Both the position numbers and the translations under genes were made by a program. A stretch of DNA of 62,763 nt, counting the filler, from Basidiobolus ranarum (Eukaryota): assembly GCA_040143965.1 (NCBI GenBank). It is 31 parts of 31 records of this genome, joined end to end, with 100 filler letters (N's around TTAATTAATTAA, not from the genome) between each part and the next. Parts side by side here need not be neighbours in the genome. Positions count along the whole stretch, not along the records: positions 32,514 to 34,439 come from JASJQH010004071.1; 30 more parts are not named here. One strand, given 5' to 3'. Each line of letters opens with the position of its first letter. The stretch's first letter is position 1. The notes beneath the pieces are model-generated. The model ran no database searches. It was given only the letters and a program-made list of their open reading frames with translations, and was not told the origin of the DNA. Below are positions 1-62,763 of this stretch, piece by piece.

Positions 1-64
1 GTTGGCTTTCCAATTCAGGAGGGTGGATCCAATACATATCAAATCCATTTTATTTTTGTTAGGG
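1..64 (+). mobile_element. CMC/EnSpm transposon right end (TIR ...TTTTTGTTAGGG)
   Basis: GGGTGGATCC...TTATTTTTGTTAGGG; the same terminus occurs at 14304, 35464, 24000 (rc) and 50935 (rc). Confidence 0.75.
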
Positions 65-1936
65 CAAACTGGACAAGGACTAGAAACAACAAGAAGCTAG
101 AAACCAGGAAAGTACTTTAGTGTATATCACAAGGCAAGATAAGACAAGACTGAACAGGGAAGATACTTTGGCAAGAATCTTCATCAAAGACTTGCATCAA
201 TCAAACTGAGGTCTGATCAAGGAAAACATGGAGCTATATAGATATTGCGAGGTGAAACATAATATACTGTGGCAAGTTCAGGTGTGGGGGTGTTGGGGAC
301 TTCAAGGACCAATACCAAGAGGGATGATATAACAATGATCAGGTGATCTTCCAAAATTGCCAAGTAAGGATGGCATAGCAGATATGATGCCATACTATAA
401 CAATAGAGGAATTCCATTTGTAGTCAATGGGTAAGCTGAAATTAAGATCATGCTTGTATCCCCTCATTTAGTGATGGCTTCCAGACCTCATAGGGCCTGG
501 TTTTTCTGGGTGGGCTTCATGAAGCTCCTGGCAAAGTTCTTTAGAGTTGTAAAGATTTTTGTTGGTTCCCATGATTAATCATTTGCTAAAAATCCTCTCC
601 AGTCCACTAAATATTGCAATTTATGTTGTTCAACTCTGGAATCTAGAACATTCCTGACATCATATTCAGAGTGTTCTTCTACTTAGATTGCTGGGGGTGG
701 GTCAATGGATTAGCCATAGAAGATGTTTCTGGTATGTGGATTTAGGAGAGAAATATGGAATCCATTGTGAACTTTGAAGAGGTCTAGGAGTTGAAAGCAG
801 AAGGCTACTGAATTGATTTGCTTAATAATCTTAAAGACCTAGTTTTTTGTGACCAAGTTTAACACAAGGTCTGATGGTCTCAATATTTTTCTGGATTAGC
901 CATATTAAATCTCCTAGCTTGAGTTCTGGGTTTGGCTTTCTTTTCTTATCAGCACAGTTCTTTTGTTGAGATTGATCATGCTCCATCTGGATATTAATTT
1001 TTATGGATGTACTTGCAGAAAGTTGCATGATCTGAGATAGCTGGGTAAGATAGATTACATGGTGGGTGAATTGTGAAATAAGGATGGTCTCCATAATCTG
1101 CAAAGGAAGCAGCTTGCTTTGTTGTAGTATAGTAGAGTTGTTGTAAGCAAATTGAACAAGAGGCAAGCATTGTGTCCTATTATTGTGATAATAGCCAATG
1201 GTGCATCACAAAAATTATTCCAAAACTTAGTTGACTCTTTCTGTTTGGCCATCAGTTTGGGGATGGAAGGCAGTGGATAGATTGGCAAAGACACACAAGG
1301 TGTGGAGAAGACTTTTGCAGAATTTGGAAGCCTACTGAGATCCTTGGTCAGAGATGATGGCATCAGAGAGTCCATGAAGGCGGAAGATATTTGGAGTTGC
1401 CAATTCTGCTTTTTGTCTTGCATCAAATGACTTGTTGCAGTCACAAAGTGTGCCATCTTTGCTCAATGGGCAACAATTAACAGAAGTGAAATGCATGGCT
1501 AGACCACAGTAGGTCATTGATGAAATCCAGGGATATGGAGTCCCACTGCTGATCAGCGATAGGGAGAGGCCCTGGGAGGCCATAAGGCTGATGTCTTTGA
1601 GTCTTTGATCAAGCACTAGTATCACAGGTGGAAACATAAGTCTTGACAAATGCAAGCATTTGCATCCACCAATGATCCCTGGATCCTAACATATATGACT
1701 TGGCAATACCAAGATGTCATGCAAGTGATGAATCATGTCTCTACCGCATGATTTTGAGTCTGAAAGTGTGGTCTGGTATGAAAGGCTCTTCTGATAAAAC
1801 AAGAGATCAGTGAAGACGGAGAAATGATGATACATGTTCTTGCTTGGGAGGCCTTTGGGTGTATCCAGGTCTATCTTGATTGATATTACCAATGGGTCTT
1901 CTGATTGAAGTTTGTGGATTCATTCATGCAGTGTGC
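65..1936 (-). mobile_element. Decayed Ty3/gypsy chromovirus: integrase, chromodomain, PPT and partial 3' LTR
   Basis: Frameshifted integrase motifs (RLHGLSDAIISDQGSQ, PLVQFAYNNS, LKLGDLIWL...KLGHKKLG); homologous to 58824-60380; LTR shared with 6109-6311 and 30488-30700. Confidence 0.9.
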
Positions 1937-2036
1937 NNNNNNNNNNNNNNNNNNNNNNNNNNNNNNNNNNNNNNNNNNNNTTAATTAATTAANNNNNNNN
2001 NNNNNNNNNNNNNNNNNNNNNNNNNNNNNNNNNNNN
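1937..2036. other. Artificial contig linker (N44-TTAATTAATTAA-N44), first of 30 recurring about every 2.03 kb
   Basis: Identical 100-nt spacer with six-frame stops. Intervening contig lengths decrease steadily from 1936 to 1920 bp. Confidence 0.98.
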
Positions 2037-2720
2037 GGAAAGCTGCAAGACAGACTTCTTGGTGAGATAGATGGAGATACACAGTATTATCATTTTAGCC
2101 ATGGGGTAATCTATTCAAGCAATGACACATCTACTTGTGGCAGGACAATTGTTGACTGCAAGACAAGGATATATTGGCTGAATTCTTTACGGAAATTTGC
2201 CAAAATCCAAGAGCTTATTCTTATTGTGAATGGTAACCAGCGTCAGCTATTTGCCAAGTGTCTGTGCTATTCAAAATTTCAGATATTTTGCAATTTTTCC
2301 ATAATTAGTTTGCTGGTAAAGCATATTGATGTTGTTGAGTTATGTCTAATTTGTCAAGTATGTGCATATGTAGAGACCAAACACAACAAGATTCTTGTAT
2401 TTATTGATTCTTGTAATTGCTGGAATACAAAGCCTAAAATATCTAAATAAGTGCATGCATATGAATTTGAATTCCTACAGCAGTAAACCCAGTAATTTGC
2501 CATTCAATAATTATGTTTTTGCAAAAATTGATGGATATTGGATAATGCATGCCAAATTTGAGGATCAGTATTTAACATGTATCAATACCATTAAAATACC
2601 ATCAAGAAACCACCATCACACCATCAAAATCCCTGGCGGAATGCAAGCCACCATTATTGTGATGGTTCTCTGACAGTTTTGCTATTTTGGAGGATGGATC
2701 TGATTTAATTTTTGTTATGG
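2037..2720 (+). mobile_element. CMC/EnSpm transposon right arm (transposase 3' region to degenerate TIR)
   Basis: Homologous to 34540-35464, 38591-39624 and 56802-57400; ends TTTTTGTTATGG. Confidence 0.8.
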
Positions 2721-2890
2721 CTGCCTTTAAGTTTGGTGCTAATATTAACCTCTTGAAAAGTACCAGTTGAGGTTGCAGAGCCATGAGTTTGAGTTGCTGG
2801 TGTTTTAGCTTGTTAAGAGATGCCAGATATTTAATAAACTTCTAACTTTTGAACTCTTCCAACTGGTGTTCTGGTTTGTATGGTAAAATC

Positions 2891-3640
2891 TGTCAAAGTA
2901 TTTAGGAGCCTGTTGGAAATGGTTTGGAGAATTACAGAGATTGGTGGTTTTCTCTGGTTGATTTATTGAGTAGAAAGTTGACATTTATACTTTGGTCAAG
3001 ATGCAAAAAACTACCATGTAGAATATGTTAGCACAGGTCCCAGAAACATGTGTGCAAAGCTTGGGGCTTCTAGCTCAAGTTTGAAAAATCTATATATCCA
3101 AGAAATTCCAAGTTTGTAAAAATATTCCAAGTAAATTCATTGTCAATAATGGGTAATATCTCAGTAAAATATGAGATAACTAAGTACTAAGCTATATATG
3201 ACTATATAGGTATTTAGGCAATGCTAATTTCAACACTCTCCCATAACTAAATAGTCATATAAATTAATCTGAAGGGAAGTCTAAATTTCTCAAATTTTGC
3301 TTTAGCTAATGGTTTGGTTGATATATCAGCAATCATGTCTTCTGTAGCACAATATGTTAAGTCAATAAACCTATTTTCCATAGTCTCTCTAATGAAGTGA
3401 TGACTAATATCAATATATTTGCTTCTGTTACAAAACGTGGGATTTTTAGCTAATTTGATACAACTTTGATTATCTTGAAACATTGTAAATGGCAAATTTT
3501 AGCAATAATCTAAATCTATTAAGAGTTTTCTTAGCTATATTACTTCTTTTGTTGCTTCACAGGCAGCCACATATTCTACTTCTGCTGTTAACAGTGCTTC
3601 AGCAGGTTGTTTCATTGGATTCCATTAAATAGGACCATTA
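2891..3640 (-). mobile_element. Ty1/copia 3' end: RNase H remnant, PPT and 3' LTR (2891-3235)
   Basis: FQDNQSCIKLAKNPTF..RSKYIDISHHFIRE..EDMIADISTKPL; purine tract before TGTTG; LTR matches 22687-23034. Confidence 0.9.
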
Positions 3641-4639
3641 CAGCAAAGAGTTCCAGATTGGCTGGTCTGGTTCCATTGGTGAGTGGTTCAAGGAGAGGTT
3701 TTACTTTGTTATCAACTATCTAGTACCTGATCCTAACAATGGCATCTTGTTCTTTAGGTCTGGAAGCAGCTCCCCTAGCTAAGTTTGAGTTGGATGTTTA
3801 ATGAATTTGGTAGTGAGTATCTTCTTTGACAATTCTTCTGCATTCAGTTTGAGTTCTATGGTCAGTACTGTTGAAGTTTATTGTCTTTATCATATATGTT
3901 CTCCCTATCTTTATACACCTAACTATTTCATATATCACATATTAGTTACTCAAGATAATTTAGTAAAATATCNNNNNNNNNNNNNNNNNNNNNNNNNNNN
4001 NNNNNNNNNNNNNNNNTTAATTAATTAANNNNNNNNNNNNNNNNNNNNNNNNNNNNNNNNNNNNNNNNNNNNAGATTGAGGAAATTTTAATCAAATCTAA
4101 ACAGATCGATCGCTAATCACACATATGGAGGCAATCCAATGTGATTATTTCCATTTTCGGCCACAACTATACAAATTAAGAAGGTTTTGGAAGATAATTA
4201 TAGATACTATAAAATGACCTCAGTCAATCAAGCTAAGGATTAGTGATATTCGCAATGTTCAAATTATCATGATTACTGGTAATGTTGGTAAACACTTGTT
4301 TGAGTAGTGGAACAGGCACAGGTTGGGTCTCTGTGCTTGTTCCATAATTTTGATGCTCTGTCATATGAATGTTCACGAGTGTGTATACTTGCATAGATGG
4401 TTATATCAAGCCTACAACACTGATTAGTCTTATCCAAATGACTTGTTAACTCTCGGTTTGATGCATTTAATCTTCATTGACAATCACTTTAACACACTTT
4501 CATTGAACAATAAACCAAATCTTCCTGACAGAGTTGGCTACTTCCATTCTCATACAATTATATGAATTGAATTAGTAAAATTAGTTTGAGCCATTTTGTT
4601 TATTGAGCTGTCGAAGACATTTATTATTCTACAGATTGT

Positions 4640-4822
4640 TTACTTTCGTCCTTTAGATTCTTTTTCAATGGTCTCCTTGAGCGGCTTTCCAGTACGCTCT
4701 TCATGGATTTCCGACGCTTTATCTAACGACTCCTGTTGTTTTTCGGCTGACACGTTTGGATTATGGGCTGCTGCCTTGAGGCCTCCTTCGACATTTCCGA
4801 GGTTTTTTCCTTCGTATTCCAT
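4640..4822 (-). CDS. Con-6-like (conidiation/desiccation) small hydrophilic protein, 60 aa
   Basis: KNLGNVEGGLKAAAHNPNVSAEKQQES resembles the Con-6 motif (N..NV..G.KA..HNP.VS.E); CpG-intact; second copy nearby. Confidence 0.75.
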   Translation of the reverse strand: MEYEGKNLGNVEGGLKAAAHNPNVSAEKQQESLDKASEIHEERTGKPLKETIEKESKGRK

Positions 4823-5451
4823 TGTTAGTTAGCTGAGATTAATGATGAGATGTGAGTGATGATTATTTTATGTTGCCTACCTTGGGCTTAAATAGCTGAT
4901 TATAGGATGACCTCAACTAAGCGTCAGTGATGGTGAATTAAGTGAATTGCGTAACAGTTGAATGATGTGTTCACGGCAGCAGCTACTAACCGATTGAACT
5001 GCAATTTACTCAATGTATCAGCATATCATCGATTCATTTGCTCGATTGATCTCTTTAGCCGATTGCAACATGAATCATGTTTCAGGTAGTGCAATACGTT
5101 ACTAACACATTTTCATTCTGCTCATTACCAGAGAAATGCAGTAGCATTCATGCCATATGCCATATTAATTAGTTAATTCTTTTTATTATAAGGTAAGGGT
5201 TAGGTAAAAGTTAGGTTGCAATCGAAATAGTCAGAAAATATAGCGAGTATTGTCGTATAAAGAGCCTTTTATGTCAAATGGAATACTATCTAAAGTGCAT
5301 CACCTCTATATGTGTACCAGGATCAAGTACCCCCAAGATGATCAATAGATATAACTGCTTATAAAGATTATTAAATATGACAAGCCCATTTTGTATGAAG
5401 TTCTATCTAAAGGTAAAAGTGTAATGTAAGAAGAATATCTTCCAAATTAAC

Positions 5452-5522
5452 AACTAAGTCAGGGATCTAACCTGGGACCTTCCGCTCAAAAGTAGGCGCT
5501 CCATCCACTGAGCTACGGGACC
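5452..5522 (-). pseudogene. Degenerate tRNA-like sequence (tRNA pseudogene or SINE head)
   Basis: rc reads GGTCCCGTAGCTCAGTGGATGGAGCG...GGTCCCAGGTTAGATCCCTG: A box, D stem and mutated B box present; acceptor and anticodon stems do not pair. Confidence 0.6.
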
Positions 5523-5902
5523 TTGTCCCTAGGACCATATGGAAGAAAAATAGCCAGTATTCAGAAATTGATGAAATAACCTGTTCGAAAAGGAAAAGTA
5601 CCACAAGCTTTAAAAATTGAATATCATAAAAAAATAAATAAAAGGGAGAATCAAATATTAGAGATTGCTTTCAACTTGTTACTAAAACTTTGTGTTCACA
5701 GTTCTTTTTGCCAAAAGATTGATTACTTCACTTTAGCTGTACCAACATGAACAATATGGCAGCTATTTAATTTTTTGGTTGATTACAACATTTACTTTGA
5801 ATGAATTTTGAGCCTTATACATTAAAACTATATCAGATATCATGATTTGGAAATACAACATATCTGTTTATTTAGCTATCCGAGTAGTCATGTACATATT
5901 GT

Positions 5903-6008
5903 TTACTTTCGTCCTTTAGATTCCTTTTCAATGGTCTCATTGAGTGGCTTTCCAGTACGCTCTTCGTGGATTTCCGACGCTTTATCCAACGACTCCTGTT
6001 GCTTTTCG
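5903..6008 (-). CDS. Second Con-6-like paralog, 3' part (truncated by contig end)
   Basis: Near-identical to 4640-4745 with synonymous differences and the same TAA stop. Confidence 0.75.
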
Positions 6009-6108
6009 NNNNNNNNNNNNNNNNNNNNNNNNNNNNNNNNNNNNNNNNNNNNTTAATTAATTAANNNNNNNNNNNNNNNNNNNNNNNNNNNNNNNNNNNN
6101 NNNNNNNN

Positions 6109-6311
6109 TCTTGCAATATCTATATAAGCCCTGTGTATTCCTTGATCAGACCTCAGTCTGATCAACACCAGTTATCAATAAAGATTCTTGCCAAAGTATC
6201 TTCCTTGTCCAGTCTTGTCCAGTCTTGTCTTGTGGTCTACACCCAAGTACTCTCCTGCCTTCTAGCCTCTTGTTATTGTTTCCAGTCCTTGTCCAGTTCC
6301 TTATTGTGACA
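6109..6311 (+). repeat. Gypsy LTR 3' part ending TGACA
   Basis: Matches 30488-30700 and the rc of 65-260. Confidence 0.75.
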
Positions 6312-6605
6312 ATTTGATTATTTGAACAAAATGAACAGACATTACCTGATTTCTGAATTCAAGTTAACTTCCAAGTCAAAATGAAAACTTAGGAGGAAGG
6401 TATATATGGAATTCAAGACAGGTTGCAGCTCAAGAGCTGTGGTTTGATCAAATTGGTCAAAAAATTGGATTAAATTCTGTTGAATAATTGAGCTTTTTTC
6501 AACATCTTAGTTAGCTTTAGTTTTGACATATCTGTCAAAAACAGAAAGCAACATATCTATAGCCCCTGAATTCTAATTAGAAACATATGTATATCACAAT
6601 CACAA

Positions 6606-8043
6606 CCCTATCAGAAATTACAGGATTGTTATTCTAGGAAAGCTGTCACAATTTGAATCCATTTTGGATTGACCCTCTACTTACCATCATAAAATCATCA
6701 AGTTAGGTTTGATTTGAATCAATTTTTTCAGTTCCAGGAGTGAAATTCAAGATCTCACAAAATAGTTGCACATGATTGGCCACAATCTCAGAGAACTATG
6801 AATCTACACATGTGCAAAAAATGTAACACAAATTTCACTATTTTTTTAGAGAGAGTACTTCATACCCAAGTTTAACTCATGTCCAAAACAAGTTTGTATC
6901 AATATCTCCATCAAAGCCTACCATTGTATTAATGTTGCTGAATCAACATTTTTTCAGCTATCTGGTGGATACCCTGCAATAATGTGCCACTCTCTATTAA
7001 GTTCTTTGCAGATATCTGCATGGTCAACACCAGACTAAATATCAAGTTGAATGAGCTTCTTCTGAAGCCACTTTCTGCATACTTGCACTGTGCTTTTCCC
7101 TTTATATTTTTGAAAATACTCCTCAAGCACTTTTACTAGTTGTTTACATCCTTGTAGTATGACACTACTGAGGGTGCATTGCAGTGTTTGTGTGGCTTTT
7201 TGCTTGCCTTTATCTTAGGGGCTAATTTTGGCACTTTGAAAAGTACGAGTGGATGTTGGAGAGCTGTGAGTTTTATTTGCTGATGTTTTGGCTTGTTGAG
7301 AGGTGCCAGGTGTTGGATAAGCTTCCAAATTTAGCATTCTTCCAACTGGTGTACCTGATTCCATGTTGAATTTAAGCTTATTGCCAGTGTATCTGACTCT
7401 GGAAATAGAGATCTTTGTAATGGCATGAAGAACTTGGTAAGTGAGAGAGTAGAGGCTAAACTCACTGGCTCCTTTGCTTTTCCCTTGGGTTTACTAACTT
7501 CCTACTCCTTGAGTACTCCTTGAGCTGCTTTTCTTTCTCTTCCAAGCCCATAATTTAATACACTTTTGAGATGTTTCATGAATAGGCCTATACTAGCCCA
7601 ATTGTTATTTGCTTGCAAAAACTCAGGATAAGCTACTTGAAATAAGTCAAGAACCTGCAGAGTAACACTTGGTTTTTGGTTTTTCCACAATTGGCTAAGT
7701 TACCACTTGAATGCCTATTTGTCACCTTTGAAATCCTTAGTTTCTTTCACATATTCTCCTGAATATATTTATAGAGTTCTTCATACCTAAGGTTTAGCTC
7801 ATATCCAACAAAAGCTTGCATCAATATCTCCATCAAAGCCCACCATTGTATTAATGTTGCTGAATCAACATTTTTCCAGCTATCTGGCAGATACCCTGCA
7901 ATATTGTGCTGCTCTTTATAATATTCTTCCCAGATATCTGCATGGTCAACACCAGACTGAATGTCATATTGAATGTTCTTACTCTGAAGCCACTTTTAGC
8001 ATACTTGCACTGCATTTTTCTCCTCATACTTTTGAAAATACTC
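6606..8043 (+). mobile_element. CMC/EnSpm left arm with decayed antisense accessory ORF2
   Basis: Starts CCCTATCAGAAAT (TIR variant); homologous to 15137-15690, 39626-40470 and 57650-58723; minus-strand remnant YPEFLQANNNWASIGLFMKHLK. Confidence 0.75.
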
Positions 8044-8641
8044 NNNNNNNNNNNNNNNNNNNNNNNNNNNNNNNNNNNNNNNNNNNNTTAATTAATTAAN
8101 NNNNNNNNNNNNNNNNNNNNNNNNNNNNNNNNNNNNNNNNNNNCTGGCGCATAGTCTTCCGGGAAAAAAAGGGTTCCTGATTCTGGCATACTCGAGAAGT
8201 TCACGTAGATATTAAGTTTAGTAAAGTATGTTCAATGGTCTCTAGAATCCAAGATAAGCAATGGTAAACTTGTGTTTGTTTGTTTACAGAATTTTCTCAT
8301 AAACCTTCATTAACCCTAATTTCAGATTGTTTTTCTCAAATAGGTGATTATGATAATAGTTTAGATCTTCAATTGTTCCCTAGTTTATGGCTGAACACCG
8401 ACAAGTGCGGAATGAATTTATTTCCAAATTAAAAATAAACATAAAAATATTAGTCACTTGATCATGAACGTCAGAGGATCAGCCGAAATAGAAAATAAAT
8501 ATCTGACAGAAGATGCGCGTTGAAGTGCGAAAATATGGGTAGAAATGGTGAATGCTCGACTTGTCAGTTCTTGTGAGTCGTTCTCGCACAGAATGCTCTA
8601 TTATTTTACCGAACTAAAAAAAGGACGTGAAGTCATGGTAT

Positions 8642-10033
<1,392 letters not shown>

Positions 10034-10177
10034 CTAGTCGATAATATTCCATCAACACCAAACTCAACCTGTCTTGTNNNNNNNNNNNNNNNNNNNNNNN
10101 NNNNNNNNNNNNNNNNNNNNNTTAATTAATTAANNNNNNNNNNNNNNNNNNNNNNNNNNNNNNNNNNNNNNNNNNNN

Positions 10178-11960
10178 GGTACTTTGGCATTTCAGCTATA
10201 CAAGCAACTGATTGGCCTTAGACTTTGTGTTCAGATGCAGTCACCATACTCCATATTTTCCTCTCTGGGAATTACTGCTTGTACCACAGGTCGCCAGACT
10301 TTCAAAAATAATAAGGTCATCTACATATAAGGATAATAGGACTGGGTTTGTCTTATCTGGCCTGAAGTAGATACTATAGTCAGCATTACTCTTTGGGAAT
10401 TTGAGTGTTTCTAAAAAAGCATCTATCTTGCTATTCCAAGCACTTGGAGATTGTTTTAAGCCATAGAGTGTTTTCCAGAGTCTGCAAACTCTTTTAGGGC
10501 TTTCTGGGTCCAAAAATCCATCTGGCTGGTCTATATAGGACTTGTTCTCTGTGATAGTGCCGGATTGTGCTGTATATATCATATTGGATAAAGTATTCTA
10601 AAATTTATGCGGCACAATTTGGCACCATCCATCACCCTCTGGCATGATCAATTTCAATCATTTTTACTCTAATATATTGATCCAAAGTCCAATAAATCCT
10701 GGCACAATGGAACAAGTCCATAGATCTCCTCAGCAAGCTCACCATTTGAAAAGGCAGTTTTAACATCCATTTGACGTATAAAAAATGACATTTAGCTGAA
10801 ATTGCTAAAATCAATCTAATTGAATTAAACTTTGCTACAGAAGCAAAGTTTCTGTATTATCTACTCCTGGTGCTTGGGAATAGCCTCTGGCTACTAGTCT
10901 AGCCTTGTACCTTTCTATATTGCCAATACAGCTGTATTTAACTTTAAACACCTATTGGCAGCCAATTGATTTCTATCAGCTAAGTTGGTTAAAATCCAAG
11001 TCTGATTATCAATCAAAGCCTGATACTCATCAGCCATGGCAGAACTCCAAAATTTTGAGTGAAGCCATTCAGGGCCTCTTTTACAGTCTGGGGTTCATGT
11101 ATTTGAGCTGTGCAGGCATAGGCCCAATTTTAGGACTCATTGATATAGTAATCAGAGCTATTTCTGATCCAATTTGATCTCCTGGTTTGGGATAAAGGTA
11201 CTACAACCTCTGGCATTATATTGAGCACTTTAGTAGGCAAAATCTTGGTAGAAGGCTCCATAGGAATGCTATTTTCCTTGTTGTTTTGGTTTGAAATAAT
11301 TTCAATGATTGGATCAGGAGAAAATTGATTATTGTCATCATCTGAGGTCATTTTGGGTGAAATTTTACATTTTCATTGAACAAAACATTGCTGGACTTGA
11401 TTAACTTAGAAATTTAGGTATCATATAGTCTGTAGGCCTTACTTTGAGTACAATAACCCAGAAATATGCATTTCTTACTTTTGGATCAAATTTATACCAA
11501 TTTTTGGTCATAATTCTCACATAAGCAATGCATCCAAAGATCCTCAAATTTTTTACATCAGGTTTAACTCCAAACCAATCTTGATATGGTGTAGAGTTAG
11601 ACAGACTTCTAGTAAAACTCCTATTCTTCAGATATACAGCTCTAGCAACAGATTCCACCCAAAAGTTATGAGATACATTTTGTGCATTAATCATAGATCT
11701 TGCCATTTCTATGATAGTCCTGTTAGCTCTGTTAGCAGTTCCATTTTGTTGAGGTGAATAGGGAGCAGTAGTTTCTTGATTAATTCCATGAACTGTGCAA
11801 AAGTGCTTATATAGTGTTGAAGTATATACTCCACCATTATTGGTATGTATTTTCTTGATTCTAGTTCCAACTTCAGTCTCCACAGGTGCTTTATAATCTC
11901 TAAAGTAGAAAGAGCTTCTTCTTTTCTTTCCATAAAGTAGACCCAAGAGTATCTTGTATA
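10178..11960 (-). mobile_element. Decayed Ty1/copia integrase and reverse transcriptase
   Basis: TAPYSPQQNGTANRANRTIIEMARSM, LRIFGCIAYV, LWKTLYGLKQSPSAWN, LYVDDL; stops and frameshifts. Confidence 0.92.
10538..10719. mobile_element. 182-bp MITE, 10-bp TIR GGACTTGTTC, 3-bp TSD ATA
   Basis: Interrupts the copia RT motif EIYIDQPDG; second copy at 46170-46351. Confidence 0.88.
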
Positions 11961-12111
11961 TATTGGGAAAATATGGGCTGTTTGGAGGAACTTTAGAAAG
12001 GTGGAGTTGTGAATAGCTTTGTGAGATAATTGTTTATTGTCCAGAAATAAAGCATTTATACTTTTTGGTGGAAATACAGAAAACTAACACTGGGGTTGTG
12101 TTCAGAACATC
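11961..12111 (-). repeat. Partial LTR of the TGTTG...CAATA family (other partial copies 3869-3972, 12212-12268, 13803-14145, 26114-26333, 44665-44795)
   Basis: High identity to the full solo copies at 16830-17198 and 46945-47322. Confidence 0.85.
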
Positions 12112-12399
12112 NNNNNNNNNNNNNNNNNNNNNNNNNNNNNNNNNNNNNNNNNNNNTTAATTAATTAANNNNNNNNNNNNNNNNNNNNNNNNNNNNNNNNN
12201 NNNNNNNNNNNGCTATTCATAACTCCACTTTTCTAAAGTTCCTCCAAAGAGCCTATAGTTTCCCAATACACATACAAATTATTATGGTGTTGTGCCTGCA
12301 ATTCTCTTGGTGTTATAATTCTATCTATATATGTAGATGTTGACCTTATATATTCTGGAACCAATGGTCGTAAATCAGAAGTTGAAGAAGATGTTGACA

Positions 12400-13440
12400 G
12401 TTTTGTTATGGACTCTTTGTTTTTGCCAAGCATCAGTACACTTGTAACACTTACAAACAGGGAAGCAGCTTTGATTATCAAGGAGCGGAGAGTTCCACCC
12501 AATCTTAGCAACCTGGTGTTTATTGGTTTTCTTACAATTTTACCACAGTTGATTGGTAGCTGTTGCTTACCACAGACCTGGTACAAGTGGAAAACACTTT
12601 TTAATTTTATGATATATAGTCCTTCAGTAATTAAACTACCTTCATGTGTGAATGGTTGTTTCCCCTTCACTGATGATCTGAAAAACTTGAATTCATGGAC
12701 AGTGTGCATACAATTGGCAATCACTGAATTAGGTAAATATTGTTTGTATTTGGCTTACATTATGATGATTCCCCATCTTAAAGTTTTGATGATGTCACCA
12801 AAACATAGATTGTTGATCCAATACCAAAGTACTCACCATAAAGCTGATGGTATTAGTGATATACTTGATGGATATCACTACCAGAATTTGAAAAGTCAAG
12901 GTTTCTTGGAGAACATATGTGATCAAGTGTTTGCATTGGCTCTGGAAGATCTCACACCAAACAAATATACAATTGGAAGGGCTTGCTGGCCAATAATTTC
13001 AAATAACTTAAATCTTCCTCCTTCTGAAAGGTATAGGAGTCATAATATTTTGATACCATTCAATATATCTGGACTTGAATATTTATGGAATTGATATCAG
13101 TGAGCATGTTAAAATCTGACCAGAATCTTGATGGTAAGATCATGGAGTTTAGTGTTGTGTTTGGATAGTAGCAATGCATAAGCTTTATAGGGTAAACTCC
13201 ATTAATTTAACAAAATCCACAGCAAGTGAGCACATTGTGCCCATGCAAACCTCCAAGAGTATTGATGGTAGGGGTTTGATCAATAAATACGATGATATCA
13301 GCTTCAATACAATGTTCAACCATTTGATTACCAATAGATAACCAATCAAATTCCAGAATCAAAGGCTTCAAGAAGCTATTGTTAAATACTGGTAATTGAG
13401 GTCCAGATATGATAGATAGCATCAAAATATTACTACTGTT
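12400..13440. pseudogene. Rearranged CMC/EnSpm transposase fragments (N-terminal part on +, catalytic part on -)
   Basis: CVNGCFPFT, DILDGYHYQNLK, ACWPIISNNLNLPPSERYRSHNI on +; ISGPQLP..DQTPTINTLGGLHGHNVLTCCGFC on -. Confidence 0.8.
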
Positions 13441-14309
13441 ATTGCTGCAATCAGGAACCTCTAACAGAAATTTGAGCATTGTTATTGTGGGAAAACCATC
13501 ACAATTTTAATCCATTTGGTATTGACCATTTACTTACTATCATGAAATTGTCAAGTTAGATTTGCTTTTAATCAATTTATTCAGCTTCAGGAGTGAAATT
13601 TCAAGATCTCAAGAAATAGTTGTTCATGATTGGCTGAAATATCAGAGAACAATGGATCAACACACATGTGAAAAATGTAACCAAAATTTTACACAATTAC
13701 CACTTGAATGAAAATTTGTCACCTTTGAAATCTTTAGTCTCTTTGCTATATTCTCCTGAATATTTTTATAGAGTTCTTCATACCCAAGGTTTAGCTCATA
13801 TCCGTTGAAGTTTATTGTATTTATCATATTTATTATCTCTATCTTTATACACCTAACTATTTCACATATCACATATAAGTTAGTTAACATTACTTAGTCA
13901 AATGTCACTTAGCTGAAAATCGGAATATACATTATATATATATGTGAATAATATGAGAATTAGCAATTGCATATTGGAAATTTCAAACTTGTCAAAATTG
14001 CCCCAAAAATAGCTCATTTTACTCCCATAGATGCTCTGAACACAACCCCAGTGTTAGTTTTCTGTATTTCCACCAAAAAGTATAAATGCTTTATTTCTGG
14101 AAAATAAACAATTATCTCACAAAGCTATTCACAACTCCACTTTTCNNNNNNNNNNNNNNNNNNNNNNNNNNNNNNNNNNNNNNNNNNNNTTAATTAATTA
14201 ANNNNNNNNNNNNNNNNNNNNNNNNNNNNNNNNNNNNNNNNNNNNTTTTGCTATTTCGGAGGGTGGATCCGATCCGGATCAAATCAATTTTATTTTTGTT
14301 AGGGTATTC

Positions 14310-15136
14310 GGAATCAGAATTTACTTAAAATATTTTTACCAACTTAGAAGTTCTCAGATATATAGAATTTGCAAACCTGTGCTAGAAGCCCTAAACTTTG
14401 CACACATGTACCTGGGACCTTCCTTAACCCATTCTACCACTGAGTTTGTTTGCATCTTGCCAAAACTATAAATGTGAACTTTCTACCCAATAAATCAATA
14501 TGTGAAAACCACCAATTCCTCTAATACTCCAAACCACTTTCAACAGGCTCCCAAATACTTTAATAGGTTATGAGCCCTAAGCTTGCACTTCCTATAATGT
14601 TTATTTCTCAAATTTATGGCACTTTTCCCTTTTCTGAAAAATTGGTGAAATCAACTATCAAGTTTGGAAAATTAAAATGAAAATGCTACTGCAAGAAAAA
14701 GGACTTTGGGACACTGTTGTAGGAGAAGAAAACAATACAAAACTCTATGAAACCAAAGTTTTACTCCAGGTTAAAAAAGAACAAAGTGCCTTTAACACAA
14801 TTTGTCTTATTGTTAAAGACAAATTGTTAATACAATGTTCAAGAGCTAAAACTGCCAAGAAGGTATGGAAAGCTTTGGAAGACACCTACCAAGCAGGTTC
14901 TGCTGCCAACAAGATGTTTATAAGAAGACAATTCTTCAACTTAAAGATGAAGCCAGAAGAAGACATTAAATCTCTAATTAATAGGGTCACTATTTTAGTT
15001 GATCAAATAGAATGCATTGGAGTACCTACTACTGATCACAATATCATAGTTACAATCCTGAATAGTCTGCCACACAAGTTTCAGAGCCTAGTAATGGCTC
15101 TAGAATCAAGAACCAAATATTTGACCTTAAATTTTG
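14310..15136 (+). mobile_element. Ty1/copia 5' end: partial LTR, PBS (14566-14577) and gag, truncated by an EnSpm insertion at 15137
   Basis: GGTTATGAGCCC follows the LTR; gag motifs NYQVWKIKMKMLL, TAKKVWKALEDTY, LNSLPHKFQSLVMALE. Confidence 0.9.
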
Positions 15137-16178
15137 CCCTAACAGAAATTTGAGGATTGTAATTGTAGGAAAAGCATCATAATTTTAATACATTTGGGAT
15201 TGACCATTTACTTACCATCATAAAATCATCAAGTTAGATTTGATCTTAATCAATTTTTTCAGTTTCAGGAGTGAAATTTCAAGATCTTGCAAAATAGTTG
15301 AACATGATTAGCTACAATCTCAGCAAACCATGGATCAATGCATGTGCAAAAAATGTAACTCAAGTTTTACACATTTACCACTTCACCGCTAATTTGTCAC
15401 CTTTGAAATTCCTAGTTTCTCTGATATATTCTCCTTAATATTTTTATAGAGTTCTCCATGCCTAAGGTTTGGTGCATATCCAACACAAGTTTGTATCAAT
15501 ATCTCCATCAAAGCCCACCATTGTATTAATGTTGCTGAATCAACATTCTTCCAGCTGGCTGGTAGATACTCTTCAATATTGTGCTATTCTATATTAACTT
15601 CTTCCCAGATATCTGCACAGTCAACACCAGACTGAATGTCAACTTGAATATTCTTCTTCTGAAGTCACTTTCCCCATACTTGCACTGTGCTTTTGAGTGA
15701 AATCCCCTATGAGAATGGACAGAGGGAGCAGCATGTTTCTGATTACAATATTGCTGCATTATTACTTGTGATGACCTATATAGCAACTTTGTTGTTTTTA
15801 CTTATGATTGCATACAAATCATTATGGTGTTCTGCCTGCAATTCCATTATTGCAATAAATCTATCCAAATTTTCTACGGAGGGTTGTTCAATAGTGGGCA
15901 AAGTAGCCATTTTGGAAGTTGATGGTCTTGATGGTGTTTTGGTTGTACTTTGCTCAACTAATGATTTACTACATCATTGGGGGATTACAATCTCTTCACT
16001 TGACTATTGCTGGAAAGGAACACATCTGGTAAGTTGATTAATGCTTCATTGTTACTTGAGTTAGTTTTTGCCATGTTAATGCCTTCCAAAGTGGATAGTG
16101 GATTGCTAGACTGCTCATCAATTAAGTCCTCTGTTTTTTCTTGTTTTTTTCCTTTTGTGCCAGCAGGCTTTGGTTTGG
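15137..16178 (+). mobile_element. CMC/EnSpm left end (TIR CCCTAACAGAAAT) with internally deleted ORF2
   Basis: Sharp junction within copia gag; distal part matches the rc of 36258-36465. Confidence 0.8.
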
Positions 16179-16829
16179 NNNNNNNNNNNNNNNNNNNNNN
16201 NNNNNNNNNNNNNNNNNNNNNNTTAATTAATTAANNNNNNNNNNNNNNNNNNNNNNNNNNNNNNNNNNNNNNNNNNNNAATTGAATAGCTGGCATTTGTA
16301 GTAGAAATTGTTGTAGAAAATATGTCTGAGTAAAGAGCTTCTCATTTTGCTCTTTATAAGCAATTATTCTTATTTACCAAGATATTTACATTAGTATGAG
16401 CGTATATACTATTCTCACTAGAAATGAGTATCCGATATTGTTATTTTATTTATTGATAAAGCGGTTTGCACAATTGTATATACGATTGATGCTTCCTAAG
16501 TGAATGTTGAATGCAAATTCAGGAAGTTAGACAGTCCTTAGTTCAATAGATACATCTCTGAATATGGCCATTGGGCTATAGATATTTGTTAATGAGCTTA
16601 TTGAATAACTTAATTTAATAACCAATCACCAACATGAAGCAAATATGGAGATGACTGGTTGAATGTTATAATTGAATGGTATGGCTAAGTATTGTGCAGC
16701 AAAGTGTAATTTTGTGTTAGTTACATGCAAAAGCTATATGATGAGCTAGCTAAACAAGTTAGCTAAATGGGCTAGAAATGTAGAATTATTGTTAGCCACT
16801 CTTATAGCTAATCAATACAATATCTACAT

Positions 16830-17198
16830 TGTTGAATTTTATTGTCTTTATCATATTTGTTATCTCTATCTTTATACACCTAACTATTTCATATATCACA
16901 TATAAGTTAGTTAACATTACTGAGTCAAATATCACTTAACTGAAAATTGGAACATATATATGTGGATAATGTGAGAATTAGCAATTCCATATTGAAAATT
17001 TCAAACTCATCCAAATTGCCCCAAAGCTAGCTCATCTTACTCCCACAGATGCTCTGAGCACAGCCCCAGTGTTAGCTTTCTGTACTTCCATCAAAATGTA
17101 TAAAAGCTTTATTTCTGGACAATAAATAATTATCTCACAAAGCTATTCCCAACTCCACTTTTCTAAAGTTCCTCCAAACAGCCCATATTCTCCCAATA
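16830..17198 (+). mobile_element. Solo LTR, 369 bp, termini TGTTG...CAATA, 5-bp TSD TACAT
   Basis: TACAT at 16825-16829 and 17199-17203; at least 8 copies in the window. Confidence 0.88.
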
Positions 17199-18629
17199 TA
17201 CATCAAATCCAATTTTCTGTCTTGTTACTCATTAAGGGTCAGAGTTAGTTCAAACCTTATCTTTGCTTACTAGATGTTTTATTGATTAATAATCAAAAGT
17301 TTACCAGTATTCATCTACCCTGATATTCAAAGCAAATCTTAATAAATCCCCTAACACTAATTCAGTTAAGCACTATGAACTAATGAGAAAATAATACAGC
17401 ATAGCAATAACACATATTTGAAAGAGGTTCCTAGTCTGTCAATTACCATTGTACAAAACTGCTTGCTTGTAAAAATGTTTTGTACTTGGAGCTGTACATC
17501 TAGAGCCAAGGAGCTGCCCTTCATCAATACAGTTAACCATGTAAATTCAATTATTACAACATATTAGGTTATTCAGCCCCTTAACTTCAGCATTCCACAG
17601 CTAGAGCATTGTTTCTGAACTTTCTCACTGTACCATTAGCCTATTTAATGCAATATTCCTGCATTCTCACATATTCTCACAATGATAATGATATTTGACA
17701 TGGTGTAATGGAAGTAGCTATGTATCAAATATTAATGGAATGTATATAAACCAGGGAAAAGATAAACTATGTGCTTCAATTTGGTTACTTTTGCAATTTT
17801 ACTCCCTTAATATCACTTCCACAAAACTATTTGCTACTTACTGTGAAGTATGCAGCTTTAATGATATTGGCATCTGGATCTGCTTGTCAAGCTAGATATG
17901 CCTGCTGTGCTAGATTGGGGAAAGGATCAATTTAGGATAGCTTCAATTGTGTCCCAAAGAAGGTTGCATGGAGAAAGGCATGTGTTGCTGCTGATTTGAG
18001 TTAGAGGGGGAGACAGTCACCAAAAGGTGAAATCTTTATTTCAAACAAAACAAAGAAGCCATAACTACTTTTGTAGTTTCTTAACTAATGTATAGAGATA
18101 TGGAGTATTTGTATGAATGTTGCAAAGCAGAAAAGTTAAGTCAGTAGAATCTAAGACACTGTTAAGTGGAGTGGGAGGGAGTAACAAAGGTAAAAATGGT
18201 TTGTCAACAATNNNNNNNNNNNNNNNNNNNNNNNNNNNNNNNNNNNNNNNNNNNNTTAATTAATTAANNNNNNNNNNNNNNNNNNNNNNNNNNNNNNNNN
18301 NNNNNNNNNNNTAATCTTTATTCAACATCATAGTTAACTTTAGTTATGATATATATATCAGAAACAGAAAGCAACATATCTATAGCCCCTATATTCTAAA
18401 TAGGAATATCTCTATATCTATAAAACAAGTATGTCTTATTACCCCCACTTATTTATTATATCCTATTACACAAACTCCTGAATATCTCATACAATTGATA
18501 CACTTCTCTACTATATAAGTCACCATATACTCTTAAGAATAAAGTAACTAAAACACACTATCATAAGTTGCTTCTAATACCAAAGTCTACCCCCATAATG
18601 TCAAGATCCTCCAGCAACTTCTCAAATCT

Positions 18630-20243
18630 ATGGAACTTTTCCCTCTTCTGAAAAATTGGATGGAACCAATTATCAAGTTTGGAAAATTAAAATGAAAATG
18701 CTGCTGCCAGAAAAAAGACTTTGGGACACTGTTGTAGAAGAAGTAAACAATGCAAAACTATCTGAAACCAAAGTTTTAATCCTGGTTAAAAAAGAACAAA
18801 GTGCCTTTAACACAATTTGTCTATATGTTAAAGACAAATTGCTAATTCAATGTTCAAGAGCTAAAACTGCCAAGAAGGTATGGAAAACCTTGGAAGACAC
18901 CTACCATACAAGTTCTGCTGCCAACAAGATGTTTCTAAGAAGACAATTCTTTAACTTAAAGATGAAGCCAGGAGAAGACATTAAATCACTAATTAATAGA
19001 GTTACTATTTTAGTGGATGAAATGGAATGCATTGGAGTACCTACTACTGATCAAGATATCATACTTACTGTTCTAAATAGCCTGCCACACAAATCTCAAA
19101 ACCTAGTAATGGTTTAAATCAATTTGAATGCTTGGATCAGGAGAAAATTAATTGTTGTCATATTCTGAGGTCAATTTGGGTGAAATTTACCCTTCATTAA
19201 GCAAAACATCCCTAGACTTGATTTACTTGGAGATTTTTGTATCATAGAGTCTGTAGGCCTTGGTTTGAGTGCAATAATCCAGAAATATGCATTTCTTGAC
19301 TACTTTTGGTCATGATTTTGTTATAAGCAATGCATCCAAAGATCATCAAATGTTTTACATCAGGTTTAACTCCAAGCCAAGTGTGATATAGCATAGAGCT
19401 AGACAGACTTTGCCTAAAACTCCTCTTCTTCAGATACATAGCTGTAGCAACAGACTGTGCCCCAAAATTATGGGATATATTTTGTGCATTTATCAAAGCT
19501 CTGGCCATTTCTATCATAGTCCTGTTAGCTCTATTGGCAACTGCATTTTGTTGAGGTGAATACAGGGCTGCAGCTTCTTGCTACATTCCATGAACTTTGC
19601 AAAAGTGATTAAAAGATTTGAAGCATATTCTCTGCTATTATCAGTATGTATTTTCTTAATGCTAGTTGCAGTTTCAGTCTCTACAAGCTTTTTAAATTCT
19701 CTAAAGATATAGAGAGCTTCTTCTTTTTTTCCATAAAGTAGACCCAAGTATATCTTGTATAATCATCAATAAATGTGATTAAACATCTTTTTCCACCTAA
19801 AGATGAATTTTGCATTAGCCCACTAAAATCTGAATGAACTAGATTCAATATTTTGACAGATTTGATGAAACCAAAGCTCTGGAACATTTGCCTGGCTTGT
19901 TTTCAATATACACTTCCCTCACAAATTTTCATTTTGGTTGGGGGGTTAATTTGAATTCCAGAAATTAGGCAATTTTTGATCATTTTGCTCAAATAATCCA
20001 ATCCAATATAGCCAAATCTCATATGCTATGATTGAATAGTTTCTTGATTGGGGTATCTTATAGTTATACACAAACCTCTTGAATTATATGTTAAAGTATT
20101 TGGGAGCCTGTTGGAAGTGGTTTTGAGAATTAGAGAAGTTGGTGGTTTTCACTTGTTGATTTATTGAGTAGAAAGTTGACATTTATAGTTTTGTCAAGAT
20201 GTAAGCAAACTAATGTGTAGAATTTGTTAAGGAAGGTCCCAGG
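18630..20243. mobile_element. Rearranged copia remnants: gag on + (to ~19114), integrase on - (~19115-20040), LTR on - (~20089-20243)
   Basis: DGTNYQVWKIKMK gag; LVHSDFSGLMQNSSLGGKRCLITFIDDYTRYTWVYF integrase; LTR matches 22687-23034. Confidence 0.88.
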
Positions 20244-20343
20244 NNNNNNNNNNNNNNNNNNNNNNNNNNNNNNNNNNNNNNNNNNNNTTAATTAATTAAN
20301 NNNNNNNNNNNNNNNNNNNNNNNNNNNNNNNNNNNNNNNNNNN

Positions 20344-21667
20344 TTTGACTGGCTGTTGCCATGGTTGCATTCCAGTATGTGTTGGAGCAAGTTGTATACC
20401 TTGAGGTTTGTGTTTGGCAGTTCTTGCCTCTTCAACCATGGTAGAAGCTTCATCTCTTTTGACTGGCCGCCATGACCTCTGTTGCATGGCAGAATGTGTT
20501 GGAGCATATTGTCTACCTTGAGGTTTGTGTTTGACTGTTGTGGCTTCTTCAAGCTCAGTAAGAGCTTCACTATCTCTCTCAAACACCCATTGTCTTGGTC
20601 TTGTGGGGGTATGCATAGTAGCGAATCTCTGTCTTAGTAGATGGCTCTCAGGTGTCAGATCTTCATTCTACAAAGTGGAAAGTTCAATCATTCTTGCAAT
20701 TGGCCTTTGTTGCTGTCACATGGTTGAACGCGTTAAACTGGTATTTCTTTCTGATGGCATGCTCCTTGGAGCTGACTCTTCTCCAGATGTAAAAAGCTCA
20801 CTGGTTGGTTCAGTTGAGTCAGGTAAATTGCATGCTACAATGCGTGAAAATGCAGGCCGTCCTCTTTCTAGTTCTTCATTAACTGCTTGCTCTTCATCAA
20901 AAATGGGAGAAGCATCATGGACTCTTCCAAGTTGGCATTGCTGTCAATGTGTACTACTAGCTGATGAATCAACTTGTAGGGCTCTTGCCCTTGTTTTGAT
21001 TTGGAGCAATCTAGTATGTCTCTGCAATGGTCTAGACTGCTCCAATTTGTCCTCAGGAATATCTTCTGATTCAATAAATTGTCTAGCATTTCTCATTACA
21101 TATCTGTTGATTACTCTTGCTATAGTGTCCTGAAATTCTTGTTTTGAACTCTGCAACCTCCATCAACAGTTGCTGCAAAGTCTCATTAGGCAGTGGTAGA
21201 TATCTATTTAGAACATCTTTTGTCTCTAAAGTTGAGGCTGCAAAGGTTGCTTCCAGTCCATACAAGCGGAAATGTGATTGGAATTGTGTCTTTGCAGACT
21301 CAAGATTGAAATTCCTGTTTCTCAATTCACACTTTCTATCCTCATGAGTCTTATAGTGTATTTTTTTGCAGACTTCTGAAGGCACAAAGATATAGTATTC
21401 TCTCCAAATCAGAGTTGAAAGTTGCTTCCACTTTTGTCTAATGCCCCCTTCCCCACCTTCTGTTAAGTTTATCAATAACTCCCATATATCCAAGCAAGAA
21501 TTAATAGTGGATACCTGGGCATCTGTAAAATCATTAGGCACATGCTGCTTTGCACCACCCACACCTTCATTCAACTGCGCACATGAGATTTTGGAAGTGG
21601 CGGTTTCCTGTACCAAAGTAGGTTGTGAATCGGAAGAATCAGCTTTGACATGATACGTAACTACCAT
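20344..21667 (-). pseudogene. Decayed long ORF of unknown function with ~39-aa C-terminal repeats, probably a transposon accessory gene
   Basis: Continuous frame after allowing one frameshift and several TGA/TAG stops; repeat KHKPQG..APTH..MQ..W.PVK; CpG-poor. Confidence 0.45.
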
Positions 21668-22013
21668 GCATATCTATGATGTTAGACTTTATTGGTTTCA
21701 ATCAAAATTAGGGATCTTTTTATATTATTGGTTAAAATGTCAAAGTTAATTTCCTATAGTGTGATCAAGCATAATGCATTTTGCTTTGAGCCGTTTCAAT
21801 ATATGCACTAAATAAATTGATTTGGATCAAACTATGATTAACTTTGCTGATGCAGTTTATTATATAATTTCCATGCAATTACACATAATTGAAATAATTA
21901 GGATAATAAACACAAACAGAAATTTTATTATACAGAATGTAGGGAATTTTACCATGATAATTGAAATTCTTAGATAAAAAACTTGCATGCGCCAGCTCAA
22001 AACAAGATTAATA

Positions 22014-22274
22014 TCATGCTCTCCATCTACTCTAAATGGTCATTCCTCATTAATCCAAAAGCAACTACTGGCTTTCCTATCACCACCCTAGAGGCTATAT
22101 TTGAGAAATACTGTGGCTCATATACTCCAATACCTACCAGAAAGCAGCTAGTCAATTTGTTTTGTTACTACAAAAACTATTGTCCAATCAGATTTCAGTG
22201 CACTATTAATGGTAGCAAAAGTGGGAGAAGCTTCCATACCAGGCTTCAAGTAAGTGAGAATTATCTAGCTTCTG
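22014..22274 (+). CDS. Possible N-terminus of a PIF/Harbinger (DDE_Tnp_4-type) transposase, truncated
   Basis: TTGFPITTLEAIF...QLVNLFCYYKNY resembles the HTH region preceding DDE_Tnp_4; divergent from the neighbouring ORF. Confidence 0.35.
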
Positions 22275-22374
22275 NNNNNNNNNNNNNNNNNNNNNNNNNN
22301 NNNNNNNNNNNNNNNNNNTTAATTAATTAANNNNNNNNNNNNNNNNNNNNNNNNNNNNNNNNNNNNNNNNNNNN

Positions 22375-22575
22375 GTAAATCAATTGTTTGAGATATTCAG
22401 GAGTTTGTGTAATAAGATATAATAGATAAGTGGGGGTAATAAGACATACTTGTTATATAGATATAGAGATATTCCTATTTAGAATGTAGGGGCTATTGAT
22501 ACGTTGCTTTCTGTTACTGATATATGTATCATAACTAAGTTCACTATGATGCTGAATAAAGATTAATTATCCAAC
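22375..22575 (+). repeat. LTR-like repeat of a third family ending ...ATCCAACA (also ~6478-6600, 18312-18500, 36566-36915)
   Basis: Shared GATATTCAGGAGTTTGTGTAATA...GATGTTGAATAAAG blocks with AATAAA near a CA end. Confidence 0.65.
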
Positions 22576-22686
22576 AATTTTCTATCAAAAGGTAGGTTTG
22601 TTGAAATCCAAGTTTGATTTTCAATCAAAGCCTGGCACTCATGAGTCATCATATATCCCCACAATTTTGCATGAGAGCCATTCAGG

Positions 22687-23345
22687 TGTTGAGATTAGCA
22701 TTGCCTAGGCATCTATCTAGTCTTATATAGCTTAGTACTTTGTTATCTTATACTCTGCTAAGATATTTACCATTATTCTCAATTGGAATTTACTTAGTAT
22801 GTTCATACAAACTTGGAAGTTCTCCAATATATATATTTTTCCAACTTGAGCTAGAAGCCCCAAACTTGGCTCACATGCTCCTGGAACCTTCCTCAATACA
22901 TTTTGCTCATTAGTTTGCTTACGCCTTGACAAAACTACAAATGTCAACTTTTTACTCAATAAATAAATAAGTAAAAACCACCAATTTCTCTAATTCTCCA
23001 GACCACTTCCAACAGGCTCCCAAATACTTTAACAGACTAGGAGCCCAAAGCTTGCACTCTCTGTATTTTCTACTTCTCAAATTTTTGGCACTTTTCCATT
23101 CTCTGAACAATTGGATGGACCCAATTATCAAGTTTGGAAAATTAGAATGAAAATGTTGCTACAAGAAAAATAACTTCAGGACACTGAAGTAGGAGAAGAA
23201 AACAATGCAAAAGTATATGAGACCAAAGCTTTACTACAGGTAGAAGAAGAACAAAGTGCCTTTAACACAGTTTGTTTTAATGTTAAAGACAAACTGCTAA
23301 TTCAATGTTCAAGAGCTAAAACTGCCAAGAAGTTATGGAAAGCCA
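22687..23345 (+). mobile_element. Copia 5' LTR (22687-23034), mutated PBS and decayed gag
   Basis: TGTTG...TTAACA, 348 bp; gag with in-frame stop. Confidence 0.85.
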
Positions 23346-23346
23346 A

Positions 23347-24304
23347 AGTGACTTCAGAAGAAGAACATTCACCTTGATATTCAGCCTGCTGTTGACCATG
23401 CATATATTAGGGAAGAACTTAATACAGAGTGGTACACTATTGGAGGGTATCTGCCAGATGGCTGGAAAAATGTTGATTCAGCAACATTTGTACAATGGTG
23501 GGCTTTGATGGAGATATTGTTACAAACTCATGTTGTGAATGAGCTAAACCTTGGGTATGACAAACTCTATAAAAATATTCAGGAGAATATATCAAAGAGA
23601 CTAGGGATTTCAAAGGTGACAAATTAGCATTCAAATGGTAATTGTGTAGAATTTGAGTTACATTTTTTGCACATGCATTGATCCATAGTTTGCTGAGATT
23701 ATAGCCAATCATGTGCAACTCTTTTGTGATATCTTGAAATTTCACTCCTGAAACTGAAAAAATTGATTAGAATCAAATATCACTTGACTATTTTATGATG
23801 GTAAGTAAAAGGTCAATCCCAAATGGATTAAAATTGTGCCAGTTATCCTAAAATAACAATACTTAAATTTCTGTTAGGAGTTAGTAGCTAACCAAAGTAA
23901 CAATGAAACATTAACCAATTTACCAAATGTGTTCATCTCTGGCAATAGTGCAATTGAAGAGATGACAATGCCCCAATTACATAGTAAATCAATAGTTAAC
24001 CCTAACAAAAATAAAATCAATTTGATCCAGATCAGATCCACCCTCCAAAAGAGCAAAACTGTCAGAGAGCCATCACAATATTGGTGGCTTGCATTCTGCC
24101 AGGGATTTTGATGGTATGACCATGGTTTCTTGACCGTATTCTGATGGTATTCATACATGTTAAAATATTGATCCTCAAATTTTGCATGTGTTATTCAATA
24201 TCCGGCAATTTTGCCATATATAATTTTTGAATGCAAATTACTGGGCTTACTGCTGTAGGAATTTGAATTAATATGCATACCTTTATTTAGATATTTTAGG
24301 CTTT
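23347..24304 (-). mobile_element. Two EnSpm ends in tandem (left end ~23878, right end 24000) nested in ORF2 of a third copy
   Basis: TTTCTGTTAGG and CCCTAACAAAAAT separated by ~120 bp matching the rc of 15960-16070. Confidence 0.7.
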
Positions 24305-24404
24305 NNNNNNNNNNNNNNNNNNNNNNNNNNNNNNNNNNNNNNNNNNNNTTAATTAATTAANNNNNNNNNNNNNNNNNNNNNNNNNNNNNNNNNNNNNNNN
24401 NNNN

Positions 24405-24539
24405 CAAACCAGATTCAATGGAGTCTTGACTGACAAGAGCGAGAGCACGAACACCAGCACCGAGGCCACCGAACATCTCACGACCGATGACAGGCTCGGT
24501 AGTAGGGATAGAGGCAAGGTCAACATCTAGCAGCAAGTC
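24405..24539 (-). CDS. Fragment of an unidentified host-like coding sequence
   Basis: GC-richer, CpG-intact, biased codons: DVDLASIPTTEPVIGREMFGGLGAGVRALALVSQDSIESGL; runs off the contig. Confidence 0.4.
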
Positions 24540-24646
24540 CTAAAAGTTGTCCGGACTTACTGGTTTAACCAAAGTTACATTTTGACCTATATCATTCTGA
24601 TTTTGGAATCATTGCATATGTGGTACTCCCATAAATTCTGAGATTA

Positions 24647-25496
24647 CCCTAACAGAAGTTTGAGGATTGTTATTATAGGAAAACTGTCACAATTTAATCC
24701 ATTTGGGACTGACTGTTTACTTACCATCATAAAATCATAAACTTAGATTTGATTTTAATAAATTTTTTCAGTTTTGGGAGTGAAATTTCAAGATCTTGCA
24801 AAATTGTTGCACATGATTGGCTACAATCTCAGCAAACTATGGCTCAACACATGTGCAAAAAACGTAACTGAAATTTTACACAAGAAGTACATAAAAAAAT
24901 ATTCAAAGTGCTTGAGGAGTATTTTCAAAAGTATTAGGTGAAAACTGCAGTGCAAGTATGCAGAAAGTGGCTTCAGAAGAAGAACATTCCGCTTAACATT
25001 CAATCTGGTGTTGACCATGCAGATATCTGTGAAGAACTTAATATGGAGTGGCACAATATTGCTGAGTATCTGCCAGATAGCTGGAAGCAAGTTGATTCAG
25101 CAATGTTAATACAATGGTGGGCTTTGATGGATATATTGATACAAACTTGTGTTGGATGTGAGCTAAACCTTGGGTATGAAGAACTCTATCAAAATATTCA
25201 GGAGAATATATCAAAGAAACTGGGGATCTCAAAGGTGACTAATTAGTATTCAACTGGTGAATGTGAAAAATTTTGTTACATTTTTTGCACATGTGTTGAT
25301 CCATAGTTCTCTGAGATTGTAGCCAATCATGTTCAACTATTCTGCACGATCTTGAAATTGCACTCCTGAAACTGAAAAAGTTGATTGAAATCAAATCTAA
25401 CTTGATGAATTTATGATGGTAAGTAAATAGTCAATCCAAATGGATTAAAATTGTGGTTGGTTTCCTACAATAACAAAACTCAAATTTCTGTTAGGG
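24647..25496. mobile_element. 850-bp non-autonomous EnSpm derivative made of two left ends, flanked by TA
   Basis: CCCTAACAGAA...TTCTGTTAGGG with ~235-bp imperfect inverted arms; TA at 24645-24646 and 25497-25498. Confidence 0.7.
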
Positions 25497-25498
25497 TA

Positions 25499-26110
25499 GG
25501 CTCTGGGGATCTGAGTGTATGAGGCCCCAATTATTTGATCAATTTTGCTTATTCCGGCACTTGCAAACAGCTGTCCATGTTGCCTACCATATAGGCAACC
25601 TTCACATAGCTCCAGATCTGTTGGAAATACAAATTTAGTCCCAAAACCATCTTTTTTTTATTAAATTTCTCAAATTTTTAGCACCTGGATGCAGGATTTT
25701 CCAATATATGTATTCAGCTGTGGCAGTATTAACTTGTTCGTATATTGGCCTACTATAATGAAGCTTATACAAGAAATTTTACTTAGCTCCAGAAGCTACA
25801 TAATTGCTTTTTTGATCCCTGATGTATAGCCATTTGATCAAAATTAAAGCTATATCCCTCAGATGTAGCTTTTCATGCCAATAACAAATTTGTAGCTATT
25901 CCAGGCACATAGAGCACATTTTTCATTGTCAAATACATGTGCCCATAGATGCCCCCAAGTCCACCTCAATTTTTCCCACTCCAAAGATTCTAGTAGCTAG
26001 TCATCTCCCATATAAACCTTCTAGTGTATGTAAGTTTTGAGCATCTTAAACCAGTTTTTTTGATTAGGGAAATGTTAAGAGGCTCCAAAATCAGTATACC
26101 ACATCCTACA
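25499..26110 (-). pseudogene. Decayed copia protease / pre-integrase region
   Basis: WYTDFGAS*H (cf. WYLDSGAS.H), LYVPGIATNL, CEGCLYGRQH, LIHSD. Confidence 0.7.
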
Positions 26111-26433
26111 GTCTATTGGGAAGATATGGGCTGTTTGGAGGAACTTTAGAAAAGTGGAGTTGTGAATAGCTTTGTGAGATAATTGTTTATTGTCCAGAAA
26201 TAAAGCATTTATACTTTTTGGCGGAAATACAGAAAACTAACACTGGGGTTGTGTTCAGAACATCTGTGGGAGTAAAATGAGCTATCTTTGGGGCAATTTG
26301 GATGAGTTTGAAATTTCCAATATGTAATTGCTANNNNNNNNNNNNNNNNNNNNNNNNNNNNNNNNNNNNNNNNNNNNTTAATTAATTAANNNNNNNNNNN
26401 NNNNNNNNNNNNNNNNNNNNNNNNNNNNNNNNN

Positions 26434-26593
26434 GATGAATTTGGCCATTCTTGAAGGAGTGATCACGCTAGTTCGTATCATGGATGACTTCGATATGAAG
26501 TTGGTGCCTGGACAAACCATTCAAAGGGAAACCTCTCTCACTTCGCCAATGAGATACGGAATGTTTGTAGAAATGCGTGAACGTAGTAGTTGA
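26434..26593 (+). CDS. Cytochrome P450 C-terminus (just after the heme Cys)
   Basis: MNLAILEGVITLVRIMDDFDMKLVPGQTIQRETSLTSPMRYGMFVEMRERSS*: L helix and terminal strands typical of P450s. Confidence 0.8.
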
Positions 26594-28034
26594 AGATCAC
26601 ACCCAACACTATCTGACATATTCAATAAAGTGACTTGTATTTTGGTGATATTTTACTATGAATCTGTATACCTTCGATTAATGTTTACGAGTTTGCATCC
26701 ATTCGAGCATTATTTTTTATTCTACCAGCTTTGCCTCGGTGTTCATCTAGCCCATTGATTAGTATCAATGTGGTTCACAATATTCAAGCCTCTGTAATTA
26801 ACATCGCAACCTGTACACAAAAGTGATATCTAGTTTTTACTACAGAAGTCAACCAATTTGAGAATCTCTCTTCTATTATCCAGTTATTGTTGATTCCGCT
26901 GAGACTACCAAATAGCACATCTAACCACCGATAACGTAGTATCATATGGATTGATTTGACAATACAGATGTCTAGTTTCGATCTGAGATTCTGCGGAAGG
27001 TGAATCCGAGAAGCAGAACATGAGTGTAACTTCAATTGATTTCTTGTTTCGTTGCTAACAAGACGATCATCCATATACTTGATGCCACAAGTACTAGGAT
27101 AAGACACAACAAGTAAATTTTCATTAGATCTATACTTGTCTAGAACCTTTAGTTTTGGTAATAATTAAATCGACGACTAGATGGCGGCGATCCAACACTA
27201 ATACATGCTCATAGATAGAATCGGGCCTTAATCCCAGAACTTCTATCATGAATACCCTTTACATAGTCCCATCAGTAAACATCCAATCGAACATGAAAAA
27301 TCACATCAAGTTTAACCAATATTGTTTGTTGGTCATATTAAACAAGGCTTGGGCAATTTTAATGAATAGTTATGCAAACTGTCATCTACATGATTAAACA
27401 TAGCACTAGCTACATGAATTTGATGATGATGCATTAATAATACTAATGATTCCCTTCTTTTCATGGTAAGTAACAATCCACCAGCAATCAAATATAAACT
27501 GGTTTTGAAAGTAACTGAACGATAATGTCAAAATTTGGGTCTGATGTAACATAGCACTTGAAAATATAACCAAAAATGAGGATCTTTAGTGTAAAAAAAA
27601 TGTTGAGCATAACACTGATTTTCTAACTGTGATGAACATTAATGTGCATAATGCTAAAGTAGTGAAATCACCATCATACTATCAAGGACTGTTATTTAGG
27701 CTTTGCTTAGGCTATGTGACAAATATCAAGTTGAATCAGGGAGTGAATGCAGAGTTAGTGTCATTTGGAAAATCCATGCGAAAAAAGTGAATCAGTTATG
27801 AGTGCTAGTGTACATCTTACTTCATACCTTCTAAGTCGTGTGATTGAAGATGAGCAAACAGCATTTTTAGTTTCTGTGGCGACTTAATGCTTGGCATACT
27901 TGTATTTATACCGAGTAACGAAAGCCATATCGAACCAAAAAATAGCATAAACTGGTATGTGATGGGATTTGCAGGTAAAGTGAACATAGCCTTTGGTGAT
28001 ACAGTAGAGCTTACTGATTGGTTAGATAAGTTGA

Positions 28035-28207
28035 GCGGAGTATCTATGGAGGAGGCGGAGTATCTCGTGTAGGCGGAGTATCTTATGAAGGCGGAGTAAG
28101 TGCTGTCAAAGTGGAGTATATCACCAACTGAAATTCAAGGCGAATGATACTAAACGTCAGATAACCCGTTTAAATTTGCTCGGCATTTAGTAACAATTGT
28201 ATATAAA
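28035..28207 (+). promoter_or_regulatory. Promoter with five phased GYGGAGTA repeats and a TATATAAA box
   Basis: Motif at 28035, 28055, 28073, 28091 and 28111; TATA at ~28200; ATG at 28268. Confidence 0.6.
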
Positions 28208-28267
28208 TCGAAGATTGAGTACTAGATTCGACAATTAACAATTACTTATTTCCGTTTCAACTTCTCT

Positions 28268-28360
28268 ATGATCGAAATCATCATTATCATCGGATTATCA
28301 GTAGTCCTTTGGAGTTGGCTGACCAATCCAATCAAAAACTACAACTCTCCAAATTGGTTA
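28268..28360 (+). CDS. N-terminal signal anchor of a membrane protein, possibly a tandem P450 (truncated)
   Basis: MIEIIIIIGLSVVLWSWLTNPIKNYNSPNWL downstream of the TATA box; same strand as the upstream P450. Confidence 0.5.
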
Positions 28361-28460
28361 NNNNNNNNNNNNNNNNNNNNNNNNNNNNNNNNNNNNNNNN
28401 NNNNTTAATTAATTAANNNNNNNNNNNNNNNNNNNNNNNNNNNNNNNNNNNNNNNNNNNN

Positions 28461-30387
28461 TTGAAATGCAGATAAAGGAAGAACTTCAGCTATCAAGCTC
28501 CATGCACATGAACAAGGATCAAAACCTGCATCAACTTATGCTGCAGAATTCCACCTTCTTACCTGTGATCTCAATTGGGGAGAATCTGCCCTGATCAACC
28601 AATTCCAATATGGACTCCAAGAAAATGTTAAGGATTTTGTACTCATTATGGCTGACCCAGTGACCTTGACTGATGCTATCCATCAGGCAGCTAAATGTAA
28701 CAACCAGTTGTTTGAAAGACAACAACAAAAAAATATTGCCCTTTTCTTCTGTTCTTTCTGATCTAATTTCAGACCTCCCTTGCATCAAACACAAATATAA
28801 CTCAAGCAGATGACCCAAAGCAAATTGATGCAACTCAATTCATAAAGCTAATCCCTGGGAAGAAAAATCAATGCCACCAAGAGAAACAATGCCTTTATTG
28901 TGGCGCTTGTGGACATGTGGCAAGAACCTGTCCAAAAATATCCTTGATTTGAGATCAACAATATGCAAATAGAACAAAATTCTTCCCAGCCATTGTAAAA
29001 CTTCAATGCCCAGTTGTAATAATGGGCATGCAGTTGGGCCAACCATCTTCAAAAATGTTTCTTCACCATACATTGCAATCTCTGCAGTCACAACAATCAT
29101 TGAAGCTGCCCATTACATGCCTGCTACCAAATTTCAAGTCAATAAATACAACTGCACTTCTTGATTTAGGTGCTTCCTGCTGTTTAATTGACTCTGCCTT
29201 TGTCAAATCCCAGTCTATCCCAACAATTAGGAAATCTAGTCCAGTCCTTGTAGATGTAATTGATGGGAGGCTGCTGTCATTGGGTGCTGTAACACATGAG
29301 ACAACTTTTATGATACACATGTCCACTGCTCATCAAGAACAAATAGCCCTTGATATTGTTTCTTCACCTCACCACCCTGTCATCCTTGGCATCTCATGGC
29401 TCATACAGCACAACCCTGTAATCAACTGGACAAAGAAGATTATGACTTTCAAGCAAACTCCACCTCCTAGTCCATATTTGCCAACCAGCAAAGCATTCAA
29501 TTCATCATCAGCCCAAATCCTTAAAACATCTATGAAGCCTGTATCCATTGACAGTGTTGCTGAAGAGCTGAAACCATCAGAACCAATGCTTCATAAGCAC
29601 CCAGCCCAATATTTAGCCTTTGCTGATGTCTTTGACAAGAAGATATCTGATATACTCCCAGCTCACCACCCATATGATTGCGCTATAGTCTACAAGAAGG
29701 AAAACAATCACCACATGGGCCTATCTATGGGCTGACCCCACCAGAACTCAATATTCTAAAAGAGTATATTGCAGAAAATCTTGAGAAAGGATTTATCCAA
29801 CATTCAAAGTCCCCAGCAGACTCTCTAATCTTATTTGTTAAGAAAAAGGATGTATTCCTCCATCTCTGTGTTGAATATCAAGGCCTAAAAAGCATTACAG
29901 TGAATAGTTGGTACCCCTTGCCATTAATCAACTCACTCTTGGATCAGCTTGCTTTATCCAAGGTTTTTACAAAGGTTGATTCAAGAGGTGCCCAAAATCT
30001 TGTCAGATTCAAGCCAGGAGACCAATGGAAAGCTGTCTTTTGAACTAGCTATGGACACTTTGAATTTGGACTTACCACTGCCTTTGCAGTGTTTCAACAC
30101 ATAATGAATGATATCTTCAGAGAATATCTTGACCAGTTTGTGCTTATCTACCTTGACACAATCTTGGTCTTCTCAAGCTCTCAAGAAGAACATAATACTC
30201 ATGTTTCCTAAGTACTGGAAGAGTTGAAGACCTCTGGTCTCTATGCTAAACTTGAGAAATGTGAATTTGATCAAGATCAAGTTGAATTCCTTGGATATAA
30301 CATCAGCCCATCAGGCATCTCCATGGACCCTAAGAAGGTCAAATCTGTTCTGTCTTGGGATATTCCAAAGAATGTGAAGGATGTCCA
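28461..30387 (+). mobile_element. Decayed Ty3/gypsy gag-protease-RT
   Basis: Zn knuckle CLYCGACGHVARTCP, protease ALLDLGASCCLID, VILGISWLIQHNP, RT FVKKKD, YPLPLINSLLDQL, LYAKLEKCEF. Confidence 0.93.
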
Positions 30388-30487
30388 NNNNNNNNNNNNN
30401 NNNNNNNNNNNNNNNNNNNNNNNNNNNNNNNTTAATTAATTAANNNNNNNNNNNNNNNNNNNNNNNNNNNNNNNNNNNNNNNNNNNN

Positions 30488-32413
30488 AGTATATTATGTT
30501 TCACCTTGCAATATCTATATAAGCCTCATGTATTCCTTGATCAGACCTCAGTCTGATCAACACTGGTTATCAATAAAGATTCTTGCCAAAGTATCTTCCT
30601 TGTCTTGTCTTGTCTTGTCTTGTGGTCTACACCCAAGTACTCTCCTGCCTTCTAGCCTCTTGTTGTTTTTTCCAGTCCTTGTCCAGTTCCTTATTGTGAC
30701 GTGGACATCCTTCACTTTCTTGGGAATATCCCAGGACAGTACAGATTCAATATTCTTAGGGTCCATTGAGATGCTTGATGTGCTGATGATATATCCAAGG
30801 AGTTAAACTTAAGCTTGATCAAATTCACATTTCTCAAGTTCAGAATTGAGACCAGAGGTTTTCAACTTTTCTAGTACTTGGGAAGCATGAATATTATGCT
30901 ATTCTTTAGAGCTTGAAAAGGCCAAGATATCATCAAAGTAGATTACCACAAATTAGTCAAGATACTCTCTGAAGATATCATACATCATGTGTTGAAAGAC
31001 TGCAGGGGCATTGGTAAATCTAAATGGCATGACATTGAATTCAAAGTGTCCATAGCATGTTTGAAAGACAGTTTTCCATTGATCTCCTGGTTTGATTCTT
31101 ACAAGGTTATAAGCACCTCTTAGATCAATCTTTGTAAATACCTTTGCTGAAGCAAGCTGATCCAAGAGTGAGTAGATTAATGGCAAGGGATGCCAATTTT
31201 TGACTGTAATGCTATCTAGGCCTTGACAATCAACATAGAGATGGAGGGATCCATACTTTTTTTTAACAAATGAAATTGGAGAGCCTGCTGGGGACTTTGA
31301 ATGTTTGATAAATTCATTCTCCAGATTTTCTGCCATGTACTCTTTCAGAATGTTGAGTTCTGGCTGAGTCAGCCCATCGATAGGCTCAAATGGTAGTTGT
31401 TTTCCTTCTTGTAGATCTATAGGGCAATCAAATTGGTGGTGAGCTGGGAGTATATCAGACTTCTTCTTGTTAAAGACATCAGTAAAGGCTAAGTATTTGG
31501 GTGGGAGCTTGTGTACCATAGGTTTTGTTGGTTTTGGTTCTTCAGCAACACTGTCAATGGATATTTTCTTCATAGATGTTTTGAGGATTTGGGCCAATAA
31601 TGAGTTGGATACTTTGCAGGCTGGCAAATATGGACTAGGAGGTGGAGTTTGCTTGAACATCATAATCTGCTTCTTGCAATTGATTACTGGGTTGTGCTGC
31701 ATGAGTCATGACATACCAAGGATGACAGGGTTGTTAGGTGAAGAAATGATATTAAAGGCTATTTCTTCTTAATGAGCAGTGGACATGAGTGTCATAAAGG
31801 TTGTCTCATGTGTTACAGCACCTGATGATAGCAGCCTTCCATCAGATACTTCTATAAGGACTGGACTAAATTTCTTGATTGTTGGGATAGAGTCAGATTT
31901 GACAAAGGCAGAGTCAATAAAATAGGAGGAAGTACCTGAATCAAGAAGGACAGCTTCTTTTATTGACTTGAATTTTGGTAGCAGGAGTGTAATGGGCAGC
32001 TTTAATGATTGGTATGACTACAGAGATTGAAATGTACGGTGAAAAAACATTTTTGAAAATGGTTGGCCCAACTGCATATCTATTATTGCAGCTGGGCATT
32101 GGCATTTTCCAATGATTGGGAAGAGTTTCTTTTACTTGCATATTGTTGATCTTGAATCCAGGATCTTTTTTTGGACAGGTTCTTGCTACATCTCCAGGAG
32201 CTCCACAATAGAGGCATAAATTCTCTTGTTCACATAAATACTTCTCCTCAGGGCTGAGCCTTCTGAATCATGTTTCACAAATTTGAAATGTGTCATCTGC
32301 TTGAGCTATATTTTGTGTTTGATGGAAGGGAGGTCTGAAAGTAGCTGAGGATGGAGAGAAGAAAGGAGCCATATTTCTGTGTTGTTGTCTTTCACACAAC
32401 TGGTTGTCACATT
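30488..32413 (-). mobile_element. Decayed Ty3/gypsy gag-protease-RT interrupted by an LTR of the gypsy family (30488-30700, +)
   Basis: [39 protein letters not shown]; homologous to 28461-30387. Confidence 0.92.
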
Positions 32414-32513
32414 NNNNNNNNNNNNNNNNNNNNNNNNNNNNNNNNNNNNNNNNNNNNTTAATTAATTAANNNNNNNNNNNNNNNNNNNNNNNNNNNNNNN
32501 NNNNNNNNNNNNN

Positions 32514-32657
32514 AAGAACAGTGTCGGAATCTAAACCTTCCTTGATAAGCTCACTGCTCAAATCGGACATAACTGTATAAATTATATCCGCAACAATCTT
32601 GTTGGCAGATCCAACAATCTCCTCGAATGTTTTCTTTTCCAAGTTATCCTGACTCAT
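32514..32657 (-). CDS. Orphan protein N-terminus (truncated), putative viral
   Basis: Open from ATG to the contig edge; divergent from the RNAP ORF across a 113-bp AT-rich gap. Confidence 0.6.
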
Positions 32658-32770
32658 CGATGATTTATTTTATGAATCTTAAATAATTCCCATTTAGTAA
32701 CGACGTTGAAATGTTCAATCCAAAAAAGTGTAACATTATAAAATTCAACGAGAAATAATATACGTGAATT

Positions 32771-33847
32771 ATGGAACCCGGAACCCCAATAGGAATTTTA
32801 TCGGCTCAGGAAGTTATGAGAGTTGCCACACAGAGTAACCTCAGCTCCTTTCATGCAATTGGGTTGGAGAGTGGTTCAGAGAGTTCTTCAACAAGCTTGA
32901 AAATGTTTTCTGGGAACGAAGTTCGTATGTTACATCCAGGAATAAAAGAAATCATGGATTTACCGCTAACACAAAAGATGTCATCTATGATAATATCAAA
33001 TGCCAGCGATGACGTTTTCAACAAAGATATAATGGAAATAACTTTCAAGAGTTTGGTTCTAGGGATGACCAATAGTTTCTTGGATATAAAGGATGATGAT
33101 TCGTGGTACGATATTGGTATTTCGTTGGATTTATTTCCAGATGTTGCTAAGTTAAAGAACAGCGATACACGAATAAGATTTTATTTGGATACGCAAAAGT
33201 TATATGCCATAGGGGTTAGATCATTGGATGTATTTGGTGATACGTTGTTTTCGAATCACGATGTTACGTATTCTCCATTTTTTATGGGTATTATAGATGT
33301 GTACCATGGCGACAAAGATGGTTTGATAGATTGTTTGCAGGCTCTAGACAAAAGAGCTTTTGGTATACCTGGAATTAGGCATCTTGGCAGGAATCAGAAT
33401 GGAGAGATTATTACTCATGGATCAAATATCAAAGAAGTTTCGAGGCTTAAGAATATAAAGATCAAAGATATATATTCCAATAATATTAGAGACGTAGAAA
33501 GATGTTTAGGTGTTGAGGCAGCCAGAAATGTAATTAGACAAGAATTGTCTAGAATGTATGACAGAGATCCTTTGCATCCAACTTTAATTGCAGATTTCAT
33601 GACATGGCACGGAAAAATAACACCATTTACGAAGAACAATCTTCATCTAACGAACAGAGGGTTTTTGTCATCCATGGCATTTGAGAAGGCTAAGAAAGAC
33701 GTACGTTTGTCGACGAGAAACAAATTGGTTGACAAGGGAGACTCGGTATACTCGTCTATAATAATAAATGGTACAATACCGCTAGGGACTGGGAACAAGA
33801 ACTTTGAGATATTAGAGCAAGATATAAGTTCCAATGATTTTGAGTAA
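32771..33847 (+). CDS. Stand-alone C-terminal half of DNA-directed RNA polymerase largest subunit (RPB1-C / RpoA''-like), divergent, likely large DNA virus
   Basis: MEPGTPIGILSAQ..ATQSNLSSFHAIG (trigger loop; cf. [28 protein letters not shown]), GIPGI, THGSN, SNNIRDVERCLGVEAARNVI..EL, HPTLIADFMTWHG, MAFE, IIINGTIPLGTG; intronless, no CTD heptads. Confidence 0.92.
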   Translation: MEPGTPIGILSAQEVMRVATQSNLSSFHAIGLESGSESSSTSLKMFSGNEVRMLHPGIKEIMDLPLTQKMSSMIISNASDDVFNKDIMEITFKSLVLGMTNSFLDIKDDDSWYDIGISLDLFPDVAKLKNSDTRIRFYLDTQKLYAIGVRSLDVFGDTLFSNHDVTYSPFFMGIIDVYHGDKDGLIDCLQALDKRAFGIPGIRHLGRNQNGEIITHGSNIKEVSRLKNIKIKDIYSNNIRDVERCLGVEAARNVIRQELSRMYDRDPLHPTLIADFMTWHGKITPFTKNNLHLTNRGFLSSMAFEKAKKDVRLSTRNKLVDKGDSVYSSIIINGTIPLGTGNKNFEILEQDISSNDFE

Positions 33848-33998
33848 AGTAGTTTTTAAAAGAAAATAAATTTAATACTTTCTTGAATTCGAAAATATCT
33901 AAATAATGTTCAAGTGATTATATAAAGTTGTAAGCTATTGGATATATATAGGATTGAGTCTATAAATTCTTAACATTCAGATCAAATTTTTATAAATC

Positions 33999-34439
33999 AT
34001 GAATACTGGCGAAAAAGGAACTAAAAAGTCTAACGAGGATGTGTTTTCTTTGGCGAAAAGTTTAGGCGAGTTGGCCATGGATATTTCCGGGGAAGCTATT
34101 CAGGAGCCTATAGAACATTCCGACGAAAGGGTGTTTAAATTAAGGTTTACCAGAAAGCAATTCGAAGATTTCAGAGATGCATGTAACATGATTAGGAAGA
34201 TTGGGAACGATAAAGATTTGGCAAAAATTTTAAGTCAAAGGTTGGAAATCACCGAAAAAAGTTTTCAGTCGAAGGTTATTAATCCGGTATGTGCTTCTCC
34301 ACTAAAACTTATTAAGCCCAAGCAAAAGAATAAGCCAGTGGATGATAACAGAGAGAAGAAGATTACATTTTTCACCAAATCTGTACCAACTAATAAGAAA
34401 GTAAAGAAGTTGCACAAGAAGGTGTCTACCATCAAAGAT
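33999..34439 (+). CDS. Orphan Lys-rich protein (truncated), putative viral
   Basis: 147 open codons to the contig edge; 151 bp after the RNAP stop; TATAAATC immediately before the ATG. Confidence 0.7.
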
Positions 34440-34539
34440 NNNNNNNNNNNNNNNNNNNNNNNNNNNNNNNNNNNNNNNNNNNNTTAATTAATTAANNNNN
34501 NNNNNNNNNNNNNNNNNNNNNNNNNNNNNNNNNNNNNNN

Positions 34540-35464
34540 ATTCTGATTAATTATGTGTCAGCAAAATCAGTGATGGATGTAATGTGATGGGTTAAAGAGA
34601 CTCCAGAGTTTATTAACCTTCCATCAAAGGGCTCTTTTCAATGTGCTCATGGGTTTTTGCATTGTTTGAGCACAATAACAGCAACAAAGCCCAATCCATG
34701 GACACAGAGTAAGTACCCCCATAATTTGGACTAATTTGTTTGTGTAGTAATCTGATGGTATTTCTAGGAAAGCTGTAAGACAGACTTCCTGGTGAGATAG
34801 ATAAAAATATGTAGTATTATCATTTTAGCCATGAGTTAATCTATTCAAGCAATGACATAGCTACTTGTGGCAGGACATATGTTGACTGCAAGTCAGGGAT
34901 ATATTGGATGAATTCTTTACCAAAATTTTCCAATATCCAAGAGCTTATTCTCATTGTGAATGATAACAAGAGTCAGCTGTTTGGCCAATGTCAGTGCTAT
35001 TCAAAGTTTCAGATGTTTAGCAATTTTTCCACCATTAGTTGGCTGGTAAAGCATATTGATGTTGTTGAGTTATTTCTCATCAGTCACATATGAGCATATG
35101 TAGAGACAAAACACAAGAGGATTCTTGTACTTTTTGATTTTCATTATGGCTGGAATACAAAGCCTAAAATATCTAAATAAAGGCATGCATATTAATTCAA
35201 ATTCCTACAGCAGTAAACCCAGTAATTTGCGATTCAAAAATTATATTTTGTGAAAATTACCAGAAATTAATAATATATGTCAAATTTGTGGATCAATATA
35301 TTAACATGTATGAATATCATTGTAATACTGTCAAGAAACTGCCATCATGCCATCAAAATCCTTGGCAGAATGCAAGCCATCAATATTGTAAAGGTTCTCT
35401 GATGGTTTTGCAATTTAGAAGGGTGGATCTGATCCGGATCAAATTGATCTTATTTTTGTTAGGG
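34540..35464 (+). mobile_element. CMC/EnSpm right arm with intact TIR, inserted into another copy
   Basis: Ends GATCTGATCCGGATC...TTTTTGTTAGGG; the flank is the rc of 12460-12572. Confidence 0.85.
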
Positions 35465-36465
35465 TGTGGCAAGCAACAGTTGCCAATCAACTGTGGTAAA
35501 AGTGTAAGAAAATCAATAAACACCTGGTTGCTAAGTTTGGATTGAACTCTCCACTCCTCAATAATTCAAACTGCTTCCTTTACTGTATGTGCTATGAGTG
35601 GACTAATGTTTGCCAATAACAAATAGTCTGTAACAAAACCATCATCTTTTTTTTCCACTTCTGATGTACTACCATCAGTACTGGAATAACCAAGGTTAAC
35701 ATATAGCAGTATTTCCTCAACATTGTCCAGACTTACTAGTTCATCTAAAATTGCATTTTTTCCTATATCATCATAGTCATATAACTGTGGTAACTCCATG
35801 GTATCTTGCCTTTTGGCAGAGTTACCAAAACTTAGAGGCACAGCACAGCCAGTAGACTCAGTGGGCAAAATTAAAGTTGATTTTGTGCACTTATTACTGT
35901 TGATATTCACCAGGCTTTGTGCCGCTGGTGGCTTTGTAGAGTTACCATGCTTGTGACTATTTTTTCTATGAAGCCTCTAGCTTTCATAGCACAAGAATTT
36001 GTGACAGTAATAGCAGGGCATCTCTAAACATTTGTGTTGTGGCTTGAGAAGGATATGGTAGAAAAAAGAACACCACCTTCATAAGGGCGGTATTTTAGGT
36101 ATAGCCCATCAATGTCATCAGCTGATTCTGAGATGGTGTCACAGATGATGTATCAGGGGATTTACAAGATATTTTCTATAATGGATAGTAATTTTGGTTT
36201 TTTATAAGCTGTTTCTGAGCAATTTCATTACACCAAGTTTACCAGCTGAAAATCTGAATGCCATTCAAAAAGCATTCAAAATCTAAATCAAAATCAGCTT
36301 CCAATCAAAAGCCAGCTGGCATTAGAGGAAAACAATTAGCAAGAACAGAGGACTTAATTGATTTGCAGTCTAGTGATCTACTATCCACTTTGGAAGGCAG
36401 TGACCAGCAGGAAACTAACTCAAGTAATGACGAGGCATTGATCAATTTACCAGATGTGTTCCTTT
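35465..36465. mobile_element. EnSpm internal region: transposase 5' end (-) and divergent ORF2 start (36258, +)
   Basis: Minus strand is collinear with the transposase N-terminus at 12408; plus-strand ORF MPFKKHSK..TEDLID..NDEALINLPDVF matches the rc of 16020-16178. Confidence 0.65.
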
Positions 36466-37001
36466 NNNNNNNNNNNNNNNNNNNNNNNNNNNNNNNNNNN
36501 NNNNNNNNNTTAATTAATTAANNNNNNNNNNNNNNNNNNNNNNNNNNNNNNNNNNNNNNNNNNNNATATGTTGCTCTCTTATTTCTAATATTTGTATCAA
36601 AACTAAAGTTAACTAAGATGTTGAATAAAATCAACCATGCAACCAAAATAACATGTGTGACTATTTTAGTTGCATTAATCTAAATAGTGATGCTAATTTA
36701 TATAGCAGAAAAGCCAATTGATTGCTCAAGATATTCAGGAGTTTGTGTAATACTAAGTAGCAGATAAATGGGAGTAATAAGGCATGCTATTTAGGTACTT
36801 GTAGAGATACTTCCAATTGAAATATAGGGGTTGTAGATACAAGGCTCTCTTGGCTCTGATATAAGGATCAGAACCAGAGTTAAAAAGATGTTGAATAAAG
36901 ATTTTTCATCCACTAAATATTGCTTTCATATACGTATGGAACATGAAGGAATTTTAGGCCGGGTACAGCATTTTGGGTAGGATAAGTTAAATAATTGGAT
37001 C

Positions 37002-38327
37002 TTAACTCTTACTCACTAATATAGATTCTGAGGTACTATCTGAGTATGTTCTACTGGAAGTATTGGTTGCCCTAACAAACCGTGGGTAGGTGTGATGGTA
37101 CATATTTATGAACACCTCTTCTTTGATATTATCCAATGTTTTAAGCGAATATGGAGGGCCACCTTCTATAGTGCAGTCCATTTCACGACGTGAACGACCG
37201 GAAATATTCAGTTCGAAAGAAGATTTTGTTCTGATAAAAGTAGAGTATATTTGGAGTATCTCCTCGACTAGATATGAATCACCAATTAGGGATGTTTTGG
37301 TGTCTCGATGGCGAATCTTTACGTTACGGCTGAGACGTTTGTACGCTTCATAGAACAAGACGTTTTCAACACTAAAATCCTTAACACTGAACAATTTGAA
37401 ACTCTGAAACATGTAAGGGTCATCTAGAATTATTTGAAAAGCTGTGTGATTAGTTTGAGTGCCTGGATGATTCTCTTGCCAACCATCAATCAATGGGAAC
37501 ACTATGGTTATTATATGAACCACCACCAACGTGGCTACGGTGAACCAGGTGGTTGGAGCTACAGGAAATGTCGAGCCAATCATTCGAGTGACCACTGCCA
37601 CTAAGCGACCGGTGAAGTTGATGGTCTCAACCGTTAGCACCAGCATTAACTCACGCTTAATCCAATGTGCATCCTCTACCTTCCATACTAGCCAGACCAG
37701 CCCTGGGAACATGAGCAATACATACGCCCCATGGAAAGAAACCACTGGAATCATCTCCCAGTCAATGACGCAGTTTTCGTAAGTGATAACATCCTTGGAA
37801 ATTACATGAATGGTTACGGTCATCAACGAATGAAATAGCATGAATCCAAGTATCAGAAATATGAGGGAATTTAGGGAAAATCTCTTTTGGTGACGATAAT
37901 ACCATTTTCTAAACCGTTGTTGAATATTTTTGTTGGTGTGTTCGGTGACTGAGCCAGGTTGGAAGGATGTCAATTCGATCCCATGGTCGTTTTCCGATTC
38001 ATCTCCTGAAGAAATGCCCAATTTCGCTTGGTTCATTCGATACAACATGGCTAGTTTGAAAAAGCGAGTCCCGTTAACAAGAAACCACAATGGGACACCT
38101 AAAGATGGAATCCAGAGAAGTAAGAAACAGGGAAACCAGTCAGGTTTACGATCATGAGCAATGTAGTAAAGGACCAAGAAGCCATTCACTATGATACTGG
38201 CTATAAGCAATCCAACTCCACGGTAATGAATTGCGGGAGCTTTACGATTCATGTAAATCATAAGAATCGACACTATTAGAATAGAAAGCCATCCTAATAG
38301 AACAATCAGCAAAGGCGTGGTCTCCAT
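37002..38327 (-). CDS. 7-TM receptor-like protein with C-terminal RGS domain (GprK/RGS1-like architecture), 441 aa, intronless
   Basis: About seven hydrophobic segments, then ILDDPYMFQSFKLFSVKDFSVENVLFYE, IYSTFIRTKSSFELNIS, MYHHTYPRFV (RGS). Confidence 0.9.
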   Translation of the reverse strand: METTPLLIVLLGWLSILIVSILMIYMNRKAPAIHYRGVGLLIASIIVNGFLVLYYIAHDRKPDWFPCFLLLWIPSLGVPLWFLVNGTRFFKLAMLYRMNQAKLGISSGDESENDHGIELTSFQPGSVTEHTNKNIQQRFRKWYYRHQKRFSLNSLIFLILGFMLFHSLMTVTIHVISKDVITYENCVIDWEMIPVVSFHGAYVLLMFPGLVWLVWKVEDAHWIKRELMLVLTVETINFTGRLVAVVTRMIGSTFPVAPTTWFTVATLVVVHIITIVFPLIDGWQENHPGTQTNHTAFQIILDDPYMFQSFKLFSVKDFSVENVLFYEAYKRLSRNVKIRHRDTKTSLIGDSYLVEEILQIYSTFIRTKSSFELNISGRSRREMDCTIEGGPPYSLKTLDNIKEEVFINMYHHTYPRFVRATNTSSRTYSDSTSESILVSKS

Positions 38328-38590
38328 GTTCGTTCAACAAATTAGATGCAAATAGTTTTTAAAACATACATCGTAGATGCAAATGCCTATCGGTTTTATA
38401 ACAGCCATCTGATATACAATGTCGTCAGGTGTCAGGAGAAATAGGAGAATCACACATACGATAATCCAAATTCTCTGTCAGACTCCTATANNNNNNNNNN
38501 NNNNNNNNNNNNNNNNNNNNNNNNNNNNNNNNNNTTAATTAATTAANNNNNNNNNNNNNNNNNNNNNNNNNNNNNNNNNNNNNNNNNNNN

Positions 38591-40470
38591 CCTGCTGCAT
38601 CTATCACAATGCTTACAGATTATAGGCCCTTGCTATACATTCTGGGAGTTCCCAATAGAGCACACCTGTGGTGAAATGATGCTCTGTGTGAAATTGTCAG
38701 TATTACCATATGCTAATCTGACTAATAATCAGCAATGAATGTAATGCCATGGGTAAAAGATGCTCCAGAGTATATTAACCTTCCAATAAAGGGCTCTTTT
38801 CAAAGTGCTCACCGGTTTTCACATAGTTTGAGCACAATAACAGCAACAAAGCCTAATCCATGGACACAGAGTAAGTACATCTAAAATATGGACTTACTTG
38901 CATGTGTAGTAATCTGATGATATTTTCAGGAAAGCTGCAAGACAGACTTCTTGGTGAGATCAATGGAGATACACAGTATTATTGTTTTAGCCATGTGGTA
39001 ATCTATTCAAGAAATGACACATCTTCTTGAGGCAGGACATTTGTTGACTGCAAGTTGGGGATATATTGTTGGAATTCTTTACAGAAATTTGCCAAAATCC
39101 AAGAGCTTATTCTCATTGTGAATTTGAATCAGAGTCAGCTATTTGCCAAGTGTCAGTGCTACTCAAAATTTCAGATGTTTTGCAATTTTTTCACCATTAG
39201 TTAGCTGGAAAGCATACTGATGTTGTTGAGTTATGTCTGATTGATCAAGTTTGTGCATATGTAGAGACTAAACACAGCAAGATTCTTATATTCTTTCATT
39301 CTCATTATAACTGGAATACAAAGCCTAAAATATGTAAATAACGGCATCCTTATTAATTCAAATTCTTACAGTGGTAAGCCCAGTAATTTGCCAATCAAAA
39401 ATTATATTTTGCAAAAATTGCTGGTAATTAATAACACATGCCCATTATGAGGATCAATATTTAAATATGTGTGAATACCATCAGAATACCTTCAAGAAAC
39501 CACCATCACACCATCAAAATCCCTGGCAGAATGCAAGCCACCAATATTGTGACAGTTTTCAGACAGTTTTCAACTTAGAAGGGTGGATCTGATCTGGATC
39601 AAATCATTTCTATTTTTGTTATGGGATTAGCTACAATCTCAGAAAACTATGGATCAGCACATGTGTTAAACAAGTAACTCAAATCTTACACACTTACCAC
39701 TTGCATGCTCATTTGATGCCTTCAAAATACCTAGTTTCTGTGATATATTCTCTTGAATATTCATATAGAATTCTTCATACCCAAGATTTTGCTCATACCC
39801 AACATGAGTTTGTATCAATATCTCCTTCAAAGCCCATCATTGTATTAACGTTGCTGAATCAACATTCTTCCAGCTATCTGGCGGATACCCTGCGATATTG
39901 TGCCACTGTGTATTAAGTTCTTTTCACATATATGCAGGTTCAACACTAGGCTGCATGTCAAGTTGACTGTTCTTCCTTTGAAGCCACTTTCTGCACATTT
40001 GCATTGAGTTTTTCTCTTAATACTTTTAAAAATACTCTTTAAGCACTAGGTCTATTTATAAATGGCCTTGTAGTGTGACACTAATAAGTGTGCACTGCAG
40101 TGTTTGTCTGGCTTTATGCTTGCCTTTAAGGTTGCGGCTAAATTCAACTGTTTGAAAAGTACTAATTGAGGTTGGAGAGCCATGAGTTTTACTTGCTGGT
40201 GTTTTGGCTTGTTGAGAGATGGCAGGTTTTGGATAAGCTTTCAAATTTAGTACTCTTCCAACTGGTACACCTGGTTTCATGATGAGATTGAGCTTTTTAC
40301 CAGGATATCTGACTCTGGAAATGCAGATCTTTGTAATGGTGTGAAGAATTTGGTAAGTGGGACAGTAGGGCCTAAACTCCCTGGCTCCTTTGCTTTTCCC
40401 TTCAGCTTACTAACTTCCTGCTCCTTGAGTACTTCTTTAGCTGCTTTTTTTTCTTTTCCAAGTCTCTACA
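38591..40470 (+). mobile_element. EnSpm transposase 3' region and right end (~39624), abutting left arm/ORF2 of another copy
   Basis: Begins LLHLSQCLQIIGPCYTFWEFPIEHTCG; homologous to the other arms. Confidence 0.8.
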
Positions 40471-40687
40471 AGAAATTGGAGGATTGCTATTGTAGGGAAA
40501 TCATCATAATTTTAGNNNNNNNNNNNNNNNNNNNNNNNNNNNNNNNNNNNNNNNNNNNNTTAATTAATTAANNNNNNNNNNNNNNNNNNNNNNNNNNNNN
40601 NNNNNNNNNNNNNNNTTAATACAGGTAATAAAATTGATAATGTTAAACTATAAAAATTAAATCCCCATGATGTATACGATTTGACAG

Positions 40688-41135
40688 ACGGAATAAACGA
40701 CTCCCCGGCACTAACCCAGGCTGACGTTGGGTAAGCTATTAGTTAGTTGCCATTTGCACCTTACGTACTCTGACATGATTCAAATTTCGTAGAATTGCTA
40801 TTGGAAGTGGAACTGATATTGCCATGGACAGCGCTGATGTCATTCTCCTTCGCTCTCAACTACAGGATCTGCTTACACTACTCACCTTGTCACGAGTAGT
40901 TATCAACCGTATACGAATTAATATTTTCTTAGCCATTGTGTTCAATATTCTCGCAGTCCCCATAGCTGGAGGTTTACTATTTCCTTGGGTCAAATTTAGA
41001 TTGCCACCAGTGCTCGCTATATTGCTTCTATGTATCTCAACTCTAAGTGTGGTGATATCAAGCGTATTATTGAAGCTTTTCAAGCCGCCAAAGATTACTT
41101 TGGAGCTGGACCAGAAAGTGGTCACCAAGAAATAA
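40688..41135 (+). CDS. P1B heavy-metal P-type ATPase (CCC2/ATP7-like), last exons
   Basis: DGINDSPALTQADVG, intron 40731-40792, IAIGSGTDIAMDSADVIL, RIRINIFLAIVFNILAVPIAGG, SVVISSVLLK. Confidence 0.9.
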
Positions 41136-41623
41136 TATCCCAGCCATAGACATGACAGAGATCGATTATCTGACAATCCCCATACTTGTAAATGTATATA
41201 TTGAAATACTTTTCAATGAGATAATCATAAATTAAATCCTCTAAATCGATGTTCCCTGTACTATAACACATTATAAAATAAACATAACCTTCCTCAAATC
41301 CTTTCCTCTGCAGACCGTAACAAATATTCTTTTTGGGGTTAAATCACATCAATAACACCTTAAATTCAGAATTCCCTTGTTATATAATTAGCCTAAAAAT
41401 TCTCGTATAATCAACTCGAAATCACATGCCTGCCTTGAAGTAAATCCTATTTCCCCAAATTATGTTCGTTCGAAATCATCTGCATCTTATTTAATATATA
41501 CTTGATATTGTATCTGTACTATATTTTTTTTAGTTGGGGGAATTTGATAATCCAAGCTTAAGGTCCAATACTGAGGTCGAACAGCAGATACCTCGTTACT
41601 ACTTTCTTTGTAGCTTACTAGAG

Positions 41624-42540
41624 ATGTTTCGTTTGACTAATAAGGTGGATTTCCATTATAACATGACTTGGCCTGATTATAAAGAAAATATTATATTAAC
41701 ATAGATATTTGATCTCGATTTAGATCGCCCCCTCTCTTTTGATGGTAAGCTCCGTCGTAGCTGCCTCTAGACCTGTTGGCATTGCCCATTGTGAAGCTCA
41801 GGAGGAAAAAAGCAAGGGTGCGAAGGTAGATATTACTACTTGGAGCTTTATTAAGTGTTCTAAACGGACTCACCTGTTGTGATATTATTCGGATTATCTT
41901 TTTGTAGTTAGGAATCTATGATGAGCCACAAGAGCATGTTCTGATTGTTGAAGAGCCCACTAAGTTAGAGGAAGCAGTTCGTGACTTCAGAGTTGTAGCA
42001 ACCAAGTATTTACAAGACGCTCAGGTGAGTATTTTACTTCCATATAGAGAGTGAAAATCATTGATATATCGTTTAATTATGACTAGGCTCGCACTCAAGA
42101 ATTCCTTAACCAGTGTTATGAGACTGAAAAGCAAATTGAAAGTGAGTTTTATCCCACTTGAGTTATTATACTGTCCTCTCAATACTGACTGGAAGTTTTC
42201 GAACAGAAAACGTCTCTCAGGTGATTCCTAAACATGAAAGATTGATGCCTGGTTCCTTGTACGTTCTTGTTGCTGGATTAGCTGGGTCAATTGCTTCACG
42301 CAACAGTAAATATTGTCTAAATTTTCGATTGTCATGACCAAGCTGTTTCTTATCGAACATGTTTCCTCCGTTATTTAGAATACTTTATCCTTCGCACTAT
42401 ATACCCACTTACTTTTGCCGCTGCTTCCTCCTTCTACTTCTTGCCTGAAACATCACAATCTGTTTTCTCTACTCTTCGTCGTAAGATAGAGGATCATCCT
42501 GTTGCTCAAGAGCAAATCAAGGTAGCTAAGGAACAGATGC
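41624..42540 (+). CDS. MICOS subunit Mic26/Mic27 (apolipoprotein O family), multi-exon, 3' truncated
   Basis: Spliced KLGIYDEP, EEPTKLEEAVR, ERLMPGSLYVLVAGLAGSIASRN, YFLPETS; GT-AG introns; presequence-like start MFRLTNK. Confidence 0.78.
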
Positions 42541-43021
42541 NNNNNNNNNNNNNNNNNNNNNNNNNNNNNNNNNNNNNNNNNNNNTTAATTAATTAANNNN
42601 NNNNNNNNNNNNNNNNNNNNNNNNNNNNNNNNNNNNNNNNAGACTAGGGCTTAAAAAGCTTTTTCATGTTGACATTGTGCTCATGATTAGTTTTACGAAC
42701 TTGACATTTGATGAATTACCACAATTGGAAATTTCAATTTCATTGCATGTCATTCAAGCCGCTCATCTTTGAAATGTGGGAAACTTATAGTTGCATTGGA
42801 GCAAATGGTGCATGAATAAACCTTGCTATTTCCAAGTATCTCAAAACTTTATCGATAGTTACTGAATCTTAGTTTCTGATGATGAAATCAACTATACATT
42901 GAATTCATGTGTGTTAACACCCGTGAGTCATTAAGTTATAATCAAAATCGCATATATACACACTGTAAGAAGAATTGGCTGAGTATTTCTATAACTCACA
43001 CTTCGTTGATTATTCTTACCA

Positions 43022-43819
43022 ATGTCTTCCACTAAATATGTCAATGCGGATATCAAGTCTGATGGATACGCCGTTATCACCATTCAACGTGAGCCCGTTA
43101 ACTCCATGAATATGGATGTTTGGATACAGCTTTTATCCACCCTTGATGAATTGGAAAGTAACCCCAAAGTTCGTGGTATTATCTTTCATTCTGGTCTTAG
43201 TCGACCAATCTTCACAGCTGGAAACGATTTGTTTGAACTCTATGCTCCTAAAACTTCCAAAGAACGTTATACTCAGTTTTGGAAGGTTTCTAATCAATTC
43301 TTAGCAAGACTCTATCGCTCAAAACTTGTTACCATCTCTGCCATTAGAGGCGCTTGTCCAGCAGGTGGCTGTTGTTTATCCATGTGTTGTGACTATCGTG
43401 TTATGTCAGAAGACGGTTATATTGGCTTAAACGAAGTTGCTTTGGGTATTTCTGTTCCCAGCATTTGGATCAAGCTCATGTCCTCCATCATAGGTCAAGG
43501 AAAAGCTGACAAGATCCTTCAATTTGCCGTTCTATTGAACACCAAACAAGCCAAAGAAATAGGTCTTATAGACGAAGTTGTGAAGGACCAAGAAAAAGTG
43601 CTATCCAAGTCTGAAGAAATCATGAAACAATTGTTGCAAACTCCAGACGCCGGTAGACAGATCACCAAAGGTTGCTTACGTGAAGAATTTGCTAGTATTT
43701 GGGGAGATGATGAAAGATTGAACAAGGAAGCGGCGCAAGGTTTCGAGTTAATTTCTCGACCAAGCACTATTAAAGCTTTAGATGGAGTGTTCGCGCGCTT
43801 GCAAAAATCCAAGATTTAA
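43022..43819 (+). CDS. Enoyl-CoA delta isomerase (crotonase family), C-terminal SKI
   Basis: PVNSMN, IFTAGNDL, AIRGACPAGGCCLSMCCDYRVM, IGLNEVALGI, GLIDEVV; complete 265-aa intronless ORF. Confidence 0.92.
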   Translation: MSSTKYVNADIKSDGYAVITIQREPVNSMNMDVWIQLLSTLDELESNPKVRGIIFHSGLSRPIFTAGNDLFELYAPKTSKERYTQFWKVSNQFLARLYRSKLVTISAIRGACPAGGCCLSMCCDYRVMSEDGYIGLNEVALGISVPSIWIKLMSSIIGQGKADKILQFAVLLNTKQAKEIGLIDEVVKDQEKVLSKSEEIMKQLLQTPDAGRQITKGCLREEFASIWGDDERLNKEAAQGFELISRPSTIKALDGVFARLQKSKI

Positions 43820-44959
43820 CTTGAGAATTTAACGTTCAAAATCGGATTTTCTCCCATACTACCTCACTATGTTTACCTGTAATAGTAGGGCAGATTTTAT
43901 GTAATAAATATTAGTGTTATCTATGATATCCAAGGTAGTTCTAGGTTTCAATATTTAGTGTTATATATCAAGGTAGATGTTCATATCCACCGCTTCTCTT
44001 ACCGAAGTATATGTATGTAGTTAATGCAAATATATTCAACATATACTACCGCCCGGATACATGATGAGCCTCACTTGTCATCATGGTAATGATAGATTAC
44101 TTTTCGCTAATAAATTAAGCTATTCTCACCGTTACAGTTGACATCAACGGGCGATTTACTGCCGAGATATCCATTGATAATAGCGATCCTATTACAGCCC
44201 GATATTTGCTAAGACATGTATCAAAGCTTTATGTATATGGCAAGTGTTTAGTAAGAAAATACATTCAGAGGCAATATTAAATTTGTCATATTAAACATTG
44301 TTTCTGGCACTTTTTGGGGTTCATTTCATATGGTTATTTATACCCTTAAGTGATCTATTTTTCTATTATTTCGTCACAGAGATTACTCCAATAATTCTAT
44401 ATGGACTGAGATTTATAAAGCAATATAACTACTTATCATTGGCTGTGTTTAGTTAACTGAGACAGTTGGGGGGGGGGGTCGGGAGATGGCTTTGATTCAC
44501 CATTATTAATACAATGCTTTAAGAAATTGGCAAGTTTGATACATTTATTGTATAATTGGGAAAANNNNNNNNNNNNNNNNNNNNNNNNNNNNNNNNNNNN
44601 NNNNNNNNTTAATTAATTAANNNNNNNNNNNNNNNNNNNNNNNNNNNNNNNNNNNNNNNNNNNNGTGTTAGTTTTCTGTATTTCCACCAAAATGTATAAA
44701 TGCTTCATTGCTGGATAAGCAATACTTATTTCACAAAAGCTATTCACAGCTCCACTTTTCTGAAGTTCCTCCAAACAGCCCATATTTTCCAAATAGTTGG
44801 AACATGGCAAGATATTTCCTATTCTGTGGGAGTTATGTGCCAATATCTTCAAAATTATGGATGTGATCAAATCATAGCAGTCAAGTGGATTTCAAGATAT
44901 TTGAAAGGCACTGTGGTCTTCAGATTAAAGTTTGCAGATTTCTTAATGGAATGTGCTTG

Positions 44960-46588
44960 AACTAGGCTGAGAAAGGGCAGTTGCAATAATTTGAAGTTGG
45001 TGAGGCTTCAGTAAGGAAGTATTTTGTTGGCCAATGGCTTCATCCCCTTCTTTAGGCTGATATTTGGCTCTATGTGATAAGGCATCAGGCTTTCCTTGCT
45101 GGCTACCTTGTCAAAATGTAATCACAAAATCAAAACTGGCAAGAAATAATGACCATCTTGCTTGATGATGGTTGAGAACTTTGGTTGTACTAAAATACTG
45201 AAGAACCTTGTGATCACAATAAACTGTGATTTTGTGATTTGCTCCATCCAAGTTTTGTCTCCATTGTTTAAATGCAGCAATTATTGTTAATAGTTCCTTG
45301 TCATAGATGTCATAGTTGCTTTCTGTGGCAGAGAACTTTCTTGAATAAAAGGTGACAGGGTGCAGTAAGTCATCATCATCTAACTGTGATAGTACTGCTC
45401 CTAGAACAAAGTTGGATGCATCAGTTTCAACAATAAATGGCTTGTTCAGCTTGGGATGTGCCAGGATTAGGGCTGATGTAAAAGCACTCTTTAAGGTTAC
45501 AATTGCTTGTTGGCAAGATGGGTTCCAGTCAAATGGCAGTTCTTTCTTTGTATGGTTTGTTAATGGAGTGGATATTTTGGAGTAGTTCTTGACAAACTGT
45601 TGGTAAAAGTTTGCAAATCCAAGGAAAGATTGCACATTCTTCACATTCTTGGTAATGTCCCAAGAAAGAACAGATTCAACCTTCTTAGGGTCCATGGAGA
45701 TGCCTGATGGGCTGATGTTATACCCAAGGAATTCAACTTGAGCTTTATCAAATTCACATTTCTCAAGTTTAGCATAAAGCCCAGAGGTTTTCAACTTTTC
45801 TAGAAATTGGGAAACATAAATATTATGTTCTTCTTGAGAGCCTGAGAAGACCAAGATATCATCAAGGTAGATTATCACAAATTGGTCAAGATACTCTGTA
45901 AAGATATCATTCATCATGTGTTAAAAGACTGCAAGGGCATTGGTAAGTCCAAATGGCATGATATTGTATTTAAAGTGTTCATAGCAAGTTTGAAAGGTAG
46001 TTTTCCATTGGTCTCCTGGTTTGATTCTTACAAGATTGTAAGCACTTCTTAGATTAATCTTTGTAAATACCTGGGCTGAAGCAAGCTGATATAAGGGTGA
46101 GTTCCTCACTGGCAAGGGGTTCCGATTTTTACCGATTTTTGACTGTAATGCTATTTAGGCCTTGATAATGGACTTGTTCCATTGTGCCAAGATTTATTGG
46201 ACCTTGGATCAATATATTAGTGTAAATGTGACTGAAATTGATCATGCCAGAGGGTGATGGATAGTGCCAAATTGTGCCGCATAAATTTTAGAATACTTCA
46301 TTCAATATGATATATAGAGCACAATCTGGCACTAACACAGAGAACTAGTCCAATCAACACAGAGATGAAGGGATCCATCCTTTTTCTTAACAAATAAGAT
46401 TGGAGAGCTTACAAGGGACTTTGAATGTTGAATAAATGCTTTCTCCAGATTTTCTGCAATGTACTCTTTCAGAATGTTAAGTTCTGGCTGGGTCAGCCCT
46501 TATATAGGCCCCAATGGTGGTTGTTTTGCTTTTTGTAGATATATAGGGCTATCATATGGGTGGTGAGCTGGGATTCTATCAGGTTTCT
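44960..46588 (-). mobile_element. Decayed Ty3/gypsy RT-RNase H
   Basis: YLDDILVFS, QSFLGFANFY, VETDASNFVLGAVLSQ, NYDIYDKELL, YCDHK. Confidence 0.93.
46170..46351. mobile_element. 182-bp MITE, second copy, TSD AAT
   Basis: GGACTTGTTC...GAACTAGTCC; the empty site is visible in the paralogous RT at ~31221-31240. Confidence 0.88.
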
Positions 46589-46688
46589 NNNNNNNNNNNN
46601 NNNNNNNNNNNNNNNNNNNNNNNNNNNNNNNNTTAATTAATTAANNNNNNNNNNNNNNNNNNNNNNNNNNNNNNNNNNNNNNNNNNNN

Positions 46689-48611
46689 GTGTTTAGTCTC
46701 TACATATGCACATAATTGACTGATTAGACATAACTCAACAACATCAATATGCTTAACCAGCAAACTGAAAGTGGAAAAATTGCTAAGCACCTGAAATTTT
46801 GAAAAGCACTCACACTTGGCAAATAGCTGACTCTTGTTACCATTCACAATGAGAATAAGCTCTGGATTCTGGCAAATTTCCATAAAGACTTCAGCCAATA
46901 TGTCCCAACTTGCAGTCAACAAATGTCCTGCCACAAGTAGATGTTATTGGGAAAATATGGGCTGTTTGGAGGAACTTTAGAACAGTGGAGTTGTGAATAG
47001 CTTGGTGAGATGATTAATTACTATCCAGAAATAAAGCATTTACACATTTTGATGGAAATACAGAAAACTAACACTAGGGTTATGTTCAGAATATCTGTGG
47101 GAGTAAAATGAGCTATATTTGAGGCAATTTGGACAAGTTTGAAATATCCAACTTGAAATTGCTAATTCTCAAATTATTGACACATATATATAATATATGT
47201 TCCAATTTTCAGCTAAGTGATATTTAACTAAGTAATGTGAACTAACTTTTATGTGATATATGAAATAGTTAAGTGTATAAAGATAGAGATAATAAATATG
47301 GTAAAGACAATAAACTTCAACAGATGTGTCATTGCTTGAATAGATTACCCCATGGCTATAGCAATACTACTGCATATCTTAATCTATCTCACCTAGAAGT
47401 CTGTCTTGCATCTATCCTAAAAATACCAACATATTGCTACAAATACAAATTAGTCCTAATTATAGAGGTGCTTACTCTGTGTCCATGGATTGGGCTTTGT
47501 TTCTGTTATTGTGCTCAAACAATGCAAAAACCCATGAGCATGTTGAAAAGCGCCCTTTGTTGGAAGATTAACATATTCTGGAGTCTCCTTAACCCATTTC
47601 ATTACATCCATCACTGATTTAGCTGATACAATGTTAATCAGATTAGCATATGGTAATACAGACAATTTCACATGGAGCATCATTTTACCACAGGTGCACT
47701 CCATTGGGAACTACCCAAATGTTTAGCAAGTGCCTATAATCTCCAAGCATTGTGAAAGATGCAGCGGGGAAAGTATTGAATACCAGCATAGATTCAGTCT
47801 ATCCTCTTCATACCTGTAATTAAGTTTTTCATATCCAATTGCAAAATCTTTGAACAATTGCTGTCTCTGGTCTAAATCTACCAATGTGATTTCATGCTGT
47901 GAGAATGTATGAAGAATAGTGACAAACAACTCCCAATGTTGCCAATACTCATTAGGCAGAAATCTTTTCAAAATTCCACTTGAATATATACAAATCCAAT
48001 ACTTCCAGTCTTTGCATTTGAATAAATGCTAAGATGAGTGGATATTGATAGGAGTCCCACCAAAATATGATAGTATCTTGCCATTTTCAAGCATTTTCCC
48101 AATTGATTCGAACTTCGATTCTTTTGCAAATGGCTCATTCATATTGAATCTTCCACTATATAGCTGAGTAAGTAGTATCAGAACATTGTTGAATAGTAAG
48201 TGCATAGTGCCTAATGGGAAGCTCTGGCTCCAGCTAATCCCCTTTAGCAATATAATCTTAGGCTTATGGCTAATGCCAAGTTTGATGTTATAATAATTAT
48301 TTGGTGAGTTGATATTAGTGATCATGTTGAAATCTGACCAGGCTCTTGATGGTAAAATCATGGAGTTTAGTATTGTATTTGGATAGCAGTAATGTGTATG
48401 CCTGATAGAGTAAACTTCATTGATTTAACAAAATCTTACAGCAAAATAGTTCATTGTGCCCACAAAAACCTCCAAGTTTGCCGATGGCAGGAGTGTCACT
48501 AATACATACAATGATATTAGCTTTAATAAAATATTCACCCATCTGAACCCCATTAAATAACCATTCAAATTCCGCAATCAAAGGCTCCAAGAAGCTATCT
48601 ATAAGCACTGG
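46689..48611 (-). pseudogene. CMC/EnSpm (Transposase_21-type) transposase, decayed
   Basis: SDTPAIGKLGGFCGHNELFCC, SFPLGTMHLLFNN, YEKLNYRYEEDRL, LHLSQCLEIIG, FPMECTCG. Confidence 0.88.
46945..47322 (-). mobile_element. Solo LTR (TGTTG...CAATA family), 378 bp, TSD GATGT, inserted in EnSpm
   Basis: GATGT at 46940-46944 and 47323-47327; empty site seen at 51531-51550. Confidence 0.9.
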
Positions 48612-48711
48612 NNNNNNNNNNNNNNNNNNNNNNNNNNNNNNNNNNNNNNNNNNNNTTAATTAATTAANNNNNNNNNNNNNNNNNNNNNNNNNNNNNNNNN
48701 NNNNNNNNNNN

Positions 48712-50099
48712 GATACTGACAAATGACCCAAGGTATGGTGCCCAGAAACAGGCGGTAATGGAAGCACTAAAAGGAGAGGCTGATCAGTGCTGAAGAGTAC
48801 TGACCAATAACAAAAGGTATGGTACCAAGAAACATGCCGTATGGGAAGCGCTAAAAGGAGAGTTTTCGTAGTGCTAAAGACTGCCTACATATGACGATGG
48901 GAATGGTGCTAAGAAATACACCGTATGGGAAGCACTAAAAGGAGAGGTTACGCAGTGCTAAAAAATGCTGACAGCTGACGCAAGGTATGGTACCCAGAAA
49001 CAGGCGGTAATGGAAGCACTAAAAGGAGAGGCTGATCAGTGCTAAAGAGTACTGTCAAATAAAGAAATTGATGGGGCCAAGAAACACGCCATATGGGAAG
49101 CGCTAAAAGGAGAGTCTTGGTAGTGCTAAAGAGTGCCTACATATGATTATGGGAATGGTGCCAACTAATAAACGTTATGTGACACACTAAAAGGAGAGTC
49201 TACGTAGAGCTACAGAATACTGTGAAATGACGAAATGTATGGTGCCCGGAAACACACCATATGGGAAGCACTGAAAGAGGAGTATATGCAGAGCTAAAGA
49301 ATACTGTCAAATAACGCACCCCATATGGGAAGCGCTAAAAGTAGAGTCTTTGTAGTGCTAAAGACTGCCTATATATGACTATGGGAATGGTGCCAAGTAA
49401 CAAACGTTATGGGACACACTGAAAGGAGAGTCTACGTAGAGCTACAGAATACTGACAAATGACAAAATGTTTGGTGGCTAGAAACACACCATATGGGAAG
49501 CACTGAAAGGAGAGTATATGCAGAGCTAAAGAACACTGTGAAACAACGTAATGTATGGTGCTAAGAAACATGCTGTATGGGAGGCACTAAAAGGAGAGTC
49601 TATGTAGAGCTACAGAATACTGTCAAATAACAAAGGTATGGTGCCAAGAAACACCCTTTATGGGAATCATTAGAAGGAGAGTCTATGTAGAGCTACAGAA
49701 TACTGTCAAATAAGAAAATGCATGGTGCCAAGAAACACACCCTATGGGAAGCACTTCAAGGAGAGGCTATGCAGTGCTAAAGATTACTGTTAAATAACAA
49801 AAGGTATGGTGCCAAAAAACATGCCAAATGGGAAGTACTATCAGGAGAGTCTATGTAGAGCTAAAGAATACTGTGAAATGACAAAAGGTATGGTACCCAC
49901 AAATCAGGAGTATGGGAAATACTAAATGGAGAGGCTACTCAGTGCTAAAGATTACTGTCAAATAATGAAAGGTAAGGTGCCCAGAAACTGGCCATATGGG
50001 AGGCACTAAAAGGAGAGTCTTTGTAGTGCTAAAGACTGCCTAAGATGACTGTAGGAGTTGGGCCAAGTGACAAACTTTATGGGACATACTAAAAGGAAA
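48712..50099. repeat. 84-bp tandem array, ~16.5 diverged copies with partial 3-unit higher-order periodicity
   Basis: Core ATGGGAAGCACTAAAAGGAGAG recurs every ~84 nt (one shortened unit near 49320); consensus has stops in all frames. Confidence 0.95.
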
Positions 50100-50934
50100 G
50101 TCAAAATCTCTGTGATTGATGCACCTTAGCTCCAGTTTACAACAATGACAGTCTTCTCAGTTGATCTAGCACCAATTATTTGTGTGACAAAAAACTAACA
50201 CAAGTATTATTATTCTCAGGTACCTAATAATTATAGCAGGTTGAGTGAGCTAGTATTGTATTCACAAAGATTGGACTGCAGTTTATTGACAGAGATACTC
50301 CTTTGTTTATACTTAGACTGATAGATTAGTTGAGTCATGACTCACCCACTGATTACTATATCTGGATTTAGCTAAATCACAATGAGTTGCACAGTCCTTG
50401 GCTAAAATATCCTAGGCCAGCATAGTAATCAGCTGATATATTTGGGAGGCACAGTCAAGATGATCATGAAACCAACTAGCAAGGAAGGGATATGATCAAG
50501 TGACCTCCCAAGGAAAATGATCTTAAGACTATCATGTGACCTAGTACAACTAACATCTGGAACATCATATGAATGCTGATTAATACTTAGTGATATCTGA
50601 ATAACTGATGGTACTGATAATACTGATCTGGGGANNNNNNNNNNNNNNNNNNNNNNNNNNNNNNNNNNNNNNNNNNNNTTAATTAATTAANNNNNNNNNN
50701 NNNNNNNNNNNNNNNNNNNNNNNNNNNNNNNNNNAATCAAATCTAACTTGACGATTTTATGACAGTAAGTAAACGGTCAATCCCAAATGGATTAAAATTG
50801 TGACGGTTTTCCTATGATAACAATCCTCAAATTTCTGTTAGGGTATTGATAATAGATTTGTTGTAAATGATGGGATATATAAGACATCTTCCAAGGTTAC
50901 CACTTACTTTTGGTTTTACTTATTTGTAAGTTGA

Positions 50935-52657
50935 CCCTAACAAAAGTAAAATTGATTTGATCTGGATTGGATCCACCCTCCAAAATAGCAAAACCATAAG
51001 AGAACTGTCACAAAATTGGTAGCTTGCATTCTGCCAGGGATTTTGATGGTGTGATGGTGGTTTCTTGGCAGTATTTTGATGATATTCATACATGTTAAAA
51101 TATTGATCCTCAAATTTGACATGCATTATTCAATATCCAGCAATTTTTGCAAAAATCTAATTTTCAAATGCCAAATTACTAGGTTTACTGATGTAGAAAT
51201 TTGAATTAATATGCATGTGTTTATTTAGATATTTTAGGCTTTGTATTCCAGCCATAATGAGAATCAAAAAATACAAGAATCTTGTTGTGTTTAGTCTCTA
51301 CATATGCACATACTTGAGTGGTTAGACATAACTCAACAACATCAATACCCTTTACCAGCAAATTAATAGTGGAAAAATTGCTAAACATCTGAAATTTTGA
51401 ATAGTACTGACACTTGGCAAATAGCCAACTCTTGTCATCATTCACAATGAGAATAAGCTCTTGGATTTTGGCAAATTTCCGTGAAGAATTTAGCCAATAT
51501 ATCCCCAACTTGCAGTCAACAAATGTCCTGCCACAAGTAGATGTGTCATTGCTTGAATAGATTATCCCATGGCTAAAACAATTATACTATTTATCTCCAT
51601 CTATATCCAATTACAAAATCTTTGCACAGTTGCTGTATATGCCTGAGATCTGCCAATGTGAGTTAATGCTGTAAGAATATATTAACAATATTGACAAACA
51701 ACTCACAATGTTGCCAATACCTATCAGGCCAAAATCTTTTCAAAATTCCACTTGAATATACAAATCCAATACTTCCAGTCTTTGCATTTGAATAAATGCC
51801 TAGATGAGTGGATATGGATGGGAGTCCTGGTAAAATATGATGGTGTCTTGATGTCTTGATGTTTTCAAGCATTTTCCCAATCAAGTCAAACTTTGATCCT
51901 ATCTTGAATGGCTCATTCATATTGAATTTTCCACTATATTGCTGTGTTAGTAGTATTGGAATGTTGTTGAATAGTAAGTGCATAGTGCTTAATGGGAAGC
52001 TCTGGCTCCTGCTGATCCCTTTTAGTAATATATTCTTAGGCTTACAGCTAATACCAAGTTTGATGTTAGACTGACTATTTGGTGAATTGATATCAGTGAT
52101 CATGTCAAAATCTGACCAAGCTCCTGATGGTAAAATCATGGAGTTTAGTGTTGTATTTGGATAGTAGTAATGTGTAAGCTTTATCAAGTAAACTCCATTG
52201 ATTTGACAAAATCTACAGCAAGATAGTGCATTGTGCCCACAAAAACCTCCAAGTTTTCTGATGGCAGGAGTGTCACCAATACATACAGTGATATTGGCTT
52301 TAATAAAATATTCACCCATCTGAACCCTATTAGATAATTGTTCAAATTCCACAAACAAAGGCTGCAAGAGCTATCTATAAGCACTGGTGATATAGGTCCA
52401 GATATGATAGACAGTATCAAAATATTATGACTCTTATACTGTTCAGAAGGAGAAAGATTTAAGTTAATTAAAATTATTGGCCATCAAGCCTTTCCAATGG
52501 TATATTTGTTTAGCAAGAAACCAACCGGAGCCAATGCAAATGCATAATCATACATGTTCTCAAAGAAACCTTGACTTTTCAGATTCTGGTAGTGATATCC
52601 ATCAAGTATATTGGTAATACCATCAGCTTTATGGTGAGTACTTTGGTATTGGATCAA
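50935..52657 (-). mobile_element. EnSpm copy: right TIR at 50935 and decayed transposase with an internal deletion
   Basis: CIGDTPAIRKLGGFCGHNALSCCRFCQING..HYYYP, SFPLSTMHLLFNN; the left end of another copy ends at 50843. Confidence 0.9.
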
Positions 52658-52840
52658 NNNNNNNNNNNNNNNNNNNNNNNNNNNNNNNNNNNNNNNNNNN
52701 NTTAATTAATTAANNNNNNNNNNNNNNNNNNNNNNNNNNNNNNNNNNNNNNNNNNNNCATTAGTTAAGAAACTACAAAAGTAGTTATGGCTTCTTTGTTT
52801 TGTTTGAAATAAAGATTTCACCTTTTGGTGACTGTCTCCC

Positions 52841-52860
52841 CCCTAACCCTAACCCTTACC
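52841..52860 (+). repeat. Short interstitial telomere-like tract CCCTAACCCTAACCCTTACC
   Basis: Read directly; related tracts at 53117-53130 and ~5192-5217 (rc). Confidence 0.6.
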
Positions 52861-54424
52861 AGAACATCTATACCCAAATGACTCAGAGGTTAATACTGAT
52901 TGGATAATGATCATGTGATTGGTCATATGATCTGATAGAAGGGATACAAAAATAGATAGTTAGTCATGTGATAAGTGACATGATAGGGTCACTGGATAAG
53001 GTCAGGTGACTAGTTAGCGTTGATGATAAACTAAACAGATATTCAAGCAAGTTGTATAGATATGGTGTAAGTTAAACAACTTTATATGTTGATGCACAAC
53101 ACCTGGTACTTTTCATCCCCCTAACCTTACATGGATTCATTGAGATGGGAAATATATTTAGATATCCTGATTGAACACCTTGTTATATTGCATTCTGCAA
53201 CCTACTTAGCTTAGTATCAATGTTGAGCTTACATTGATGTAGCTTTTTAAATCAAATTCATGGCAACAGTGACATTTAATGCAAGTATGGCTGAATTCAT
53301 CCCATGTATAGTAAGTATGGACTGGTTGTAATGAATCACTAGGTTTTCTAGTAAAAGGGAGCTCATAAAATCCATTCTCAATGGCAAATCCAAGTACCAA
53401 AGCGATAGAAGAGATCAAGATTGTCATTCGCGCTTCAACCGGTTTAGTTTTCACCTGGAGAGAAGAATTTTTATTTGATATTGGCGTCATGAGGATACAG
53501 ATAAGGGCTTCGGTAATAAATCTATCAACTTCACCTACTTCATTGATTTGAGGCATGATTATGTTTTCACACAGTTATTTGGTTTTGTTTTATATCGTTA
53601 AACTAGTTCAAATTTGATTTGGCATCCACGAAAATGGTTACTGCCAATTGAGTAGCTTCTATTATCCCTAATATACGTATTAACCGAGTGTCAAAGGTAC
53701 TAACATGCTACGATTTGGGGGTTCTTATTTGGCATTTGTACATGACCATACTCAATCTTGAGTTATACTAAAGAATTATACGAGCTTCTTAAGGATTTAA
53801 GAAGTGATGTAACCTTCTATATTGGCGCATTATAATGCCAAAAAACCTAAGCTGCTGAGCAGTATTAGCTAACTCTTGGAAATCAGTTCCTTCTTACCTT
53901 ATGTTATTTGAGGGTTTAGTTTTCACGCTCTTAGCATTGTTACCTCCATGCATGCCATTTTTCCCACTCAACGCTGAAACTTTAGAGATTGACTACGTAG
54001 ATAAACATCTACGAAATAGTTTGATCCTCTTTCATCACAATTCACAAGGAAATCCACCCATATCATAGATATAATTGACCTATGTGACTATATCGATTTG
54101 ATATTAGCGATACATATTAGTTTTCTCAAACTCCACCCACCAGCTCAAGTGACTGGTAAAACCCAGTTGGAAACACATCACTGCATTCAAATGCGTATTA
54201 ATTACTGAAATCTATATTCCAACTGATCACATACTTCAGCCATATATTACTAAATCTTGGTGCATATTTTGACACATTGCTAAAGAAACTGGATTAACAT
54301 ATGTCAATTCTGCATTTAACGATCAGAAATGGATTTTTATTCAAAGAAATATAAAGATTCCACATAAATCAACATATTTAATTGGAGCTCATCCTAAATG
54401 AACCGAGTATAGCTACTAGTGCAG

Positions 54425-54679
54425 CTAGGAAGCAAAATCCTTCAACAACTTATGCCCAAGAACAAATGATATCTCCGCTATTTGCTTGGCAGACAGTACC
54501 TTTGGCACATACTTGTTGGACAGTTCTTCCATGAGAACAAGTCTCAAACACTCCGGTCTTCCCAGGACTGACGCACCTTCTATCAAAGTTGCATCCAGTG
54601 TTGGTATTGGCTTCACCTTTGTCACTCTCAGTAGTATTTTGATCCTCTGGTGATTCAGTATTACCACTTTGGTTTCCTG
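54425..54679 (-). CDS. C-terminus of an unidentified protein (truncated)
   Basis: Open from the contig edge to TAG (~84 codons), CpG-intact, no recognised motif. Confidence 0.4.
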   Translation of the reverse strand, partial: QETKVVILNHQRIKILLRVTKVKPIPTLDATLIEGASVLGRPECLRLVLMEELSNKYVPKVLSAKQIAEISFVLGHKLLKDFAS

Positions 54680-54779
54680 NNNNNNNNNNNNNNNNNNNNN
54701 NNNNNNNNNNNNNNNNNNNNNNNTTAATTAATTAANNNNNNNNNNNNNNNNNNNNNNNNNNNNNNNNNNNNNNNNNNNN

Positions 54780-55210
54780 GGTAGATCTCTCTCTTGAATA
54801 CTCTGCCACTCCTGATGCACAAAATTTGAAGGCTACAGTGATGCTGACTTGGGAAGATACCTTGATGATAGAATATCAACATCTGGGTACATATTTCTCT
54901 ATGGTAATGGAGCAATAACTTGAAACAGTTAGAAGCAACCAACAATAGAACTTTTCACTACAGAAGCTGAGTATATGGCTGCCTCTGCTACTATACAAGA
55001 AGCAAAAACATTCTATAACTGTATTTCAATAGCTAAAAACCCTACATACCATGCTAGAGTATAATATATAGCTACTAGGCATCATTTTGTTAGAGTAGCA
55101 ATAGAAAATGATATAAATGAACCTATCAATTACCCTACTGAAGGAATAATTGGTGACATCTTGACCAAACCTTTAGCCAAAGCACAATTTGAATTATTCA
55201 GATAAGAGTT
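54780..55210 (+). pseudogene. Decayed copia RNase H
   Basis: GYSDADLGRYLDDRISTSGYIF, TTEAEYMAAS, DILTKPL. Confidence 0.85.
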
Positions 55211-56134
55211 AGATTCAAGAGAAATGCAAAATAACTTGATGTGTGAGAAAATTGAAATTAGGTAAATAGCAACTAATTATTTATTAGTTAGATTGCTCAC
55301 ATTCTGATTATTTAGCACTCATTTCTGCCATTCAAAAATGTTTGCCTCTTGCTCTAATTGATAGAAATATGAATTAGATCACTTTTACCGATTTTCACTA
55401 TTTCCACCAAACTTCTCCAAATCTCCTCAAATCATCACCCATGCTTAACAGGCATGTTTGTCATGAACTAAGCCCATCCATTAGTCCTATTACATAGTAA
55501 ACTATAAATAAAACATATTCAGTTCAATAAAACTTCAATTTCTAATTCACAAAGCCAGATCTTGTCAAAAACACTTCCAAGTCCACTAAACACTTTTACC
55601 AGTTGGCATGAGTTATTGAATTTCCAACTTTTTTGAAAAAAACTAATTTTTGAATGGCAAATTGCTGGGCCTACTAATATGGGTATTTGAGTTTATATGC
55701 ATTTCTTAATTTAGATATTCTGGGTTTTGTACTCTAACCACAATGTAAATCAGAAAATGGAAAACACTTGTCATGTTTAGTCTCTACATATATACATATT
55801 TGACTGATGAGACTTAACTCACCAACATCAGTATGCTTTATGACCAAACCAACAATGGATAAATTGCTAATCATTTGAAATTTTGAATAGCACTGACACT
55901 TGGCAAATAGCTAACTCTTGTTACTATTTGAAATGAGAATAAGGTCCTGGATTGTGGCAAATTTCCATATAGAATTCAGCCAAAATACCTCCTGTTTGTA
56001 GTCAACAAATGTCCTGCCACGTGTAGATACATCATTAGTAGAATAGATTACCCATGGCTAAAACATTGATCAATTGTATTTTGATCTATATCATCATGAA
56101 TTCTGTCTTGCAGCTTTTCTAGAAATACCATCAT

Positions 56135-56701
56135 TATCAATTGCTCTCAATTGGAATTTACTTAGAATACTTTTACCAACTTAGAAGTTCTCAGATATAT
56201 AGAGTTTTTAAACTTCTGCTGGAAGCCCCAAACTTTGCACACATGTTCCTGGGACTTTCCTTAAAACATTCTACACATTGATTTGTTTAAAACTTGACAA
56301 AACTATAAATGTCAATTTTCTACTCAATAAATCAACAAGTGAAAACACCAATTCTTCTGATTCTCCAAACCGCTTCCAACAGGCTCCTAAATACATAAAC
56401 AGGTTATGAGCCCCAAGCTTGCACTCTCTGTAATGTCTACTTCTCAAATTTATGGAACTTTTCCCTCTTCTGAAAAATTGGATGGAACCAATTATCAAGT
56501 TTGGAAAATTAAAATGAAAATGCTGCTGCAAGAAAAAGGACTTTGGGACACTGTTTTAGGAGAAGAAAACAATGCAAAACTATCTGAAACCAAAGTTTTA
56601 CTCCAGGTTAAAAAAGAACAAAGTGCCTTCAACACAATTTGTCTTAATGTTAAAGACAAATTGCTAATTCAATGTTCAAGAGCTAAAACTGCCAAGAAGG
56701 T
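56135..56701 (+). mobile_element. Copia partial 5' LTR, PBS (56402-56413) and gag start
   Basis: GGTTATGAGCCC; MSTSQIYGTFPSSEKLDGTNYQVWKIKMKMLL. Confidence 0.88.
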
Positions 56702-56801
56702 NNNNNNNNNNNNNNNNNNNNNNNNNNNNNNNNNNNNNNNNNNNNTTAATTAATTAANNNNNNNNNNNNNNNNNNNNNNNNNNNNNNNNNNNNNNNNNNN
56801 N

Positions 56802-58723
56802 AACAAAGGGCTCTTTTCAATGTACCCATGGGTTTTTGCGTTGTTTGAGCACAATAACCGCAACAAAGCCCAATCCATGGATACAGAGCAAGTATCTCTA
56901 TAATTGGACTAATTTGCTTTTGTGATAATCTGACTGTACTTTTGGGAAAGCTGCAAAGCAGACTTCTTGGTCAGGTAGATCAAGATATGCAGTATTATTG
57001 TTTTAGCCATGAGGTAATCTATTCCAGCAATGACACATCTACTTGTGGTATGACATTTGTTGACTGTAAGTTGGGGATATGTTGGCTGAATTTTTTATGG
57101 AAATTTGCCAAAATCCAAGAGCTTATTCTCATTGTGAATGGTTTCAAGAGTAAGCTATTTGCCAAGTGTCAGTGCTATTCAAAATTTCAGATGTTTAGCA
57201 TTTTTTCCACTGTTAGTTTGCTGGTAAAGCATATTGAGGTTGTCGAGTTATGTCTAATTAGTCAAATATGTGCATATGTAGAGACTAAACACTACAAGAT
57301 TCTTGTATTTTGTGATTCTCATTATGGCTGGAATGCAAAGCCTAAAATATCAAAATAAAGGCATGCATATTAAATCAAATTCCTTCTGCAGTAAACCCAG
57401 TAAATAAATGGTGAATCCCCATGGATTAAAATTGTGATGGTTTTTCTACAATAACAATCCTCAAATTTCTGTTAGGGATCAGTGTTGTTATACACAAGGC
57501 TTTGGGCAGCTGGTGGCTTTGTACAGTGACCATGCTTGTGAATTTTTTTCTATGAAGCCTCCATCTTTCATAGCACAAGAATTTGTGACATTAAAAGCAG
57601 GGCTTTTTCAAACATTTGTGTTGTGGCAAGAGAAGGATATTGTAAAACCGTAACCAAAATTTGAGGAAAACCATCACAATTTTAATCCATTTGGGGTTAA
57701 CCGTTTACTTACCATCGTAAAATCATCAAGTTAGATTTGATTTTAATTAATTTTTTCAGTTTCCAGAGTGAAATTTCAAGCTCTTGCAAAATAGTTGCAT
57801 TTGATTGGCTACAATCTCAGAGAACTCTGGATCAACACAGGTGCAAAAAATGTAACTCATAATTTACACAATTACCACTTGAACACTAATTTGTCACCTT
57901 CAAAATCTCTAGTCTTGTTGATATATTCTCCTGTATATTTTTATAGAGTTCTTCATACCCAACACAAGTTTGTATCAATATCTCCATCAAAGCCCACCAT
58001 AGTATTAATGTTGCTGAGTCAACATTCTTCCAGCTGTCTGGCAGATGCCCTGCAATATTGTGCCACTCTGTTTCAAGTTCTTCCCAGATATCTGCATGCT
58101 CAACACCAGACTGAATGTCAAGTTGAATGTTCTTCTTCTGAAGCTACTTTCTGCATACTTGCACTGTGTATTTCCCTTCACACTTTTGAAAATACTCCTC
58201 AAGAACTTTGACTAATTTTGTACATCCTTGTAGTGTGATACTACTGAGGGTGCTTGGCAGTGTTTGTGCAGTTTTTTGCTTGCCTTTAACTTTGGTGCTA
58301 ATTTCAACCCTTCTACAAGTACCAATTGGGGTTGGAGAGCCATGAGTTTTATTTGCTTGTGTTTTGGCTTGTTGAGAGGTGCCAGGGGTTGGATAAACTT
58401 CCTAATTTAGTACTCTTCCAACTGATGTACCCAGTTCCATGGTGAAATTAAGCTTTTTTGCCAGTATATTTGACTCTGAGAAGGCGGATCTTCATAATGG
58501 TGTGAAGGATTTGGTAAGTGGGACAGTAGAGCCAAAACTCACTGGCTCCATTGCCTTTCCCTTGAGTTTATTAACTTCCTGCTCCTTGAGTACTTCTTGA
58601 GTTGCTTTTCTTTATTTTCCAAGTTCACAATTGTATACATTTTTGACATGTTTCATAAGTAGGCCTATACTAGCCCAATTGCCATTTGCTTGCAAAAACT
58701 CCGGATAAGCCATATCAAATAAG
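56802..58723. mobile_element. Mosaic of nested EnSpm pieces (right arm, left end at 57477 rc, left arm with ORF2)
   Basis: Blocks homologous to 34600-35225, 25440-25496, 35910-36060 and 6606-7650. Confidence 0.8.
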
Positions 58724-58823
58724 NNNNNNNNNNNNNNNNNNNNNNNNNNNNNNNNNNNNNNNNNNNNTTAATTAATTAANNNNNNNNNNNNNNNNNNNNN
58801 NNNNNNNNNNNNNNNNNNNNNNN

Positions 58824-60380
58824 TTGGTAAGAATCTTTATTGATAACTGGCATTGATCAGACTGAGGTCCAATCAAGGAATACATGGGGCTTATATAAAT
58901 ATTGCAGGTGAAACATAATATACTGATAGGGAATGTACTGTGGCAAGTTCATGTAATGGGGTGTTGGGGACTACAAGGACCAATACAAAGAGGGATGATG
59001 TAACAATGATCCGCTGACCTTCCATGGCAGGTCTTGGCAGAAATACTCTATGTGTGAGATGACATTATTGGATAGGTTTCATGGAATGTCCAAATTAATA
59101 TGACTTCCATACAAGGTAACCTGGATGAACTAACACAAGATTGCCAAGAAGGGATGGCACAGCAGATATGATGTTATAATCTAATAATAGAAGAGTTCTA
59201 TTTGCAGTGGATCAGTATGCTATGATCATAATCATGATAGTATCCTCTCCTTTAGTGATGGCTTCCAGACATCATAGGGCCAGATTTTTCTGGGTAGGCT
59301 TCATGAAACTCCTGGCAAAGTTCCTTAAAATTGGAGAGATGTGTTACTCGCTCCCATGATTGATCATTTGTTGAGCATCCCTTCCAGTCCCCTAAATATT
59401 GCAATAATAAATTCAGGAATCTAGAATTTGTTAACTTTGTATTCAGGATGTTCTTCCACTTAGATTGCTGGGGGTAGGTCAATGGATTGACCCTGGGAGA
59501 TGTATCTGGCATTTGGCTCTAGGAGAGACACATGGAATACATTGTGGACTTTGAAGTGGACTGGGAGTTCAAGGTGGAAGGCTATGGAATTGATTTGCTT
59601 AATAATCTTAAAAGGCCCTGGTCTTTTATGATCAAGTTTATAACAAGGTGTGGTGGTTTTGATATTTTTCTGGAGTAGCCAAACATAATCACCTGGCTTG
59701 AGATCTGGGCTTGGTTTTCTTGCCTTATTGGAAAAGTTCTTGTATTGGGATTGAGCATGCTCTGACTTAGACATTAACTGTTTATGGATGTCCTTAAGGA
59801 AAGTGGCTTGGTCTGAGGCAGTAGGGAAAGGAAGATTAGATGTTGGGTGAATTGTAAAACAAGGATGGAATTCATAATTTGTAAAGTAAGGAGTTTGTGT
59901 TGTTGAAGTATGAAAAGAGTTGTTGTGAGGAAATTCTGCAAGAGGCCAGAGTTGTGTCCAATCATCCTGATTATAGTTGATGGTACATGGCAAATATTGT
60001 TCCAAAACTTGGTTGACTCTTTCTGTTTGGCCATCAGACTGGGGATGGAAGGCAGTGGAGAGATTGGCTGAGATACCCAAGATGTGGAGGAGACTTTCCA
60101 GGATTTGGAAGCAAACTGAGGTCCTCAGTGTGAGATGATAGTTTTAGGGAGTCTATGTAGGCAGAATATGTTTTGAGTTACCAATTCTGCTGTTTGTTTT
60201 GCATCAAAGATTTGTTGGAGGGTACCAAGTTGGCCATCTTTGTTAGATGGTCAACAATTATCAGAATTGAATCATATTTGGTGGACAAGGGTAGATCAGT
60301 TATGAAATCCAGGGATATGGATTTCCGCTGCTGAACAGGAATTGGAAATGGCTGTATGAGGCCATAGTGCTGATGTAGCA
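58824..60380 (-). mobile_element. Decayed gypsy chromovirus integrase-chromodomain, PPT and 3' LTR
   Basis: SLDFITDLPLS, STAFHPQSDGQTERVNQVLEQYL, GPFKI, HNVFHVSLLEP, QYLGDWKGCSTNDQSWE. Confidence 0.93.
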
Positions 60381-60429
60381 AAATATTATTTGTTGTTATG
60401 ATACAATAAAATTTTAATCAACAGCAAAA

Positions 60430-60743
60430 TAATGATCAAGAAGAAGGAATTAACAAGGAGAATAATTTCAAAGATAAAGTAAAGAGATATATTTAAAAGG
60501 GGATAAGGGAAGCATTAGAAAGAGGGAATAAAAAGGAAGAGAGATGAAAAGAGGGAATAAGAAGGGAGAGGGAAAGATAGAGGTGAGAAAGTGAATAAGG
60601 TAAGTAAGGAAAAAAAAGTGGCAAAAAAGTGTGTAAAAAAGGAAAAAACAGAGGGGTCAAATGCAGAGAGTAAAGAAAGGGAAAATGGGAGATAAAAGAG
60701 AAAGAAGAGAGAAGAAGGGAAAAATGGGGAAGGGATAGAAAGA
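60430..60743 (+). repeat. GA-rich low-complexity polypurine tract
   Basis: Almost exclusively A and G over ~300 nt. Confidence 0.85.
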
Positions 60744-61986
60744 NNNNNNNNNNNNNNNNNNNNNNNNNNNNNNNNNNNNNNNNNNNNTTAATTAATTAAN
60801 NNNNNNNNNNNNNNNNNNNNNNNNNNNNNNNNNNNNNNNNNNNCCCAGACACACTGGAAATACTTTTTAACGAACCATACAATGTTCATGTGGAGTACGG
60901 CTTTTTTGAAGCGATAGCCAATTTGGCAGTAGCTCAAGTATTGCACAAATATGCGTACAAAAGAAACAGTATCTCTAAGCTACTGTACAAAGGCCTACTT
61001 CGCAAGGGTAAACCTCGTTTCAAGTATTATTGCTCCTCTAAAAACTACTCTATGCTTTTAAAGACATTTACACAATCTGATGAAAGCTCTGAACGTTTAC
61101 ACAATAATGCTAACAAGAATCGACGCGGGCTTTATGCCAACCCATTTCGAGAATACAGCGACTTTTCTAGAGATGGCGCGCTCGTCATATGTTGGGTTTT
61201 ATGACCAAGATACTTTTAACACTATTGAAATTTGTAATTCTCAAGTTGCATTTTCTACCAATCATTTAATGAGGTACCGAACATATGGAGTAACTGGCCT
61301 ATCAAAACAAACCTGCGCCTTTGATAAGATTGTAAGAATGATCAAACAAAATCTAGCAGCAGTTCATATAGATCTGCTTCTTCATGAGTTGAACAACAAG
61401 TTTAAACGCAAATAGTTACTCCTGCCAGTAGATTGCAATGTTAATTAAAAATTAATAAAAGTTGTGCTTTTGCTATCAAAAACGCTCAGAATACATATTA
61501 AGCCTATAGTGATGCTAGGGAGAATAATGTTAGGTTGAGTGTGTGGAGCCAATATAATTGCTATATTCCTATGCTTAAAACTAGTTGTAAAGTATTTGAA
61601 CATGGGATTTGGTGACTTTGGTTTAACGACTTATTGAGTTTGAAGTTGACATTTATCCTTTCGCTAAGAAGCAAACAAACCAACACATTGCGGGAGCTTG
61701 TTGGCCTCAAATATGACTTTTATTCAAAGATATTGAAGGGAATTTATCATATTAGGGTACCACATTGGTCCAGTCATGGAAGAGAACTCATAATGAGCAT
61801 CAAAGGAGGTATATTGTATTATTCTATATTCTAATAGGTCGACGAAGTTATGCAAAAAAATTGAGAATCAAGTACATAAAGCGATATTTTGAACAAAAGG
61901 CGATACAAAAGCAAGACCAAGACCGAAGTTGATTGTAAAGACAAAATATGAAAATGAGAAATCGGATAACATAACCGTTGACAAAT

Positions 61987-62763
61987 CTACCAACTGTAAT
62001 CAAATCTGGACAGAGTTTCTGTGGCATCTTCAACATCTTTCTGTGCTTTCTTCCTCATATAAAATATGGGGCAATCCTTACTTGCACATAGAATATCTTG
62101 ATGCAAGCTCCCTTGACATCTTTGACACTGAGTCCAAAGTCGTGAGTAGCGAACCTCCATTTCATTCGTCAAATTCAGTTGTTTTTGGTATAATTCTGCT
62201 TCCCTTGATTTACAATGAACACAAACGGCATGTTCGTTTTTCTTCAACGGTGATTTACAACCAAGACAGAGTGCTGTCTTGACCGTAAATTTCATAAGAC
62301 CGCCGGTTTTAGGTGTTGCGAGTTGAATAGTTCGAGTATGATCACCATTCAACAGACTCACTGCCTTTTCTCCTAATATAGGCTCAAAGATTCGTAGCAA
62401 GGGTTTTGATAATTGATTGTCCAGATAGTATCTAGTATCAATTGGTATGTTGTGCTCTAAAACATAGAGTGGATCTTCGGATTTTTCGTAAGCAGCTGCC
62501 TTTTTAGACCCCATTATAATGACGTATGCTACACGGTCGCCTAGTGTGGGTGCAGACCCAGCATCGCGCTTTTTCATTCTTTCAGCCAATTCCACATGAG
62601 CTTGTTTACCAGCATAATCAGTTTTACTCAAAGCTTTAGTAATGACTAATTGAGACATGTCGATTTTATTTTGCAGAAGATCGGATATGACTTCTTTAGT
62701 GTAATCCAAAGCTGCTTGTACATCTCGATCAATCAAAATTTTACGAAGGCAAGTGGTAATTAC
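61987..62763 (-). CDS. POL3: DNA polymerase delta catalytic subunit, C-terminal part
   Basis: [59 protein letters not shown], CysA (CLGC..CVHC) and CysB ([19 protein letters not shown]). Confidence 0.97.

Follow-up and report, generated by a model that had tools for sequence, protein, structure and literature searches.

A stand-alone C-terminal half of a virus-type RNA polymerase largest subunit on a small contig of Basidiobolus ranarum

The window analysed here, a stretch of 62,763 nucleotides from a Basidiobolus ranarum assembly, is made up of 31 unrelated small contigs of 1,936-1,920 bp each, ordered by size and joined end to end by 30 identical artificial linkers of 100 bp (N44-TTAATTAATTAA-N44). 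The gene described in this work, RP1c, is located on a 1,926-bp piece (32514..34439) bounded on both sides by linkers, one at 32414..32513 that splits it from an unrelated retrotransposon contig and another at 34440..34539 that splits it from the next, also unrelated, contig. Given this construction of the window, the context of RP1c is limited to 257 bp on the upstream side and 592 bp on the downstream side, and the retrotransposon pieces found past the artificial linkers, which separate contigs, are not its neighbours. The window is a reminder that an apparent neighbourhood across linkers carries no meaning. Neither RP1n, the other half of the subunit, nor the NCLDV core genes D5, DNAP, SNF2, capping enzyme, RPB2 and RPB5 were found on the remaining 30 contigs.

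RP1c (32771..33847, plus strand) encodes a stand-alone C-terminal half of the largest subunit of a virus-type multisubunit RNA polymerase, as indicated by Pfam, PDB and fold matches, an AF2 model and a phylogenetic tree. The ORF is intact and comprises 358 amino acids, from an ATG at 32771 to a stop codon at 33845-33847, with an in-frame TGA (32765-32767) two codons 5' of the ATG. RNA_pol_Rpb1_5 (PF04998) is the sole Pfam match (E 2.4e-17, 63.7 bits vs a cutoff of 28.5), and residues 2-293 of the protein span positions 69-261 of the 267 positions of this profile. The ORF corresponds to Rpb1 domain 5 only, between the trigger loop and GTG. The trigger-loop motif TQSNLSSFH (residues 20-28; 32828..32854, plus strand) was aligned with TQMTLRTFH of the Sulfolobus A'' chain 2y0s_C, with Q, L, F and H retained, and at six of its positions (T20, Q21, L24, S25, F27 and H28) conservation among 58 family members reaches 90% or more. 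The C-terminal motif LGTGN occupies residues 338-342 and aligns with LGTG of Sulfolobus A'', its GTG (residues 339-341) being located at 33785..33793 on the plus strand, so that the two motifs follow each other in the expected order. After LGTGN there is a tail of 16 residues (17 after GTG), devoid of heptad repeats and of a CTD. The ORF is colinear with its homologues in the alignment, indicating that it has no intron, and its GC (0.368) and GC3 (0.359) are near the values of host genes in the window. The original description of a complete, intronless ORF beginning with MEPG, running from the trigger loop to GTG and lacking a CTD was therefore borne out by the ORF itself, the Pfam match and the alignment.

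Two AT-rich spacers, whose lengths had been given correctly at the outset, flank RP1c. The first (113 bp, 24.8% GC; 32658..32770) lies between RP1c and a divergent ORF on the minus strand, of which the first 48 codons are present before it is cut at the contig end (32514..32657), and presumably holds the promoters of both. The second (151 bp, 19.9% GC; 33848..33998) precedes another ORF on the plus strand (33999..34439), represented by its first 147 codons, lysine-rich near its end and also cut at the contig end. Both neighbouring ORFs are orphans, as originally noted, with no Pfam match above cutoff and no tblastn match in seven related loci described below (L001-L007); for the 147-codon ORF, an Atlas search gave no usable match. 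In five relatives the motif AAAATGA is enriched ahead of genes, but the contig, the 113-bp spacer included, has no exact copy of it. All three ORFs are open and the coding share of the contig is 86%. Its CpG observed/expected ratio of 0.91, in agreement with the normal CpG content originally noted, is the highest among the 31 contigs of the window, 22 of which (including those bearing retroelements) fall at 0.00-0.26, one at 0.42 and eight at 0.68-0.91. An old, silenced viral relic would be expected to look unlike a contig with open ORFs and such a ratio.

In sequence comparisons with the PDB, RP1c matched Pol I, II and III chains and ASFV RPB1, but the best matches were archaeal A'' chains (E 2.1e-16), and some relatives of RP1c are labelled 'subunit A"' by JGI. 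These results could point to rpoA''/Rpo1C of an archaeon or to part of a cellular RPA1, RPB1 or RPC1 gene of a fungus, an origin that we regard as extremely improbable. Archaeal Rpo1C resembles RP1c in being a separately encoded C-terminal part that starts before the trigger loop, and it provides the best matches in the PDB in sequence and fold alike. Nevertheless, residue 2 of RP1c is aligned with residue 65 of Sulfolobus A'', meaning that RP1c lacks about 64 residues found at the N-terminus of A'' and that the viral split lies that much further downstream. Moreover, A' and A'' are encoded side by side in archaea, whereas in the relatives of RP1c the two halves lie apart. A fungal Pol I, II or III subunit was rejected on other grounds, namely the stop two codons upstream, the lack of an intron and of a CTD, and the presence of domain 5 only, from position 69 of the profile.

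The AF2 model was built from 58 sequences (pLDDT 85.7) and replaced a poor model based on 11 sequences (pLDDT 51.9). Its query-normalised TM-scores against archaeal A'', Pol II and ASFV RPB1 ranged from 0.53 to 0.66, and the archaeal A'' fold match had an E-value of 2.3e-16. In BFVD, the first match of the predicted structure was a 764-aa protein of Pithovirus sibericum (W5S5Z3, E 1.2e-17), tied with invertebrate iridescent virus 3 (E 1.5e-17) at identities of 16-23%, and several entries of 690-890 aa labelled 'Pithovirus LCPAC' or Orpheovirus also aligned with the model. The Pithoviridae and Orpheovirus pieces are only 14-19% identical to RP1c, their E-values are tied with those of iridovirus, ascovirus and mimivirid entries, and the pithovirus RNA polymerase pieces are about twice the size of RP1c. 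The fold search on this model confirms the fold of RP1c, but does not resolve among NCLDV families or between these and archaeal A''. The link to pithoviruses that had been proposed agrees with a published placement by DNA polymerase (discussed below) and with the first BFVD match, although the match itself is tied with an iridovirus.

The two closest homologues of RP1c are ORX91242.1 of Basidiobolus meristosporus CBS 931.73, encoded on a 92,587-bp contig (76% identity), and a 358-aa protein encoded on a 4.6-kb contig (81% identity); beyond these, the next relatives are at most 42% identical. At E<=1e-30, a profile search retrieved 79 cluster representatives, almost all with lengths of 300-450 aa. 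No named virus was returned by the family-profile protein searches, longer proteins included, and the only named proteins were those of B. meristosporus, the chytrid Clydaea vesicula, microsporidian RPA1/RPB1 and Ascochyta. A scan of IMG/VR with the family alignment produced 64 pattern matches, none of which was confirmed.

In a tree of 82 rows, RP1c grouped with P0002 and P0003 (support 100) within a clade of 42 rows (support 100), 41 of which are stand-alone C-terminal halves; the remaining one is a gene model from a chytrid, fused and 1,158 aa long. This clade is apart from archaeal A''-like rows, which start some 70 residues earlier, and from full-length subunits, while the microsporidian RPA1/RPB1 and Ascochyta rows are on the opposite side of the tree from RP1c. 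Every row beyond the Basidiobolus trio lies at a path length of 1.26 or more from RP1c. The tree contains no labelled viral outgroup, with neither the named NCLDV nor the moss RP1c sequences among its rows, and for this reason its assignment to a published lineage is based on the homologue in B. meristosporus and on gene content. There was no placement of RP1c inside a cellular clade, which stands against an archaeal or cellular origin and agrees with the original contention that RP1c is neither a fungal Pol I, II or III subunit nor an archaeal A''.

Seven of 121 metagenome pattern matches (loci L001-L007) encode relatives of RP1c. Their loci hold RP1n (673 aa), RPB2, RPB5, PolB, a D5 primase-helicase, a capping enzyme, an SNF2 helicase, XPG/FLAP and UDG, and a separate RP1n together with NCLDV core genes is present in L003, L004 and L007. 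The company of D5, capping enzyme and PolB genes is a further argument against a cellular gene; together with the clade of stand-alone halves, these surroundings of NCLDV-type replication and transcription genes uphold the virus-derived origin first suggested. The two halves tile the domain, with RP1n covering positions 1-52 of the Rpb1_5 profile and RP1c beginning at position 69, but they are separated by about 3 kb in L007 and 8 kb in L003 and are on opposite strands. Since RP1n and RP1c are non-adjacent in the relatives, the missing upstream half is normal for the lineage. The absence of an N-terminal half had been correctly described for the contig, but it concerns only 257 bp. A DUF5757 protein conserved in the relatives had no sequence match in the PDB.

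A lineage with these features has already been reported from a moss and from fungi. The work of Maumus et al. (2014, Nat Commun 5:4268, PMC4083422) describes the RP1n/RP1c split in NCLDV-like regions of Physcomitrella patens and considers this gene fission a likely signature of a viral lineage. According to the same study, the families present in these regions include D5, DNAP, FLAP, UDG, mRNA capping, SNF2, RPB2 and RPB5, and the copies show no transcription and carry methylation resembling that of repeats. The moss regions thus share with our data the same fission and gene families matching those of L007, L003 and L004; they differ in being methylated and silent, whereas CpG is undepleted in the copy studied here despite the depleted repeats of the genome. 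In fungi, endogenous 'fundsalphaviruses' were described in 14 genomes, with B. meristosporus and B. heterosporus among the named hosts (Gong, Zhang and Han 2020, Virus Evol 6:veaa008, PMC7017919). They share RP1c, RP1n, D5, a D6/D11-like SNF2 helicase, a SAM methyltransferase, RPB2 and RPB5, and were placed near Pithovirus by their DNA polymerase (PMC7017919). The gene set of the metagenomic relatives matches the lists of these two studies. The original description of the virus as undescribed is therefore not supported: the RP1c gene is real but known, being in all probability a further copy of a lineage reported in moss in 2014 and in Basidiobolus in 2020. This particular copy is probably outside the tables of the fungal survey, as the latter used DNA polymerase and its flanks as probes and the 1.9-kb contig has no DNA polymerase. 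It resembles the fundsalphavirus RP1c in being a stand-alone C-terminal half of RNA polymerase subunit 1 in a Basidiobolus host and differs in being intact, while stops and frameshifts are stressed in the published elements (PMC7017919).

The presence of this lineage in two Basidiobolus species (PMC7017919) also bears on whether the contig might derive from another organism in the sample, or its virus, unrelated to the fungus. Such contamination would account for a 1.9-kb contig that lacks a host junction and is among the smallest of a fragmented assembly, and the more distant relatives of RP1c do come from environmental metagenomes. We nonetheless consider it very unlikely, because the two nearest relatives are 76-81% identical, one of them being annotated in the nuclear assembly of B. 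meristosporus, and the next ones do not exceed 42%.

Taken as one explanation, the identity of RP1c, its membership in the fundsalphavirus lineage and its persistence as an integrated viral relic are probable. RP1c would be the C-terminal half of a largest subunit that is split in two, in a multisubunit RNA polymerase encoded by a virus. It would include the trigger loop, elements of the jaw and cleft, and the GTG region near the C-terminus, and would belong to the NCLDV-like lineage known from moss and fungal genomes, for which a relationship to Pithovirus has been reported. When such a virus replicates, RP1c would assemble with a separate RP1n, which would contribute the clamp, active site and bridge helix, and with RPB2 and RPB5; the resulting small RNA polymerase would then be responsible for viral transcription, alongside the capping enzyme and SNF2 helicase of the virus. 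The gene found here is most likely part of a relic integrated in the genome of a Basidiobolus-type fungus, young or unmethylated enough to have kept intact ORFs and normal CpG. Integration of this copy is an inference, and the lack of host sequence and of a host junction on the 1.9-kb contig counts against it.

A different origin for the contig, from a virus or virus-like episome that persists and replicates in the fungal culture, would fit the absence of host sequence, the three open ORFs with their high coding share and the CpG ratio, which contrasts with repeat contigs nearly free of CpG. It would also fit the pattern of substitutions within the Basidiobolus-type trio, in which variation touches just 4 of the 74 columns conserved in the family but 79 of the 181 that are poorly conserved or unaligned (Fisher p 1.7e-10). 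Because substitutions spare family-conserved columns, the divergence of the trio seems to have taken place under selection for polymerase function. However, purifying selection on both RP1n and RP1c was also reported for the moss and argued to precede independent integrations (PMC4083422). The moss evidence is the same in kind as that for the trio, and selection of this sort would give the same pattern in integrated copies. Additionally, the contig with the B. meristosporus homologue measures 92.6 kb and belongs to a nuclear genome assembly, GC and GC3 of RP1c resemble those of host genes, and no exogenous virus of the lineage came up in the literature searches. In the published fungal elements, integration was argued from long contigs, stops and frameshifts; polymerase genes were reported to carry such stops and frameshifts, and retrotransposons lay alongside (PMC7017919). 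On balance, we consider it unlikely that the contig came from a live virus or episome.

The selective constraint could alternatively reflect a viral gene domesticated by the fungus and kept for its own use, in line with ORFs of 358-359 aa that are intact in three lineages, 75-80% identical and spared in their conserved columns. Yet a polymerase C-terminal half would serve no purpose in the absence of RP1n and RPB2 of matching type, and the ORFs next to RP1c on the contig are compact orphans that have no introns and are separated from it by AT-rich spacers of viral style. Domestication is, in our opinion, highly improbable.

The finding alone adds little, and its modest value lies in the condition of the copy. 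The lineage is so far known only as genomic relics and metagenome sequences. Given the intact ORFs, the signs of purifying selection and the undepleted CpG, there is a small chance that the element is no fossil and could be a still-active NCLDV-like virus or episome persisting in Basidiobolus. If so, this would give the moss and fungus lineage its first extant member tied to a culturable host. As the copy is intact, apparently constrained and undepleted in CpG, and its host can be cultured, Basidiobolus is a reasonable place to seek a living member.

A last comparison concerns the cytoplasmic linear virus-like elements of yeasts (pGKL2 type), set beside RP1c by description only. The two-subunit polymerase of these elements is reduced and NCLDV-related, its C-terminal part being a small separate piece, and is encoded next to genes for a capping enzyme and a helicase. 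This piece is far below 358 aa, and the large subunit is a fused beta/beta'. One of the metagenomic relatives, the 30% identical L004, carries RP1c alongside a protein-primed PolB (PF03175), a feature unique among the relatives and shared with the yeast elements.

The 358-aa ORF at 32771..33847 (+ strand) is an RP1c gene, that is, the separately encoded C-terminal half of a virus-type RNA polymerase largest subunit. It is virus-derived and probably belongs to a lineage that is already in print, as is its host genus. RNA_pol_Rpb1_5 is the one Pfam family that it matches (E 2.4e-17; 63.7 bits vs a cutoff of 28.5), with residues 2-293 corresponding to profile positions 69-261 of 267, and a TGA read from the sequence lies in frame two codons 5' of the ATG. 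At E<=0.01, 37 distinct PDB chains match by sequence. The best are archaeal A''/Rpo1C chains (2.1e-16), and behind them come Pol I, II, III and ASFV RPB1; the match to human RPC1 pairs residues 1-348 with residues 1027-1363 of the 1390 in that chain. When aligned to Sulfolobus A'', EPGTPIGILSAQEVMRVATQSNLSSFH pairs with the trigger-loop segment and IPLGTGN with the C-terminal LGTG, after which 16 residues devoid of heptad repeats precede the stop. The original prediction, which described an ORF holding only the C-terminal part of the subunit, from trigger loop to GTG and lacking a CTD, was accurate in these as in all its other observed features.

The window (1-62763) is artificial: it strings together 31 contigs, ordered by length from 1,936 down to 1,920 bp, with 30 identical 100-bp linkers (44 N + TTAATTAATTAA + 44 N) between them, and therefore any features spanning or adjoining across a linker are artefacts. 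Positions 32514..34439 are exactly contig 17 (1,926 bp), so the pieces of Ty3/gypsy-like reverse transcriptase and protease that flank it across the linkers are not its true neighbours, and the real context of RP1c is limited to the 257 bp before it and the 592 bp after it. The spacers on either side have the predicted lengths of 113 bp (24.8% GC) and 151 bp (19.9% GC). The flanking ORFs (48 and 147 codons, each truncated by the contig end) are orphans, as had been proposed, with neither a Pfam family above cutoff nor a match in seven related metagenomic loci (L001-L007), and the 147-codon ORF had no usable Atlas match. The claim that an upstream N-terminal half is missing holds within the contig, but it covers just 257 bp.

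With 11 sequences the structure model was of low quality (pLDDT 51.9), while 58 gave a good one (pLDDT 85.7, pTM 0.79) that has a single disordered stretch at residues 34-45. A fold search of BFVD returned 37 entries at E<=0.001; all 29 bearing a name are from Nucleocytoviricota, 28 of them DNA-directed RNA polymerases and one 'J7L' of Tanapox virus. The best entry, from Pithovirus sibericum (E 1.2e-17, 16% identity), is tied with one from invertebrate iridescent virus 3 (1.5e-17, 23%). Among PDB folds, the top match was archaeal A'' (2.3e-16), ahead of Pol II and ASFV. The predicted model thus confirms the polymerase fold; fold matches give no placement. Compared with other family members, the three Basidiobolus-type proteins (see below) have about 14 extra serine-rich residues (residues 34-57, window 32870-32941) directly after the trigger-loop helix, where the disordered stretch of the model falls.

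A word-indexed protein search with 2,129 candidates yielded 12 proteins at E<=0.001, one of them the window's own. Two are close homologues: an unnamed 358-aa protein with 81% identity, on a 4.6-kb contig, and ORX91242.1 of Basidiobolus meristosporus CBS 931.73 (359 aa, 76%), on a 92,587-bp contig; the remaining ones (310-380 aa, 23-34% identity) originate in metagenomes and run assemblies. When 1.84 billion representatives were searched with a profile, 5,811 matched at E<=0.001; at E<=1e-30 there were 79, mostly of 300-450 aa. From 193 proteins we picked 82 tree rows (45 family members, 22 second-tier proteins and 15 long ones trimmed to the matched region) for a quick maximum likelihood search under LG+G4, with SH-aLRT support only. 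No named NCLDV sequence is among these rows, the near and longer protein searches having returned none.

The window protein groups with its two close homologues (support 100), then with two more unnamed proteins (98) and at the next level with a 38-row set (95), all within a 42-row clade (100) in which 41 rows are stand-alone halves, the exception being one chytrid gene model. Across the branch lie the other 40 rows: proteins matching from about 70 residues in, as archaeal A'' does, and full-length subunits, including named microsporidian RPA1 and RPB1 and an Ascochyta protein. In this tree the window protein thus does not sit on a short branch inside a cellular clade, the placement that would have spoken against the original prediction: from every row other than its two close homologues it is separated by 1.26 changes per column or more. 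In the chytrid Clydaea vesicula, a 1,158-aa gene model (P0033, 41.5-kb contig) has an RP1c of the same family (residues 23-322) fused to Helicase_C. It probably represents two viral genes merged through eukaryotic gene prediction, and suggests that this fungus carries the lineage too.

A metagenome scan matched 121 stretches, seven of which encode relatives (L001-L007); a scan of IMG/VR gave 64 matches, none confirmed as a relative. The seven loci are compact, with genes on both strands. L007 encodes a helicase, a capping-enzyme-like protein (mRNA_cap_C and methyltransferase matches, both below cutoff), an XPG/FLAP nuclease, a D5 primase-helicase, UDG, RP1c, GNAT, a CCCH zinc-finger protein, RPB5, the N-terminal half RP1n and a DUF5757 protein. 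L003 has RPB2 (874 aa), D5, DUF5757, RP1c, a family B polymerase (748 aa) and RP1n, and in L001 RP1c adjoins a 773-aa family B polymerase. The RP1n of L007 (673 aa) comprises Rpb1 domains 1-4 and runs 52 positions into domain 5, so that the halves meet, RP1n covering domain 5 profile positions 1-52 and RP1c 69 onward. Their genes lie 3-8 kb apart on opposite strands, and therefore a lone RP1c is the normal state in this lineage. The clade of stand-alone halves, together with this NCLDV-type gene company, upholds the virus-derived reading.

That the element was undescribed, as originally proposed, proved wrong, since lineage, split and host genus are all in print. Gong, Zhang and Han (2020; PMC7017919) reported that 14 fungi from six phyla harbour endogenous NCLDV-like elements ('fundsalphaviruses'), naming B. 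meristosporus and B. heterosporus among the hosts; by DNA polymerase they placed these elements near Pithovirus sibericum, and they put the moss sequences inside the group. Their survey was probed with DNA polymerase, which contig 17 lacks, so the contig is probably missing from their tables. Maumus et al. (2014; PMC4083422) described RP1n and RP1c in Physcomitrella patens, with omega<1 for both, and regarded the split as a likely signature of the viral lineage, comparing it with the archaeal one. In Archaea the cut also precedes the trigger loop and falls in broadly this part of the subunit, but some 64 residues closer to the N terminus (RP1c residue 2 = A'' residue 65). The moss gene list (D5, DNAP, FLAP, UDG, SSB, capping methyltransferase, SNF2, RP1n, RP1c, RPB2, RPB5 and TFIIS; PMC4083422) agrees with the content of L007, L003 and L004. 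Our literature searches found nothing for Basidiobolus with Nucleocytoviricota and PMC7017919 alone for Basidiobolus with NCLDV, as for the term 'Fundsalphavirus'; for RP1c or RP1n, only these two papers were relevant among the matches listed.

The contig is 86% coding, and each of its three ORFs is open. Variation within the Basidiobolus trio affects 4/74 conserved columns (at least 60% conserved across the other 55 family members), 23/103 middling ones and 79/181 poorly conserved or poorly aligned ones (Fisher p 1.7e-10 between the extremes). Variation avoids conserved columns, and therefore the trio diverged under selection for function. The same pattern also results, as Maumus et al. (PMC4083422) argued, if selection acted on free viruses that then inserted independently. 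CpG o/e is sharply bimodal in the window (22 contigs at 0.00-0.26, one at 0.42, eight at 0.68-0.91). Values are 0.03-0.04 for both retroelement ORFs measured and 0.77-0.79 for four host-type genes (RGS, enoyl-CoA hydratase, cation ATPase and a Pol delta-like fragment), a distribution that suggests C-to-T decay of repeats alone, either methylation-driven or RIP-like. The viral contig sits in the high-CpG class with the highest value of the 31 (0.91), in keeping with the normal CpG content predicted for it; GC and GC3 of the RP1c ORF resemble the values of host genes. CpG would also survive in an insertion that was recent or unmethylated. Open ORFs, spared conserved columns and high CpG speak against a long-dead relic, without thereby proving activity, and we consider it unlikely that the element is still active; if it were, its culturable host would make it worth examining.

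Related loci (L002 and L003 vs L001 and L004-L007) span 25-53% GC and CpG o/e 0.42-1.42 with the same gene set, and therefore composition is no guide to lineage membership. The DUF5757 protein (526-694 aa) is kept in three loci (L007:16098-18182, L003:5419-6999 and L004:666-2513) and had no sequence match in PDB. In L001 and L004-L007, AAAATGA occurs in sense direction at most 80 nt upstream of 18 of the 45 ORFs, with a density of 5.28 per kb upstream of ORFs vs 0.34 per kb for the same loci as a whole, both strands counted; it is likely a promoter element of these viruses and is absent from the window contig. L004 encodes a SNF2-type helicase, DUF5757, UDG, RP1c and a 944-aa polymerase of protein-primed type (PF03175, E 1.2e-24; L004:12855-15689, - strand), where L001 and L003 have family B polymerases of 748-773 aa. 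The combination in L004 recalls the cytoplasmic linear virus-like elements of yeasts.
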